Under the pieces are notes generated by a model. The model had not been told where the DNA came from, searched no databases, and saw only the letters and a list, made by a program, of their open reading frames with translations. This document shows positions 1 to 38,374 of a DNA stretch of 38,374 bases, one piece after another; position 1 is the stretch's first letter, and the number at the start of each line of letters is the position of its first letter. The position numbers and the translations under genes are program-made. The stretch is from a virus, in the UHGV virus genome UHGV-0295649; one strand, written 5' to 3'.

Positions 1-183
1 TGTTTATTTTGTGGTGATTTAATCATACTAGAGAACGATATGTTTTTTAATACCTAAAATGAAAATGGGGCTGAAGAATCAATTCTGATTCATCAGTCCC
101 ATAAATTATAGAGCCAAAACAAACCTATACAGTAGGCTTCTTTATAGTGCCTATTGTATCAGAGAAAGAGAGTAGATTCAATT

Positions 184-1323
184 ATGGCAAGATTAGTCAA
201 ACGTGGAAATAGTTGGCAATACGAAATTTCATACAAAAAAGATGACGGAAAATACACGAAGATAAGAAAATCAGGATTTAAGACAAAAGGAGAAGCAAAA
301 GATGCCGCCAACGAATTAGAATATAACTTGAACAAAGGCCTTAAAGGGGATCGCAAAAATCTATTATTATCAGATTACTTTGAGGATTGGATGCAACTTT
401 ATAAAGAAGGAACAGTATCTCCTATCACTTATAGAAAATACGAAGATACGTTAATGAACATAAAGAAATATATGCCAGCGGTATTGATTTCTGATTTAGA
501 TAGAGTGGGATATCAACGCTTTTTAAATAAGTATGCTAAAGACCATGTAAAATCTACCGTTATTAAGTTTAATAACCATATTAGAGCGTCGTTGAAAGAT
601 GCCGTAGAAGAAGGATTAATTCCGTTTGATCCAACTAGAAAAGCAGTAATCAAAGGAAAAGATTCATTGAAGCCAAAAGAAGATAAATATTTAGATTATG
701 ATCAATTTAAATCTTTAATGAAACTCGTAGAAGAAAACCTTTCTGCGCAGTACTCTTCTCCTATGCTCGTGTTAGTTGCTGGTGCCACTGGAATGCGATT
801 TGCTGAACTTCTAGGATTAACATGGGAAGATATCGATTTCGAAGATCAAATCATCACTATTAATAAAACATGGAATTATAAATTAAATGAATGGGGAAAA
901 ACAAAAAACGAAACTTCAAATAGGAAAATTTCCATTGATAAACATACGATTGATCTCTTAAAAAAGTTTAAAATCAATCAAAAAGAATTATTCGAGAATT
1001 TTGAAATCAAAAACCCTCATAATTTTGTTTTTTTCAACTTAAAAAATGGATTAGTTTCATCAAACGCCGTCAGCAAATATTTGCGCAAAAAATTAAAAGA
1101 ATTAGGGATTGAAAAGCAATTTACTTTGCATGGACTAAGGCATACACATGCATCTATTTTACTTTATCAAGGAGTAAATATACTTAGCGTATCGAAACGT
1201 TTAGGACATAGCAGTTTAGAAACTACAATGTCTACTTATCTTCATATTGTTCGAGAGCTTGAAGATCAGGATAAAGAAAAAATCAATACTGTGTTCGATA
1301 GTTTATATAAAAATGATAACTAG
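184..1323 (+). CDS. int: tyrosine recombinase / phage-type integrase
   Basis: ORF 154-1323. C-terminal catalytic region HGLRHTHASILLYQG...LGHSSLETTMSTYLH is the tyrosine-recombinase signature. ATG at 184 (MARLVKRGNSWQY) is preferred over the upstream TTG. Transcribed toward the tRNA at 2420-2493. Confidence 0.85.
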   Translation: MARLVKRGNSWQYEISYKKDDGKYTKIRKSGFKTKGEAKDAANELEYNLNKGLKGDRKNLLLSDYFEDWMQLYKEGTVSPITYRKYEDTLMNIKKYMPAVLISDLDRVGYQRFLNKYAKDHVKSTVIKFNNHIRASLKDAVEEGLIPFDPTRKAVIKGKDSLKPKEDKYLDYDQFKSLMKLVEENLSAQYSSPMLVLVAGATGMRFAELLGLTWEDIDFEDQIITINKTWNYKLNEWGKTKNETSNRKISIDKHTIDLLKKFKINQKELFENFEIKNPHNFVFFNLKNGLVSSNAVSKYLRKKLKELGIEKQFTLHGLRHTHASILLYQGVNILSVSKRLGHSSLETTMSTYLHIVRELEDQDKEKINTVFDSLYKNDN

Positions 1324-1343
1324 TTTGGCACATTTTTGGCACA
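1324..1343. repeat. tandem direct repeat TTTGGCACA x2 immediately after the int stop
   Basis: TTTGGCACAtTTTTGGCACAaa read directly. A second pair lies at 1496-1516. Confidence 0.7.
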
Positions 1344-1356
1344 AATACAAAACAAA

Positions 1357-1390
1357 CCCCTGTACCGCAAAGGATACAGGGGTTATTTAT
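1357..1390 (+). terminator. rho-independent terminator of int
   Basis: Stem CCCCTGTA/TACAGGGG with a 10-nt loop, followed by TTATTTAT. Confidence 0.6.
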
Positions 1391-1495
1391 ACGTTCCTGA
1401 CTAACTATTACACGTCTTCTGTTGTGTTTGTTATTGCAGGAAATCTTAATATAGAAGGTTTTCTATTTGTTTACATTTTGTTGAATTCGAATTTT

Positions 1496-1516
1496 TTTGG
1501 CACATAATTTGGCACA
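1496..1516. repeat. second tandem pair of TTTGGCACA direct repeats
   Basis: TTTGGCACAtaaTTTGGCACAag. Same unit as 1324-1343, about 150 bp away and flanking the int terminator. Confidence 0.7.
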
Positions 1517-1603
1517 AGTACTTGTTTTCTATTATTCAGTATATTAAATTCCGCCTTCACAAAAAGAACATTCGTTCGTATACTCTTTTTGAGGTGAACT
1601 TTT

Positions 1604-1906
1604 ATGCTGATGGAAGGAAAAACACAATTATGGTTTAAATTTGACCCTTCGAATAGATTTATCAAAGATTTTTATAAAGTATGGAATTCAGAAGTTTTCT
1701 TTTTAGCAATCGAAGATAGCTTATTAATCAATCTCTACTATTCTAATAAGAACTATTTCAAAATTCCTGCTGCGAAAACTAGAATGAAGAAGGGTGTATA
1801 CTTTTTGTTTGATATCGTGACTGACGTGCCGGACGCACGTAGCGATCATCGGCGTTATGACTATATAAAGTATACTTTCGTTGATCCAGAAAGGTATAAA
1901 GATTAA
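1604..1906 (+). CDS. hypothetical protein (100 aa)
   Basis: ORF with RBS GAGGTGA 6 nt upstream of the ATG. No recognisable motif. Confidence 0.5.
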   Translation: MLMEGKTQLWFKFDPSNRFIKDFYKVWNSEVFFLAIEDSLLINLYYSNKNYFKIPAAKTRMKKGVYFLFDIVTDVPDARSDHRRYDYIKYTFVDPERYKD

Positions 1907-2106
1907 AGTAGGCTACCTAAAAAGGTAGCCCGGAACGAATTTTATCACCATACTTGTGAAAGGAGATATTTTTTAAGTTAGTATTAAGATTGTGTAATAT
2001 GATGATATCTATATTTTATAGTATCAGTGCTATAAAATCAAAAATAAGTCACTAATTAACTACCACTCCAATTGTAAGCCTTTTTTCTCACTTTTTTTCA
2101 AAAATA

Positions 2107-2207
2107 TGGTATGCTTTTTAATGGCTTCAAATATAAAAGAGTTTAAAGCGTAACACACTTATGGGGAAGTGGTTTGGGGTGCGCTTTAAACTCTTCTTTA
2201 TTATTAT
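2107..2207 (+). ncRNA. candidate small RNA: extended -10 TGgTATGCT, a 14-bp perfect inverted repeat hairpin, then a U-tract
   Basis: TGGTATGCT at 2107-2115. AAGAGTTTAAAGCG (2137-2150) pairs with CGCTTTAAACTCTT (2182-2195). Followed by CTTTATTATTAT. No ORF. Confidence 0.3.
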
Positions 2208-2315
2208 CTCACAATTTAACCCAAATGTCTTTCTATTTAAAAATCAAAGTAAAACTTTTCAAATATACAGAAGTATAACTATGTGAAACATCCTTTCATT
2301 AATCCATAAAAGGAT

Positions 2316-2343
2316 ACATAAAAAAGCCACTCATTTGAGTGGC
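2316..2343 (-). terminator. rho-independent terminator downstream of the tRNA
   Basis: Minus-strand stem GCCACTC/GAGTGGC followed by a U-run (A-run on the plus strand at 2316-2325), about 80 nt 3' of the tRNA. Confidence 0.6.
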
Positions 2344-2419
2344 AATGAAGAAAAGCTTTAGCTTGTATAATACTCTTCAAAAAAATTCTAACACAGAACG
2401 ATTCAAATGGCTACGTTAA

Positions 2420-2493
2420 TGTACCCTGTAGGACTCGAACCTACGACCGGACGGTTATGAGCCGTCTGCTCTGACCAACTGAGCTAAGGGTAC
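2420..2493 (-). tRNA. tRNA with anticodon CAU (elongator Met or Ile2/lysidine type; not initiator)
   Basis: The reverse complement folds as a canonical 74-nt cloverleaf. It has a perfect 7-bp acceptor stem (GTACCCT/AGGGTAC), D-arm GCTC..GAGC, anticodon stem GACGG/CCGTC with loop CTCATAA, and T-arm GTAGG-TTCGAGT-CCTAC. The G1-C72 pair and the lack of a GGG/CCC anticodon stem exclude an initiator. CCA is not encoded. Confidence 0.9.
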
Positions 2494-2616
2494 TGGTTGT
2501 TGCCACATAAAGCCATAAACAATCAACCAGTAGAATGTGTGGCAACAAACCTGTTATCGCATAGCTTGGAGTGTGACTATTTATGGGTGATAGTGAAGAT
2601 ATGCGATAACATCACT

Positions 2617-2646
2617 ATTTTATCGAATAATTTTTATAGTTGTCAA
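2617..2646 (-). promoter_or_regulatory. candidate sigma70 promoter for the tRNA (TTGACA-18-TAAAAT on the minus strand)
   Basis: Reverse complement of 2641-2646 is TTGACA and of 2617-2622 is TAAAAT, about 120 nt upstream of the tRNA 5' end. Confidence 0.4.
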
Positions 2647-2660
2647 TATAGTTATGTACT

Positions 2661-2688
2661 GCTCCTCAACGAGGAGCTATTTTTATCG
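2661..2688. terminator. GC hairpin GCTCCTC-AAC-GAGGAGC plus TATTTTTAT overlapping the endolysin stop
   Basis: Read directly. The T-run follows the stem on the plus strand. Sits at the 3' end of the lysis operon, so it may act bidirectionally. Confidence 0.4.
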
Positions 2689-3708
2689 TTTAGGAATATT
2701 TAAATACCAACGTTTGTCATGGAAATCTTGCGCACCGCCTTTAGTGTTTCCCTCTGGATCATTCGTTGCCCGCATCATTACATAGACTTTCTTACTAGGA
2801 AAATTACGCATATTGAAAGATACATGATAACCAACATTTCCAGAAGTATTATAAGCTTGGTTTACATCTGGTCTATAAATTCCATCAGCTCTTACTCGAG
2901 CTAATTCTTTCCCAGTATTGTAGTCCATAATGAAAATATACTCGTATTTATAGTTAGCAATGTGCCATCCAGCCACATGCAAGTTTGCGTTTTCGATTTC
3001 CCCAAACTGATCAATGTGGGCGTGATTTGTTCCATCTGTCAGCGTAGGATTAGCTGCACCAGCTCGTGTTGGATCAATGACAGGCTTGTTTTCAGAAGTT
3101 GTTGGATTTTCATCGGTAAATCCATGAGCTAAATCATAAGCAAGCTTTTCTTTGCTAACTCCCATTTGCGATAAGTAACCATATGGATCTGTGTGGTTCC
3201 CCCAAACATAATTTGTCACCCACAAATGAGAAATGATTCCTTTTGTAAATAAAGAAGTTCCTTGATCAAGAGTCAATGGAATTCCATATTTTTTTGCACT
3301 ATCTCTTGTATATTCAATATAAGCTCGATAGTTTTTTTCAAACAATGCTTTATCATATGTGCGCTGTAATTCAATCTGTACAGGCGCATAAGGATTAGCG
3401 TTACCAGCTCCCCACGAAACATATCCTTGCTCACCCACACGGTAAACAATCCCACCGTCACCAATAACATCTGTAGTATAAGAATTGCTTCCGTTATAAT
3501 TATTTTTCATGTTGGCGGCTACGTTTCTTGCTGGTGCATCTATTCCAGTTTCGTGCAAAATAATTTTGTTAGGAATTGCTAATCTGGAGTCTCCTTGATT
3601 CGGCGCTAAATTATACTCGTCATTAATAGTATAAGCAAACGTATTAATGGGTAATAAAAAAAGAGCCGTTAACAGGCTCATCGCAGTAATAGTAATTTTC
3701 TTTTTCAT
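2683..3708 (-). CDS. endolysin, N-acetylmuramoyl-L-alanine amidase (amidase_2/PGRP-like) with N-terminal signal peptide
   Basis: N-terminus MKKKITITAMSLLTALFLLPINTFA is a signal peptide. ILHETG..., HLWVTNY... and GNHTDP motifs are amidase_2-like. Last gene of the lysis cassette. Confidence 0.75.
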   Translation of the reverse strand: MKKKITITAMSLLTALFLLPINTFAYTINDEYNLAPNQGDSRLAIPNKIILHETGIDAPARNVAANMKNNYNGSNSYTTDVIGDGGIVYRVGEQGYVSWGAGNANPYAPVQIELQRTYDKALFEKNYRAYIEYTRDSAKKYGIPLTLDQGTSLFTKGIISHLWVTNYVWGNHTDPYGYLSQMGVSKEKLAYDLAHGFTDENPTTSENKPVIDPTRAGAANPTLTDGTNHAHIDQFGEIENANLHVAGWHIANYKYEYIFIMDYNTGKELARVRADGIYRPDVNQAYNTSGNVGYHVSFNMRNFPSKKVYVMMRATNDPEGNTKGGAQDFHDKRWYLNIPKR

Positions 3709-3929
3709 TTGTTTCCTCCTTCTTCGCTTTCAGCCGAGAACATTTTGTAGGTTCGATTTGATACACCCAACACACTCCCTAAAAACGCGCCAAAACCAGT
3801 AATGATGACAACACAGATATCTGTGTACTGCCAATTGAGCGCTTTACCAACTAACCCCACGAAAGTAGCTAGTGCGGGAATAATTACCAGTGCGAACCAT
3901 TTTAGTACTTCGAACGTTTTATTATTCAT
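3705..3929 (-). CDS. holin (two predicted TM helices)
   Basis: 74-aa protein with two hydrophobic helices and a charged C-terminus, immediately upstream of the endolysin. Confidence 0.75.
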   Translation of the reverse strand: MNNKTFEVLKWFALVIIPALATFVGLVGKALNWQYTDICVVIITGFGAFLGSVLGVSNRTYKMFSAESEEGGNK

Positions 3930-4219
3930 TTTCTTCTCTCCCTAAATAAAGTTTTAATTTGTTGCGTGTGTTCTACCAATTTTTCTGCATGTGTATCTAA
4001 TCTTTCATCGTGTTTCTTTAGTTCTTCATGAATCATCAATCGATCTGATTTGCTCGATTCTAAATCTTTAGTCAGCAAATCTAAATTGTGACTTACTTTT
4101 GAAAGAGTCTCAGTAATCTTCGAGAAAGATGCAGTAATTGGTTTTATTACTAATAAAATCAAAGAAACGATAGCGGTTATTGATCCTGCTATCGCTCCCC
4201 ATTCCCCTAAATTAATCAT
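3926..4219 (-). CDS. XhlA-like phage membrane protein (haemolysin XhlA family)
   Basis: 97 aa with an N-terminal TM helix and a C-terminal coiled coil. Sits upstream of the holin as in the PBSX xhlA-xhlB-xlyA cassette. Confidence 0.65.
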   Translation of the reverse strand: MINLGEWGAIAGSITAIVSLILLVIKPITASFSKITETLSKVSHNLDLLTKDLESSKSDRLMIHEELKKHDERLDTHAEKLVEHTQQIKTLFRERRK

Positions 4220-4256
4220 GTGACAACTCCTTGAATCAAAATAAAAAGCACATCAA

Positions 4257-4394
4257 TTAAGATGCGCTCTCTTCTTTGCTAATGATTTTATCTGCTTTTT
4301 CTTCAGTAATGCACAACGGAACGAAAACCATTACTTGTTCGTTAGTGAAACAGCCCCAATCATACATCATTTTCACATCGCTAAAACTAAACAT
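4257..4394 (-). CDS. XkdX-like small phage protein (45 aa; not in the ORF track)
   Basis: MFSFSDVKMMYDWGCFTNEQVMVFVPLCITEEKADKIISKEESAS. Strong RBS GGGAGGTGAG. W/G/T...ITEE pattern and position match XkdX family members. Confidence 0.5.
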   Translation of the reverse strand: MFSFSDVKMMYDWGCFTNEQVMVFVPLCITEEKADKIISKEESAS

Positions 4395-4395
4395 A

Positions 4396-4842
4396 CTACT
4401 CACCTCCCTTTGAAGCTGGATTTAGTTGCTCTTTAATTTCTGAAATGTCTTTGCTATTTTGTAACGAAGCAAGCATCATTTTTGAATTGATTTGTGCTAA
4501 ACTATCCGCTTTTTCTTTCAATGCAGTATTTTCCTGTTTAATTGCTACATCGCTTAGCATGAGTTTGGCATTGATCTGTTTTAAATCGCCGTTCTCATTT
4601 TCTAACGACTCATACATTGCTTTGAGATTGTTTAAATCGTTGTGATCTAGTGCGTTCGCTAAAATAATCCATTGATTCAATTTAGGATCAAACATTTGAT
4701 CAGCGATTGTTAACGGTTCGCCATCAGCACGAATTCCTTCAAGCGGTGGCTGATCTGTGTAAGGAACGGATACAAGCATGTCGTCCAATACTTTTCCTGC
4801 GTACTCTCCGCCAGTACGTCCATATTTCCAAATGTTTTTCAT
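4396..4842 (-). CDS. hypothetical coiled-coil protein (XkdW-position)
   Basis: 148 aa, helical and coiled-coil rich, between the tail fibre and XkdX. Confidence 0.5.
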   Translation of the reverse strand: MKNIWKYGRTGGEYAGKVLDDMLVSVPYTDQPPLEGIRADGEPLTIADQMFDPKLNQWIILANALDHNDLNNLKAMYESLENENGDLKQINAKLMLSDVAIKQENTALKEKADSLAQINSKMMLASLQNSKDISEIKEQLNPASKGGE

Positions 4843-4988
4843 TTATTTCCCTCCCAGTAATTGAATTTCGGTTTCCAATTTGGAATCGGTGGTTCGACTT
4901 CTGTGCATTCTTCCGGTAAATGTTCTTCATCATTCACAATGATTTGCTCGAATCCGTAAGGTTCAATTGGTCTATATGCTGCCTTCAT
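4839..4988 (-). CDS. possible small protein (49 aa) coupled to the downstream gene via an ATGA overlap
   Basis: MKAAYRPIEPYGFEQIIVNDEEHLPEECTEVEPPIPNWKPKFNYWEGNK. Weak RBS. Confidence 0.3.
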   Translation of the reverse strand: MKAAYRPIEPYGFEQIIVNDEEHLPEECTEVEPPIPNWKPKFNYWEGNK

Positions 4989-5004
4989 ATCGATTCACGC
5001 TTTT

Positions 5005-7092
5005 CTAAATCGTGTAAGTAATTGCAAAGGTATAATCCGATCCATAACTTGAGTTTCTTCGCCATTTAATGGCTCCATCTGCACCAATAGATAACTGAGC
5101 ACTGTTCAAAGTAGAACGGTCTATCGAGCCAACCAGTTGCTCAAAACTAATTGGTGGCCGATAGCCTTCTGGAATTGTTAGTATCGTTGAATCATTTCCA
5201 CCACTGCTTTTTCCGTTTAAAGCCACAAAATATATAGAAACTGTTTTTCCTTCACGATAAAGCTTTGCTGATCCGGTATTCCCGTTTGTAACTGTTAATG
5301 TGGTAGTAGCTGTATCATTAATGCGTTCATCGATCTTATTGTCTAATTCATCTATAGCAGTCGCATTAGCATTCGCTTTTGTTTGAGCATCCTTAGCTGT
5401 GGTGTCTACTTCATTAATTGAAGCAGTCAACTGCGAATTAATCTCCGATACTTTCCCATCGGTATAATTGTTTGCTTTACCAGTAATTTCAGAAATTTTA
5501 ATATCTGTGGCCAAATTATCTTCGACATATTCTGGTGCTAGATCCCAAACATAATCTTTTGGATTGTTTGAATCACGCATACCAGTACCACGATATTTAT
5601 ACTCACTAATATTCGGGGTTCGTGTGTCGCCTTTTTCGATCTTGAGCCAGTCAATTTGACATGCACCTGTTGTTGATTGGGGATACTGGATAATAGTTAA
5701 CCGTTTGGGGTAGTTAACTCCAACCTTCTGCGGTGTAAAAGTCAGACCCCATGTATCAACTAACCCTTCTACTGGCTCTAAGTTACCATATCTATAATCT
5801 CCACTATCCTCGTTGTAAACAATGAACGTTTGGATAGGTGGTTTGGTTGCCTTCATGGTAATTGTATAGGTTTGACCTAAAACAAATTCTTCTTCCATGT
5901 TAGCTTGGTATAGGCTGTAGGCGCTAGATTTGATTGGAAACGTAACAGACTTATTAGCAATATTCTCACCCAAAGGCGCTTTACCTAGCCAGTAAGGGTC
6001 ATCAAGTAAGTTTGGCTGATATGGGGTGGCTGTTGAGCCTTCTTCGATTTTGATGTCGTACAACTTAAATCCGCCATTTATTTTATCCCTGTCAACAAAG
6101 CTAATACTCATATAAAATCGATCTAAATTTGTGATTTGATAATTAACGTTAGCTGTACCTTTGATTGTTATTTCTTTCCCTACATCATCTGTTGTAATAT
6201 TTGTACTATTTGCTTCCAATAATATCTTTTCTCCTGGTGATGTACGATACACCAAACGTAATTTATCAATAGCTCCTGTAGTTCCTTCATCAAATCGAAC
6301 TTTCGCACTCAGAGTATAGGTTTTCCCACTAGCAAGCTGAGGTGTATTAATACGCGTAAACATAATAATGCTTCCTGTACCATCAGAAGTAAAATGTAGC
6401 TTTTCGTTATCCGAAGTTAGTGACCCGTGGTAACCAACGTTAAAATCGCTCGATTTTAGTTTGGACATTAAATTCGGATTCCCACTATAATCATAATTCC
6501 CGAAGTCGATGCTGTTACTGTACATCACTTGTAAGTTACCTAACTTAGAAATTTCTTCTTTCAGAGCATCTAACTTGTCTTGTAGCGTTTTAGCTTGACC
6601 AGTTAAATCAGTAATCTGTTGATTTAAGCTATCCACTCTACCTTTGATTTCAGCCATAAAAGCATCAAAAGTTTCGTTGTACTTTCGAATCAACTCTTCT
6701 AATTGCGAAACATATTCATCGGCTTGGCCTTGCGAAATGTCAGACACTCCTAGTGAGAAAAAAATGATATCTTGCGTTGTTAAAATTTGATTGTCTTTTC
6801 TATATTCTACGTAGCAGTGTTTATAATATCCTGCTTCACTCATAAATGTGCCATCAAGAGAAAACGTGACTTCTTCACTAGTTACACTAGTTGCAACATT
6901 ATCTACGTAACGGTTAGATGGTGTTGTTCCTTTTAAAGTAAATGTTCCGCCACTCGTATCCATCTGCAAGCCATTTAGAAACGGTTTAACCGTCACCGTA
7001 ATCCCTTTATCACCTTGACGAGCCATAATAGCTTTGGTGTAGTTTAATTCTTTGCTGAAATCTAAAGCCAAATTATATAAACTGCTAGCCAT
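5005..7092 (-). CDS. tail fibre / receptor-binding baseplate protein (BppU-like N-terminus)
   Basis: 695 aa. Coiled-coil segment at about residues 130-190 and beta-rich C-terminal domains. Sits after the tail endopeptidase gene. Confidence 0.65.
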   Translation of the reverse strand: MASSLYNLALDFSKELNYTKAIMARQGDKGITVTVKPFLNGLQMDTSGGTFTLKGTTPSNRYVDNVATSVTSEEVTFSLDGTFMSEAGYYKHCYVEYRKDNQILTTQDIIFFSLGVSDISQGQADEYVSQLEELIRKYNETFDAFMAEIKGRVDSLNQQITDLTGQAKTLQDKLDALKEEISKLGNLQVMYSNSIDFGNYDYSGNPNLMSKLKSSDFNVGYHGSLTSDNEKLHFTSDGTGSIIMFTRINTPQLASGKTYTLSAKVRFDEGTTGAIDKLRLVYRTSPGEKILLEANSTNITTDDVGKEITIKGTANVNYQITNLDRFYMSISFVDRDKINGGFKLYDIKIEEGSTATPYQPNLLDDPYWLGKAPLGENIANKSVTFPIKSSAYSLYQANMEEEFVLGQTYTITMKATKPPIQTFIVYNEDSGDYRYGNLEPVEGLVDTWGLTFTPQKVGVNYPKRLTIIQYPQSTTGACQIDWLKIEKGDTRTPNISEYKYRGTGMRDSNNPKDYVWDLAPEYVEDNLATDIKISEITGKANNYTDGKVSEINSQLTASINEVDTTAKDAQTKANANATAIDELDNKIDERINDTATTTLTVTNGNTGSAKLYREGKTVSIYFVALNGKSSGGNDSTILTIPEGYRPPISFEQLVGSIDRSTLNSAQLSIGADGAIKWRRNSSYGSDYTFAITYTI

Positions 7093-7115
7093 TTATATAC
7101 CTCCTTGTCTTCGTT

Positions 7116-9407
7116 TTAAAAACGTTTTTGGTCAAGCACTGTGCTATCATATGCTGTATCCTCTTTTAATCTAATATCTTCATACCCTAGACGGTGTGCC
7201 ACTAAATTCCATCTAACTAATACGTTTGGCTTACTAGTTTCAATGATGAAATGGTCAATATCTTCATGAGTAACAGCACACAAAACTAGTTCTGTAGGTG
7301 TCACATGTGTCATATACCGACTTAGATTTACTGTTTCAGCAAACATGGGGTCAATATCAACACGAACTTTACCATTGTCACCTGTAACGGCTTCCCCATA
7401 ATCAGCGAAATAATATTCTGGAGTTTCATAAGCGTTCAATAGTCGTTGTCCATAATGTTCTGTTGGTACAGTTGAGTTTTTAGTACCTCTAACAGTAAAA
7501 TCTTTATATACTTGTACCGTTGATTGTTCAAACCTAGCAAGTTTCCCATCTTCCCATGAACCAAAAAAACAACCTGGTAACGTTAGCATACCATCACTAG
7601 TAAATTTCATAGTCCTACCAGCTACCTTAAATTCCCATGAGTTACCCGCACTACCATTAATGCTTAAAGAACTACCGTCGCCAGAAGTTACATAACTAGC
7701 ATTGCTATACCTGAAATTGGGCGCACCAAAAGATAGAAACGGTCTGTTATTACCATTATCCCACGTACTAAAAACCAAGTTACCCTGTGGATTTCTAATC
7801 ATGAAACCACCACCAGTTTTCATGGTGTATGATACAATACCGGCATCAGCACTTACATAATCACGTGCTTCTAGCTCCATAATATCTTTGTTAACTTTTT
7901 TTGAGTACCAAGTCATTTTGCCATTAGCTATACTTGTTCTATAATCAGTGCCATCACTAATTAATGTAGTACCTCTAATAGTAATCCCTACTATCTCACC
8001 AGCTGTAATAAACGAGGCATTGAATCCGCCATCTAACGTCCATGCGGTGTCATACGTTCCATTAATGCCAGTTTTAGAGAAACCAATACCAGCGTTGTTG
8101 ATTTGCAAAACGTTCCGTGCAGTATTCTTATCTGGTGTGTCCATAATCAAAATACGACTAGGGGCTTCTTTAGGATCTAATAAAACGTAACCACCATTTT
8201 GACCAGTAATCATATCAGTTTGATGATCTACAATATCATTGATTAAATCACTGATTTCGCCACCATTTTTCAATTGATCAATGGCATCATTAATCAAATT
8301 GCTGACATTATTCTCTGTATTTTCTAAGAAGTTTGTTTTGACGTTTCCTACAACTAATTTATCGTATGAGTTGGTTAAAACATTAAACGTATATTCCACG
8401 ATTCTTGCTGACATATTCACTTTTAACTGTGGATGATACACATCTACTCCGTCACCCATCGAAACTTTTTCTAGATCAACAAATTTTTCATAGCCTCTCT
8501 GATGCCTTAATGGTACTAATTCAATCGAACCACTCACTTGTGGTTTTTGTTTATCTATATTTGTTTTCAACCAGTCTTTAGCAGCTTCCCTTAATGTGGC
8601 TACATCAGTCGCTTTGTCTTTGAAATCAACAAAAGATACATATCCAGCAGGATAATCATCCACGTAATCCGTGAAAATGACTTCTTCTGGCAGAGTAATC
8701 TCATCCTCTCCTTCTGAAGAACTGCTAATGAATGGATAAACTCCAACTAAAACGCTTTGAGCATCTATCTCTAAGTCAAGACCAGTTAAGTTTTTAGTAT
8801 AAATCGCTTTGATTTTATGATCCGTGCCTAGCCTTGTTTCATGACGTAATGTGTTATTATCTTTTAGAAATTCACCATGAAATCGATCTAGAATAGATCC
8901 CTCTTTTCCACCAAAGAATTCTAAAAAATTCGCTTTTTCTATCTTCACATTAGCAAGCGTATCTACTAATGATGAGAAAGAAAACTGCGAAGGGATAGCT
9001 GGTTTCGCTAAAACTTTTGCGTTTTGCCATGCCTGAGTAGCAGTGATTTTTTCTGTTCCGCTGTCATATTTATTCAACACCGATTTTCTTATATCATTGA
9101 AAATAGGTTCAGCTTTTACTTCTATCGTATTGCCTATTACAGAAGTTTTTGCATAATAAATCCGTAGACGCTGTTTTGCTCGATTTTCATCTACATAACA
9201 CTGAATAATACGTCCTTCTACAATCAAATCTGCATTAGTTCCGCTTATTGGATAAGTACCCTGAAATATCTCGGCTCCGTTTAGTTTATTGCTAACAGTA
9301 GCTGTTAACCAGTCTGACAAAGCGCCTAAACCTTGCGTATCATATAAATGTTCAGCTAAATTATTCGCGTCATTTTTATCGTAAATAGTTATTAAATTAT
9401 CGATCAT
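7116..9407 (-). CDS. tail-associated endopeptidase / Tal-like minor tail protein
   Basis: 763 aa, immediately downstream of Dit and the tape measure. Conserved Dit-Tal synteny of siphophages. Confidence 0.7.
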   Translation of the reverse strand: MIDNLITIYDKNDANNLAEHLYDTQGLGALSDWLTATVSNKLNGAEIFQGTYPISGTNADLIVEGRIIQCYVDENRAKQRLRIYYAKTSVIGNTIEVKAEPIFNDIRKSVLNKYDSGTEKITATQAWQNAKVLAKPAIPSQFSFSSLVDTLANVKIEKANFLEFFGGKEGSILDRFHGEFLKDNNTLRHETRLGTDHKIKAIYTKNLTGLDLEIDAQSVLVGVYPFISSSSEGEDEITLPEEVIFTDYVDDYPAGYVSFVDFKDKATDVATLREAAKDWLKTNIDKQKPQVSGSIELVPLRHQRGYEKFVDLEKVSMGDGVDVYHPQLKVNMSARIVEYTFNVLTNSYDKLVVGNVKTNFLENTENNVSNLINDAIDQLKNGGEISDLINDIVDHQTDMITGQNGGYVLLDPKEAPSRILIMDTPDKNTARNVLQINNAGIGFSKTGINGTYDTAWTLDGGFNASFITAGEIVGITIRGTTLISDGTDYRTSIANGKMTWYSKKVNKDIMELEARDYVSADAGIVSYTMKTGGGFMIRNPQGNLVFSTWDNGNNRPFLSFGAPNFRYSNASYVTSGDGSSLSINGSAGNSWEFKVAGRTMKFTSDGMLTLPGCFFGSWEDGKLARFEQSTVQVYKDFTVRGTKNSTVPTEHYGQRLLNAYETPEYYFADYGEAVTGDNGKVRVDIDPMFAETVNLSRYMTHVTPTELVLCAVTHEDIDHFIIETSKPNVLVRWNLVAHRLGYEDIRLKEDTAYDSTVLDQKRF

Positions 9408-9416
9408 CTATTTCAC

Positions 9417-10154
9417 CTACCTTAACCCGTTACGATAAATTTGTATTTTGCTCAAACCAGTGCAATTAAAATGATTAATATCCACTTGCAATGTCGGATA
9501 TTGCATGGTCTTCATTTTGTTGGACCGATCTAAAATATCTCCGTCCGATTGCTCTTCGTAGCAAAGCATTAGATCACTATCAATGACTATGTCAGTTCCT
9601 ACTACTAAGCCTTCAAAACTAAACACATAATCATTTAAGATGAACTGACATGAAGTAGCTGAAGGAGTGATGATAATCTTTGGAAAACTTTCTTCTAAAC
9701 TATTATTAAGCAAGCTAAATGACCGTGGTTTATCTACAGTTATAGGCACATCTTCTTGAACTCTTGCGAATGGTTTCGCAGTAATGTTTACATCGAACTC
9801 TCCCCATTCAACGATATCGTTTTCCGCATCCCCAATATCGATAGTCTGGATAACATAATAGACATTGGGATCATCAGAGAATTCTAATTTCTTTGCATAG
9901 TTTAACCAATGACGCATGATATAAAACGATTGCTTGAACGCTTGATGGTCTTCCACATCCTCTAAATAGTTATAGTGCAATGTAAACGACATGTCTTCAA
10001 ACGAGTAATCTTGCACTAAGCCACCTAACCTTCCTAAAATAGAAGTTTCAACTCTCTGTCTTTTTGGAGAAGGTATGGTTGGTCTTTCAGCTAAAGCCAA
10101 TTTATGCAAATAATCAGGAAATCCATCGATTATAGAATGTATACAATCAGTCAT
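9417..10154 (-). CDS. distal tail protein (Dit)
   Basis: 245 aa directly after the tape measure gene, at the conserved position. Confidence 0.65.
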   Translation of the reverse strand: MTDCIHSIIDGFPDYLHKLALAERPTIPSPKRQRVETSILGRLGGLVQDYSFEDMSFTLHYNYLEDVEDHQAFKQSFYIMRHWLNYAKKLEFSDDPNVYYVIQTIDIGDAENDIVEWGEFDVNITAKPFARVQEDVPITVDKPRSFSLLNNSLEESFPKIIITPSATSCQFILNDYVFSFEGLVVGTDIVIDSDLMLCYEEQSDGDILDRSNKMKTMQYPTLQVDINHFNCTGLSKIQIYRNGLR

Positions 10155-10204
10155 TTTTTCACATCCTTTTTAATACTAAAAAAACAGGAGAAATACTCTC
10201 CTGT

Positions 10205-13200
10205 TTAACGCCATGCCGAAGCATTATCATTTTGAACTTTTGTAATGCTATCAATGATTTGTTGAGTTGTTTGCTTCATAGTGACTTCATCTGCGTTACC
10301 ATCAATTGTGAAATTGAATTCGTAATTGTTCACAGGTTGAACCGCTTGTGTCCTAGATGAAACTGAGGTGCTACTCAAGATACGATCACCAATTTCTTGC
10401 AGAACAGATCTTTTCAAAGGTAAGACTGCTTCAGGTCCTGCTTCACCGACACCGATAATATTCGGAGAATTAAACACACTACCTTTCGCATACCAATCAA
10501 CACCCAACGTTGGGATTTTTCCCTTCAATGGATTGAATTCCCCACTCAATTTAAAATGTGGTAACGGAATATGTGGTATAGAAATATTCAAATTATCAAA
10601 AATACCACTGATTTTATCTCTAATCCAATCAATCGGAGCGCTAACAGTCTTTTTGATACCTTCCCAAATGTTAGCAATTGTACTTTTAACATTATTGAAT
10701 ATGTCGGAAACAATACCTGTTAGATTGGACCAACCGCTTGAAATTGCATTTTTTCCATCGTTTACTTTAGAGCTAATAGTGCTTGTAATTCCATTCCAAA
10801 GATTCAAAGCAGTGTTTTTGATACCGTTCCAAATTCCGCTGATCCACGAAGATATACTATTCCAAACACTTTGAATGGCACTTTTAGCTGCGTTTATAGC
10901 ATTGCTTATACTACTAGTCACACTATTCCAGATATTTGATGCTGTAGAGCTGATTGAATTCCAAATTCCACCTAACCAACTAGATACAGTTGACCAAATA
11001 TTTTGAATTACTGTAGCAGCTGCTTGTACCAAGCTAGTGATTGTATTCTTGATACTGTTCCAAATACTAGAAGCTGTTGCACTAATTGAATTCCAAATAT
11101 TTGAAGCCGTAGTACTAATAGCTGTCCATATACCATTCCACCATGCCACTACTGGATCAAATATAGTATGGAATGTAGTTACAATCCCATTCCAAGCGAT
11201 ACTTATCCATTGTGTCATAGTATCCCAAGTATTTTTAAGGAAATCAGAAATAGGTGTCCAAACAGCTTGCCAAGCTGCGCCTAATAACTGTCCAGCTACA
11301 TCAAAAATACCCACGATAATATTAATACCAGCTTGAATCAATGACGTTATTAATGTCCATGGTATTTGAACAATTCCTACAATGTCTGCCCAAATAATCG
11401 ACCATACTTCTTTGACTCCGTTCCAAATATTTGAAACCCAATCAATGAATGTTTGCCAAGTCTCTTGGACTCCTTGCCAGATGTTGGAAGCTCCTTCAAC
11501 TAATCCGCTCCATAACTCTCCAAACCAATCAGAAACTCCTTGCCAAATTTCTTGAACCCAATCTACAAATCCAGACCAGGTTTCTTTGACTCCATCCCAA
11601 ACTGATGAGGCACTTTCTTTTATGCTTTCCCAGGTATCACCTAACCAATCGGTAAATTTTTTCCATAAATCACTAAACCAGTCAGTGATTGCGCCCCAGT
11701 TTTGAAACGCTGTAATTACAATCGCTATTACAGCTGCAACGCCCGCTATAATTCCTATTATTGGCAGCAAAACTGTAGAACCAAATGTGCCAACTATCGT
11801 AACAACTGCGGTTATAACAGGAGCTAATGTGCTTAATAATGCTAGAATTCCTCCAAGAGCTAAAATGAAATTTTTCATTGGCCCATCAAGTTTACTCCAC
11901 CATTCGGCTAATCCTTGCAAAGCTTTCGCTCCTGCTTGCAACCCTTTGATAAACACAGGCAGTATATCTTCACCCAATGAGGCATAAAAATCTTCTAACG
12001 CTTGCTTTGCTCTTGTCATTTGGTTTTCTAAACCATCAGACTCCCTACTAGCCTGACCTGTAGCACCGGCTAATTTTTGCATATCTTCAGCATATTGAAC
12101 TCGAACTGCTTGCTTGGTAGCCTCATCTAAATCAGACCATTTTTGCGTTTGTGGGCCTAATTCTTCATTTATTTTATCTTGCGCATCTTTAAGTTTTAAA
12201 GCAGCCTCTCTTGCTTCTAAAGATCCTTCACCATGTTTCTTAATAGCATCAGCATACTTAGATTGTGCTTTTTCAACAGCTAACAATGACTCTTCACTGG
12301 CTTTTTTTGCTCCTTCAGTCGCTGGTATCAAATTATGCTTAACAGCATAAGCTGCCATTTGAGTATCATTAGCAAATAAACCTATTTGCTCCCCACCTTC
12401 GTAGTTCCCTTTTATAAATGAATTAAGAGATTCACTAGCATCATCCATAGACTTATCGTAAAAAGCTGCTGCATCTGCTGCTAACTGAGTACTATCACCA
12501 GCTAACTCCATAGCTTCTTTGGTATCATATCCAAGTCCTTTAAACATTGACGTATATTGTGTAAAAACAGGCTTGATCGTATTTGGTAACATTCCAAATT
12601 CTTCAGCCATTCCCTCAACGGCGTCCTGTGCTTCCCCTTCTAAAGAGCCAAAGACTTGTTTAAATTGGGCCTGCATAGCTTGTGCTTTTCCAGCTGCTTC
12701 AATAGACTTACTACCTACATCAATAAGCTTATCTCCGATCACTGACAAGTGATCAGTAGCTTCCATTAAATTACCCATATCAAGTTTTTTGCCGATATCA
12801 TCTACTGTGGAGGTATCAACGTTTTTAGCAGCATTACTTAATTCTTCGAATTCTCTTTCCGCATCATTAAGCTTAGTTTTCATTTCTAAAGCTTCGGTAG
12901 ATGTTTCTCCAAATTCTTTTTGTGTGGCATCTAATTGTTTTTTTAGCACTTCGATTTTTTGTTCAGCAATATCACTCTGTTTGCCGACATATTCTTGTGC
13001 TTTTGCTAATTTTTCAGATTCTGTAGCAGACTGGCCAGCAGTTGCTTGCCATTTTTTATATTCGGATTCTACTAATGATGCGCTTGACTTTAGATGTTGT
13101 TGCTCATTATCTAAGTCTTTCATAGTTGACTCATACGTTTTAAATTCACCTTTAGATTGAGCCAATGCCTTACTCGTTTTATCTATATCATTAGATAACC

Positions 13201-13525
13201 TTTGCTGAGCTGTTTGTTGATTAATCAGTTCTCTTTCAAGTTTCTGAACTTCGGTGGAATTTTCTCCATAATATTTTTTGGCATTGGCTAAACGTTGACT
13301 AGTTACTTCAACTTTTTGACTTTGTAATTCATACTGCTTTTCTAAAGAAGATAATTTACTTCCTAACTTGTCTGATTCAGAACCAGTCTGTTGTAATTGA
13401 GCTTGTTCTAGTTTTAATTCTGCTCTATTTTTAGTTAATTCAGCACTGATTTCTTTTAACGTAGATTTCAATCCGTCATCGTTAGCTATGAAAGTTACTT
13501 CTGCTTCTGTTCTCTTTTTAGCCAT
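10205..13525 (-). CDS. tail tape measure protein
   Basis: 1106 aa. N-terminal coiled coil, central TM segments, long W-rich degenerate repeats (..IWNSI.., ..WQG..). Largest tail-module gene. Confidence 0.9.
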   Translation of the reverse strand: MAKKRTEAEVTFIANDDGLKSTLKEISAELTKNRAELKLEQAQLQQTGSESDKLGSKLSSLEKQYELQSQKVEVTSQRLANAKKYYGENSTEVQKLERELINQQTAQQRLSNDIDKTSKALAQSKGEFKTYESTMKDLDNEQQHLKSSASLVESEYKKWQATAGQSATESEKLAKAQEYVGKQSDIAEQKIEVLKKQLDATQKEFGETSTEALEMKTKLNDAEREFEELSNAAKNVDTSTVDDIGKKLDMGNLMEATDHLSVIGDKLIDVGSKSIEAAGKAQAMQAQFKQVFGSLEGEAQDAVEGMAEEFGMLPNTIKPVFTQYTSMFKGLGYDTKEAMELAGDSTQLAADAAAFYDKSMDDASESLNSFIKGNYEGGEQIGLFANDTQMAAYAVKHNLIPATEGAKKASEESLLAVEKAQSKYADAIKKHGEGSLEAREAALKLKDAQDKINEELGPQTQKWSDLDEATKQAVRVQYAEDMQKLAGATGQASRESDGLENQMTRAKQALEDFYASLGEDILPVFIKGLQAGAKALQGLAEWWSKLDGPMKNFILALGGILALLSTLAPVITAVVTIVGTFGSTVLLPIIGIIAGVAAVIAIVITAFQNWGAITDWFSDLWKKFTDWLGDTWESIKESASSVWDGVKETWSGFVDWVQEIWQGVSDWFGELWSGLVEGASNIWQGVQETWQTFIDWVSNIWNGVKEVWSIIWADIVGIVQIPWTLITSLIQAGINIIVGIFDVAGQLLGAAWQAVWTPISDFLKNTWDTMTQWISIAWNGIVTTFHTIFDPVVAWWNGIWTAISTTASNIWNSISATASSIWNSIKNTITSLVQAAATVIQNIWSTVSSWLGGIWNSISSTASNIWNSVTSSISNAINAAKSAIQSVWNSISSWISGIWNGIKNTALNLWNGITSTISSKVNDGKNAISSGWSNLTGIVSDIFNNVKSTIANIWEGIKKTVSAPIDWIRDKISGIFDNLNISIPHIPLPHFKLSGEFNPLKGKIPTLGVDWYAKGSVFNSPNIIGVGEAGPEAVLPLKRSVLQEIGDRILSSTSVSSRTQAVQPVNNYEFNFTIDGNADEVTMKQTTQQIIDSITKVQNDNASAWR
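10560..11700. repeat. degenerate tandem repeats inside the tape measure gene
   Basis: Recurrent ttccaaat/ccaaatatt DNA words encoding repeated IWN/SIWN peptide units. Confidence 0.5.
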
Positions 13526-13541
13526 TTTTTACCTCCTTTCT

Positions 13542-14089
13542 TTAGTTTTTCTGAGATTGGTTTATTGCATAGTTCTTCCATCCTTCATAAGCGCTCTTGT
13601 TGTAAGCCATTTGCAAAATGTCATCTAAACAGATATCGCTTAAAACCAAATCTGAAGGCATAGAAAAAACGTCGGTCAACATCGAATAGACATCGACCCA
13701 CGTTTCAACTAAGAGCTTTGGCATTTTTACTTTTGAAGCTTTTTTTCCTTATTTGCTTTTTCGAATTCTTTTTGATAGGCATCACGTGCTTGTTTGAACA
13801 TCATAGTACTGTATACAGCTACTGCAACCTCCATATCAAAATCCCATTTATCTATAAATTCATCGAATGAAATGTAATCGACCATGTTCGCTTGACGATA
13901 AGCTACATATACGGCTTTTGCACCTTGAATAACTGTAATATCCATAGAGCCTTTTCCCATCGACATTTTTGCAAACTCGTCTGTGTTAAAATCTCTATTG
14001 ATCATCAATAATTTCTTGATATTCAGTTTAGGTTCTAAATTCAAAATTGTTCCATCGTTTAGTTCAATTTTTGAGTAATCTTCGTTCAT
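13542..14089 (-). CDS. tail assembly chaperone pair (G/GT-like) joined by a programmed -1 frameshift
   Basis: A 120-aa ORF (13727-14089) is followed in the -1 frame by a 60-aa ORF (13542-13724). Slippery heptamer A_AAA_AAG at 13739-13745 (minus strand) lies 4 codons before the stop. Position between major tail and tape measure is canonical. Confidence 0.7.
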
Positions 14090-14108
14090 TTCGCTACCTC
14101 CGTTTTTT

Positions 14109-14717
14109 TTACTGTGATTGAGTGGCCGTAGTTGTCACAACTGAAGTTTTTTTAATCACATCAGCAGATAGATTCGTCATCCATTGATCTGTTAAGTCTT
14201 CTTCAAGTTCTGCAACAATTGCTTCATGATAAAATTTACCAAATTCATCTTGCATAACTTTTGTTTCTAGTTCTAACGCAGCTACTTCATCCGCACCATT
14301 TTCAATAGAGAATGTTAATCCTGTATTCGAAGTGCATGCTAACATACCAACTAACTTTCTATTTTCTTCGAAGTCATCCACGATCTCTGCAGCAAGTGAG
14401 AAATCTTCGCCTACGGAATCAGGACCGTAAGAGTAAATGCCTGGTTTAATACGTCCATCTTGTTTCAACCCATTGAAACGTCGATAAACTTCCATCGGTA
14501 CATGTGCAGTAATTGTTACCGTCATATTGATTGGTTTAGATTTTGATTTTACTTCTGTCGCTCCACATTTTTTAACCACCGTTTGCATTTCTGTTTCGCC
14601 ATCTAATTGTCCATTACAATTCGTTGCGATTGCATTTCCTGCGTTCTTAAAATTAAAAGCAATTCGTTTGATACTTACGTTATCGAACGTTGTTACTACA
14701 GTTTTTGTTTTAGCCAT
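14109..14717 (-). CDS. major tail protein
   Basis: 202 aa upstream of the chaperone pair. Thr-rich C-terminus TSVVTTTATQSQ. Confidence 0.7.
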   Translation of the reverse strand: MAKTKTVVTTFDNVSIKRIAFNFKNAGNAIATNCNGQLDGETEMQTVVKKCGATEVKSKSKPINMTVTITAHVPMEVYRRFNGLKQDGRIKPGIYSYGPDSVGEDFSLAAEIVDDFEENRKLVGMLACTSNTGLTFSIENGADEVAALELETKVMQDEFGKFYHEAIVAELEEDLTDQWMTNLSADVIKKTSVVTTTATQSQ

Positions 14718-14728
14718 TGTTGTTCCCC

Positions 14729-15142
14729 CTATTTATTTAATTTATCGAATTGACGAATCAGAAGTTCTGTAATTGGATCAAGTGCAAGACCTAATCCTCT
14801 TCTCATAAATTCGTCCGGCTGATTTCTTTTAGAAGTACCTATCCCCAAATCAGGATATTTTAAATACTCAAATTTTCTTGTAGGTCTAATGATGAAACCC
14901 AAATTAATGTATTGAGTCTTAAGTGGACGACTATTTTTTGCGTGTTGGTGCCCTCTTCTTAAATCTGCTTCAGAAACAGGAATTTTTTCTGTAATCCTAT
15001 CCACTGCAATAGCCGAACCTTTTGATTTCAATGCTTCGTTAATCAGTCGTTCGCTCTCGCTTGAATAGCGTTCCATCCGCACAAGAAGTTCATCATGTCC
15101 ATTTATTTTTAGCTCCCAACTATTTTTAGCCATGACAATCAC
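14729..15142 (-). CDS. tail completion / tail terminator-like protein
   Basis: 137 aa. Position in the head-tail joining cluster. Confidence 0.45.
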   Translation of the reverse strand: MIVMAKNSWELKINGHDELLVRMERYSSESERLINEALKSKGSAIAVDRITEKIPVSEADLRRGHQHAKNSRPLKTQYINLGFIIRPTRKFEYLKYPDLGIGTSKRNQPDEFMRRGLGLALDPITELLIRQFDKLNK

Positions 15143-15530
15143 TCTTCAATAATCGTCTAAACGTAAATACCAATTGATCGATATAGCGATCTTGGTTCTC
15201 TAGTTTTAAATGATTGGGATCCATTCTCTGAAAACGAATCGAACGATTTTGAATCAATGAAATAATATCTAGTGAGTCTCCTGTTAAATCTTCTCTATTT
15301 TCTGAATAGAAAGTTAGATATAGATTTTGACCCACGCTATATTTTGGCTCAGTGATCATTTCTATTTCTCCTGTTTCGAGAATGAAGTAATTAAAATCAT
15401 CAGGTAGCTCATCCTCGCCTACGGAGTCTTGAAAGAGTTTGAGGCCAAAATGCTCTTCTAAGGAAGTTTTGATAGCAGAAATTTGCTTATTTAAACGTTC
15501 TTTTTCTTTAGAATTATCAATCACCATATT
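15126..15530 (-). CDS. head-tail joining protein
   Basis: Likely start MVIDNSKEKER with RBS GGGTGAA. The tracked ORF extends further upstream. Confidence 0.45.
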   Translation of the reverse strand, partial: NMVIDNSKEKERLNKQISAIKTSLEEHFGLKLFQDSVGEDELPDDFNYFILETGEIEMITEPKYSVGQNLYLTFYSENREDLTGDSLDIISLIQNRSIRFQRMDPNHLKLENQDRYIDQLVFTFRRLLKSDCHG

Positions 15531-15870
15531 CACCCACACTTTCAAGATAAAAATAGATATAAAAATTATCGTAATCGGCATAGATAACGTTGTAACGCAT
15601 ACTATCGATTACGATAAAATATTGATCTTTATTAAATTTCTTGGCGATTGGATGAAATGGAGTCTTTACTTTCTTAGTTAATTTCGATCCCATCGCATCC
15701 ATAGCTGTTATATCACTATCTCTCATGGAAAGATTTCTAAATTTTAAAGAAGTGATTTCTGTATCTTCTACACCAATCTTTTTTCCTAGTTCATTTCTTT
15801 TGGTAGTTTGCGTCAAAATCTTTAACCAACCATCGTTGAATGTTTCTTCGAGTCTACGATTATTCGCCAT
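15517..15870 (-). CDS. head closure / head-tail adaptor protein
   Basis: 117 aa, position-based. Confidence 0.45.
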   Translation of the reverse strand: MANNRRLEETFNDGWLKILTQTTKRNELGKKIGVEDTEITSLKFRNLSMRDSDITAMDAMGSKLTKKVKTPFHPIAKKFNKDQYFIVIDSMRYNVIYADYDNFYIYFYLESVGEYGD

Positions 15871-16171
15871 TCACATCACCTGCAATATATTCTTGTAGCG
15901 CATAATGTTGAATGAAACCTAATAACTCACTAGCGAAATTTTGTTCAAACTCATCTAAAGCACGATTCCAGTCGTATCTACATCTTTCGATTAGCAATCC
16001 GTATTCTAAGCTTTCAGGAGAAAAAGAAAGTGTTGTACTCACTTTACTTTGAAGATAAACAGCATTTTTAGCTATCATCTTTTTAATTGACTCATCTTCT
16101 TCGTTCCAGGTAACGTAAATATTATCCTTCACAGCTATTAGCAATTCTTCAGTCACTTGTTCAGGCGTCAT
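15860..16171 (-). CDS. head-tail connector (gp6-like)
   Basis: 103 aa, first gene after the capsid region. Confidence 0.5.
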   Translation of the reverse strand: MTPEQVTEELLIAVKDNIYVTWNEEDESIKKMIAKNAVYLQSKVSTTLSFSPESLEYGLLIERCRYDWNRALDEFEQNFASELLGFIQHYALQEYIAGDVNGE

Positions 16172-17052
16172 CTAACCACCGCCTTAATTGCTTTAACATA
16201 TGCGTAAGAGCATTTTTTCTTGTTTACAAATGATAAATCTTCATCAAAAGGCGTAGAAGTCACGTATCTCCCTTTGAAAAATAAATCTTCATCGTTTGTT
16301 GTTACTCCAGCATTGTGTAAGATTTTTACTTCTTTAACTTTTTCTATTGGATCAGTAGCAAAACAAAAGTCTAATTCCTCGTGAACTTTAGGACCAATAT
16401 TGAAATACATCATGTTCCAAAGCTGTGCCCACATCTCGGCTGTCCAGATTTGTATATTTGTTTTTTGCCCTCTAAGGTAGCGATATAGCCGATTAGAATC
16501 CAGATAAACCTTTTTCCAATAATTCGCTTTAGGACGGTTAATAACCCACTGTGCGCCTCCTGAATTAGTGTTTATAGTTTCCAAAGATTCTACTGTAACA
16601 TTTACAATGTTTGCCATATCTTTTAGAATATTTTCTCCGTTTTCACAGCTTCTAATATAATCAAGACTTAGATAACTACAGCAGTCGCTACAATACCAAA
16701 CATCATCTTTAGAAGGCAATTTGCGCAAATTAATTCTTTTATTGAAAATGACATCCGAATCGATATAGAAATATCGGTCGTCCTCACGCGAATGATCTTC
16801 TTCTAAATATTTCCACCATAAATATGGTTTAATCGAAGGAATATACTCTTTGTCGTCCCGCAGATCATCGTACACATGAACTTCAACACCATATTCCTTC
16901 TCAAAAAAAATAGGAATCTGATCATCGTGTCTGCTGAAAAGCAATACGATATCTTTGATTCCTAGTTTCTTCAGATTAGTTAAACAAACTTCAAGCTCCC
17001 ATTTAAACCGATTGATTGCCGGCTGACAAAGAATATACTTCATTCTGATCAC
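16168..17052 (-). CDS. Cys/Trp-rich protein with DXD-type motif (candidate GT-A glycosyltransferase) inserted between capsid and connector genes
   Basis: 294 aa. YFYIDSDVIF has a hydrophobic stretch followed by DSD. No structural-protein features. Start abuts the capsid gene stop. Confidence 0.35.
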   Translation of the reverse strand: MIRMKYILCQPAINRFKWELEVCLTNLKKLGIKDIVLLFSRHDDQIPIFFEKEYGVEVHVYDDLRDDKEYIPSIKPYLWWKYLEEDHSREDDRYFYIDSDVIFNKRINLRKLPSKDDVWYCSDCCSYLSLDYIRSCENGENILKDMANIVNVTVESLETINTNSGGAQWVINRPKANYWKKVYLDSNRLYRYLRGQKTNIQIWTAEMWAQLWNMMYFNIGPKVHEELDFCFATDPIEKVKEVKILHNAGVTTNDEDLFFKGRYVTSTPFDEDLSFVNKKKCSYAYVKAIKAVVR

Positions 17053-18213
17053 CTACGCTTGTGTTGTAGTTGTTGTGGTTGTTGGTTTTGTAGTTGTAGT
17101 AGTAGTTCCCAAAGCGCTAATATCTAATACAATGAAACTATCGTTACGTTTAGGTTGACCGTTTGCATATTGTTTAGCTAGATAAATGCGTTCGTCTTCA
17201 ACAAAATGGTATTCATCTGAAGCTTCAATTTTTAGTGTAGATCCTACACCCATGAAGTAATCTGAGGCTACCCCAATAACTGCTTTTCCTTCTGGCACAG
17301 CCGTTGACTGCAAATCTGAAACTGGTACTGGCAATACTTGTACGTATTCTCCATTAGCAGTTAGTACAGTCTTAGCTGGGAATACTTTAGACCAGTAATC
17401 AGTTGGATTCACAATTAGGACCACATCAGAAGGATTCACATTACGATAAATCGGATCATTCACACCTTCGATATTGAATTTTGATAGTCGCGCCATCAAA
17501 CCGCCCATAGTTACAGCATCTAAAGCTGTAATAGGTTCTGCTTTTTTTTCAGCATATTCTCCGCTAGTTTGTTTGCTCATGTCACGCATCATTCCGACTG
17601 GCATATCTTTACCAGTACCATCAACAATTGCTTGTTCTAATGCAATTCTCAATGATTCTACTAAAACAGTACGGACATAACGATCTAACCATACTGGACC
17701 TAAATCAAGCATTGCCTTACATACAGGAATATAACCTGATAGCTTGAACTGCTTCATGTTAATTACATCAAAGCCATTATCTAAAACTTTTTTAACAGCT
17801 TCGCAAAGTTTACCCCACCATGCTGGATTGACTCCACGTGACACAATCCATTCTGTTACACCAGTTGTGTTAACAAAAGTAATTTTTTGCAATAGTGGAT
17901 GAGATTGTTCTAAATCTTCAAATACACGTTCAAATACAGTAGCTGGCACTAATTCTTCGACCCCTGCAAAACCTTCGTTTTTCACTACTTCGTTATAGAA
18001 TTTTGTTTCTTGTGTAGTTAATACACGCTGACCACGGTTCATTAATACTAATTGATCTTGATTTTTTGCTGTTGCTTCTTCTAAAATTTTATCCTGAATT
18101 TCCTTAGATAAGCTTACCATAGCTGCGCTAAAAGATTCTTCGTTACCATCTTTAAAAGCTTTCATCAATTGGTCGCTTGCAGCTGTTACACCTTTTAAAT
18201 TTTTAACTGTCAT
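17053..18213 (-). CDS. major capsid protein (HK97 fold) with C-terminal poly-Thr tail
   Basis: 386 aa after the ClpP protease. Ends ...ALGTTTTTTKPTTTTTTTQA. Confidence 0.8.
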   Translation of the reverse strand: MTVKNLKGVTAASDQLMKAFKDGNEESFSAAMVSLSKEIQDKILEEATAKNQDQLVLMNRGQRVLTTQETKFYNEVVKNEGFAGVEELVPATVFERVFEDLEQSHPLLQKITFVNTTGVTEWIVSRGVNPAWWGKLCEAVKKVLDNGFDVINMKQFKLSGYIPVCKAMLDLGPVWLDRYVRTVLVESLRIALEQAIVDGTGKDMPVGMMRDMSKQTSGEYAEKKAEPITALDAVTMGGLMARLSKFNIEGVNDPIYRNVNPSDVVLIVNPTDYWSKVFPAKTVLTANGEYVQVLPVPVSDLQSTAVPEGKAVIGVASDYFMGVGSTLKIEASDEYHFVEDERIYLAKQYANGQPKRNDSFIVLDISALGTTTTTTKPTTTTTTTQA

Positions 18214-18908
18214 TATTTTACATCTCCTTGTCCAAATGTTTTATTTAATGCTGCTGTAAATGCAGCAATTTTTTCTGCTCTTTTTTCTTTAACGTCATTC
18301 AAAATTTCTTCAACGCTTTGTTCTTTTTTAGCTTCAGTACCTGAGCTATTTTCTGCATCGATAATTTCATCGACCAATCCATAACTCAAAGCTGTTTCTG
18401 CATCCATAAACGATTCTTTTTCAAGAAGTTCTTGCAATGCTTCATCTGTGCCATTGAATCGTGTTTTATATGAAGCCTTTACCGATTTATCAATTGATTC
18501 CAGTTGGTCAGCAATCGTACGGAAGTCATCGACATTTCCTTCTCCGTATGTGGAAGCGCGGTGAATCATCAATTGTGCATTGTTGTAGATTTTTATAGTA
18601 TCGCCAGCCATTGCGATAATTGAAGCAGCACTAGCGGCTAAGCCGTTAATCACAACGTTAACTTTTGCTTTATTTGACTTAAGTAAGTTCCCAATAGCAA
18701 TCCCTTGAAATACGTCTCCACCGTTTGAATTAATTACTACTTCAATTTCTTCTTGATCACCTAGACTATCCAAAATATTTTTGATTCCCTTGTCAGTATT
18801 CCCTTCAAAGAACCAACTAGAACCAATAAATCCCTGAATAAAAATTTGCGGTACTGCGCCTTCATTCTTTACTGCTAGAAATGTTTTCATTGTCGTCATT
18901 CGCCTCAC
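18213..18908 (-). CDS. prohead protease, ClpP/S14 family
   Basis: INSNGGDVFQGIAIGNLL...INGLAASAASIIAMAGD is the ClpP-like serine protease signature. Between portal and capsid. The 5' end overlaps the portal, so the true start is probably internal. Confidence 0.85.
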   Translation of the reverse strand: MRRMTTMKTFLAVKNEGAVPQIFIQGFIGSSWFFEGNTDKGIKNILDSLGDQEEIEVVINSNGGDVFQGIAIGNLLKSNKAKVNVVINGLAASAASIIAMAGDTIKIYNNAQLMIHRASTYGEGNVDDFRTIADQLESIDKSVKASYKTRFNGTDEALQELLEKESFMDAETALSYGLVDEIIDAENSSGTEAKKEQSVEEILNDVKEKRAEKIAAFTAALNKTFGQGDVK

Positions 18909-20058
18909 CTCCTTTCGATACTTGTTGATTGTTTTTAGTTATAAATATTTCATCTGCCATCGCCTTATCAGAGCGATCATTTCCAACGCGTTCTCTTCCT
19001 TCGTTGATTGTAAATACTCCATTTCTAATGCCTACATCAATAGCGTCAACCAAATCTTTGAAGCTAGTAATCTTGATCATAGTTGTATCCACACGTACAA
19101 AATTCCCTGACAAGTATTCTTCTACTTCATAGAGACTAGCGTTAAACGCATCCTGAATAAGTTCAGCAATCGGTATGATTTCGAACATTAAAAAAGCGTC
19201 CACTTGATCCGATAACCCACTCATGTCTCCCTTTAGTAGGTTTTTCGGAACGTGAAACGCTGCTGCTGTCATCTCAAAGATGTCGTCTATTAAGTTTTTT
19301 ATATCTCTTGAATTGCTTTGGAAGTTTCCGCTGAAATCTTCTAATGTGTACTCATTTTGTAATTGAAATACCGCACCTGCATTATCAGCTTCCATAAAAG
19401 CCTTAAATTGTGATGTCATCATTTTATTGATTTGATCTTGTGTTGTATTGTCTTGCGGTCGGAATAAATTCCCTTTCAGTACGTATCTACGAGCGTTAGA
19501 GCGCTTGTAAACATTCATGGCACTAGAAATGAGTTTCCCATACGCTTGATAATACGCATCGACTAGTTGCCTAATTTGTTGATCTGCGTATTTTATATAG
19601 ATAACATCACTTTCTAGAAATTCTCTATCAAGGACTATGTTGTTAATTTGCACTTGAGAAAACACATCATCTTTCAATGCATATTCTGTGACATCCCAAC
19701 TATCCGCAATAAATATTTCGCTAGAATTATTAGACGGAGAAACGATCAATACTTCATTGTAGAATATTAATCTCCTGATCAGTTTTTTTCTAAATTCTGT
19801 TGCATTATTTTTCTTATTAGGAGCTACATTCAGCCTATAGTAAAGATCATTCTTTTTATTTTTTCCATCTTCATATGACTTGAATTCCGCTTTACTCATC
19901 GCATTTGCAATCAAATCAATACAAGTTTCAATCGCAAATTTTCGATACACAAAATCAACTTGCAATTTACAAAAGTATTCTTCTAAAGGAACCGTTGCTT
20001 TTTTTGTGAAGTATCCTACCGCCTTTTGAAAAATCCCCACTTTCTCACCTCCTTTCAA
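18862..20058 (-). CDS. portal protein (HK97 family)
   Basis: 398 aa immediately after TerL. Acidic C-terminus. Confidence 0.8.
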   Translation of the reverse strand: MKGGEKVGIFQKAVGYFTKKATVPLEEYFCKLQVDFVYRKFAIETCIDLIANAMSKAEFKSYEDGKNKKNDLYYRLNVAPNKKNNATEFRKKLIRRLIFYNEVLIVSPSNNSSEIFIADSWDVTEYALKDDVFSQVQINNIVLDREFLESDVIYIKYADQQIRQLVDAYYQAYGKLISSAMNVYKRSNARRYVLKGNLFRPQDNTTQDQINKMMTSQFKAFMEADNAGAVFQLQNEYTLEDFSGNFQSNSRDIKNLIDDIFEMTAAAFHVPKNLLKGDMSGLSDQVDAFLMFEIIPIAELIQDAFNASLYEVEEYLSGNFVRVDTTMIKITSFKDLVDAIDVGIRNGVFTINEGRERVGNDRSDKAMADEIFITKNNQQVSKGGEANDDNENISSSKE

Positions 20059-20059
20059 G

Positions 20060-21763
20060 TTAGAATACTAGAGGAGTAAATCCAGTTCCTGTATTTTCTA
20101 CTGAGCTATTTGTGACTGTTACAGGAGCAGAATCATAAATATCATCTAAAAAATTCAAACCATGAAGGAATGAAAAAAAGCCATCCGTTTTTCTAGTTTC
20201 AGGTTCTATTTTTTCATAGCGTATATTTCCATTAGAAATATGCTCTTCATATACATTCATGCAATACCAACGCATAATCGCATCGTCACCAAAAAATAAA
20301 CGTTGATTAATAAAAAGGTCATCAACCAGATCTTTTAACATACCATGTGTAACAGATCCGCTTCGAACAATTTCCACAGTAAAACCTGCTTCTTCTAAAG
20401 CGGGCTTCAATATTTTTGCACGGTACATATCCATAGCGATTTTTTTAATATAATATTTATTACTCATTTCAAGAAACCAACCTACAATATAATCAGCTTC
20501 TATATTTTTTCCATGAACGATCTGTGATTTTCCTTGATCTATAGAAATATCTATAACCTCTCGTTTGATGTTTTGTAATCGAAGGGCTGATTCGTGGATA
20601 AAAGTATGTTGTGTAAAATAAACATCTTTATCGTATTTTCCTAGCAACCCAACGCTGGCAAAATCTCGTCTATCAGCAAAATCGACTGTTCCTATCACTT
20701 CATCCATTTTTTCAGGAAATTCTTTTTCTTTCGTATGCAGAACATCATCATATGAAGCAACAGCAAATCGTGTATCTTCCATAGGTCTGTTCATTCGTTT
20801 GGTCATGAACGTAAGTCTTAAACCAGCATTACGTTGCATTTGAGAGTATTCTTGAAACATTTTCCGTTTTAAATCTGCATTGTAATTAATAGTTGGACAA
20901 GCTTTTTCCCACATGTCGGGATCATCAACTTCATTATCGTTATCCAAGCGACAAATAAATGGAAACAAACTAGAAAATTCTGCTCCATCCTTGTCAATTC
21001 CAAGTTCTCCAGAAAGAATCATTTTTGATTCTTCTATAATGTCATCAAGCGGACCACCACGAACATGACCATTAGTTGTATCATAAAATTCTCTATAATC
21101 TCGAATTTTACCACCACCAGAAGTAGCCACATTTATCATTGAATAATCTTCATTTTCGTGAATTTCATCAAAGCGGTTTGCACCTGGTCGCTTCCCATCT
21201 TTTGTTCTAGCATTTGCCGTGTTATAACGAAGTTTGCTGTTTGTAGCGATATTTTGAATAACTTCCTTCGTAGCTTTAAATACTTTTTTATCTAAATCAG
21301 GATGATCTTTAATTACTTTAAATACATCATCAAAACTAGTCTTTGCTTGGCTTTCATTATTGGCATAGATATCAATATCATAATTTTTAATACCGTGTTT
21401 AGCGGTTAGTAGAAAGAAGTTGTTCCAAGAAGCAAAACCAGTTTTACCATTACCACGTCCCATTAATGAAAGATATCTATTGAACACTAGTGTTTTATCT
21501 TTTTTCCATCGAACACCATAAATAAAACATTGTAGAAATTTTTCCCACGGAATTAATTCGAATGGAAAGTATTGTGCTGGTATATTGATTGAATCCTCTA
21601 CCATCTGCTTATCGAAGTAAATATCTTCTCTAGTAAAGACTCTTTCTTCTAGATAATTTTTTAGCAATAATTGCTCTTTGCATACCTTGATAGTGCCTTC
21701 TTCTATAGCTTTGAACCAATTTTCAATATGCTTATAACTCAGGAATTGATTCATTTGCTTCAC
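20060..21763 (-). CDS. terL: terminase large subunit
   Basis: 567 aa. Walker A-like GRGNGKTGF. Acidic nuclease-domain motifs in the C-terminal half. Confidence 0.9.
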   Translation of the reverse strand: MKQMNQFLSYKHIENWFKAIEEGTIKVCKEQLLLKNYLEERVFTREDIYFDKQMVEDSINIPAQYFPFELIPWEKFLQCFIYGVRWKKDKTLVFNRYLSLMGRGNGKTGFASWNNFFLLTAKHGIKNYDIDIYANNESQAKTSFDDVFKVIKDHPDLDKKVFKATKEVIQNIATNSKLRYNTANARTKDGKRPGANRFDEIHENEDYSMINVATSGGGKIRDYREFYDTTNGHVRGGPLDDIIEESKMILSGELGIDKDGAEFSSLFPFICRLDNDNEVDDPDMWEKACPTINYNADLKRKMFQEYSQMQRNAGLRLTFMTKRMNRPMEDTRFAVASYDDVLHTKEKEFPEKMDEVIGTVDFADRRDFASVGLLGKYDKDVYFTQHTFIHESALRLQNIKREVIDISIDQGKSQIVHGKNIEADYIVGWFLEMSNKYYIKKIAMDMYRAKILKPALEEAGFTVEIVRSGSVTHGMLKDLVDDLFINQRLFFGDDAIMRWYCMNVYEEHISNGNIRYEKIEPETRKTDGFFSFLHGLNFLDDIYDSAPVTVTNSSVENTGTGFTPLVF

Positions 21764-22046
21764 CTACCAATTCAGGAGTAATGGCAAGTTTATCCAACAT
21801 CAATCCCATTTGTTTGTTGACAGAAACAAGCAACGCTACTGATTCATTCTTTTTACCATTCTCCAGTCTAATGCCGTTCTCGGATATATCTTCTTCCAGT
21901 GATATCGCCGTTTCCCATAAACTGATATAACGATCAACATTATCTAAGAATGGCTCAATATTTGTTTTCTGACTTTCCAATTGGCTTATTAAAGAGCGGC
22001 GTAATTTTTCTCTGTAGCGATTTTGAGACAATTCGTTTTTAAACAT
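21732..22046 (-). CDS. terS: terminase small subunit (P27-like)
   Basis: 104 aa directly upstream of and overlapping terL. RBS AAGGAGGG. Confidence 0.6.
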   Translation of the reverse strand: MFKNELSQNRYREKLRRSLISQLESQKTNIEPFLDNVDRYISLWETAISLEEDISENGIRLENGKKNESVALLVSVNKQMGLMLDKLAITPELVGEANESIPEL

Positions 22047-22092
22047 TTTAGCCCTCCTTTCATGATAAAGTTCGAAAAAATCTCTTTTCCTG

Positions 22093-22148
22093 ACAGCCCC
22101 CTCCGTTTCATCACCCCCAAAAAATTTGCGATTTATTTTAAGGGGGGG
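22093..22148. promoter_or_regulatory. candidate cos/packaging site: GC-rich imperfect palindrome CCCCC...GGGGGGG upstream of terS
   Basis: GACAGCCCCCTCCG...CACCCCC-(23 nt AT-rich)-GGGGGGG in an otherwise AT-rich genome. HNH plus HK97-type terminase suggest cos packaging. Confidence 0.3.
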
Positions 22149-22466
22149 TTATCTCACCATCGGAATGAAAGCTTCAGCGAAGTCAATGTAATAATTAATC
22201 TCTTCAATACTATATCCAAAAACATTTTTTATTCTTTCGACGTTATTATCTTTATTCAACGCTTCTCTTACTTGATTCACTTTGTATTTACTACAACAGT
22301 TATCTGATAACAGATCCCTAATACCTACATAGCGAACGTATATCAAACGTTTAATTAATCCCTGAGTATAAGATGAATACTCTTCAATCTTTTCTGTATC
22401 ATACTCTCTGCCATTATCATTGATGATCATGCACTTACCACCTTTCACTTGCATCGAAGTTAGCAA
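22149..22466 (-). CDS. hypothetical protein
   Basis: ORF between HNH and terS. Likely start MIINDNGREYD. Confidence 0.5.
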   Translation of the reverse strand: MLTSMQVKGGKCMIINDNGREYDTEKIEEYSSYTQGLIKRLIYVRYVGIRDLLSDNCCSKYKVNQVREALNKDNNVERIKNVFGYSIEEINYYIDFAEAFIPMVR

Positions 22467-22779
22467 AGCTTTCTATCTTCTTCTCTTGTTTATCTAATGC
22501 TGTAAGATATCTGCCATGAACTTCATTATGATGTTCAACACATAAACAAATAAGATTATCTAAATCTAAAGCTAAGTCAGGTCTATCCTTGACTTCCTTT
22601 ATATGATGAACGTTCTCTACTCTATGATACTTACCTAGTCTTCTACACTCTTGGCATTCATAGTGATCTCGTTTCATCGCTTTCTCTCTAAGCCTGCGCC
22701 ATTTAGGAGACTGATAGAACTTAACCAAACGATCTTCTCTTGTCAACTGTAATAGCCATCTATAGAATTCCTCGGTCAT
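22435..22779 (-). CDS. HNH endonuclease (packaging-associated)
   Basis: CQEC...HHIKEV...N...CLCVEHHNEVHG is an HNH motif. Adjacent to the terminase genes. Confidence 0.85.
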   Translation of the reverse strand: MTEEFYRWLLQLTREDRLVKFYQSPKWRRLREKAMKRDHYECQECRRLGKYHRVENVHHIKEVKDRPDLALDLDNLICLCVEHHNEVHGRYLTALDKQEKKIESFANFDASERW

Positions 22780-22804
22780 GTTCCGTCTCCTTTCGCAATC
22801 TTAT

Positions 22805-22972
22805 TTAATGCTTAGCTATTCTTTTGCCATACAATGGAATAACTTCATTGTTTTCCTTTCGTTTATATGTATCGCTCTTTATTGGTCTTCTATACTCATA
22901 TACTTTTTCGCCATTACCTTTATGAACAGTGATTACTTCATACTTCTGTTCTAAGTATTGTGGTCTATACAT
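22805..22972 (-). CDS. small protein (55 aa; not in the ORF track)
   Basis: MYRPQYLEQKYEVITVHKGNGEKVYEYRRPIKSDTYKRKENNEVIPLYGKRIAKH. Perfect RBS AAGGAGG 7 nt upstream. Confidence 0.45.
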   Translation of the reverse strand: MYRPQYLEQKYEVITVHKGNGEKVYEYRRPIKSDTYKRKENNEVIPLYGKRIAKH

Positions 22973-22991
22973 TGTTGTTTCCTCCTTTGTG

Positions 22992-23022
22992 CAAAAATAA
23001 AAAGACCACTCAAAGAGTGATC
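22992..23022 (-). terminator. rho-independent terminator (minus strand) abutting the RBS of the first late gene
   Basis: Minus-strand stem GATCACTC/GAGTGGTC followed by UUUUUAUUUUUG. The U-tract ends 4 nt before AAGGAGG. Confidence 0.5.
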
Positions 23023-23113
23023 TAATATGTAATAGTAACTTGCACGATGCACAAAACGCGTACGAAATTGCGCACCCCTATATTTTTAAACCGCCGATGC
23101 CTCGGTTGCTTAA

Positions 23114-23212
23114 AGTCGCTGGAGTGGGATTGCACCACTCACGAGAACTTACCAGGCTCTCACGAGGCTACTCGCCATTTACCGCTGCGTCTTCTACTTC
23201 CGCCACAGTGAC
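23114..23212 (-). ncRNA. tRNA-like structured RNA, copy B
   Basis: Minus-strand read GTCACTG-TG-GCG(GAAGTAGAAGA)CGC...GAGTGG-TGCAATC-CCACTC-CAGCGAC. Acceptor-like, D-like and T-like arms are present. Central domain is non-canonical. Confidence 0.35.
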
Positions 23213-23320
23213 CGAAGCTTGGTGGTGTACAGATAGCACACTTACTACATTGCCGTACGTAGCACCGTATAGCTTCTTAACGATCTTTTTTCGGTAGTCG
23301 TAACCGTCATAGGCATTTAA

Positions 23321-23409
23321 TGTCGCTGGCAAGGAATCGAACCTTGCATGGTTGCCGAAGCATTGACCTAGCACACATGCTTAGCGTCTACCCTTTCCGC
23401 CACAGTGAC
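23321..23409 (-). ncRNA. tRNA-like structured RNA, copy A (canonical T-loop GGTTCGATTCC)
   Basis: Minus-strand read GTCACTG-TG-GCG(GAAAGGGTAGA)CGC...AAGCAT(13-nt loop)ATGCTT...GCAAGG-TTCGATT-CCTTGC-CAGCGACA. No canonical anticodon arm. GC-rich island. Confidence 0.4.
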
Positions 23410-23598
23410 ACTATAAAATTATTCTTGGCTGCTACTATTTTTTATTTTGCCCATTTTTAAATCCAATCATATAGACATTAAGACAGAGCGCAAAAATTGA
23501 AATTATTAATGGAATCATTTCTCTTCACCCACCTTTAGTTATCGTGTGAATAATTAAAAAACAATAGACAGCAACAAAATAACATTGCTTTGATAATT

Positions 23599-23708
23599 TG
23601 GTATAAACCACTATAAATTTCTTTTCTTGCAATTATTTTTAATATATGCTAGATTATCAACCGATATAGTCACTGCCTGTACTAGCGGAAACTAGTGCAG
23701 GTTTTTTG
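23599..23708 (+). ncRNA. candidate sRNA: extended -10 TGGTATAAA to terminator
   Basis: TGGTATAAA at 23599-23607. Strong terminator at 23676-23708: stem CCTGTACTAG/CTAGTGCAGG, loop CGGAAA, then TTTTTTG. No ORF between. Confidence 0.35.
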
Positions 23709-23744
23709 TTCTATTTACTCAAAAGTTATTACGATAAATTAATA

Positions 23745-23772
23745 TTGTGAAAATAAATACTAAGCGTATAAT
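23745..23772 (+). promoter_or_regulatory. sigma70-type promoter TTGTGA-16-TATAAT for the plus-strand moron gene
   Basis: Read directly, about 55 nt upstream of the ATG at 23828. Confidence 0.5.
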
Positions 23773-23827
23773 TTTATTTATCAGCGAGTGGTCCGCTGAA
23801 ATATAAAACAAGGATGTGCAAGACAAC

Positions 23828-24103
23828 ATGTATAAACCCTACATGATTAGTTATGATCTTAATAACCCAGGGCAAAAGTATGATAAAGTATTTGAAATAA
23901 TAAAAGAATTTGGGGCATATATAAAGCTACAAAAATCTTTTTGGTTAGTTAAAACTAATTTGAATCCAAATCAAATGTGTGAAAAATTAAATACAGTACT
24001 TGATAATAACGATTCCTTATTCATCTGTGAACTGCAAAAAAATTATCAAGGTAGAGCTACAGAGGAAAATTGGAAATTCATTAACGAACATATTTTCTCT
24101 TAG
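23828..24103 (+). CDS. small opposite-strand protein with Cas2/VapD-like ferredoxin-fold sequence pattern (91 aa)
   Basis: MYKPYMISYDLNNPG..KVFEIIKEFGAYIKLQKSFWLVKT...NDSLFICEL resembles the YDL/FG/Q.SV pattern of Cas2. Own promoter. Opposite strand to all phage genes. ORF track starts at the GTG at 23816. Confidence 0.3.
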   Translation: MYKPYMISYDLNNPGQKYDKVFEIIKEFGAYIKLQKSFWLVKTNLNPNQMCEKLNTVLDNNDSLFICELQKNYQGRATEENWKFINEHIFS

Positions 24104-24252
24104 TAAGGATTAGATATTTTTTCTCTGTTTAAACAATTGCAAATACCGTCAATATCTGAATTAGAAACACTTACCTTTTGCTCCTTGCTACTACCAATAG
24201 CTTGGAGCAATTCTTGTATTTCTTCTGGAGTGCCTTCTACTGATAATTTCAT
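24100..24252 (-). CDS. small protein (50 aa) convergent with and overlapping the 3' end of the 23828-24103 gene
   Basis: Internal start MKLSVEGTPEEIQELLQAIG... with strong RBS GGAGGGAAG. A 12-bp inverted repeat lies just upstream. Confidence 0.45.
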   Translation of the reverse strand: MKLSVEGTPEEIQELLQAIGSSKEQKVSVSNSDIDGICNCLNREKISNPY

Positions 24253-24279
24253 TTTTCTTCCCTCCAATACATAAATTAA

Positions 24280-24339
24280 TAGACAGCAGCAGTTGAAAGA
24301 CGACAAGAACATGTTTAGTTTTGTGAGTGCTGCTGTCTA
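24280..24339. promoter_or_regulatory. 12-bp perfect inverted repeat TAGACAGCAGCA / TGCTGCTGTCTA (36-nt spacer), plus a third half-site at 24409-24418
   Basis: Read directly. Lies in the promoter region of the 24100-24252 small gene. Candidate operator. Confidence 0.5.
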
Positions 24340-24441
24340 ATCAAAATAAACAGCAACCGATGAAGAATTTAGGAGGAGTTGAATTCACATCCTTTTCTTC
24401 ATAATTAGTTGCTGTCTATCTAAGAAGAAGTTTAAAACGAT

Positions 24442-24470
24442 GAGGGAGATTGCCTCCCTTCGTTTATTTT
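24442..24470. terminator. terminator hairpin GAGGGAG-ATTGC-CTCCCTT plus CGTTTATTTT (possibly bidirectional, at the 3' end of arpU)
   Basis: Read directly. T-rich on the plus strand. On the minus strand it follows the ArpU stop at 24561. Confidence 0.5.
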
Positions 24471-24560
24471 GTCGATCCTGTTTCCTAATCTTTCGACACT
24501 ACCATAATAACACTGGTAAATGTCTAAAAACCGCCATCATTCCGCCAAAAAACCGCCAAA

Positions 24561-24977
24561 TTATTTATAAGCAATTATTTTTCCGTGTTTATATGCTTCT
24601 GCAAACTCTATTAGAGCTTCCGACTTCATCCGTTGTATACTTCTTTCTGAATAACCCACTTCACGGCTAATTCTGTAGTTTGAGAAGCTATCTGGCACAC
24701 AGAAGCTGTAGTAGAGTATCTGACGACTAATCAGACTAAGAGCCATCAAAGCCGCTAGAATCGCATCTCTCTCCGTTTCTATATCCATCATCTGAATAAT
24801 CGCGTCTTCTGCCTTATTGCCATGCTTCGGTGCCTTCGGCATATCCGTTATAATCGGCGACTTAATATCTATCAAAGAGCGACCTGCCATCCGCTCCAAA
24901 CGCCGAAAGTTCTTCAGCACATCTCTCGCATTACATCTTGTCTGTTTGAAATCTACCTCTCGTAACAATTGCATCAA
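24561..24977 (-). CDS. arpU: ArpU-family late transcriptional regulator (sigma region-4-like)
   Basis: 138 aa immediately upstream of the packaging module. Residues ...YSERSIQRMKSEALIEFAEAY form a C-terminal HTH. Typical ArpU size and position. Confidence 0.7.
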   Translation of the reverse strand: MMQLLREVDFKQTRCNARDVLKNFRRLERMAGRSLIDIKSPIITDMPKAPKHGNKAEDAIIQMMDIETERDAILAALMALSLISRQILYYSFCVPDSFSNYRISREVGYSERSIQRMKSEALIEFAEAYKHGKIIAYK

Positions 24978-25050
24978 GTCAAACCGCTCCTTTATGTGAT
25001 ATAATAAATGTGTTGGATTTATTGAATCAGTCGGAGCGATCCGGCTTTTT

Positions 25051-25347
25051 TTATTTGCTCTTGATTACTTCCATGTCAACTAATCTCGCTACAGCTAAAT
25101 AATGCTTGTGTTTTGCAGTCGAACGATCACACTTCATTGTATTTTCAATACGAATGATTGCTGAGTTTGACAGTATCTTTTTAACGTATCCTCTGAACGG
25201 ATAAACGAACTCTTCTGCTTCACAGCGGACCATGTCACCGACTTTGAATTTTGATTTCTTGCGTGTTTTAGGGTTCTTTGTCGGCATATCTAGCATTAAA
25301 CCGCCGATACCGTGACTGCTAGCGTAAAATCCGTCTTTTAGTTTCAT
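25051..25347 (-). CDS. hypothetical phage protein
   Basis: 98-aa ORF in the early operon. Confidence 0.5.
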   Translation of the reverse strand: MKLKDGFYASSHGIGGLMLDMPTKNPKTRKKSKFKVGDMVRCEAEEFVYPFRGYVKKILSNSAIIRIENTMKCDRSTAKHKHYLAVARLVDMEVIKSK

Positions 25348-25901
25348 CTTTCTACCACCTCTTCCACTGTTCCATTCACCAACAATGCTGCAGCATCCGC
25401 TGTTGCTTTATCAGTGAAAAGCAATCGATGAGATGGATTGCATTCAAAACTATAATTTACTCCATCTTTTCCCCATAAAGCACATTTAGTAAGATAGTTT
25501 CCATCGGCATTCTTTATTGCCCATAACGGCTCTTTCTCAACCTCGTAGCCGTTGTATAGGCTCAATAGTGTTTCATATGATTGTCTTGTTGCCCAAGCGA
25601 GTAATTCTTCTCCTTGCTCTTGCGTCACTATGCCATCTCGTACAAACCAATCACAGAAATAATATGAATCACCATCTTTAGATTTGATTAAATACGCTAT
25701 TTTTTCAGCTTTTGTAAAAGGGTCCGTAGATTTCTCAAGCCAACCGGCCACGAGTTGTGGAATAACTGGTTTCTGCGGTTCGTCTATTTTTTTCATTAAC
25801 GTAATACCTGAATTTATACTCTCGTTATAGCAAGCAGCTATTGCATCATTTCCTATCGCTTTAATACTTTCTAACTTTTTGATTGCTTCCTGTTTATTCA
25901 T
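25344..25901 (-). CDS. hypothetical phage protein (DUF1642-like?)
   Basis: 185 aa, early operon. Confidence 0.5.
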   Translation of the reverse strand: MNKQEAIKKLESIKAIGNDAIAACYNESINSGITLMKKIDEPQKPVIPQLVAGWLEKSTDPFTKAEKIAYLIKSKDGDSYYFCDWFVRDGIVTQEQGEELLAWATRQSYETLLSLYNGYEVEKEPLWAIKNADGNYLTKCALWGKDGVNYSFECNPSHRLLFTDKATADAAALLVNGTVEEVVER

Positions 25902-26317
25902 CGCTGTTCCTCCAATAACTCGCTATTCTCGTATATATTTCCGGTGACTTCGTACGTGTATTCTTCAAACAGCTCTGTGTTAAAAATTTGATACTCTAAG
26001 TCTTCATCAACAGTGGCACAAACTAATCCGGAATAATCTATTGAATTTTTGACAATACAGACTTTATTATCTAAGTAATCGAAGCCATTTCGCACGCTGA
26101 CTAATACTATATCCCCTTCAAATATATCCACACCATTCTTATCTTTCATTCCTGTGGATTGCATGAGGTCGATGTTTCGCACGTGATATGATTTCAATTC
26201 GGTAGGATTTATCCAATATTCAATAAAGTTTGTTTTGCCGTTTTTAGTAAAATGCAAGACGGCTACATCTCTCATTACGTTCTTTCGTTTATCCCACGCT
26301 CTAAACTTCGGTATCAT
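25898..26317 (-). CDS. YopX-family phage protein
   Basis: N-terminus MIPKFRAWDKRKNVM matches the YopX family signature. Confidence 0.7.
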   Translation of the reverse strand: MIPKFRAWDKRKNVMRDVAVLHFTKNGKTNFIEYWINPTELKSYHVRNIDLMQSTGMKDKNGVDIFEGDIVLVSVRNGFDYLDNKVCIVKNSIDYSGLVCATVDEDLEYQIFNTELFEEYTYEVTGNIYENSELLEEQR

Positions 26318-26559
26318 TCGCTGTCCTCCTCGTATTTTTCAATCAATTCCATTACTTTTTTCACTATTTCAAACTCAACCGCTTTTGATTCTTCGAAATC
26401 ATGAACAATTTCTGGAAACAGTACATCATCAACTACCCACAAAATAATCTGGCGCTTTCCACCAAAATTTATGATTAGATGGTCCGATTCCACAGATAGT
26501 GTTGCTCCTGATTCGATATCATATAAATCCATGCTGAATTGAACGAGTTTTTTTATCAT
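26314..26559 (-). CDS. hypothetical protein
   Basis: 81-aa ORF overlapping its neighbours by 4 nt. Confidence 0.45.
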   Translation of the reverse strand: MIKKLVQFSMDLYDIESGATLSVESDHLIINFGGKRQIILWVVDDVLFPEIVHDFEESKAVEFEIVKKVMELIEKYEEDSE

Positions 26560-26875
26560 TTGCTGTCCTCCTCAAATACTCTTCTAATATTTCTTTATAC
26601 TTCTCTACAAATTTGAAACGATCTTGATGAAGTTTCTTGCTCCAATTTGTTTGCCGATCCAGCTCACGCATCTGATCGAACCCTTTTTGAATTTCGTTGT
26701 AATAAAATTCAATGTTTGCTGCTGCTTTCCAATGCCTGCTACTTCGCACTCCTGCTCCTGTTTCAGCCATTTCTAACTTAACTAATTCAGCTCGTTCTTT
26801 TGATTTTTTATCTTTCTGAATCTTCATCATGATTTTCTTGAGGATGATGTCACTGTATTGTGTAATGAGATCCAT
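26519..26875 (-). CDS. hypothetical protein
   Basis: 118 aa. Confidence 0.45.
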   Translation of the reverse strand: MDLITQYSDIILKKIMMKIQKDKKSKERAELVKLEMAETGAGVRSSRHWKAAANIEFYYNEIQKGFDQMRELDRQTNWSKKLHQDRFKFVEKYKEILEEYLRRTANDKKTRSIQHGFI

Positions 26876-27180
26876 TATCTCTCCTCCACATACCTAAACT
26901 GTCGTCCTTTTGAATCAATCCATAAGCTCCTAGCTCTATCCCAGATAATGTTTTTGCTTAATCCAGTAATTTCAGATAACTGTTCAGCAGTACCTGTTAC
27001 TAAAATTCGGTCATCATGCCAGATTGCAATTTTTCTCGGCGTTCTCCGTTTGGGCTTTTCAGTCCACATTGATTTACCGAGCTTTTGGACTTCTGCAACT
27101 ATTTCTTTGTCTTCTTGCCAAGATTCTGACTTGGTTAATTCAGCAATTCTTTTCATTGCTGCTTTCTTATCCACGCTCAT
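26875..27180 (-). CDS. paralog A of a duplicated HTH-like early protein
   Basis: About 50% identical to 27335-27637: KKAAM.RI.ELT.SE.WQ.DKE...RKIAIWH.D..LV.GTAEQL...TGL. Confidence 0.55.
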   Translation of the reverse strand: MSVDKKAAMKRIAELTKSESWQEDKEIVAEVQKLGKSMWTEKPKRRTPRKIAIWHDDRILVTGTAEQLSEITGLSKNIIWDRARSLWIDSKGRQFRYVEER

Positions 27181-27338
27181 TCCTCCAATCGATGGATTTC
27201 CCTTCTTAAATTCTCTATGTGCAAATCGATTGCCTTTCTCGCCGTTTCATTGACCATCACTGCCTTTGTTCGTTCCAGATCGTCAATCTCACGCTGAAGG
27301 CTTCGAATACGCATTTGAATCACTTCTTCTGTTGTCAT
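27177..27338 (-). CDS. small coiled-coil protein (53 aa; not in the ORF track) between the paralogs
   Basis: MTTEEVIQMRIRSLQREIDDLERTKAVMVNETARKAIDLHIENLRREIHRLEE. RBS GGAGGAATCATC. Stop overlaps the next start (ATGA). Confidence 0.45.
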   Translation of the reverse strand: MTTEEVIQMRIRSLQREIDDLERTKAVMVNETARKAIDLHIENLRREIHRLEE

Positions 27339-27637
27339 GATGATTCCTCCACGTATCTAAACGTTCTCTTCTTAGCGTCTGTGTAGCCACACCTTGCTCT
27401 TTTCCTCACGATTTTCTCGTGCAAGCCTGTGAGACTTGCTAACTGTTCAGCTGTCCCTATCACTAGAAGTTTGTCACCGTGCCAAATTGCGATTTTTCGT
27501 GGTCTTGGCTTGTTGCTCTTGTCTGCCCACATCGCTCTTCCAAGCCTCATCACTTCTGAAGCAGCTTCTTTGTCATTTTGCCAATCTTCTGAATAAGTCA
27601 ATTCGATAATTCGCTGCATTGCCGCTTTCTTATCCAT
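27335..27637 (-). CDS. paralog B of the duplicated HTH-like early protein
   Basis: See 26875-27180. Confidence 0.55.
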   Translation of the reverse strand: MDKKAAMQRIIELTYSEDWQNDKEAASEVMRLGRAMWADKSNKPRPRKIAIWHGDKLLVIGTAEQLASLTGLHEKIVRKRARCGYTDAKKRTFRYVEESS

Positions 27638-27854
27638 CCCGACATTCTCCTTTCAGTAATTTGAGTACTTGATCAAGTGCGCTCTCACGTCCGCCATGGA
27701 ACGTGTTGAGCCACTTGTCTTCGTACGATACACTTTGTCTTAAAGCTTCTTGATGCATTAGTTCAATCTGTGCTGTAAATGTCTTTAGGTCCATCTGATT
27801 ACACCTGCTCAAGTTCATTAAGATGTTTTTGCAAGCCTTTAACACAATCAACAA
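27630..27854 (-). CDS. hypothetical protein
   Basis: 74 aa. Confidence 0.4.
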   Translation of the reverse strand: MLIVLKACKNILMNLSRCNQMDLKTFTAQIELMHQEALRQSVSYEDKWLNTFHGGRESALDQVLKLLKGECRDG

Positions 27855-28068
27855 ATAGTAATTTGGTATATGCTAAATTTCTTAATTGTGTTGTATCGAT
27901 ATAAAGTGCGAAATAGTATCTGAGCTTACTCCAACTCGAACGATCATTCTTAATTCCTTCAATTCCAGCTTCTTCGAGTTGATCATATACGTCTCTCAGG
28001 ACGTCTAATTCCTCGCCCTTTTTATAATTCGCTATTTCATTAATTAGTTCTAGATAATCGATCTTCAT
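27799..28068 (-). CDS. hypothetical protein
   Basis: 89 aa. Confidence 0.4.
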   Translation of the reverse strand: MKIDYLELINEIANYKKGEELDVLRDVYDQLEEAGIEGIKNDRSSWSKLRYYFALYIDTTQLRNLAYTKLLFVDCVKGLQKHLNELEQV

Positions 28069-28079
28069 TTTTCCACCTC

Positions 28080-28907
28080 TTAGAATGGTGCTTTTGATTG
28101 TCTATTAGCTCGTTCTAGCGCTTTTTTCTTGAGATAGGCTTCTTGGTCGATTGCCCATTCAGGAAGCTTCTCTCGTCTTCCTGTGCGCTTGTATCCACTG
28201 CTTGCGTTCTTAGGTTCACTTTTTTCTTTCCTTGCCCAACTTCGAATAGTTGCCAAATAGTTTTTATAAGTCTTACCAGATGATTCACAATACTCTGACA
28301 GTCGTTCGATTCGCTCTTGGTAATCATTAGGGAATTCTGTTTTGAGTTTCTCCATCTGCTCATCTGACAAAAGAACATTTTTATACTCTCCGTATTTATG
28401 ACGGATGGGCTTAGCCTTCGATTTTTTCGAAGGCGTTAAATCTTTTATCTCTTTACTATCCTTACCTAACCTATCCTTACCTAACCTAACCTGTGTATCC
28501 ATTTGGTATACCGCTTGGTTGTCATCTGGTATACCAAGTTTTTCATCATGTTTAGAAAGCTCTTCTGCAAATGTATAAGCTTTGTTATCTTTGTCTGCTA
28601 GTAAAGCTTTTTCATCCTGATATAACGTGGGTTTGTAACGATCATTACGAATATAGTTGTGTATTTTCCAATGCTTAATGACGATCACACCGCTCTCGAA
28701 AACTAAGATGAATCTTTTTGCCATAAGCAGTTTTAAATCATCATCACCACAACCAACCATACGTTGTATTTTTTTGGGATTATTAATAAATCCATCATCA
28801 TCTGCGCGCATTGATAGATGGAAATATAATGCCTGTGTCGATAAAGGCATATCTAGGAATGCATCAGAATCAATAATTGTCTTTGCGAACATTCTTCTTT
28901 CTGCCAA
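28080..28907 (-). CDS. phage replisome organizer / replication initiator (DnaD-like)
   Basis: N-terminus MAERRMFAKTIIDSDAFLDMPLSTQALYFHLSMRADDDGF matches the replisome-organizer N-terminal domain. Iterons are embedded in the gene. Confidence 0.7.
   Translation of the reverse strand: MAERRMFAKTIIDSDAFLDMPLSTQALYFHLSMRADDDGFINNPKKIQRMVGCGDDDLKLLMAKRFILVFESGVIVIKHWKIHNYIRNDRYKPTLYQDEKALLADKDNKAYTFAEELSKHDEKLGIPDDNQAVYQMDTQVRLGKDRLGKDSKEIKDLTPSKKSKAKPIRHKYGEYKNVLLSDEQMEKLKTEFPNDYQERIERLSEYCESSGKTYKNYLATIRSWARKEKSEPKNASSGYKRTGRREKLPEWAIDQEAYLKKKALERANRQSKAPF
28458..28493. repeat. iterons: ATCCTTACCTAACCT x2 plus a partial copy, inside the replication gene (candidate phage ori)
   Basis: Perfect 15-bp tandem repeat read directly. 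Encodes RLGKDRLGKD. Confidence 0.6.
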
Positions 28908-28909
28908 AA

Positions 28910-29140
28910 TTATTCCTCCTCATCCACGACGATAATCGTGTACTGGTAACAAGTCTCTGTAATTCCATTAACTAATCTATTCGTCTTAATTTTTTCAACA
29001 CTAATATCGCTTTGTTCAGCTTGTGTACCAATGAAAGCAAATGTCATGATTTCTAAGAACAATTTGTCTCTTGGACTCATTTTTTTATACTTAGTGCGCC
29101 ATGTTTGTGCAAACGCTACTGCGTTTAAATTAATCATCAT
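28910..29140 (-). CDS. hypothetical protein
   Basis: 76 aa. Confidence 0.4.
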   Translation of the reverse strand: MMINLNAVAFAQTWRTKYKKMSPRDKLFLEIMTFAFIGTQAEQSDISVEKIKTNRLVNGITETCYQYTIIVVDEEE

Positions 29141-29826
29141 TAGCCCCCGATTCTTAATTTCTTGATTGTCTCCTGGTTTAACTTAATCCCTTTGATTTGA
29201 TATTTATTTTTAAAATTGATCACACCTATTTTGTGCTTCTCCGTGTGATGGATTCTGCAGAGTGCTGCAAATGTGTACTCTGAATGATCAACTTCTTTGC
29301 GCTTTCGTCTTCCTAGCGCTTTGTCAAAGTGATCGATATCAGCTCCTGTTTTGCCACAGATGCAGCAGACTCTTTTTGTGATGCATTTGTAGAAGTAATA
29401 CTCTTGATTCGCTGGTAAAATCTCATAACCTTCTTTGAAAGGAATATGATGTTCAAAGATAAAATCTAGGATGATATTCGCTAAGATATTGGCATCACTC
29501 ACGGTTGTGCTCGATTCGTCTTTGAGGCTTATTTCGCGCCCTGTGACACCTTCGAAACGGAAGTAGAAGAATTCCTTCCAGAAGTCCGTTGGCATGCCTG
29601 TATCGATGAAAATATCGCCTATGAGCGCATAGATGAAGTTTCGTTGCTGTACAGTGAAACGTCTAGGATCAATAAAACGAATTTCAATGACTCGATCGCC
29701 ATCGTAGCCGTCATACATCGTCTTTAGTCGATCAATGTTCACTTCTTCATTGATCGTTGCACCTATGTCGTTTCCTTTGAACTTTTTCAGAACCGCTGAA
29801 TATGAATCGATTAATGGTTTAAACAC
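29140..29826 (-). CDS. HNH-nuclease-domain protein
   Basis: C-terminal CCICGKTGADIDHFD...EVDH...CRIHHTEKH is a CxxC...DH...CxxHH HNH motif. Confidence 0.5.
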   Translation of the reverse strand: MFKPLIDSYSAVLKKFKGNDIGATINEEVNIDRLKTMYDGYDGDRVIEIRFIDPRRFTVQQRNFIYALIGDIFIDTGMPTDFWKEFFYFRFEGVTGREISLKDESSTTVSDANILANIILDFIFEHHIPFKEGYEILPANQEYYFYKCITKRVCCICGKTGADIDHFDKALGRRKRKEVDHSEYTFAALCRIHHTEKHKIGVINFKNKYQIKGIKLNQETIKKLRIGG

Positions 29827-29831
29827 TCATA

Positions 29832-30563
29832 TCACTTCTTATCTAATTCTTTTCTCTTAGCTGCTATTGCTCGCTCCATCAAGGCACATTGCTCATAGCT
29901 TAACTGTTCAATAGTTTCAACGTTATCAGCTAAGAGCCCTAATTTATCTGTCTGCTCATTAACATATTCGATTAAGGTTTTGGTCATATCTTTACCCATC
30001 TGCTCATTGAAAGCTTCTAGAATCGTCTCTAGCATGTTTAATTTCTTTGTATCGATTCTAGGTGGTGTTGGAATATCTTCCCCTTGAAATACATATAATC
30101 CCAGTCCGTGTAGAGCCAATGCTTTCACAAAGCATCGCTTCAATGAGTTATTGATTTGCATAGCATTTGGCTTAACAACTGGTTGGTTTCGATAATCTAA
30201 AACAGGAAATAATTCGGTTTCCGTGTGTCCTTTAACCGTTACTGAGACAGATACATAAGTCCCAGTTTCATCCATAAGAAAAGGTTTATATTCCTCAACA
30301 AGAAAGTCTTGATGAGTTCCAGAAACAACTCTGTAGTGTTTATACTCATTAATAGTTACCGTTGCCTGTGGATCATTCTTTTTCATAATCTCCCATGCGT
30401 GAGCCCAAGATAAATAATCAAAATTTCCTTTTTTCTTGAGTATTTTATTTAACTTGCGACTAAAAAGTTTTTCAAAAGTCGTTGTCCCTTTGTTTTCACT
30501 CATCAAATTCTGCCTCCATTTCAGCAATGTATTTCTTACCTGATCCGTAATAAGAGATATCAA
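29832..30563 (-). CDS. putative single-strand annealing protein (Sak/Rad52-like)
   Basis: 243 aa in the replication/recombination module. YLSWAHAWEIMKK-type motif recalled from DUF1071/Sak proteins. Uncertain. Confidence 0.4.
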   Translation of the reverse strand: MISLITDQVRNTLLKWRQNLMSENKGTTTFEKLFSRKLNKILKKKGNFDYLSWAHAWEIMKKNDPQATVTINEYKHYRVVSGTHQDFLVEEYKPFLMDETGTYVSVSVTVKGHTETELFPVLDYRNQPVVKPNAMQINNSLKRCFVKALALHGLGLYVFQGEDIPTPPRIDTKKLNMLETILEAFNEQMGKDMTKTLIEYVNEQTDKLGLLADNVETIEQLSYEQCALMERAIAAKRKELDKK

Positions 30564-30837
30564 TCAAGTTATCTCTGTCATACTCTTCTAGCGCATCAAT
30601 CAAGCCATCTTCGATGACATAGATATATTCAGGTTTTTTGGACTTCCTCGATAAATGGATAAGATAGACATGATCCCAAATACTCACAAAATTTCCCAAG
30701 TCATCTTGATCACATGATAGTTCTTCATCCGTCAAGAGATTTCGTCTGATTTTTCGATTGTTTGTTTCCTTGATATTTGATTTGCCCCAACTAGGATCAG
30801 TCAAATATTGATCTAGAGTGGAAAGTTCATTTTCCAT
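30496..30837 (-). CDS. hypothetical acidic protein
   Basis: 113 aa. Confidence 0.45.
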   Translation of the reverse strand: MENELSTLDQYLTDPSWGKSNIKETNNRKIRRNLLTDEELSCDQDDLGNFVSIWDHVYLIHLSRKSKKPEYIYVIEDGLIDALEEYDRDNLIDISYYGSGKKYIAEMEAEFDE

Positions 30838-31014
30838 GTGTTAAAATCTCCTTATGATGTGTTTTCTTTGTGACTCTTTGCTTGCCGGCGGAGTCACTTT
30901 TTTATTTGTTGCCAAGCTTTTTGCTTATCAATATGTTGTTGGCTTAGGATGTTTGGTTTATTGTGTCTCCACCAGCGATTAGCAATTACCGTCCCTATTC
31001 TTAGCGCTTCAGCT

Positions 31015-31713
31015 CTATTCATTTTCATCACCGAAAAGTCTTTGTTGTCTGTTCAGTTGATCGATTTCCATGCGGATCGCAGTTTCTGGTAACCACATTT
31101 CAATAAATGAAACAGCATCATCGAATCTTTTACGAGGTAACTCGCCATATCTTGGGATTGAAAAGGTACGTTTAAATTCAGACCAAAATTTTGAGAATAC
31201 TTTTTTACTGATTTCTTCATAAGCTCGGCTTTCTTTGCCTCCTAGAACTTCCATAACTTTCATATTTCCTTTTTGCTTAATTTCAAACTCTTGTTGTCCG
31301 CTAATTCGCATAGTATTTTTAAGCATGGAAACATCTTTTTTAACATCTTTCATTTCTTCTAGTTGGTAGATCATCATGTCTTCAATTGTTTGAGGAACAG
31401 TATTCTTGCGAATAACATCTTCCATTTCGTTGAATGCTTCAATGTATTTTTGTTTGAAGTAAATAGCTTTCTTTCCTGTAAAACCCATAGCCAACAAGAA
31501 AAAACCATCTCTACTAATGAAAAAAACTCGTCGATTTCTGCCGTATGAATCTGGTTCATTACCTTCTACAAACATCTGTCCAAAATTGGACACATCTTTT
31601 TTTAGTGCATCAATATCTCTTAAAACATGTTGATGTTTTTTCTCAAAGCTTTCTGCCACTTGTAAGCTCGTAGTCACAGCTTCTTTATTTTTCAAAATTA
31701 CTAATTCTTGCAT
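31015..31713 (-). CDS. Rha-family phage regulatory protein / antirepressor
   Basis: Start MQELVILKNKEAVTTSLQVAESFEKKHQHVLRDI with RBS AAGGAGAG. pRha-like N-terminal domain. The N-terminal 31 residues of the tracked ORF look spurious. Confidence 0.65.
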   Translation of the reverse strand: MQELVILKNKEAVTTSLQVAESFEKKHQHVLRDIDALKKDVSNFGQMFVEGNEPDSYGRNRRVFFISRDGFFLLAMGFTGKKAIYFKQKYIEAFNEMEDVIRKNTVPQTIEDMMIYQLEEMKDVKKDVSMLKNTMRISGQQEFEIKQKGNMKVMEVLGGKESRAYEEISKKVFSKFWSEFKRTFSIPRYGELPRKRFDDAVSFIEMWLPETAIRMEIDQLNRQQRLFGDENE

Positions 31714-31728
31714 TTTTTCTTCTCTCCT

Positions 31729-31739
31729 TTTGGTATAAT
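31729..31739 (+). promoter_or_regulatory. extended -10 promoter TGGTATAAT for the plus-strand membrane-protein gene
   Basis: TTTTGGTATAATTT read directly. Overlaps the RBS region of the divergent Rha gene. Confidence 0.5.
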
Positions 31740-31751
31740 TTAGGTAAAAAA

Positions 31752-32330
31752 ATGGTGGTGTTTTCAATGAACTACATTTTGTATGTGCTTCTAGTTGTTT
31801 ATGCAATAATTTATATTAAGCAAATTGTTAATGCAGTGTCTGAAATAACAACGATTAACTATTTACTTACTACAATTGAGAAAGTGATAAATGACCTCAA
31901 ACGATTAAATGACCATAGTGGTAGCTATAAATCTGATCCTTACTTTCAAAATAATGTGACGCCTATTAGAGAAATAATGGTTAAGGAAATGCCCAGAATT
32001 AACAAAGTTCTGCCTTATAGCCTTGTAACGCTTTCCTTGAATCAATCAGATGATATTCTTGAAGAAAATTTTAGAATTATCGCTTCTCAAATTTTTGACA
32101 AAAACAACGAAATTCATTATCGAAAATTCTGGTTTTTAAATCCGTTGATTGCTCTTAAGAAATTTTTTCTCTTACCCAGCGAAATACTTAGTTGGTTCGG
32201 CATTAATCTATCAACTTTTCCAGGAAGAATTTTTAGTCTTGTAATTTGGGTAACATCGTTATTTGCCCAAGAAACAATTTCTCAAATTCTATCTTTCGTA
32301 ATTACCCATTTTTTCAAAGGTCAGAAATAA
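31752..32330 (+). CDS. opposite-strand membrane protein (N-terminal TM plus C-terminal TM hairpin), moron / candidate exclusion or abortive-infection factor
   Basis: 192 aa with hydrophobic N-terminus MNYILYVLLVVYAIIYI and C-terminus. Own promoter. Embedded antisense within the minus-strand early operon. Confidence 0.6.
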   Translation: MVVFSMNYILYVLLVVYAIIYIKQIVNAVSEITTINYLLTTIEKVINDLKRLNDHSGSYKSDPYFQNNVTPIREIMVKEMPRINKVLPYSLVTLSLNQSDDILEENFRIIASQIFDKNNEIHYRKFWFLNPLIALKKFFLLPSEILSWFGINLSTFPGRIFSLVIWVTSLFAQETISQILSFVITHFFKGQK

Positions 32331-32453
32331 AGCTGATTGAACCAACAATCGGTCCGACATCGATATGTCGTTTAATATAGTTAAAAAGAATAGTTGCGAT
32401 ACAACAATCGTGATGATAGTTAATAGCGTTAGAGATATTTTTTTGTTTCTCAT
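32289..32453 (-). CDS. small TM peptide (54 aa; not in the ORF track) overlapping the 3' end of the plus-strand membrane gene in antisense
   Basis: MRNKKISLTLLTIITIVVSQLFFLTILNDISMSDRLLVQSALFLTFEKMGNYER. RBS GGGAGGG. ATGA-coupled to the upstream gene. Confidence 0.45.
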   Translation of the reverse strand: MRNKKISLTLLTIITIVVSQLFFLTILNDISMSDRLLVQSALFLTFEKMGNYER

Positions 32454-32629
32454 CTAGTCAGTCCCTCCCGACTGGCTTTTTTTGCTCTGTACTCAGCTTC
32501 ATCAAGCCCCATAAAAATCCAAACCATGTAAACGATCGTGCCGATTAATGCTTGTCTGCTTCCCCAAAGTCCTAAAGCGTAGATGATTAGGGGTGCGCTG
32601 AACACTAATGCTCTATTAAATTTTCCCAT
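32450..32629 (-). CDS. small TM protein (59 aa; not in the ORF track)
   Basis: MGKFNRALVFSAPLIIYALGLWGSRQALIGTIVYMVWIFMGLDEAEYRAKKASREGLTR. Strong RBS AAGGAGGTAAG. Confidence 0.5.
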   Translation of the reverse strand: MGKFNRALVFSAPLIIYALGLWGSRQALIGTIVYMVWIFMGLDEAEYRAKKASREGLTR

Positions 32630-32633
32630 CCGC

Positions 32634-32954
32634 TTACCTCCTTAAGATTTCCGAAAAATTTGTTTCTAAAAATTCAAGTGTTTTACTTCTTAAAAATAGA
32701 TATGTGTCTCTTCCTTCAACTGGATAATAGACAAATCCATTTTTGTTTTTTTCGATATCGATAATATTTCTATATCTTGGGTTCTTTAAAACTCTAGAAG
32801 TAAACCAATCATATTTTCTGTTAATCCGTTCTAGTACTTCTGGCAACGTCATCCATCTACCAGTATCATCAGCTTTTTTTAACTCCTCATAATCCACTTG
32901 GGAGATAATTACATAGCCTTCTGGAACTGGGATTTTCGCTTCTAGATATTGCAT
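32634..32954 (-). CDS. hypothetical early protein
   Basis: 106 aa. Confidence 0.5.
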   Translation of the reverse strand: MQYLEAKIPVPEGYVIISQVDYEELKKADDTGRWMTLPEVLERINRKYDWFTSRVLKNPRYRNIIDIEKNKNGFVYYPVEGRDTYLFLRSKTLEFLETNFSEILRR

Positions 32955-32969
32955 TAGCTGTTCCTCCCT

Positions 32970-33173
32970 TTACAATTCGTACATAGTAATAATCGAATCT
33001 ATGATTCTATTTGCTTCTGCAGAAGTCTTTTTACCGTTTAAAATTAAAGATAAGTAGCTTTTGCTAATGCCGAATCTTTCAGCGAGCATGGTGTAAGTTA
33101 AGAACTTTGAACTTTCGACATATTCTTTGATTTTTTCTCTATCTCGTTGAGTGATTTCTGCAATGTCAGTCAT
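32970..33173 (-). CDS. small HTH DNA-binding protein (67 aa)
   Basis: Internal start MTDIAEITQRDREKIKEY... with RBS GAAAGGAG. Segment FLTYTMLAERFGISKSYLSLILNGK is a helix-turn-helix. Confidence 0.55.
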   Translation of the reverse strand: MTDIAEITQRDREKIKEYVESSKFLTYTMLAERFGISKSYLSLILNGKKTSAEANRIIDSIITMYEL

Positions 33174-33187
33174 ACTAAAACTCCTTT

Positions 33188-33943
33188 CTAACCAATTTCC
33201 TCTAAATCCATTTGAGGGTAATAGCCCTCTGCGATTAATAAGTTGTAAATAAACACTCGCCCTTTCTGTGTCCATTTGGTATTCATTACAACTTTAGTGC
33301 CGCCATCGGCTTTCGGTATCTCACTTGTGTGCGATTTTGTGTATCCTTGGTTCATATGTTTTCGGTAAAGTATCCATTGTCCGCTAACTTTATGCTGAAC
33401 ACCTAACTCGTTTAGCAATTTGTTTAGAGCAATTGCCGACATTCCGTAATCAGCTGCAATTTGAGAAGTAGCTACCGTATCTGTCGATGAAAGAATCGTA
33501 TCTAAGTAGCTAATCTTTGGTTCGTACTCGGCAATTTGTTGTTCGAGTAATTGGTTCTTTTCTTCTAAATCCGCTGCTAAACGCAATGCTTGTGCAAAAC
33601 TTTGAGGTACGTTTGAATAGCTACCTGTTTTTCTAATTGTTGGAAGGACTTCACTCGTTACCCAACGTTTAAATTTTTTGGCAGAGGGAAGTTTTGATTT
33701 TAAGATTAAACTGTAAAGGCCTGACTCGTTAATCAAAACAACTGCTGTTCCATTGACGGTGAACGAATCGTTCTGCGTCTTATCCTCCAAGTCCACATGA
33801 TCTCGAATAGCTTTTTGCGGATTCGAATATCCTAGAACGTCTGCTACATCTTTTCCTACAAAATATGGTTCATCATTTACTAAAATAGTTCGAACTTCGT
33901 TTTGCTCGAAATTAAAAATTTGTGGTGTATTCATATTTCTCAT
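33188..33943 (-). CDS. Bro-N / KilA-C type phage antirepressor
   Basis: N-terminus ...QIFNFEQNEVRTILVNDEPYFVGKDVADVLGYSNPQKAIRDHVD matches the Bro-N domain pattern. Confidence 0.7.
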   Translation of the reverse strand: MRNMNTPQIFNFEQNEVRTILVNDEPYFVGKDVADVLGYSNPQKAIRDHVDLEDKTQNDSFTVNGTAVVLINESGLYSLILKSKLPSAKKFKRWVTSEVLPTIRKTGSYSNVPQSFAQALRLAADLEEKNQLLEQQIAEYEPKISYLDTILSSTDTVATSQIAADYGMSAIALNKLLNELGVQHKVSGQWILYRKHMNQGYTKSHTSEIPKADGGTKVVMNTKWTQKGRVFIYNLLIAEGYYPQMDLEEIG

Positions 33944-33952
33944 TCCTTTCTT

Positions 33953-33963
33953 TGGTATAATTT
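33953..33963 (+). promoter_or_regulatory. extended -10 promoter TGGTATAAT for the plus-strand 102-aa gene
   Basis: CTTTGGTATAATTT, near-identical to the motif at 31729. Confidence 0.5.
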
Positions 33964-34011
33964 CCTTATCAGTGTGACAGGCTGAAATAATTGTTAAGGA
34001 GGTGAAAATTT

Positions 34012-34320
34012 ATGAAACCAGAATTTGTAATTACTATGCTTGATGGAGAAAAAATCAAAATATTTGCCGATACTTTGGTCGTTGGATACGATGATGCGTC
34101 AAATATCGAAGAAAAAGATGGAATGTTCTATTCTTCTCAAATTTACGTGAATACCTTGCAAGGTGATATTGGGGTATCTACTCTTGCAACATCAAGACCG
34201 CTTGTAGGTCTTATCGGCTTTTTGTCAAAAGCAACATTCTTTTCTCTCGGCGATGATATAGATTCGGATGAAACTGTCATCTATAAAACATCAGCTGTTA
34301 AAAGTATCGGTTTCAAATAG
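34012..34320 (+). CDS. opposite-strand hypothetical protein (102 aa), moron
   Basis: Strong RBS AAGGAGGTGAAAAtttATG. Own promoter. Convergent with 34291-34548. Confidence 0.55.
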   Translation: MKPEFVITMLDGEKIKIFADTLVVGYDDASNIEEKDGMFYSSQIYVNTLQGDIGVSTLATSRPLVGLIGFLSKATFFSLGDDIDSDETVIYKTSAVKSIGFK

Positions 34321-34548
34321 TAATTCTTGCTCGTTGATAGCGGAAGCCAACTTTTCTTCCAACACATCGGCGAGCTTTCTTTTTGTTGGATTCATTTCAA
34401 AGTTGATAGTCTTGAGAAGCATTTTTGCATCCTTAACTTTTTGTCCTTGCAATTCCTTGATGATTTTATCGGCTTGGCTATCAATTCCATGTGTTAGATC
34501 ATCTATCATTTTTTGTACCTTGATTGTTTGGCTCATTTCCTTGTTCAT
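34291..34548 (-). CDS. hypothetical early protein
   Basis: 85 aa. RBS AAAGGAGG. Confidence 0.5.
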   Translation of the reverse strand: MNKEMSQTIKVQKMIDDLTHGIDSQADKIIKELQGQKVKDAKMLLKTINFEMNPTKRKLADVLEEKLASAINEQELLFETDTFNS

Positions 34549-34847
34549 TGTTTAGCCTCCTTTAATAAATGATTTTTTGTATTTTTTAATTTCCATAAAT
34601 TCCTCAAATTGCTCTTTGGTATTATTACCACGACCATACATATTGTGAAATTCTTTATGGCAACTGACACAAAGTGTAACGCCGTTTGAAATCGCTGCGG
34701 ATTTAGTTGTTGCATGGCTAAATCACGAATCACAAGTATCTACTAAAGGCGAATCAATTTCGCCAAAAGAAATTGTTCAAGCTTATTTAGATATTCATTA
34801 TGCTGTTATCTATGGTCAGCTTCCAGAAGACCGTAAAAACGATGACT

Positions 34848-34987
34848 AAACGTGAGCTAAAATCTCTGCTATGGCTGCAACCATGGCAGAGTCTTCTTTA
34901 TCTACCGCGTGTTCCATCGCCACTTTTGCTTGTTTCAGTATGTCTAATTTCAAATCTTCGATTTTTGCCGAGACTGTTTTTTCCATA
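34848..34987 (-). CDS. first small gene of the early (lytic-direction) operon (46 aa; not in the ORF track)
   Basis: MEKTVSAKIEDLKLDILKQAKVAMEHAVDKEDSAMVAAIAEILAHV. Strong RBS AAAGGAGAG. Divergent from the repressor gene. Confidence 0.45.
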
Positions 34988-35045
34988 TTCTTCTCTCCTT
35001 TCTTTTATATTCGTAAACAAATTTAACAACTTTTTAAAAAACTGC

Positions 35046-35238
35046 GTTGACTAAATTAACATACAGTGTTAAAATCAGAACATAGTTAAATAAGACATAT
35101 AAACATTGATTTTAAAAGCTTTCTTGGCGGTTGGCATTTATTAATCAATAGTGTTTTTTGTTGTCTTTTTAGTTGTTAAACTTGTTTACAAGAATGATAT
35201 TAACACCTTTTGTTAAAATAGTCAACGAATTTTAACAA
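35046..35238. promoter_or_regulatory. genetic-switch intergenic region: plus-strand promoter TTGACT-17-TAAAAT and three operator-like repeats sharing a TGTTAA(AAT) half-site
   Basis: ATTAACA-N5-TGTTAAAAT at 35054-35074 and 35199-35219. Palindrome TTGTTAAAA-N11-TTTTAACAA at 35210-35238. Confidence 0.55.
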
Positions 35239-35279
35239 ATAAAGTTAAATATTTTTTCTTGAACGAAAGGAATATTGAT

Positions 35280-35600
35280 ATGATAACGTTTGAGAGAATA
35301 AAAGAGTTAGCGAAAAAACAGGGAAAATCATTAAATAAAGTTGAAGAAGACCTAGGCTATGGTAAAAACGTCTTATATAGACTTAAGAACTCAAACCCCT
35401 CTACAGAACGTTTGCAAGAAATTGCTGACTATTTCGATGTCTCTGTAGACTATCTTCTGGGGCGCGAAGAAAAAGAAACCCCTAAACATGTGGATTTATC
35501 AGAAAACGATACTGTTTTTTCTTTTGATGGAAAAGAAATATCTAAGGAGACAATGCGTAAAGCGATTGCAATTGCTAAAGCTTTAGAGGAAAATGAATAG
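35280..35600 (+). CDS. XRE-family (cI-like) repressor
   Basis: MITFERIKELAKKQGKSLNKVEEDLGYGKNVLYRLKN is an HTH_XRE. Divergent from the early operon and followed by ImmA. Confidence 0.8.
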   Translation: MITFERIKELAKKQGKSLNKVEEDLGYGKNVLYRLKNSNPSTERLQEIADYFDVSVDYLLGREEKETPKHVDLSENDTVFSFDGKEISKETMRKAIAIAKALEENE

Positions 35601-35605
35601 TTGGA

Positions 35606-36040
35606 GTGATGGGTTGTATGTATTTAAAGTTGAAAGAAATGCTGAGTGAGTATAATTTAAAGTTAATCTATATGGAAATGGAAGAACCAGGTTTTTATTA
35701 TCCAAAACCAAGAATAGTATTTTTAAACGAAAAACTACACGAAGATAGTTCTGAAGCTTTTCATTTAGCCCACGAGCTCGGTCATTTCATTGCTTCACAT
35801 TTTGAATATTCAGTACTGTACGATAACTCTACAACTTTTCATTCAAAATTCGAAACTGAAGCTGATAAAATTGCAATTATGATTTTACTAAATATCTTTA
35901 TTGAGAATGAACTGACTGATGAATCTCAGTTCAAATTGGAAAATTTTATGGAATTCTATACTATCAATAATAAGTTAAGAACAGAATGTTTTAATGTTTG
36001 CCAGTCATATTTCAAGAAAAAATACTCTTATGCACAGTAA
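35606..36040 (+). CDS. ImmA/IrrE-family metallopeptidase (repressor-cleaving antirepressor protease)
   Basis: HELGHFIASHFE carries the HEXXH zinc-binding motif. Small size and position right after the XRE repressor. Confidence 0.75.
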   Translation: MMGCMYLKLKEMLSEYNLKLIYMEMEEPGFYYPKPRIVFLNEKLHEDSSEAFHLAHELGHFIASHFEYSVLYDNSTTFHSKFETEADKIAIMILLNIFIENELTDESQFKLENFMEFYTINNKLRTECFNVCQSYFKKKYSYAQ

Positions 36041-36124
36041 AAAAAGCCCGTGCTGCAACACGGACTCATACCTCAATTACGAGAATACGTTTATATTATA
36101 ACAAGAAATGAGGAGTGAGTAAAA

Positions 36125-36613
36125 ATGAAAAAGAAATTTATCCCTTTAGTTATTCTTGCTGCTTTGTCATTAGCCGCGTGTGGTAGCTCGGATAATTCTT
36201 CAAGTGCAAATAGTAGTTCAAAAACTTCAAAGTCTACTACTGTTAGTTCTGCAGAATCAAAAAAAGATTTACCTTCAGAAGATCAAGGAACTGGAACAAT
36301 GTACTTATCTGGTCCTGGAGGAACAACAGAAAACGGAGAAACTCTTACTATTTTTGATGATGGAGATACACAAGCAATGCAGATTGGCATGGATGTTAGC
36401 GAGTTAGATGTAAACAAATTATCCTATATTTATATTGATGGAACACTCTCTTCTAAAGATCAACTGTCAACTGGACAATCTACTTTAGGTCTAACAAAAG
36501 AAAATTTGACTCCAGGAAGACATACTGTAAATCTTGTTCAATACGATAATAATAGTGAAGATGGATCTATTGTTATAAATAAAGTAGCTAACTATGAAGT
36601 TACTAAAAAATAA
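36125..36613 (+). CDS. prophage lipoprotein (candidate superinfection-exclusion/moron)
   Basis: Signal peptide with lipobox LAAC, then a Ser-rich linker. Located in the lysogeny module. Confidence 0.65.
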   Translation: MKKKFIPLVILAALSLAACGSSDNSSSANSSSKTSKSTTVSSAESKKDLPSEDQGTGTMYLSGPGGTTENGETLTIFDDGDTQAMQIGMDVSELDVNKLSYIYIDGTLSSKDQLSTGQSTLGLTKENLTPGRHTVNLVQYDNNSEDGSIVINKVANYEVTKK

Positions 36614-36636
36614 ATATTAAATATTGGAGAATTATT

Positions 36637-36927
36637 ATGGCAAAAGCATCTAAAACTCAACAAGCATTAATAGAAAATGTTCTAGACTATGCTTCAAGTT
36701 TCAAAAGAGGTAACGTACAATCTGTATCATTCAATATCCAAAGAAAAATTAGCAGCAGTGCAGTTTCTTCTATGGACGATAAACTAAATGATACTTTAAA
36801 TACTATTTTACATGGATTACAAGAAATGGATTATGAAATCATAGATATAGCAGTTAATTCGATGCAAGTTAAAAATCCATTGAGTGGCATGTCCTTAAAC
36901 TTTAATTATACTATTTTGATCAAATAA
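36637..36927 (+). CDS. hypothetical protein
   Basis: 96 aa. RBS TGGAGA. Follows the lipoprotein gene after 24 nt. Confidence 0.5.
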   Translation: MAKASKTQQALIENVLDYASSFKRGNVQSVSFNIQRKISSSAVSSMDDKLNDTLNTILHGLQEMDYEIIDIAVNSMQVKNPLSGMSLNFNYTILIK

Positions 36928-36975
36928 TAAAAACACGCCCACCGTCCAAAGCAAGCGTGTTCTAAGAAAAACAAA

Positions 36976-38374
36976 GGCTCTTTGTCAATAAGGACTGATG
37001 AGTTGTGCAAAATCAAATCTGAGTCAGAATGAACCACATTCTGGCTCAGATTTTTTGTTATCTTACATTGATTAATTGATTGATCAAAAAGATTCTAATT
37101 CTCATGTTCTCAAATGATTTAAATCCGTAGGATACTCGTTTCATTGTCTTTATGTGGGTATTCTTCGCTTCTATTTTTCCATTGGAATAAGGATAGATCA
37201 TTGCGTTGGTGATGCCTTCTTCATAGGTCAGAAGGTTTTGAAGCTTTTCCCGAAAGCTGTCATCTAACGTTTCGGGAAGTTCTGCCAATAAGGAGAAAAA
37301 TAAGTCAGGGTCTTTGTCTCGAAAGGCTTCAACTAATTCATGAAAAAAGGGATACGCCTCCTTTAGGGGCGGAGAAAACTCAAGCAATCGATCAATCATC
37401 ATTGCTTCAGTAAGAAATGGGTATTTTGGTGCTCGGAAACTTTTCCATGTTTTGTATTCATAATGGTTGATGTTTGCACGATTTTTTAGCAAAAAGCGCC
37501 AGTTCTTTTTCAGTTTTTCTGCCTGGCTTTTCTGTCCGGCTTTACGAAGTTCATTCATTTCACGGATACGCAACTCATTGAACGCTTGATTCATGTGTTT
37601 GACAATATGAAACCGATCAATCACGACTTTCGCATTTGGCAGAACACGTTTGGTGAGCTGGAAGTAGGCGGCGTTCATGTCTGTCACCAAGAATTCTACT
37701 TCTTCTGGATTGGTACAACCTAAGAAATAGCTTGTTAATCGAGGTAATTTACGCGTAGGCAAAACATCTATTAATTTTCCTGTTTCGCCATCCGCGCAAA
37801 TAAAGCTCATCTTATCTTCTATGGAAGCATGCGAACGAAATTCGTCAACCATCAATACTCTGGGGAGGATCTTCTTAGATTGCTTTGGTAAATAGCTTTT
37901 AAACTCTTTCAATGTACGAATAACGGTGGTCAAAGATACCTGACAGCTTTTCGCAATAAAAGATAAAGATACTTTTTCAGTCAGTAAAGAAGCAATTTTA
38001 TATCTAACATGATTTGCGATTGAATGTCTGGGTTGGACAAAATAACTTTGAGCCGTCCAATGGGTGCGACAGTTTTTACAGGTATAGCGTTGCTTTTTTA
38101 GGCGCATAACCAAAGGCATATGATTGTATTGTTCAAAACGGACAATCGTTTCCTTTTTTCCATTTTTCACTATAATTGCTTTCCCGTTTCCATCTACCAC
38201 AGTAGAACCACAACTTCTACAAGCACGAGGAGTAGGCGAGAGAACAGCATCGACGACCAACGTCTTTTTCTTCTGAAGGGTCTCGTAAGAGACCTCTGTA
38301 ATCATCAAATCTTTCTCTGTTATTCTCAGCATTTTTTTGATAGAATCATTCATATAGCGTATCGTCCTCTCAGT
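36976..38374 (-). mobile_element. ISL3-family insertion sequence, truncated by the window edge
   Basis: Terminal inverted repeat beginning GGCTCTTTGTCAATAAGG...GTGCAAAAT at 36976. Internal 15-bp hairpin at 37017-37051. The other IR is beyond the window. Confidence 0.75.
37058..38353 (-). CDS. ISL3-family transposase
   Basis: 431 aa. N-terminal Zn-ribbon CRSCGS...CKNCRTHW. Typical ISL3 DDE transposase sequence. Confidence 0.85.
   Translation of the reverse strand: MNDSIKKMLRITEKDLMITEVSYETLQKKKTLVVDAVLSPTPRACRSCGSTVVDGNGKAIIVKNGKKETIVRFEQYNHMPLVMRLKKQRYTCKNCRTHWTAQSYFVQPRHSIANHVRYKIASLLTEKVSLSFIAKSCQVSLTTVIRTLKEFKSYLPKQSKKILPRVLMVDEFRSHASIEDKMSFICADGETGKLIDVLPTRKLPRLTSYFLGCTNPEEVEFLVTDMNAAYFQLTKRVLPNAKVVIDRFHIVKHMNQAFNELRIREMNELRKAGQKSQAEKLKKNWRFLLKNRANINHYEYKTWKSFRAPKYPFLTEAMMIDRLLEFSPPLKEAYPFFHELVEAFRDKDPDLFFSLLAELPETLDDSFREKLQNLLTYEEGITNAMIYPYSNGKIEAKNTHIKTMKRVSYGFKSFENMRIRIFLINQLINVR

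What the first reader, a model, noticed from the sequence alone, without database searches (positions are those of the whole stretch)
1..2700. Integrase, tRNA and TTTGGCACA repeats at the left edge: a second integrative element or an atypical prophage junction
The tyrosine integrase (184-1323, plus strand) is transcribed toward the 3' end of the minus-strand tRNA(CAU) 1.1 kb away. This is the classic arrangement for an element integrated at a tRNA 3' end and extending leftward out of the window. The large prophage lies on the 5' side of the tRNA, an atypical side for tRNA-targeting integration. It has no integrase at its lysogeny end, where an ISL3 sits. Four TTTGGCACA direct repeats in two tandem pairs flank the int terminator 150 bp apart, like arm-type Int/Xis binding sites. 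Alternatives are a neighbouring satellite or PICI-like element, or the phage's own att-int region with the phage carrying the tRNA.
Basis: partly seen in the sequence, partly recalled or inferred. Interest (0 to 1): 0.55.

Follow-up and report, generated by a model that had tools for sequence, protein, structure and literature searches.

The report
Phage's own integrase and attachment site
The left edge of the window is not a second mobile element: the window is one circular Enterococcus faecium phage genome that was opened inside an insertion sequence, and the integrase, its repeat-flanked attachment site (aimed at a tRNA-Arg gene) and a cargo tRNA all belong to that ordinary temperate phage.

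Summary
The main interpretation is wrong.

- **The window is a circle.** Bases 36976-38374 plus 1-115 form one 1514-bp ISEfa11-like ISL3 element. It is gap-free and 100% identical to another copy across the 38374->1 joint, and it is flanked by an 8-bp target duplication (AAAACAAA).
- **The integrase belongs to the phage.** The integrase (184-1323) therefore sits at the phage's own lysogeny end, separated from it only by the IS.
- **The target is tRNA-Arg(CCU), not tRNA(CAU).** Integrated relatives in E. faecium chromosomes diverge from the window exactly at 1402. There they continue into a tRNA-Arg(CCU) gene, whose last 12 nt are window 1391-1402.
- **The repeats bracket the core.** The two TTTGGCACA pairs lie on either side of this core. 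Phages with 28-43% identical integrases show the same two-plus-two layout with different motifs, which fits arm-type Int sites.
- **The tRNA(CAU) is cargo.** It has its own promoter and terminator and is most likely tRNA-Ile2. DUF5960 is also cargo.

This is a textbook lambda-type attP, of low novelty.

The parts
1..115 (-). Terminal 115 bp of the ISEfa11-like ISL3 element, including its inverted repeat (...ATAGAGCC). It continues from window position 38374.
   Evidence: Window 36976-38374 joined to 1-115 matches the IS copy in L004 6248-7761 at 100% over 1514 bp with no gap. Inverted repeats shown. Homology to phage 4995_1 starts at 116.
116..123 (.). 8-bp target-site duplication AAAACAAA. 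The other copy is at 36968-36975.
   Evidence: In the IS-free locus L003 the two flanks overlap by these 8 bp (L003 9933-9940).
184..1323 (+). Tyrosine integrase (379 aa), the phage's own, with an N-terminal arm-binding domain.
   Evidence: Pfam PF00589, PF14657 and PF13102; PHROG 1 integrase. The identical protein sits at the lysogeny end of E. faecium prophages. It is 43-47% identical to lactococcal P335-group integrases.
1324..1343 (+). P-arm pair of TTTGGCACA repeats (1324-1332, 1335-1343), which start at the base after the int stop codon. Putative arm-type Int sites.
   Evidence: Conserved in all relatives, and partly even in the decayed E. villorum remnant.
1355..1384 (.). Hairpin that serves as a terminator. 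After integration it replaces the native terminator of tRNA-Arg, and it also closes int.
   Evidence: Terminator scan; fold -19.5 kcal/mol, z -4.4. A homologous hairpin follows tRNA-Arg in the empty site of E. lacertideformus.
1353..1402 (.). attP block similar to attB (the core region). Its right edge at 1402 is the point where integrated relatives diverge from the window.
   Evidence: Int-side junctions L001-L010 match the window up to 1402. Far-side junctions L011-L020 match 1345-1907. Alignments. The sequence TACGTTCCTGACT occurs once in the window.
1391..1402 (-). Phage copy of the last 12 nt of the host tRNA-Arg(CCU) gene.
   Evidence: ARAGORN places tRNA-Arg(CCT) at L003 11208-11283 (-). 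Window 1391-1402 corresponds to L003 11208-11219.
1496..1516 (+). P'-arm pair of TTTGGCACA repeats (1496-1504, 1508-1516). Putative arm-type Int sites.
   Evidence: The pair stays conserved in L033 and L050, where the surrounding P' arm has diverged.
1604..1906 (+). DUF5960 cargo gene (100 aa), with promoter-like site at 1556-1584 and terminator at 1910-1931.
   Evidence: Pfam PF19385 at 3.5e-18; PHROG 16386, unknown function; no PADLOC hit; promoter and terminator. It lies inside the prophage in L011-L020.
2420..2493 (-). Phage-borne tRNA with anticodon CAU, most likely tRNA-Ile2 (lysidine type). It has its own promoter (2646-2617) and terminator (2343-2326).
   Evidence: The identical gene is annotated tRNA-Ile in OP745419. 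It has A3-T70, C4-G69 and C5-G68, which mark tRNA-Ile(CAT) according to PMC1635315. It is present in phage records PQ283533 and OP745419.
2683..3708 (-). Endolysin (amidase), the last gene of the late operon, on the far side of attP.
   Evidence: Pfam Amidase_2; PHROG endolysin.
35259..36927 (+). Lysogeny module that leads to int: HTH_3 repressor, ImmA/IrrE M78 peptidase, a 162-aa lipoprotein-like protein and a 96-aa protein.
   Evidence: The same gene order, ending in int, is seen in L001-L010 and in phage 4995_1.
36976..38374 (-). Main part of the ISEfa11-like ISL3 element (transposase 37058-38353), inserted between the lysogeny cargo genes and int.
   Evidence: Pfam DDE_Tnp_ISL3 at 2.3e-58. 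100% identical copies occur in E. faecium plasmids annotated 'ISL3-like element ISEfa11 family transposase'.

Best explanation
The window is the complete circular form of a 38.4-kb temperate siphovirus of Enterococcus faecium, written out linearly with its start inside an ISEfa11-like ISL3 insertion.

**Layout.** Going round the circle, the order is: lysogeny module, IS, int, attP, cargo (DUF5960 and a tRNA), endolysin, then the late genes.

**The integrase and attP.** The integrase is the phage's own lambda-type (heterobivalent) tyrosine recombinase. Its attP spans about 1324-1516.
- The core region (about 1353-1402) copies the last 12 nt of the host tRNA-Arg(CCU) gene plus that gene's terminator hairpin.
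- Integration at the 3' end of that tRNA therefore rebuilds the gene.
- Two tandem TTTGGCACA sites 11-12 bp apart lie on each side of the core. I infer that these are the arm-type sites bound by the Int N-terminal domain, which would bend attP into the recombination complex.

**The tRNA(CAU).** The tRNA 1.1 kb downstream is not an attachment site. It is a separately transcribed cargo gene, probably tRNA-Ile2 that reads AUA.

**What is shown and what is inferred.**
- Shown by sequence comparison: the circular permutation, the IS insertion with its target duplication, the junction positions, and the tRNA-Arg target.
- Inferred: Int binding to the repeats, the exact strand-exchange position within the core block, and the tRNA's Ile identity.
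For: **Circularity**
- 36976-38374 plus 1-115 equals one 1514-bp IS, 100% identical and gap-free to L004 6248-7761 across the joint.
- It has an 8-bp target duplication AAAACAAA.
- In IS-free L003 the two IS flanks are contiguous.
- The att core occurs once in the window.

**Int belongs to the phage**
- The identical Int follows the HTH_3-M78-cargo genes in E. faecium prophages L001-L010 and in phage 4995_1.

**Target site**
- Int-side junctions end at window 1402 and continue into tRNA-Arg(CCT).
- Far-side junctions carry window 1345-1907 and then the prophage lysin.
- The empty site in E. lacertideformus has M29, then tRNA-Arg with its own hairpin, then the acetyltransferase gene, with no int and no repeats.

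**attP seen intact elsewhere**
- It is contiguous in independent records: OP745419 (a circular record), IMG/VR contigs L047, L052, L033 and L050/L051, and several 36-40 kb PLSDB records, 36-40 kb, of which CP063545.1 and NZ_CP042838.1 also span int.

**Arm sites**
- Int has PF14657 Arm-DNA-bind_4.
- There are 4 exact repeats against 0.36 expected.
- The same layout, abutting the int stop codon, recurs with other motifs:

| Phage (Int identity to the window's) | Motif | Offsets from int stop |
|---|---|---|
| Window | TTTGGCACA | +1, +12, +173, +185 |
| B1578 (28%) | AAAGTATGGTCA | +2, +14, +229, +240 |
| Listeria PLM34 (40%) | TTTGCCAC | +1, +12, +207, +218 |
| BK5-T (43%) | TACAACAA | +7, +18, +198, +209 (the last with one mismatch) |

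- The P' pair is conserved in attP copies whose flanks have diverged.
- The literature offers a parallel: 10-bp ATTTGCACAA repeats proposed as arm sites in oenophage attP (PMC8074189).

**tRNA as cargo**
- It has its own promoter and terminator.
- It is present in some relatives and absent in others.
Against: - I was not told the origin of the window, so circularity is inferred from the seamless IS joint and not read from a record header.
- No single genome was examined at both prophage ends. The two junction types come from different assemblies and are linked through the empty site of another species.
- In E. faecium the far-side flank holds an int fragment (window 1130-1239), not naive bacterial DNA. 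A scar from an earlier prophage has to be assumed to explain it.
- No excisionase was identified.
- Int binding to TTTGGCACA is untested.
- The IS lies 68 bp upstream of int and may affect its expression, so this particular copy may not be integration-proficient.
Confidence: 0.87

Rival explanations
1. [quoted passage not shown] On this reading the big prophage has lost its integrase.
For: Int is transcribed toward the 3' end of the minus-strand tRNA(CAU). No int lies between the lysogeny genes and the ISL3 at the right end when the window is read as a linear sequence.
Against: - Left of int there are 68 bp and then the IS end, whose other 1399 bp are the right end of the window.
- The window holds no second copy of the tRNA(CAU) 3' end.
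- In integrated relatives the tRNA(CAU) lies inside the prophage beside the lysin, and the junction with the chromosome is at tRNA-Arg.
- The identical int directly follows the same lysogeny module in IS-free prophages.
Confidence: 0.02
2. The window is chromosomal: two tandem copies of the prophage (a dilysogen) regenerate an attP-like joint between them, and the window happens to span one unit.
For: Tandem lysogens do carry an intact attP between the copies. The int-attP-lysin order would look the same (inference).
Against: The two IS pieces at the window ends add up to exactly one IS, with no base missing or duplicated. A window cut at arbitrary points would give this only about once in 38,000 tries. 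The same phage family is deposited repeatedly as separate circular 36-40 kb records.
Confidence: 0.03
3. The circle is an assembly artefact: an integrated prophage was closed on itself through the short repeats shared by its two ends.
For: Integrated copies do share window 1345-1402, and a 110-bp int fragment, at both ends.
Against: The shared block is only about 58 bp, and the far-side copy lacks 1240-1344. The window carries the full P arm joined to the P' arm, as do independent records from other projects, including a metagenome contig. That joint needs real spanning reads. Either way, the integrase would still be the phage's own.
Confidence: 0.05
4. The TTTGGCACA pairs are not Int arm sites. 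They would instead be operators for another protein (an excisionase, a host factor, or a regulator of int or DUF5960 expression), or they have no function.
For: No binding data exist. The second pair lies 40-60 bp upstream of the DUF5960 promoter-like site at 1556-1584.
Against: - The repeats bracket the mapped core at distances typical of attP arms.
- The layout recurs beside integrases of 28-43% identity whose downstream genes differ. The motif changes with the integrase.
- Int carries an arm-binding domain.
- The first pair starts at the base after the int stop codon in four phages. That ties it to int and not to the cargo genes.
Confidence: 0.12

Closest known systems
Int/attP modules of lactococcal P335-group phages (bIL309, BK5-T, r1t, phiLC3, Tuc2009)
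   Same: The integrases are 43-47% identical over the full length. In BK5-T the attP lies directly 3' of int, with a tandem pair of short repeats next to the stop codon (+7, +18) and a second pair about 200 bp downstream. From memory, the TTCTTCATG core of the phiLC3/BK5-T group lies between the pairs; that string is present at about +85 in BK5-T.
   Different: The repeat motif (TACAACAA) and the core differ. The lactococcal phages do not target tRNA-Arg(CCU). The host genus also differs.
Enterococcus phage 4995_1 (OP745419) and the same-family circular E. faecium 'plasmid' records (e.g. CP063545.1, NZ_CP042838.1, NZ_LR135447.1)
   Same: For 4995_1, Int is 99.2% identical, the attP carries the same four TTTGGCACA repeats, the tRNA(CAU) is identical, and the late genes are 98% identical over 12 kb. 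The PLSDB records are the same phage family at 95-98% identity. The records with stated topology are circular.
   Different: In 4995_1, three extra small genes and an IS3 element lie between a truncated DUF5960 and the tRNA. No ISEfa11 lies upstream of int in 4995_1; its homology runs through position 116. The early regions differ.
Enterococcus phage vB_ElaS_B1578 (PQ283533)
   Same: The gene order is the same: repressor, ImmA, int, attP, DUF5960, tRNA(CAU), lysin. The DUF5960-tRNA block is 95% identical. The repeat layout after the int stop codon is the same two-plus-two arrangement.
   Different: Int is only 28% identical, the repeat motif is AAAGTATGGTCA, and there is no tRNA-Arg core sequence. 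It therefore uses a different attachment site, and the integration module has been swapped.
Lambda Int heterobivalent recombination (arm-type P/P' sites plus core)
   Same: Int has an N-terminal arm-binding domain as well as core-binding and catalytic domains. Short direct repeats lie on both arms around a core shared with attB.
   Different: There are two plus two sites, all in one orientation and abutting the int stop codon. The core overlaps a tRNA 3' end and its terminator. The accessory factors (IHF, Xis and Fis in lambda) are not identified here.
Oenococcus oeni IntF/IntB prophage attP (PMC8074189)
   Same: The 10-bp direct repeats ATTTGCACAA, two on one arm and four on the other, are proposed as arm sites for the Int N-terminus. 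The attP/attB identity block is long (63 bp). That motif resembles TTTGGCACA. Oenococcus phage integrases are among the tblastn hits.
   Different: The number of repeats, the host and the target gene differ. In both cases the evidence is bioinformatic only.

Membership tests
Lambda-type (heterobivalent) tyrosine integrase with attP | C-terminal tyrosine-recombinase catalytic domain | tested here: met
   PF00589 at 1.8e-32 over residues 168-355. The conserved HGLRHTHAS and LGH...TY.H motifs align with phage integrases.
Lambda-type (heterobivalent) tyrosine integrase with attP | Separate N-terminal arm-DNA-binding domain | tested here: met
   PF14657 Arm-DNA-bind_4, residues 11-53, 36.8 bits against a cutoff of 22.3.
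Lambda-type (heterobivalent) tyrosine integrase with attP | Repeated arm-type sequences on both sides of the core, distinct from the core sequence | tested here: met
   TTTGGCACA twice at 1324-1343 and twice at 1496-1516, around the core at 1353-1402. The layout is conserved with other motifs in four other phages.
Lambda-type (heterobivalent) tyrosine integrase with attP | Core sequence shared by attP, attB, attL and attR | tested here: met
   The window (attP), L001-L010 (int-side junction), L011-L020 (far-side junction) and L025 (empty site) share ...TACGTTCCTGACT.
Lambda-type (heterobivalent) tyrosine integrase with attP | Physical binding of the Int N-domain to arm sites; dependence of recombination on them | not testable with these tools
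   Needs EMSA or footprinting and attP mutants.
Lambda-type (heterobivalent) tyrosine integrase with attP | Recombination directionality factor (excisionase) | tested here: inconclusive
   No Pfam or PHROG excisionase hit among the small early ORFs. Only DUF771 and HTH proteins were found.
Prophage integrating at the 3' end of a tRNA gene | attP carries a copy of the tRNA 3' end, so that the gene is rebuilt on integration | tested here: met
   Met for tRNA-Arg(CCU): window 1391-1402 supplies the last 12 nt of the gene in L001-L010.
   There is no second copy of its 3' end. The whole gene travels inside the phage in the circular and the integrated forms.
Satellite / PICI-like second element | Its own set of genes next to int (regulator, replication, packaging interference), bounded by its own att repeats | tested here: not met
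   Upstream of int are 68 bp, an IS, and then the helper-size phage's own repressor module. There is a single att core.
ISL3-family insertion sequence (ISEfa11-like) | DDE_Tnp_ISL3 transposase, terminal inverted repeats and an 8-bp target duplication | tested here: met
   PF01610 at 2.3e-58. The inverted repeats are GGCTCTTTG.../GGCTCTATA..., and the duplication is AAAACAAA. 100% identical copies elsewhere are annotated ISEfa11 family.
tRNA-Ile2 (anticodon CAU, lysidine-modified) | Acceptor-stem discriminators against tRNA-Met/fMet: position 3-70 not C-G, with C4-G69 and C5-G68 | tested here: met
   The sequence GTACCCT...AGGGTACA gives A3-T70, C4-G69 and C5-G68. The criteria come from PMC1635315. 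The identical gene is annotated tRNA-Ile in OP745419.
tRNA-Ile2 (anticodon CAU, lysidine-modified) | Lysidine at C34 and charging with isoleucine | not testable with these tools
   Needs tRNA mass spectrometry or an aminoacylation assay.

The most novel reading that the evidence does not exclude
This phage family may persist in E. faecium as a free circular episome and not only as an integrated prophage. In this particular copy, the ISEfa11 insertion 68 bp upstream of int may have cut int off from its transcription, which would lock the genome out of the chromosome. The evidence does not exclude this. The window has an intact attP and no chromosomal junction, and related genomes are deposited as separate 36-40 kb 'plasmids' in PLSDB.
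Probability: 0.1. Interest if true: 0.4.

Novelty: new member of a known kind. Interest (0 to 1): 0.15.

Why it matters
Mainly as a correction. An apparently odd 'integrase on the wrong side, prophage without integrase' picture came from reading a circular genome as linear, with the cut inside an IS.

Some practical value remains:
- It gives the attP anatomy and the chromosomal target, tRNA-Arg(CCU) between the M29 aminopeptidase and an acetyltransferase gene, for a prophage whose integrase is very widespread in E. faecium assemblies. The identical protein is indexed in 8850 blocks of the collection.
- It shows that a 'two sites abutting the int stop codon plus two sites about 170-230 bp downstream' rule holds across this integrase family. 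That rule could help predict attP and arm-site specificity in Firmicutes phages.

Tried and rejected
- **Window-wide direct-repeat search for att pairs** between 2.5 kb and 37 kb: only chance-level matches.
- **Rfam on 1-4000:** only the tRNA passed. The hairpin at 2126-2206 gave sub-threshold miRNA noise.
- **Distant integrase loci L053-L055 from IMG/VR:** high-GC, unrelated phages, uninformative for arm sites.
- **IMG/VR close relatives:** most stop at the int stop codon (prophage-caller boundaries), so they add nothing on attP. Only L033, L047, L050 and L052 were useful.
- **PADLOC for DUF5960 and the lysogeny cargo genes:** no hits.
- **Excisionase search by Pfam and PHROGs:** nothing assignable.
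- **Literature search for this E. faecium att site:** nothing specific found. A search for the lactococcal core string was swamped by unrelated primers.
- **N-terminal domain alignment of five integrases:** too few sequences to show co-variation between the domain and the motif.

Full report
**Observation**

- The 379-aa ORF at 184-1323 (+) is a tyrosine integrase with an N-terminal Arm-DNA-bind_4 domain.
- A tRNA with anticodon CAT lies at 2420-2493 on the minus strand.
- TTTGGCACA occurs exactly four times in the window, all on the plus strand, at 1324, 1335, 1496 and 1508. Shuffles give 0.36 expected.
- In 530-bp windows across the whole sequence, only this region and a repetitive tail gene hold any 8-mer four times. 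Markov resampling of the region reaches that count in 6 of 3000 trials.
- A stable hairpin at 1355-1384 lies between the pairs.
- The rest of the window is a siphovirus-type temperate phage on the minus strand. Its endolysin is at 2683-3708, and its repressor/ImmA lysogeny module is at 35259-36040. An ISL3 transposase gene lies at 37058-38353.

**The window is a circle opened inside an IS**

- The first 115 bases of the window are the missing end of the ISL3 element that runs off the right end.
- I joined 36901-38374 to 1-300 and compared the result with other E. faecium loci. Bases 36976-38374 plus 1-115 matched a 1514-bp IS copy in locus L004 at 100% identity, without a gap, straight across the 38374->1 joint.
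- The element has imperfect terminal inverted repeats and is flanked by a perfect 8-bp duplication, AAAACAAA, at 36968-36975 and 116-123.
- In the IS-free relative L003 the two flanks are contiguous and overlap by those 8 bp.
- Copies 100% identical over bases 36976-38374 are annotated as ISEfa11-family ISL3 elements in E. faecium plasmids.
- Homology to the deposited Enterococcus phage 4995_1 begins at base 116.
- A window cut at random from a chromosome would not have two IS pieces that add up to exactly one element. The sequence is therefore a circular (or circularly permuted) 38,374-bp genome.
- The integrase lies immediately after the phage's own lysogeny genes, separated from them only by the IS.
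- This gene order (HTH_3 repressor, M78 peptidase, one to three cargo genes, int) is the one found around the identical integrase in ten E. faecium loci and in phage 4995_1.

**Where the phage integrates**

*The int-side junction.*
- In ten chromosomal loci carrying the identical integrase (L001-L010), similarity to the window runs from the IS boundary to base 1402 and then stops.
- The next bases there are a minus-strand tRNA-Arg(CCT) gene (ARAGORN, L003 11208-11283). An acetyltransferase gene and PTS genes follow.
- The last 12 nt of that tRNA, as called by ARAGORN, correspond to window 1391-1402. The phage therefore supplies the 3' end of the gene.

*The far-side junction.*
- In loci found through the DUF5960 protein (L011-L013 and L015-L020), the far end of the prophage reads as follows:
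  - an M29 aminopeptidase gene;
  - about 390 bp of flank;
  - a 110-bp integrase fragment (window 1130-1239);
  - a 105-bp gap relative to the window;
  - window 1345-1907;
  - then, in most of them, three small genes and IS3 copies, followed by window 1815-4000, which holds the tRNA(CAU) and the lysin.

*The empty and decayed sites.*
- A scan of species-representative genomes with the tRNA-Arg sequence gave three sites.
- E. lactis is occupied.
- E. villorum holds a decayed remnant of about 100 bp of int 3' end, with one intact and one damaged repeat.
- E. lacertideformus is empty. There the M29 gene, tRNA-Arg with its own terminator hairpin, and the acetyltransferase gene are neighbours, with no int and no TTTGGCACA.

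*What follows from this.*
- The attachment site is the 3' end of tRNA-Arg(CCU).
- The attP block similar to attB is about 1353-1402. It covers the tRNA 3' end plus the hairpin that terminates the tRNA on one strand and int on the other.
- The core string TACGTTCCTGACT occurs once in the window, as expected for attP.
- The int fragment on the M29 side of E. faecium chromosomes is best read as the scar of an earlier prophage. This is an inference.

**The circular attP joint is seen independently**

The P arm, core and P' arm are contiguous in several independent sources:
- the circular record OP745419;
- IMG/VR contigs L047, L052 and L033, and L050/L051, in which int is split across the contig ends;
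- PLSDB records of 36-40 kb from E. faecium. Two of them, CP063545.1 and NZ_CP042838.1, also match from base 116 across int.

The block shared by the two prophage ends is only about 58 bp, so an assembler would not close the circle without spanning reads. This is an inference.

**The TTTGGCACA pairs**

- With the core mapped, the pairs fall where arm-type sites are expected. One pair runs from the base after the int stop codon to about 10 bp before the core block. The other pair lies 94-114 bp beyond the block.
- The layout is conserved while the motif changes:

| Phage | Int identity to the window's | Motif | Offsets from int stop |
|---|---|---|---|
| Window | – | TTTGGCACA | +1, +12, +173, +185 |
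| vB_ElaS_B1578 | 28% | AAAGTATGGTCA | +2, +14, +229, +240 |
| Listeria PLM34 | 40% | TTTGCCAC | +1, +12, +207, +218 |
| Lactococcus BK5-T | 43% | TACAACAA | +7, +18, +198, +209 (the last with one mismatch) |

- In Listeria phage A006 (38% identical Int), an 18-mer is repeated on either side of the annotated attP core.
- For three of these phages, four copies of an 8-mer in the region occurred in at most 7 of 3000 resamples.
- In the attP copies of L033 and L050, the P' arm has clearly diverged around the pair, yet the pair itself is kept apart from one end base in L050.
- A published analysis of Oenococcus prophages proposes very similar 10-bp repeats (ATTTGCACAA) as Int arm sites (PMC8074189).
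Binding itself is untested, and no excisionase gene could be assigned.

**The tRNA(CAU) and DUF5960 are cargo**

- Both lie between attP and the lysin, in a variable region.
  - L013 has three other genes there and no tRNA.
  - L017 has both sets, separated by IS3 copies and a duplicated 93-bp DUF5960 3' end.
  - B1578 has DUF5960, the tRNA and three different genes.
- The tRNA has a near-consensus promoter (TTGACA-18-TAAAAT, 2646-2617) and its own terminator (2343-2326).
- It is identical to the gene annotated tRNA-Ile in OP745419.
- Its acceptor stem has A3-T70, C4-G69 and C5-G68. According to Silva et al. 2006 (PMC1635315), these mark tRNA-Ile(CAT) as against Met or fMet.
- AUA makes up 20% of Ile codons in 31 phage genes, against 10.6% in ten flanking chromosomal genes. 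The sample is small.
- DUF5960 has no assigned function.

**Comparison with known systems, and verdict**

- This is a standard lambda-type integration module of the Firmicutes phage integrase family that includes the lactococcal P335 phages (43-47% identity).
- It belongs to a phage family already present in GenBank and PLSDB.
- The headline interpretation, a second element at the tRNA(CAU) or an atypical junction, is not supported.
- The listed alternative (the phage's own att-int region, with a phage-borne tRNA) and the arm-site suggestion are supported.
- Novelty is low. I found no published description of this E. faecium att site. The recurring two-plus-two geometry next to the int stop codon is a modestly useful regularity.
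- The only less ordinary reading left open is that the family persists as an episome, perhaps favoured here by the IS upstream of int. I rate that at about 10%.

Noticed in passing
window 2420-2493 (-): ARAGORN calls the tRNA(CAU) Met, but it is probably tRNA-Ile2 (lysidine type). It has A3-T70, C4-G69 and C5-G68, and the identical gene is annotated tRNA-Ile in OP745419. AUA is 20% of Ile codons in the phage genes against 10.6% in ten flanking chromosomal genes.
   Followed up: partly
window 2494-2646 (-): A near-consensus promoter (TTGACA-18-TAAAAT, 2646-2617) lies about 120 nt upstream of the tRNA. The leader folds into two strong hairpins (-35 kcal/mol, z -3.3). Similarity to phage B1578 stops exactly at the tRNA 5' end, so the leader is not shared with it. 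Its role (processing or regulation) is unknown.
   Followed up: partly
window 2137-2196: A long, nearly perfect hairpin with a stem of about 16 bp (z -4.3 on the plus strand, -6.0 on the minus strand). It has T-rich tails on both strands and lies between the DUF5960 and tRNA transcription units. There is no Rfam family above threshold. It could be a bidirectional terminator or a small RNA.
   Followed up: partly
L011-L013, L015-L020 about 7634-7800 (e.g. L017 7634-7743); L024 about 1078-1243: E. faecium chromosomes carry a 110-bp integrase fragment (window 1130-1239) next to the att core on the M29 side. A 105-bp deletion there removes the int 3' end and the first TTTGGCACA pair. E. villorum keeps a different decayed remnant. 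Both look like scars of older prophages at the same tRNA-Arg site.
   Followed up: partly
L017 8212-8304 and 11691-11783 (= window 1815-1907): In many lysogens the last 93 bp of DUF5960 are duplicated on either side of an insert of three small genes (one DUF6941) plus IS3 copies. The window has the short form without the insert, which could arise by recombination between the two copies.
   Followed up: partly
whole window; PLSDB records CP063545.1, NZ_LR135447.1, NZ_LR135421.1, NZ_CP042838.1 and others: Several records of 36-40 kb filed as E. faecium plasmids are this phage family at 95-98% identity. So it is often assembled as a separate replicon. Whether that reflects spontaneous induction or episomal carriage was not examined.
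   Followed up: partly
window 116-183: The ISEfa11-like element sits only 68 bp upstream of the int start codon, with its transposase gene pointing away from int. The scan found no plus-strand promoter-like site in the remaining 68 bp, so int expression may be altered in this copy.
   Followed up: no
phage records PQ554527.1, OR846730.1, OR848098.1 and related OR84xxxx contigs: Records named 'Acinetobacter phage D2SVT' and 'Listeria phage LM 4-11-1 / 4-14-1' match this Enterococcus phage DNA at 92-96% identity, including DUF5960 and the tRNA. The host labels of those records look doubtful.
   Followed up: no
L014 7113-8303: In one genome a second DUF5960 copy lies at another locus, behind a PH/SHOCT-domain gene and next to IS110 and ISL3 elements, with no int. 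The PH-protein-then-DUF5960 order is the one seen in phage B1578.
   Followed up: no
window 10645-11438: The 1106-aa tail gene (10205-13525) contains degenerate direct repeats spaced at multiples of 33 bp (33, 132, 165). It is the only other place in the window with an 8-mer present four times in 530 bp.
   Followed up: no

What the first reader, a model, noticed from the sequence alone, without database searches (positions are those of the whole stretch)
16168..18213. Candidate virion O-glycosylation module: capsid protein with C-terminal poly-Thr tail followed by an inserted DXD-motif (glycosyltransferase-like) gene
The major capsid protein ends in TTTTTTKPTTTTTTTQA, a low-complexity tail not needed for an HK97 fold. 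The next gene, start abutting the capsid stop, is a 294-aa Cys/Trp-rich protein that breaks the conserved capsid-to-connector synteny. It carries YFYIDSDVIF, a hydrophobic stretch plus DXD as in GT-A glycosyltransferases. The major tail protein (14109-14717) also ends Thr-rich (TSVVTTTATQSQ). Enzymatic glycosylation of C-terminal extensions on capsid and tail-tube subunits is described for some mycobacteriophages. I am not aware of it in Firmicutes siphophages. This is inference from motifs only.
Basis: partly seen in the sequence, partly recalled or inferred. Interest (0 to 1): 0.8.

Follow-up and report, generated by a model that had tools for sequence, protein, structure and literature searches.

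The report
Phage enzyme that likely sugar-coats virions
An unannotated gene wedged after the capsid gene of this Enterococcus prophage folds like a sugar-adding enzyme and, across hundreds of phages, appears only next to capsid or tail proteins ending in a string of threonines, which suggests many phages of Gram-positive bacteria coat their particles with sugars.

Summary
The window is an E. faecium prophage, 99.7% identical to phage 4995_1. Its HK97-type capsid protein ends GTTTTTTKPTTTTTTTQA. The next gene (phrog_4417, unknown function, no Pfam or NCBIfam hit) most likely starts at the ATG at 17043, giving 291 aa.

- In 45 of 48 non-redundant loci, the ORF directly upstream ends in poly-Thr. 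That ORF belongs to at least 4 unrelated capsid families and 3 tail-tube families.
- Within the window's own lineage, 6 of 6 relatives with the gene have poly-Thr tails on both capsid and tail tube. Five of 5 without it have neither (p=0.002).
- Longer family members fuse GT2, GT25, methyltransferase or radical-SAM domains.

The enzymes, acceptor motif and gene layout all differ from the mycobacteriophage Che8 system. I found no prior description.

Most likely this soluble enzyme O-glycosylates the Thr tails of capsid and tail-tube subunits. This is a new variant of virion glycosylation.

The parts
17053..18213 (-). Major capsid protein, HK97 type, 386 aa. Proposed glycosylation substrate.
   Evidence: Pfam Phage_capsid 1e-16, TIGR01554 1.4e-17, phrog_10 3e-64. 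Annotated as major capsid protein in the 99.7% identical phage 4995_1.
17056..17106 (-). Sequence coding the C-terminal tail TTTTTTKPTTTTTTTQA (residues 370-386). Proposed O-glycan acceptor.
   Evidence: It follows the last beta-strand (FIVLD, 360-364). Residues 372-386 have pLDDT below 50 and no secondary structure. It is absent from 81-84% identical capsids that lack the GT. Mixed ACT/ACA/ACC codons. Length varies among near-identical prophages: T5-T7 before KP, T7-T10 after.
17049..17054 (-). Shine-Dalgarno AGGTGA for the GT gene, overlapping the capsid stop codon TAG (17053-17055).
   Evidence: Read directly. It lies 5 nt upstream of the ATG at 17043, which implies co-transcription and probably translational coupling.
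16168..17043 (-). Putative virion-protein O-glycosyltransferase, 291 aa from the ATG (294 aa if the GTG at 17052 is used). GT-A fold, retaining GT8-like type. phrog_4417.
16753..16761 (-). DxD motif (D98-S-D100 in 294-aa numbering; D95/D97 in 291-aa numbering).
   Evidence: Invariant in 49 close homologs. Across 58 representatives at 35% mean column identity, the second Asp is invariant and the first is conserved in at least 90%.
16306..16317 (-). H246-N-A-G249 motif. H246 is the putative third metal ligand. The invariant K260 lies a little further downstream, outside these coordinates.
   Evidence: H, G and K are invariant across 58 diverse representatives. The role is inferred by analogy with the DxD plus His metal site of GT8 and GT6 enzymes (my own knowledge; geometry not checked).
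15860..16171 (-). phrog_749 head-tail connector-like protein, 103 aa. Its start overlaps the GT stop by 4 nt.
   Evidence: phrog_749 at 1e-27. It has no Thr tail here, but its homologs carry poly-Thr tails in Bacillaceae prophages that have the GT.
14109..14717 (-). Major tail (tube) protein, 202 aa. Probable second substrate.
   Evidence: phrog_117 at 2e-18. In 6 of 6 relatives with the GT, the homolog ends in poly-Thr. In 5 of 5 without it, the homolog does not.
14112..14147 (-). Thr/Ser-rich C-terminal tail of the tail-tube protein, TSVVTTTATQSQ.
   Evidence: Second most Thr-rich C-terminus of the 61 ORFs in the window. It is a weakened version of the KKSSTTTTTTTQA seen in the 97% identical homolog in L136.

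Best explanation
The gene at 16168-17043(-) encodes a soluble, cytoplasmic, metal-dependent (DxD) GT-A glycosyltransferase of the retaining, GT8-like structural type. It is expressed from the late structural operon and is translationally coupled to the capsid gene.

Using a host nucleotide-sugar, probably a UDP-hexose or UDP-HexNAc, it would attach sugars to the threonine hydroxyls of the disordered poly-Thr tail at the C-terminus of the major capsid protein. It probably also acts on the shorter Thr-rich tail of the tail-tube protein. The assembled virion would then carry a mucin-like glycan brush on head and tail.

What is shown:
- the fold;
- conservation of the catalytic motifs;
- the operon position;
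- the tight co-occurrence and co-loss of the enzyme with Thr tails across unrelated substrate families.

What is inferred:
- that Thr is the acceptor;
- that the linkage is O-glycosidic with retained (alpha) configuration;
- that the donor comes from the host;
- that the tails lie on the virion exterior. This last point rests on general knowledge that C-terminal appendages of HK97-fold capsid proteins (T7 gp10B) and of tail-tube proteins (lambda gpV, SPP1 gp17.1*) are displayed outward.

The biological role is not addressed by the data. Shielding from antibodies or proteases, adhesion, and colloidal stability are all possible.
For: Fold:
- AF2 pLDDT 96, pTM 0.92.
- All top-50 Foldseek PDB hits are GT-A glycosyltransferases of retaining families, with WbbM at 1e-8, then UGGT, ABO, a3GalT and glycogenin.

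Catalytic motifs:
- DxD, HxxG and Lys are conserved across 58 representatives at 35% mean column identity.

Adjacency:
- 45 of 48 GT clusters (90% identity) have a poly-Thr-tailed ORF immediately upstream. Two exceptions have such an ORF elsewhere in the module, and the third ends in a weaker Thr-rich tail.
- The tailed proteins belong to capsid families phrog_10, 840, 247 and 3270, tail-tube families phrog_238, 88 and 6686, phrog_749, and a small decoration-like protein.

Natural experiment in the window's own lineage:
- 6 of 6 loci with the GT have Thr tails on both capsid and tail tube. 0 of 5 without it have either. Fisher p=0.002.

Reverse enrichment:
- 5 of 120 arbitrary viral stretches holding a T7 tract carry the family. 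The background is about 522 of 2.9 million contigs.

Domain fusions in longer family members:
- GT2, Glyco_transf_7C, GT25, Methyltransf_24 and radical SAM.

Operon context:
- The SD overlaps the capsid stop and the GT stop overlaps the next gene's start. There is no excess of promoter-like or terminator-like sites.
- No TM segment.
- No other GT is annotated in the near-identical phage.
- The tail is predicted to be disordered.
- The family is also present in the large (85-92 kb) siphophages VPE25, 9183 and SA2.
Against: - There is no biochemical evidence. No glycan has been shown on any virion encoding this family, and I found no paper on it.
- The link to glycosyltransferases is structural only. 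There is no Pfam, NCBIfam or PDB sequence hit. hhalign against the bona fide GT8 enzymes WaaO and WaaJ gives probability below 1%. Foldseek TM-scores to PDB are only about 0.5.
- The window's own tail-tube tail is degenerate (TSVVTTTATQSQ).
- Some distant family members (L156, L248, L251) have no poly-Thr ORF next to them.
- 12 of 14 T7-tailed ORFs in the arbitrary viral sample had no copy of this GT in the stretch held. Those stretches are mostly short, so this is inconclusive.
- Donor sugar, linkage and stoichiometry are unknown.
Confidence: 0.75

Rival explanations
1. The enzyme is a real glycosyltransferase, but its target is a host surface polymer (wall teichoic acid, the enterococcal polysaccharide antigen, or lipoteichoic acid). 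It would act in lysogenic conversion or superinfection exclusion, like the prophage-encoded S. aureus TarP or the Gtr systems of enterobacterial phages.
For: The window is a prophage with integrase and repressor. Prophage-encoded GT-A enzymes that modify teichoic acids exist (my own knowledge). Several top structural hits (LgtC, WbbM) act on glycolipids or polysaccharides.
Against: - The gene sits inside the late structural operon between capsid and connector, coupled to the capsid gene. It has no promoter or terminator of its own.
- It has no TM segment or signal sequence.
- The family also occurs in the 85-92 kb siphophages VPE25, 9183 and SA2. The literature treats these as lytic (my own knowledge; not tested here).
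- This model does not explain why the gene's presence covaries with Thr tails on two virion proteins.
Confidence: 0.07
2. The association is real but the chemistry differs. The protein has a GT-A-like, nucleotide-binding fold but transfers something other than a simple sugar to the Thr tails (for example a phospho-sugar or glycerol-phosphate). Alternatively it acts as a non-catalytic chaperone or assembly factor that binds the tails.
Confidence: 0.1
3. The co-occurrence is genetic hitch-hiking, not function. Poly-Thr tails are unmodified flexible spacers or slippage-prone low-complexity DNA, and the neighbouring gene has an unrelated role such as DNA glycosylation or an anti-defence activity.
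For: The tail-coding DNA scores as a weak tandem repeat and varies in length between near-identical prophages. Poly-Thr-tailed phage ORFs exist in stretches where this gene was not seen.
Against: - Hitch-hiking cannot explain adjacency to at least 8 unrelated protein families.
- It cannot explain simultaneous presence or absence at two loci about 2.4 kb apart, capsid and tail tube, within one lineage.
- The Thr codons are mixed, so selection acts on the protein.
- No hydroxymethylase or other base-modification gene is annotated in the phage.
- Longer family members carry additional glycosyltransferase domains and a methyltransferase domain.
Confidence: 0.05

Closest known systems
Mycobacteriophage virion glycosylation (Che8, Corndog, Myrna; Freeman et al. 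2023, Cell Host Microbe 31:1216; cited in PMC11256854, PMC12582341 and PMC13313380; the primary paper is not held in the library)
   Same: Phage-encoded glycosyltransferases are proposed or shown to decorate the major capsid protein and, by my recollection of the primary paper, also the tail-tube subunits. This produces a glycan coat on the virion.
   Different: - The enzymes are unrelated. Che8 gp108 is GT2 plus a methyltransferase, gp109 is GT2 and gp110 is GT25. All are recognised by Pfam and have no BLAST similarity to the window protein. The window enzyme is a GT8-like retaining fold with no Pfam model.
- The Che8 GT genes lie about 50 kb from the capsid gene, at the right end of the genome. 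Here the gene directly follows its putative substrate's gene.
- Che8 capsid and tail proteins end ...NKTGS and ...YSDGS, with no poly-Thr tract.
- The host phylum is Actinobacteria, not Firmicutes.
GT8-type retaining GT-A glycosyltransferases (glycogenin, LgtC, S. pneumoniae GlyE, which acts on serine-rich repeat adhesins, and the UGGT catalytic domain)
   Different: No detectable sequence homology: no Pfam PF01501 hit at E<=1, and hhalign probability below 1% against WaaO and WaaJ. GlyE extends a glycan primed by GtfA/B. No priming enzyme is encoded here, so this enzyme would have to act directly on Thr.
Chlorovirus PBCV-1 A64R and other giant-virus capsid glycosyltransferases
   Different: By my own knowledge, the PBCV-1 glycans are N-linked to Asn in a folded double-jelly-roll capsid protein and are built by several enzymes. 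Here the acceptor would be a disordered poly-Thr tail on an HK97-fold protein, with a single enzyme.
C-terminal decoration of both capsid and tail-tube subunits by other means (Listeria phage PSA +1 frameshift extensions; SPP1 gp17.1*; lambda gpV Ig domain; T7 gp10B)
   Same: The same two proteins receive a dispensable, outward-facing C-terminal appendage. In VPE25, 9183 and SA2 the Thr-rich extension also appears to be reached by frameshifting.
   Different: Those appendages are folded Ig or FN3 domains or plain peptide. They are not low-complexity Thr tracts paired with a dedicated modifying enzyme.

Membership tests
GT-A fold nucleotide-sugar glycosyltransferases | Single Rossmann-like alpha/beta/alpha domain superimposable on known GT-A enzymes | tested here: met
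GT-A fold nucleotide-sugar glycosyltransferases | DxD (Asp-x-Asp) metal and nucleotide-sugar binding motif at the end of a hydrophobic beta-strand, conserved in the family | tested here: met
   YFYID98SD100VIF. Both Asp are invariant in 49 homologs. Across 58 representatives at 35% mean column identity, D100 is invariant and D98 is at least 90% conserved.
GT-A fold nucleotide-sugar glycosyltransferases | Demonstrated sugar transfer from a nucleotide-sugar donor | not testable with these tools
   Needs an enzyme assay.
CAZy GT8 / Pfam Glyco_transf_8 (PF01501) | Significant sequence match to the family HMM or to bona fide members | tested here: not met
   No Pfam hit at E<=1. A profile of 49 sequences finds no GT in PDB sequences. 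hhalign against E. coli WaaO and WaaJ gives probability 0.9% and 0.8%.
CAZy GT8 / Pfam Glyco_transf_8 (PF01501) | Closest structural neighbours are GT8 enzymes, with DxD plus a C-terminal His-x-x-Gly...Lys signature | tested here: inconclusive
Mycobacteriophage-type virion glycosylation system (Freeman 2023) | Homologous glycosyltransferases (Che8 gp108-110 types: GT2, GT25, methyltransferase) | tested here: not met
   BLASTP gives no significant alignment. The Che8 enzymes hit PF00535, PF01755 and PF13578, and the window enzyme hits none of them. Longer relatives of the window enzyme do carry fused GT2, GT25 or Methyltransf_24 domains.
Mycobacteriophage-type virion glycosylation system (Freeman 2023) | Glycans shown on the capsid and tail-tube subunits of purified virions | not testable with these tools
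   Needs glycostain or mass spectrometry. Only indirect support exists here: Thr tails on exactly these two proteins covary with the enzyme.
Lysogenic-conversion cell-envelope glycosyltransferases (TarP / Gtr type) | Own promoter or moron-like placement near the lysogeny or lysis modules, often with membrane association | tested here: not met
   The gene is embedded in the late operon. The SD overlaps the capsid stop and the gene's stop overlaps the next start. No promoter or terminator excess. No TM segment. The family is also present in the large siphophages VPE25, 9183 and SA2.
Phage DNA glycosyltransferases (T4 alpha/beta-GT and 5hmC-glycosylating systems) | Co-occurrence with base-hydroxymethylating or replication genes; GT-B fold or dedicated DNA-GT families | tested here: not met
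   No such gene is annotated in the near-identical phage. The fold is GT-A. The gene neighbours are structural in all loci examined.

The most novel reading that the evidence does not exclude
phrog_4417 defines a large glycosyltransferase family that I found described nowhere: 868 clusters at 50% identity, no Pfam or NCBIfam model, and every database name 'hypothetical'. It is dedicated to O-glycosylating poly-threonine tails on virion surface proteins.

The proposed targets are capsid, tail tube, connector-like and decoration-like proteins. The phages infect Enterococcus, Lactobacillaceae, Lactococcus, Staphylococcus, Listeria, Clostridium and many Bacillaceae. If so, many gut, dairy and clinical phages carry a mucin-like glycan brush.

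In some lineages (VPE25, 9183, SA2) the fraction of tailed subunits, and hence of glycosylated ones, would be set by programmed ribosomal frameshifting into the Thr-coding frame.
Probability: 0.65. Interest if true: 0.85.

Novelty: new variant of a known kind. Interest (0 to 1): 0.78.

Why it matters
Virion glycosylation by phage-encoded enzymes has so far been shown experimentally only for some actinobacteriophages. There it altered antibody production and recognition (Freeman 2023, as summarised in PMC11256854).

If the present inference is right, an unrelated enzyme family does the same in a large set of Firmicutes phages. These include therapy-relevant Enterococcus and Staphylococcus phages (VPE25, 9183, SA2) and phages of dairy and probiotic species. 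Several consequences would follow.

- It would bear on phage immunogenicity and clearance, stability in the gut and possibly mucus interaction. It would also affect proteomic identification of capsid C-termini, interpretation of cryo-EM density, and the use of these C-termini for display.
- It would give 868 orphan protein clusters and one PHROG a function.
- It would offer a minimal one-enzyme, one-peptide-tag system for cytoplasmic O-glycosylation in bacteria.
- The acceptor rule, a C-terminal poly-Thr tail next to the enzyme's gene, is simple enough to be used directly for annotation.

Tried and rejected
- Sequence-based annotation of the 294-aa protein gave nothing informative. Pfam at E<=1 gave none and NCBIfam gave none. 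PDB phmmer gave only noise, and so did a PDB search with a 49-sequence profile.
- hhalign of the family profile against the bona fide GT8 enzymes WaaO and WaaJ gave probability below 1%. GT8 membership by sequence is therefore rejected. The only local alignment with WaaO does put the family's DSD on WaaO's DAD.
- BLASTP against Che8 gp108, gp109 and gp110 showed no similarity. Homology with the mycobacteriophage system is rejected.
- The first viral-contig scan returned mostly near-identical E. faecium prophages. Diversity came from genome contigs.
- The reverse test with a T7 DNA pattern was only partly informative. The stretches returned are arbitrary and often short. The 5 of 120 enrichment is meaningful, but the 12 of 14 tailed ORFs without the GT is not.
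- The promoter and terminator scan found nothing above shuffled expectation, so the moron model was dropped.
- Eight literature searches found no description of this family or of glycosylated Firmicutes phage virions. The primary Freeman 2023 paper is not held. One study that glycostained ten phages, including B. cereus PBC2, was negative. No Bacillus phage record carries this family, so that result is not a counter-example.
- I considered the tail to be a DNA microsatellite artefact. I rejected this because the codons are mixed and selection is on Thr.
Full report
**1. What is in the window**

The window is a complete temperate siphophage genome in an Enterococcus faecium background. It is 99.7% identical, over the gene of interest, to Enterococcus phage 4995_1 (OP745419).

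On the minus strand the late operon runs TerS, TerL, portal, ClpP-type prohead protease, major capsid protein (17053..18213), the gene in question (16168..17052 as the longest ORF), a phrog_749 connector-like protein, head closure, and so on. It continues to the major tail protein (14109..14717) and the tape measure.

The capsid protein is an HK97-type protein (Pfam Phage_capsid 1e-16, TIGR01554, phrog_10) and ends ...FIVLDISALG-TTTTTTKPTTTTTTTQA. The tail-tube protein (phrog_117) ends ...KKTSVVTTTATQSQ.

Among 61 non-overlapping ORFs in the window, these two have the most Thr-rich C-termini. The capsid tail holds the only runs of 4 or more Thr in the whole window.

One detail needs correcting. 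The sequence TAGGTGATCAGAATG shows an AGGTGA Shine-Dalgarno overlapping the capsid stop codon, 5 nt before an ATG at 17043. The protein is therefore most likely 291 aa, as PGAP annotates it and where the family alignment starts. Its stop overlaps the start of the next gene.

Promoter-like and terminator-like sites are not enriched around it. The gene is thus an integral, probably translationally coupled, part of the late operon and not a moron.

**2. What the protein is**

Sequence methods are silent. There is no Pfam hit at E<=1, no NCBIfam hit and no PDB sequence hit, even with a 49-sequence profile. The only match is phrog_4417, 'unknown function' (E 2e-156). All names given by public sources are 'hypothetical protein' or 'prophage pi2 protein 34'.

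Structure prediction from a 49-sequence alignment gave a very confident model (pLDDT 96, pTM 0.92).

- Foldseek against the PDB returned 235 chains at E<=1e-3. The top 50 are all GT-A glycosyltransferases of retaining families: WbbM, the UGGT catalytic domain (GT24), the ABO and alpha-1,3-GalT enzymes (GT6), and glycogenin (GT8).
- In the viral structure library the family's own members are unannotated: an uncultured Caudovirales protein at TM 0.92 and Lactobacillus phage LP65 Orf49 at TM 0.78. The next tier is GT8-type enzymes of giant viruses and phages.

A profile search of 1.84 billion representative proteins found 868 clusters at E<=1e-3, of which 508 reach E<=1e-30. In an alignment of 58 of these (mean column identity 35%), D100, H246, G249 and K260 are invariant and D98 is at least 90% conserved (294-aa numbering). 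This is the kind of DxD plus downstream His signature used by GT8 and GT6 enzymes to hold Mn2+ and the UDP-sugar. The analogy is from my own knowledge and I could not check the geometry.

The protein has no hydrophobic segment (maximum 19-residue Kyte-Doolittle mean 1.1), so it is soluble and cytoplasmic.

Many family members are 480-780 aa long, with this domain at the N-terminus. Pfam scans of ten members found a second domain in five: a GT2 domain, a Glyco_transf_7C domain, a GT25 domain, a Methyltransf_24 domain, or radical-SAM plus SPASM domains. Fusion to further glycan-building and glycan-tailoring domains is independent evidence that the family works in glycan assembly.

By sequence, however, it is not a member of GT8. 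hhalign of the family profile against E. coli WaaO and WaaJ gave probabilities below 1%. I therefore file it as a GT-A enzyme with a GT8-like retaining architecture, belonging to a family of its own.

**3. What it acts on: comparative evidence**

I collected 131 loci encoding relatives, from viral contigs and from one genome per species. Of these, 128 carry a full-length copy, and they collapse to 48 clusters at 90% identity.

In 45 of the 48, the longest ORF ending next to the start of the gene has at least 5 Thr in a 6-residue window within its last 40 residues.

- Two of the three exceptions have a poly-Thr-tailed tail-tube-sized ORF about 2.4 kb downstream.
- The third ends ...APQTTPATTAG.

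The 50 'background' ORFs with such tails, out of 500, are not background at all. They are capsid-sized, connector-sized and tail-tube-sized ORFs of the same modules. A typical carrier phage therefore has two or three Thr-tailed virion proteins.

The tailed neighbours are not homologous to one another (for the window's own proteins):

- capsid proteins of phrog_10, phrog_840, phrog_247 and a protease-capsid fusion (phrog_3270);
- tail-tube proteins of phrog_238, phrog_88 and phrog_6686, plus phrog_117 in the window;
- phrog_749 connector-like proteins;
- a small decoration-like protein of 113-140 aa carrying three consecutive PTTTTTTT repeats.

The only thing these proteins share is a C-terminal poly-Thr tract and their place in the virion. 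In some phages the enzyme gene follows the capsid gene, as here. In others it follows the tail-tube gene (phiFL1A, phiCTP1, SA2, many Bacillaceae prophages).

**4. A natural experiment in the window's own lineage**

Homologs of the capsid core fall into two groups that share the ending ...FIVLDISxLG. Some continue with a poly-Thr tail. Others stop within 4-13 residues (...LGPVSK...LVPASK...LGAAQEPETPPTP).

I fetched the contigs of eleven of them and checked them by tblastn.

- All six with a tailed capsid (81-89% identical to the window's) have a homolog of the gene (74-99.7% identical) directly after the capsid gene. All six also have a poly-Thr tail on the tail-tube protein, for example ...KKSSTTTTTTTQA and ...GTTTTSSTTTSTTTTTTASGK.
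- All five with a tail-less capsid (63-84% identical) lack the gene anywhere in the locus. Their tail-tube proteins, 59-81% identical to the window's, end without Thr tracts (...AVKP, ...ASTSNP, ...VTPSN, ...TSKKA, ...TMKNTNA).

Synteny is otherwise the same. Fisher's exact test gives p=0.002.

Three features at two separate places in the operon are thus gained and lost together. This is hard to explain by linkage alone. It also shows that the tail is dispensable for the HK97 fold. AlphaFold agrees: residues 372-386 have pLDDT below 50 and no secondary structure, after the last strand at 360-364.

**5. Reverse direction**

I scanned viral contigs for seven consecutive Thr codons and obtained an arbitrary sample of 120 stretches. 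Five of them contain a member of the family. In the whole collection of 2.9 million contigs, about 522 were detected. Even allowing a large undercount of the base rate, this is a strong enrichment.

The converse figure is not interpretable. Twelve of 14 T7-tailed ORFs had no copy in the stretch held, but most of those stretches are short. Other enzymes may serve other tails.

**6. Mechanism proposed**

The enzyme is made late, together with its substrates. It binds a host UDP-sugar through the DxD-Mn2+ site. It then transfers the sugar, with retention of anomeric configuration, to Thr hydroxyls of the disordered C-terminal tails of capsid and tail-tube subunits.

No other glycosyltransferase and no sugar-nucleotide synthesis gene is annotated in the near-identical phage. 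The simplest expectation here is therefore single sugars, or a short homo-oligomer, on up to 13 Thr per capsid subunit. Relatives with fused GT2, GT25 or methyltransferase domains would build longer or methylated glycans.

C-terminal appendages of HK97-fold capsid proteins (T7 gp10B) and of siphophage tube proteins (lambda gpV, SPP1 gp17.1*) face outward (my own knowledge). The result would be a mucin-like glycan brush on head and tail.

Fold, motifs, operon position and covariation are shown. Acceptor identity, linkage, donor and exposure are inferred. The benefit to the phage is open.

**7. Rivals**

- A cell-envelope-modifying, lysogenic-conversion enzyme is unlikely. There is no membrane anchor and no promoter of the gene's own, it sits in the late operon, and it is present in the large siphophages VPE25, 9183 and SA2.
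- DNA glycosylation is unlikely. There are no base-modifying genes, the fold is GT-A and the neighbours are structural.
- Hitch-hiking without function is contradicted by sections 3 and 4.
- A different transfer chemistry on the same tails cannot be excluded, because the assignment is structural only.

**8. Comparison with what is known**

Virion glycosylation by phage-encoded enzymes is established for mycobacteriophages such as Che8. The source is Freeman et al. 2023, known to me through citing papers PMC11256854, PMC12582341 and PMC13313380. The primary paper is not in the library.

I fetched Che8 for comparison.

- Its three glycosyltransferases are GT2 plus methyltransferase, GT2, and GT25.
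- They lie at the right end of the genome, about 50 kb from the capsid gene.
- They have no similarity to the window's enzyme.
- Its capsid and tail-tube proteins end ...NKTGS and ...YSDGS, without Thr tracts.

The present system is therefore analogous in outcome but different in enzyme family, acceptor motif, gene arrangement and host phylum. Eight literature searches found no description of phrog_4417 or of glycosylated virions in Firmicutes phages. Subscription journals are not covered by that library.

A glycostain survey of ten phages was negative (PMC12894461). None of the phage records carrying this family is a Bacillus phage, so that survey is not a counter-example.

**9. Verdict**

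Direct chemistry is missing.

I rate it a new variant of a known kind, virion glycosylation. It has a previously unannotated, widespread enzyme family and a simple acceptor rule, and it can be tested immediately in culturable phages.

Noticed in passing
L268:6700-6890 (Enterococcus phage VPE25, LT615366) and L272:3255-3420 (phage 9183, MT939241): In these 86-kb phages the annotated capsid protein ends without a tail (...VVATAK*, ...VVAAPKG*). The −1 frame immediately continues with a 30-40 residue poly-Thr stretch (VTPQPTTTTTTTVKPTTTTT... and RVEPTTTTSTTKATTTTT...). The junctions carry slippery sites: A_AAG directly before the stop in VPE25, and a canonical C_CCA_AAA heptamer in 9183. This looks like a programmed −1 frameshift producing a minor Thr-tailed capsid isoform, as with T7 gp10A/10B. 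The GT gene follows.
   Followed up: partly
L270:3673-3936 (Staphylococcus phage SA2, MH356730): The major tail protein ends ...DDSTTTTTTTTP*. An overlapping ORF annotated as a separate hypothetical protein continues in the +1 frame with about 80 further Thr/Ser-rich residues. This may be a frameshift-extended long tail-tube isoform, as in SPP1 gp17.1* or Listeria PSA. The GT gene is next. The SA2 capsid has no tail.
   Followed up: partly
L047:5585-6001, L085:5660-6001 and similar (L048, L049, L084, L086, L087): In several Bacillaceae prophages a small protein of 113-140 aa lies between the capsid gene and the GT gene. It has a short N-terminal domain and then three or more consecutive PTTTTTTT(E/A/K) repeats with an acidic end. 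To my eye the N-terminal domain looks FN3-like in L085, but I did not test that. It looks like a dedicated glycan-carrier decoration protein. PHROGs labels relatives as 'major tail protein', which seems doubtful given its position.
   Followed up: partly
P0276-P0390, e.g. P0298, P0292, P0362: Many family members are 480-780 aa. Of the ten I scanned, one (P0298) carries radical-SAM plus SPASM domains after the GT domain. Five (P0276, P0326, P0330, P0349, P0242) have large extra regions with no Pfam match at all. Their contexts were not examined.
   Followed up: no
L129 (Candidatus Saccharimonadales MAG) and phage records from Chryseobacterium and Arcanobacterium: The family is not confined to Firmicutes hosts. 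A 42% identical copy sits after a 283-aa protein ending ...ETAASTTTTT in a Saccharimonadales (CPR) contig. The Arcanobacterium record resembles the Staphylococcus 90-kb phages, so its host label may be wrong.
   Followed up: no
L040, L041, L132: In a few loci the GT gene is split into two or three ORFs by frameshifts, while the upstream poly-Thr tail is intact. These are either recent pseudogenes or assembly errors.
   Followed up: no
window 17056-17106 compared with L002-L088: The capsid tail varies in length and composition among otherwise near-identical E. faecium prophages. Variants include T5, T6 or T7 before KP, T7 or T10 after it, occasional I or A substitutions, and QA, KKA, KKV or RA endings. 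The coding DNA scores as a weak 6/9-nt tandem repeat, which suggests slippage-driven variation in the number of acceptor sites.
   Followed up: partly
L141:5634-6131 (Dellaglioa algida prophage): In a relative without the GT, the slot after the capsid gene is occupied by a 165-aa protein with Big_2 Ig-like domains. A further Big_2 ORF follows the tail-tube gene. Ig-domain decoration and Thr-tail-plus-GT decoration may therefore be alternative solutions at the same two positions.
   Followed up: no
L272:3501-4370 (phage 9183 ORF095) and vB_EfaS_140: Existing annotations of family members are misleading. Neither is supported by the fold.
   Followed up: no

What the first reader, a model, noticed from the sequence alone, without database searches (positions are those of the whole stretch)
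23114..23409. Two tandem tRNA-like structured RNAs with compensatory T-stem changes in a GC-rich island between the packaging and early modules
On the minus strand, two roughly 90-100-nt elements lie about 190 bp apart. They share an acceptor-like 5' GTCACTG / 3' CAGCGAC pairing with the same A-C mismatch, and a D-like arm GCG(GAA..AGA)CGC. Each has a T-arm. Copy A has GCAAGG-TTCGATT-CCTTGC, a perfect TpsiC-loop consensus. Copy B has GAGTGG-TGCAATC-CCACTC. The T-stems differ in sequence but both pair perfectly, which is covariation. The central domains are non-canonical, for example a 6-bp stem with a 13-nt loop in copy A, so neither is a standard tRNA. The segment is markedly more GC-rich than its surroundings. 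It sits upstream of the late operon, just before a terminator (22992-23022) that abuts the first late-gene RBS. Possible roles are phage ncRNAs or decoy tRNAs, an RNase P/Z processing signal for late transcripts, or remnants of a tRNA-type attachment site.
Basis: seen in the sequence. Interest (0 to 1): 0.65.

Follow-up and report, generated by a model that had tools for sequence, protein, structure and literature searches.

The report
Phage tRNA-like RNAs that cannot decode
The two elements are real members of a large, apparently undescribed family of phage RNA genes that keep the upper half of a leucine tRNA but replace the anticodon arm with a highly variable insert. Phages of many Gram-positive bacteria carry them beside their DNA-packaging genes, and their function is unknown.

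Summary
Copy A (23409..23322) and copy B (23212..23115) lie on the minus strand of an Enterococcus faecium-type prophage, in a GC-rich island between the ArpU late activator and the HNH/terminase genes. ARAGORN and Rfam 15 call neither. They are not a local oddity. The same architecture recurs in over 200 viral contigs and in prophages of 65 bacterial species, almost all Bacillota. It has a 7-bp acceptor stem, U8-G9, a leucine-tRNA-type D arm, a hypervariable centre of 7 to more than 220 nt, a 6-bp T stem with a 7-nt T loop, and the acceptor 3' strand. In a set chosen without reference to the stems, 60 of 64 elements pair 7/7 in the acceptor, using 52 different sequences. G.U outnumbers A.C 27 to 3, so an RNA on this strand is under selection. 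There is no anticodon arm, the acceptor/T helix is 13 bp, the discriminator varies and no CCA is encoded, so they cannot decode. Real tRNAs or tmRNA are often adjacent, always on the same strand. My best reading (inferred): they are cut from the ArpU-dependent late leader by RNase P and RNase Z into stable tRNA mimics carrying a variable module. No description was found in the literature.

The parts
23321..23409 (-). tRNA-like copy A (A-type scaffold). Acceptor 23409-23403 with 23328-23322. U8 G9. D arm GCG-GAAAGGGUAGA-CGC. A 36-nt centre forming two small hairpins. T arm GCAAGG-UUCGAUU-CCUUGC. Discriminator A at 23321.
   Evidence: sequence; not called by ARAGORN or Rfam; model hits of 26.8 bits (5' half) and 15.3 bits (T arm); the identical element occurs in several Enterococcus prophage contigs, and centre variants show compensatory changes.
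23114..23212 (-). tRNA-like copy B (B-type scaffold). Same acceptor pair with the A.C mismatch. D arm GCG-GAAGUAGAAGA-CGC, with no GG in the loop. A 46-nt centre ending in a 6-bp hairpin with the 7-nt loop CUGGUAA. T arm GAGUGG-UGCAAUC-CCACUC. Discriminator U at 23114.
   Evidence: 21.8 and 15 bits; relatives keep the GAGAGC/GUUCUC hairpin through G-C to A-U or G.U changes, while the loop triplet varies; the B-type D loop also occurs with a wholly different acceptor (TCCTGGA/TCCAGGA) and T stem (GTGAGG/CCTCAC).
23213..23320 (-). A 108-nt spacer between the two copies. It travels with the A+B pair in other prophages.
   Evidence: The same spacer, with a few substitutions, occurs in L006, L010, L031, L040, L076, L078, L082, L104 and L109, including behind first elements with different centres. 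No function was tested.
23034..23110 (-). Third structured leader element. It runs from 5' AGCAACC(GAGG) to 3' AGUUACU. In relatives the 3' end is GGUUGCU, which gives a 7-bp closing helix around a variable interior.
   Evidence: the conserved ends GCAAC(C/T)GAGG and GTGTAGGTTGCT follow the tRNA-like element in many Enterococcus loci; in Lacticaseibacillus phage R29.1 the same ends enclose a T arm. Not analysed statistically.
22993..23023 (-). Intrinsic-terminator-like hairpin (AGAUCACUC-UUU-GAGUGGUCU) plus a U run, directly before the RBS AAAGGAGG of the first late gene.
   Evidence: 9 pairs, followed by TTTTATTTTT; the same hairpin follows the elements in most Enterococcus relatives.
24530..24559 (-). 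ArpU boxes TTGGCGG / TTGGCGG / ATGGCGG immediately after the arpU stop codon. This is the putative late promoter region that would drive the leader carrying the tRNA-likes.
   Evidence: the same arrangement occurs in phage phiFL2A. PMC3753634: the three 7-nt repeats distal to arpU bind ArpU and are required for terS expression in phiFL2A.
24561..24977 (-). ArpU-family late-gene transcriptional activator.
   Evidence: TIGR01637 at 155 bits (cut-off 43); phrog_248, transcriptional activator.
22435..22972 (-). First late genes downstream of the leader: a 55-aa gene (22972..22805) and an HNH endonuclease (22779..22435). TerS and TerL follow further downstream.
   Evidence: HNH PF01844, Terminase_4 PF05119; 97% identity to Enterococcus phage 4995_1 over the late genes.

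Best explanation
The two elements are genes for non-decoding tRNA mimics. They belong to a widespread family of Bacillota phages that derives from leucine tRNA.

Each RNA keeps the parts of a class II tRNA that form the acceptor/T helix and the elbow:
- a 7-bp acceptor stem, then U8 and G9;
- a 3-bp D stem with a Leu-type D loop;
- a U just before the T stem, placed to pair with A15;
- a T arm.

The T stem is 6 bp, so the acceptor/T helix is 13 bp. The anticodon arm is replaced by a lineage-specific insert.

Proposed mechanism (inferred):
1. In this prophage the elements lie on the late-gene strand, inside the long 5' leader that starts at the ArpU-dependent promoter.
2. RNase P cuts at G1 and RNase Z cuts after the discriminator.
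3. This releases stable L-shaped RNAs of about 90-100 nt. It also severs the leader.
4. The released RNAs cannot be read by the ribosome.
5. I favour a trans-acting role. The conserved tRNA-like handle would engage a tRNA-binding host or phage factor, and the variable module would supply specificity, as a decoy or sponge in phage-host conflict.

Shown here: the fold, the family, the strand, non-tRNA status, and the genomic context. Inferred: transcription from the late promoter, RNase P/Z maturation, and the trans-acting role.
For: Fold and family:
- The exact 5' motif occurs in more than 110 viral contigs, with 55 distinct centre sequences (about 20 unrelated types) of 34-224 nt among them. 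122 of 125 occurrences have a T arm and a matching acceptor 3' strand.
- A D-arm-only pattern finds about 80 more elements, with 51 distinct acceptor stems.
- On 89 distinct scaffolds, 98.6% of cells pair, against 35-45% when the partners are slid. All 7 acceptor pairs and 5 of 6 T-stem pairs change on both sides.

Unbiased test. The search pattern specified only the D arm and the T loop. It matched genomes of 65 species, and 64 of the elements were complete:
- 60 of 64 pair 7/7 in the acceptor, using 52 different sequences.
- Pair counts are 798 Watson-Crick, 27 G.U and 3 A.C. This points to an RNA on this strand.
- The sixth T-stem pair covaries (G-C 57, A-U 5, C-G 2).

Elbow: D-loop position 17 and T-loop position 55 co-vary.

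Not a tRNA:
- ARAGORN of 65 and 1 of 202.
- Rfam gives no match at E<=10.
- The discriminator is A35/T22/C5/G2, and no CCA is encoded.

Likely handling by the tRNA machinery:
- 45 of 202 elements have a real tRNA or tmRNA within 500 nt, and it is always on the same strand.
- In phage EFDG1 the element starts directly after a tmRNA, inside a tRNA array.

Late-leader context:
- The ArpU boxes are the same as in phiFL2A. There they are required for terS expression (PMC3753634).
- In the unbiased set, at least 19 of the 60 nearest upstream ORFs are RinA or ArpU family, and up to 7 more match sigma-70-family models. Terminase and HNH genes are the commonest downstream families.

For a trans-acting role rather than a mere cut site:
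- The family shares conserved derived features that real phage tRNA-Leu from the same scans lack: a 13-bp helix and a UGCAAAU T loop.
- Centres are kept long, mostly 40-105 nt, and their hairpins show compensatory changes.
- The same 150-nt centre occurs in a temperate phage and a lytic phage.
Against: - No expression data were available. Transcription, RNase P/Z cleavage and stability are all inferred.
- No conserved protein partner was found near the elements.
- Centres are only weakly more structured than shuffled sequence (mean z -0.8). They can be almost absent: 7 nt in L204 and 21 nt in L134, and phiFL2A keeps only a 54-nt remnant. All of this fits a centre that does not matter.
- The strong preference for the activator-to-terminase interval fits a cis role in the late transcript at least as well.
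- Both window copies carry an A.C mismatch in the acceptor stem. The third element's closing helix is also weakened here, so this particular phage's copies could be mildly degenerate.
- A 13-bp helix shifts the RNase P ruler by one pair, so the cleavage site is uncertain.
Confidence: 0.55

Rival explanations
1. Cis-acting punctuation or leader control only. The tRNA-like body exists solely so that RNase P and RNase Z cut the 0.7-1.5 kb late leader. The cut would separate upstream cargo transcripts from the late mRNA and set its 5' end, or otherwise govern passage through the terminator in front of the late genes. The released RNA and its centre would have no function of their own.
For: - The preferred site is between the RinA/ArpU/sigma-like activator and the terminase genes.
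- The parts that are conserved are those RNase P and RNase Z recognise in a tRNA: the acceptor/T helix and the D/T-loop elbow (established knowledge of these enzymes).
- The centre is hypervariable and sometimes nearly absent, and phiFL2A keeps only a 54-nt remnant.
- The discriminator varies.
- A terminator-like hairpin lies between the elements and the late RBS.
Against: - A real tRNA would serve equally well and is often present nearby.
- The family keeps derived features not needed for cleavage, namely the 13-bp helix and the UGCAAAU loop, across Bacilli and Clostridia.
- Members also sit inside tRNA arrays of lytic phages, where punctuation already exists.
- Centres are usually 40-105 nt, with compensatory changes, rather than being deleted.
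Confidence: 0.27
2. Decaying leucine-tRNA pseudogenes. These would be former phage tRNA genes that lost the anticodon arm and now drift without function.
For: - The D arm is identical to that of bona fide phage tRNA-Leu found in the same scan.
- tRNA finders do not call them.
- Both window copies have an A.C mismatch.
- A truncated remnant exists in phiFL2A, and 5' halves fused to unrelated sequence exist in L050 and L052.
Against: - Stems are 96% Watson-Crick across 52 different acceptor sequences, with G.U far above A.C. That is purifying selection on an RNA, not drift.
- The derived features are shared family-wide.
- The elements occur in 65 species and hundreds of viral contigs.
Confidence: 0.05
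3. A DNA-level site: the cos or pac site, a recombination or attachment site, or a boundary sequence for module exchange, with no RNA role.
For: - The region is GC-rich and lies upstream of the packaging genes.
- Conserved flanks surround swapped centres, and all four combinations occur at acceptor pair 4-69. Both suggest recombination at the flanks.
Against: - G.U to A.C is 27:3, which is strand-specific. DNA-level symmetry would not give that.
- tRNA-specific tertiary positions and D-loop/T-loop co-variation are conserved.
- The element occurs in tRNA arrays of lytic phages.
- It is far from the prophage ends.
- In HNH-cos phages the cos site is expected between the HNH gene and terS. Here that is about 22050-22150 (my knowledge; not tested).
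Confidence: 0.04
4. Unusual but functional decoding tRNAs: for example intron-containing tRNA-Leu, or suppressor tRNAs with a hidden anticodon arm.
For: - Copy B has a 6-bp hairpin with a 7-nt loop CUGGUAA that fits the anticodon-loop pattern.
- One scan hit (L224) looks like a real tRNA-Leu with a long insert in the anticodon loop.
- Copy A has discriminator A73, the leucine identity base (my knowledge).
Against: - The hairpin in copy B sits at the variable-arm position, and its 'anticodon' changes among close relatives (GGU, AGU, AGG, GGC).
- Copy A has tetraloops only.
- Centres of 7-36 nt cannot hold an anticodon arm or a self-splicing intron.
- The helix is 13 bp and the discriminator varies.
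Confidence: 0.03

Closest known systems
Bacterial or phage leucine tRNA (class II tRNA; Rfam RF00005)
   Same: - 7-bp acceptor stem, then U8 and G9.
- 3-bp D stem with the loop GAA-(A/U)(A/G)GG-UAGA, identical to that of real phage tRNA-Leu found in the same scan.
- A15 with a U just before the T stem.
- T arm with U54, C56 and A58.
- A hairpin at the long-variable-arm position.
- Often located in tRNA arrays.
   Different: - No 5-bp anticodon stem with a 7-nt loop at the canonical place.
- T stem of 6 bp, giving 13 rather than 12 stacked pairs.
- T loop mostly UGCAAAU, with G at position 55.
- The discriminator is not fixed as A, and no CCA is encoded.
- Not detected by the tRNA covariance model or by ARAGORN.
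tRNA-like domain of tmRNA (Rfam RF00023)
   Same: The design principle is the same. The acceptor stem and T arm close the molecule, and the rest of the RNA is inserted where the anticodon arm would be. tmRNA is also phage-encoded in some cases. A tmRNA lies directly upstream of a family member in phage EFDG1.
   Different: - A full Leu-type D arm is present here.
- There is no conserved G3.U70 alanine identity pair, no tag reading frame and no pseudoknot ring.
- Centres are far shorter and unrelated to one another.
- There is no Rfam match.
Bacterial Y-RNA-like YrlA (Chen et al. 2014, PMC4201824)
   Same: It is a non-coding RNA with a tRNA-mimicking module (acceptor-like stem, D arm and T arm) fused to a second functional module. 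According to that paper's abstract and my recollection of it, it is also found in some phages and is handled by tRNA enzymes.
   Different: In YrlA the RNA ends lie in the Ro60-binding helix and not in the acceptor stem, so the topology is permuted. YrlA genes sit next to rsr. No rsr context and no Rfam hit were seen here.
mascRNA/MALAT1 and mitochondrial 'tRNA punctuation' (tRNA-like structures used as RNase P/Z cut sites)
   Same: A tRNA-shaped element embedded in a long transcript would recruit RNase P and RNase Z. This releases a small tRNA-like RNA and defines the ends of the flanking RNA. It is the mechanism I infer for the late leader.
   Different: Those are eukaryotic or organellar systems. 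Here cleavage is untested, and the element has a full D arm and a large variable insert.
Engineered 'tRNA scaffold' for recombinant RNA expression (Ponchon and Dardel), and minimalist tRNA-Leu substrates of LeuRS (Larkin et al. 2002). Both are cited from memory.
   Same: A foreign RNA replaces the anticodon arm of a tRNA, so that the chimera is processed and stabilised like a tRNA. E. coli LeuRS is reported to need only the acceptor, D and T regions.
   Different: Those are laboratory constructs. Whether the natural family is stabilised, CCA-tailed or leucylated is unknown. The variable discriminator argues against general leucylation.

Membership tests
Canonical tRNA (Rfam RF00005; ARAGORN) | Recognised by the tRNA covariance model or by a cloverleaf search | tested here: not met
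   - only tRNA-Met at 2420-2493 is found in the window.
- no tRNA hit in 22900-23700 even at E<=10.
- 1 of 202 and 0 of 65 family members are called.
Canonical tRNA (Rfam RF00005; ARAGORN) | Anticodon arm of a 5-bp stem and 7-nt loop, directly after position 26 | tested here: not met
   Copy A has a 4-bp hairpin with a UGUG tetraloop at that place. Copy B has a 4-bp stem with a 16-nt loop. Family centres range from 7 to more than 220 nt and are unrelated to one another.
Canonical tRNA (Rfam RF00005; ARAGORN) | 7-bp acceptor stem, D arm and T arm, with conserved core nucleotides (U8, A14, G18-G19, U54, C56, A58) | tested here: met
   for copy A. Copy B lacks the GG in the D loop and has G at position 55. 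Searches give the covariation of the acceptor and T stems. One search gives the D-loop/T-loop co-variation.
Canonical tRNA (Rfam RF00005; ARAGORN) | 12 stacked pairs in the acceptor/T helix (7+5) | tested here: not met
   The T stem is 6 bp and the sixth pair covaries (G-C, A-U, C-G). Real tRNA-Leu in the same scan have 7+5.
tmRNA (Rfam RF00023) | Match to the tmRNA model, a tag-peptide reading frame, and a G3.U70 pair | tested here: not met
   only an 11-nt T-loop fragment matches, at 7.1 bits; pair 3-70 is C-G in the window and varies freely in the family. ARAGORN finds no tmRNA.
Y-RNA-like YrlA | Match to a curated Y-RNA-like model, with the RNA ends in a Ro60-binding helix | tested here: not met
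   no Rfam family matches the region. The 5' and 3' ends pair as an acceptor stem.
Y-RNA-like YrlA | Gene adjacent to rsr (Ro60 orthologue) | not tested
   No search for rsr was made. The neighbours identified are ArpU, small unknown proteins, HNH and terminase.
Proposed family: tRNA-Leu-derived tRNA-like scaffold RNAs with a 13-bp helix, from Bacillota phages | Order of parts: 7-bp acceptor, UG, GCG-GAA-N5-AGA-CGC D arm, variable centre ending in YAU or YGU, 6-bp T stem, 7-nt T loop with C at position 3, then the acceptor complement directly adjoining the T stem | tested here: met
   for both copies; identical or near-identical elements occur in many Enterococcus prophage contigs; the scaffold model hits only these two loci in the window.
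Proposed family: tRNA-Leu-derived tRNA-like scaffold RNAs with a 13-bp helix, from Bacillota phages | Perfect or G.U pairing of the acceptor stem | tested here: inconclusive
   Both window copies have A4.C69, so 6 of 7 positions pair. 28 of 122 Enterococcus elements share this state. In the unbiased set, 60 of 64 pair 7/7.
Proposed family: tRNA-Leu-derived tRNA-like scaffold RNAs with a 13-bp helix, from Bacillota phages | Located on the late-gene strand between a RinA/ArpU/sigma-like activator and the terminase genes, or inside a tRNA array | tested here: met
   for the window. for relatives.
RNase P/RNase Z-processed tRNA-like elements (mascRNA type) | Cleavage by RNase P at the 5' end and by RNase Z after the discriminator, with accumulation of the small RNA | not testable with these tools
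   Only indirect support is available. Elements are adjacent to real tRNAs or tmRNA on the same strand. The 3' trailers lack CCA and are U/A-rich.
Integrase attachment-site remnant of a tRNA gene | A partial tRNA, usually the 3' part, at a prophage end or next to an integrase | tested here: not met
   Both halves are present and pair. The locus is mid-prophage, about 20 kb from tRNA-Met at 2420-2493. Members also occur in lytic phages.

The most novel reading that the evidence does not exclude
These elements represent a new, widespread class of phage-encoded modular RNAs. A conserved leucine-tRNA-derived 'handle' would use the host tRNA-maturation machinery for excision and stability, and would be recognised by a dedicated partner. 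The handle comprises a 13-bp acceptor/T helix, a Leu-type D arm and an altered elbow. The hypervariable module in place of the anticodon arm would be the business end. That makes the family a natural counterpart of the engineered 'tRNA scaffold', diversifying under phage-host or phage-phage conflict, for example as decoys or sponges for tRNA-targeting defence nucleases or other tRNA-binding factors.
Probability: 0.3. Interest if true: 0.88.

Novelty: new variant of a known kind. Interest (0 to 1): 0.72.

Why it matters
If the family is what the covariation indicates, hundreds of phages and prophages carry an abundant, well-folded RNA gene that every standard annotation tool misses. These hosts include enterococci, lactobacilli, listeriae, bacilli and gut clostridia.

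It would be a natural example of a tRNA body reused as a carrier for other RNA modules. Its position is fixed at the switch between late-gene activation and DNA packaging.

It gives phage biologists a concrete, testable candidate for two functions:
- RNA-based control of late-transcript processing.
- An RNA-based counter-defence.

It gives RNA structural biologists a scaffold with dozens of natural inserts. The unusual features to explain include the 13-bp helix, a G55 T loop that co-varies with the D loop, and variants with insertions inside the T loop.

Practically, a covariance model for it would remove a blind spot in phage genome annotation.

Tried and rejected
- **Known RNA family.** Rfam at gathering threshold over the window, at E<=10 over 22900-23700, at E<=1 over 23400-24600, and at gathering threshold over 18 related loci. 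Nothing falls on the elements.
- **DNA similarity to GenBank phages at default stringency.** No match. Only relaxed searches found the conserved halves, and they were never annotated.
- **Covariance model of the scaffold.** It cannot bridge the variable centre. It splits each copy into halves, so it served only as a specificity check.
- **Conserved protein partner.** All-against-all BLASTP of neighbouring ORFs from 46 diverse loci, plus Pfam scans of flanking ORFs, showed no shared partner. Only terminase genes, HNH genes and late activators recurred.
- **Literature.** Seven full-text searches were run, including the literal sequence motifs. The supplements of the Enterococcus RNA-map paper were also searched. 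No description was found. A lead to AcrIIIA1-bound tRNA fragments proved unrelated.
- **Centre as intron or tag ORF.** Centres of 7-36 nt and the absence of a shared motif exclude this.
- **Centres strongly structured or rich in T-loop modules.** The signal is weak: mean z -0.8, and T-arm-like hairpins in 6 of 127 centres against 0.6 expected.
- **Plus-strand RNA.** The plus strand folds slightly better in isolation, because A.C becomes G.U there. The family-wide G.U to A.C ratio of 27:3 places the RNA on the minus strand.
- **Protein-coding remnant.** The ORFs across the region are short. They cannot be conserved, because related loci differ by centre swaps of 18-20 nt (inference).
- **Early parsers.** My first two element parsers were faulty and were replaced.
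Full report
**1. What is at the coordinates**

On the minus strand, copy A runs from G1 at 23409 to C at 23322, with discriminator A at 23321. Copy B runs from 23212 to 23115, with discriminator U at 23114.

Both copies begin GTCACTG-TG-GCG-GAA..AGA-CGC and end with a 6-bp, 7-nt-loop hairpin followed directly by CAGCGAC. The termini therefore form a 7-bp stem with one A.C mismatch at the fourth pair. The T arms are GCAAGG-TTCGATT-CCTTGC (A) and GAGTGG-TGCAATC-CCACTC (B).

The segment 23050-23400 is 45-54% G+C against about 30% on either side. A hairpin with a T run at 23023..22993 abuts the RBS of a 55-aa gene, which heads the HNH, TerS and TerL genes.

ARAGORN finds only a tRNA-Met at 2420-2493. 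Rfam 15 finds nothing else at gathering thresholds, and nothing relevant at E<=10 in 22900-23700.

**2. Host and setting**

The late genes are 97% identical to Enterococcus phage 4995_1. That phage carries different cargo between its ArpU gene (mis-annotated 'autolysin') and the 55-aa gene.

In the window the gene at 24977..24561 is an ArpU-family activator (TIGR01637, 155 bits). Directly after its stop codon lie TTGGCGG, TTGGCGG and ATGGCGG. Phage phiFL2A has the same arrangement. In phiFL2A these three 7-nt repeats bind ArpU and are required for terS expression (PMC3753634).

I infer that the tRNA-like elements lie in the 5' leader of the ArpU-dependent late transcript, on the same strand as the late genes. 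In this prophage the leader has been lengthened to about 1.5 kb by inserted cargo:
- a 70-aa gene;
- a divergently transcribed 95-aa gene;
- a 27-aa hydrophobic ORF.

**3. The elements belong to a large family**

Of 125 occurrences, 122 have a T arm and a matching acceptor 3' strand downstream.

Between the D arm and the T arm lie 55 distinct centre sequences of 34-224 nt. They fall into about 20 unrelated types.

Most relatives have CAGTGAC, a perfect stem. The window's CAGCGAC is the minority state, 28 against 88.

Relaxed BLAST against GenBank phages finds members in the following, and none is annotated:
- temperate Enterococcus phages EH-TP1 and VEsP-1;
- phiFL2A, which keeps only a 54-nt remnant;
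- Geobacillus phages D6E and PK3.5;
- Lacticaseibacillus phage R29.1;
- the 150-kb lytic Schiekvirus phages.

The Geobacillus element has a completely different but fully complementary acceptor (CCTGCGG/CCGCAGG). EH-TP1 has GTCGCTG/CAGCGAC.

A second scan fixed only the D arm and required a non-A at acceptor position 4. It yielded about 80 further elements with 51 distinct acceptor stems, plus roughly 15 genuine tRNA-Leu genes that share the same D arm.

**4. Covariation**

On 89 distinct scaffolds with the centre removed, 98.6% of cells form standard pairs, against 35-45% when the 3' partners are slid by 1-3 columns. All seven acceptor pairs and five of six T-stem pairs show changes on both sides.

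That set was parsed using pairing as a criterion, and its D stem was fixed by the search pattern. I therefore ran an independent test. A genome scan specified only the D arm and the T loop (TGGCGGAAWRGGTAGACGC-N35-65-GGTGCAAATCC). It returned hits in 65 species. Of these, 64 elements were complete, and for them:
- 60 pair 7/7 in the acceptor, using 52 different acceptor sequences.
- 62 of the 65 elements pair 6/6 in the T stem.
- Pair counts are 798 Watson-Crick, 27 G.U, 3 A.C and 4 other.

The excess of G.U over A.C shows that selection acts on an RNA of this strand. It does not act on the DNA or on the complementary transcript.

The sixth T-stem pair covaries (G-C 57, A-U 5, C-G 2). The acceptor/T helix is therefore 7+6 = 13 bp, against 7+5 in the real tRNA-Leu genes from the same scans.

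D-loop position 17 and T-loop position 55 co-vary. G17 goes with U55 in 11 of 12 cases, and non-G17 with G55 in 74 of 77 (Fisher 1e-10, not corrected for phylogeny). This fits a D-loop/T-loop elbow.

The window holds one copy of each scaffold subtype. Copy A has the tRNA-like GGG/UUCGAUU combination. Copy B has the GAAGUAGAAGA D loop with an xGCAxxx T loop. That subtype also occurs with an unrelated acceptor (TCCTGGA/TCCAGGA) and T stem (GTGAGG/CCTCAC).

**5. Not a decoding tRNA**

- ARAGORN of 65 and 1 of 202 family members.
- No anticodon arm sits at the canonical place.
- Relatives of copy A support two small hairpins: AGCA-UGUG-UGCU (AGGCA/UGCCU in L043) and GGU(CAA)UGC-UUCG-GCA-ACC.
- Copy B ends its centre with a 6-bp hairpin whose 7-nt loop (CUGGUAA) looks like an anticodon loop. 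It sits at the variable-arm position, and its middle triplet changes among close relatives (GGU, AGU, AGG, GGC).
- The discriminator is A35/T22/C5/G2, and CCA is not encoded.
- Centres can be as short as 7 nt (L204) or 21 nt (L134). This excludes introns or tag ORFs as a general explanation.

**6. Context across the family**

Of 202 elements, 45 have a real tRNA or tmRNA within 500 nt, and it is always on the same strand. In phage EFDG1 the element starts directly after an unannotated tmRNA, inside the tRNA array. In L140 it sits among four tRNAs.

In the unbiased genome set, the nearest upstream same-strand ORF belongs to the following families:
- RinA family in 10 of 60;
- ArpU family in 9 of 60;
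- sigma-70 family (the largest single model match) in 7 of 60.

Terminase small and large subunits and HNH endonucleases are the commonest families among the two nearest downstream ORFs. No other protein family recurs.

Hosts are almost all Bacillota: Lactobacillaceae, Bacillaceae, Listeria, Lachnospiraceae, Oscillospiraceae and Erysipelotrichaceae. A few MAGs are assigned to other phyla.

**7. How it most likely works**

Shown:
- a conserved, strand-specific, L-shaped tRNA-like fold;
- non-tRNA status;
- placement on the late-gene strand, in the activator-to-terminase interval or in tRNA arrays.

Inferred: the elements are transcribed as part of the ArpU-dependent leader, or of a tRNA array transcript. 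RNase P and RNase Z then excise them. The parts that are conserved are those these enzymes recognise in a tRNA (acceptor/T helix and elbow; established enzymology). The 3' trailers lack CCA and are U/A-rich, as RNase Z substrates in Bacillota are (my knowledge). Excision would both release a stable small RNA and sever the leader.

For the downstream role I favour a trans-acting tRNA mimic with a variable module, for three reasons:
- The family keeps derived features that a mere cut site would not need and that would keep it out of translation. These are the 13-bp helix and the UGCAAAU loop with a co-varying D loop.
- Centres are maintained at 40-105 nt with compensatory changes.
- Identical centres move between temperate and lytic phages.

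The main rival is a purely cis-acting processing or leader-control element. It is favoured by the strong synteny with the late promoter and terminase. It is also favoured by the terminator-like hairpin that late transcription must pass, and by the existence of near-centreless members. I put these two readings at about 0.55 and 0.27.

Pseudogenes, DNA-level sites, true decoding tRNAs and attachment-site remnants are each unlikely, for the reasons given under the rival explanations.

**8. Comparison with known systems**

The closest relatives in kind are:
- leucine tRNA, the evident ancestor;
- the tRNA-like domain of tmRNA, which has the same 'insert in place of the anticodon arm' topology;
- YrlA, a tRNA-mimic module fused to another module, but permuted and linked to rsr;
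- mascRNA-type processing signals;
- the engineered tRNA scaffold.

The elements fail the membership tests for tRNA, tmRNA and YrlA. I found no Rfam family and no paper describing them. The searches included the literal motifs. The library lacks most subscription journals, so prior description cannot be excluded.

**9. Verdict**

The finding is real. It is a doorway to a widespread, robustly covarying and apparently unannotated RNA family. Its function is unknown. Its maturation and role are testable with simple experiments.

I rate it a new variant of a known kind (tRNA-like non-coding RNAs), with interest 0.72.

Noticed in passing
window 23034-23110 (minus strand): A third leader element follows copy B. 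In many Enterococcus relatives the ends AGCAACC(GAGG) and (GTGTA)GGTTGCT are conserved around a variable interior of 60-90 nt. In the window the 3' end is AGTTACT, which gives two C.A mismatches. In Lacticaseibacillus phage R29.1 (L123, about 1745-1812) the same ends enclose a T arm.
   Followed up: partly
window 22989-23053 (minus strand): A terminator-like hairpin at 23023..23003 with a U run sits directly before the late-gene RBS, so late genes need read-through. In the predicted fold, UUGUGCA upstream of the hairpin pairs with UGCACAA just before the Shine-Dalgarno sequence.
   Followed up: no
window 23435-23518 (minus strand) and 23675-23710 (plus strand): A 27-aa hydrophobic ORF (MIPLIISIFALCLNVYMIGFKNGQNKK) has a strong RBS. 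It is conserved immediately upstream of the tRNA-like element in about 28 of 122 Enterococcus occurrences. A plus-strand terminator-like hairpin lies just upstream of it. The layout recalls small-toxin/antisense-RNA loci. The peptide gave no family match.
   Followed up: partly
window 23735-24103: A 95-aa cargo gene is transcribed divergently on the plus strand (phrog_1090). It has a weak Cas2-like match of 22.8 bits, below the 24.5 cut-off. It sits behind a conserved promoter/operator cassette (TTGTGA-16-TATAAT, then the inverted repeat TCAGCGAGTGGTCCGCTGA). In other prophages the same cassette drives different genes and directly abuts the tRNA-like element.
   Followed up: partly
window 24344-24420, 24329-24340 and 23562-23575 (minus strand): A leader hairpin has arms GATAGACAGCAAC and GTTGCTGTTTAT around an inner GGATGTGAA...CTCC hairpin. 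A second copy of the 5' arm (TTAGACAGCAGC, about 24340) has its partner GTTGCTGTCTATTG about 750 nt downstream, at about 23575. The cargo genes therefore appear to be inserted into the loop. In other loci the outer stem differs but still pairs (for example GGCGGCAC/GTGCCGTC) and ends in UUUAU just before the tRNA-like element. Seen by eye only.
   Followed up: no
L121 2651-3001 (Enterococcus phage EFDG1, KP339049.1): A phage-encoded tmRNA (Rfam RF00023, 140.6 bits) is not annotated in the GenBank record. It lies directly upstream of a family member, inside the tRNA array.
   Followed up: yes
L147, L157, L175, L194, L209, L222, L235, L244, L246: These family members have a long insertion inside the T loop (GGUGAC-UAUACGAGUA...-AAAUCC). 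The insert splits UGCAAAU after the first two or three bases, and its sequence start recurs among them.
   Followed up: no
L124 about 1481-1534 (phage phiFL2A, GQ478084.1) versus L125 1501-1705 (phage VEsP-1): At the same position in two near-identical leaders, VEsP-1 has a full element with a 150-nt centre. phiFL2A has a 54-nt remnant (GTCACTGTGGTGGAATATAGACCATGCAAGGTGCAAATCCTTGCCAGTGAC) that lacks the D stem and the centre. The VEsP-1 centre is the same as in the lytic phage EFDG1.
   Followed up: partly
L224 (IMG/VR contig), element of 373 nt: This looks like a genuine tRNA-Leu(UAA) with an insert of about 290 nt in the anticodon loop, possibly a group I intron. It shares the D arm with the tRNA-like family. 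Not checked with Rfam.
   Followed up: no
Enterococcus loci: All four base combinations occur at acceptor pair 4-69: A-U, G-C, G.U and A.C. This suggests that 5' and 3' halves of different origin are recombined around swapped centres. The window has A.C in both copies.
   Followed up: partly
window 22050-22149: A small G+C bump (0.43) lies in the gap between the 105-aa ORF and TerS, downstream of the HNH gene. The cos site of an HNH-type cos phage would be expected here (my knowledge; not tested).
   Followed up: no
L128 6083-6514 (minus strand): A gene for a Tad2-like (Thoeris anti-defence 2) domain protein lies immediately downstream of a family member. A ThsA Macro-domain protein is among the downstream neighbours in the genome set. 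The interval is a hotspot for defence and anti-defence cargo.
   Followed up: no
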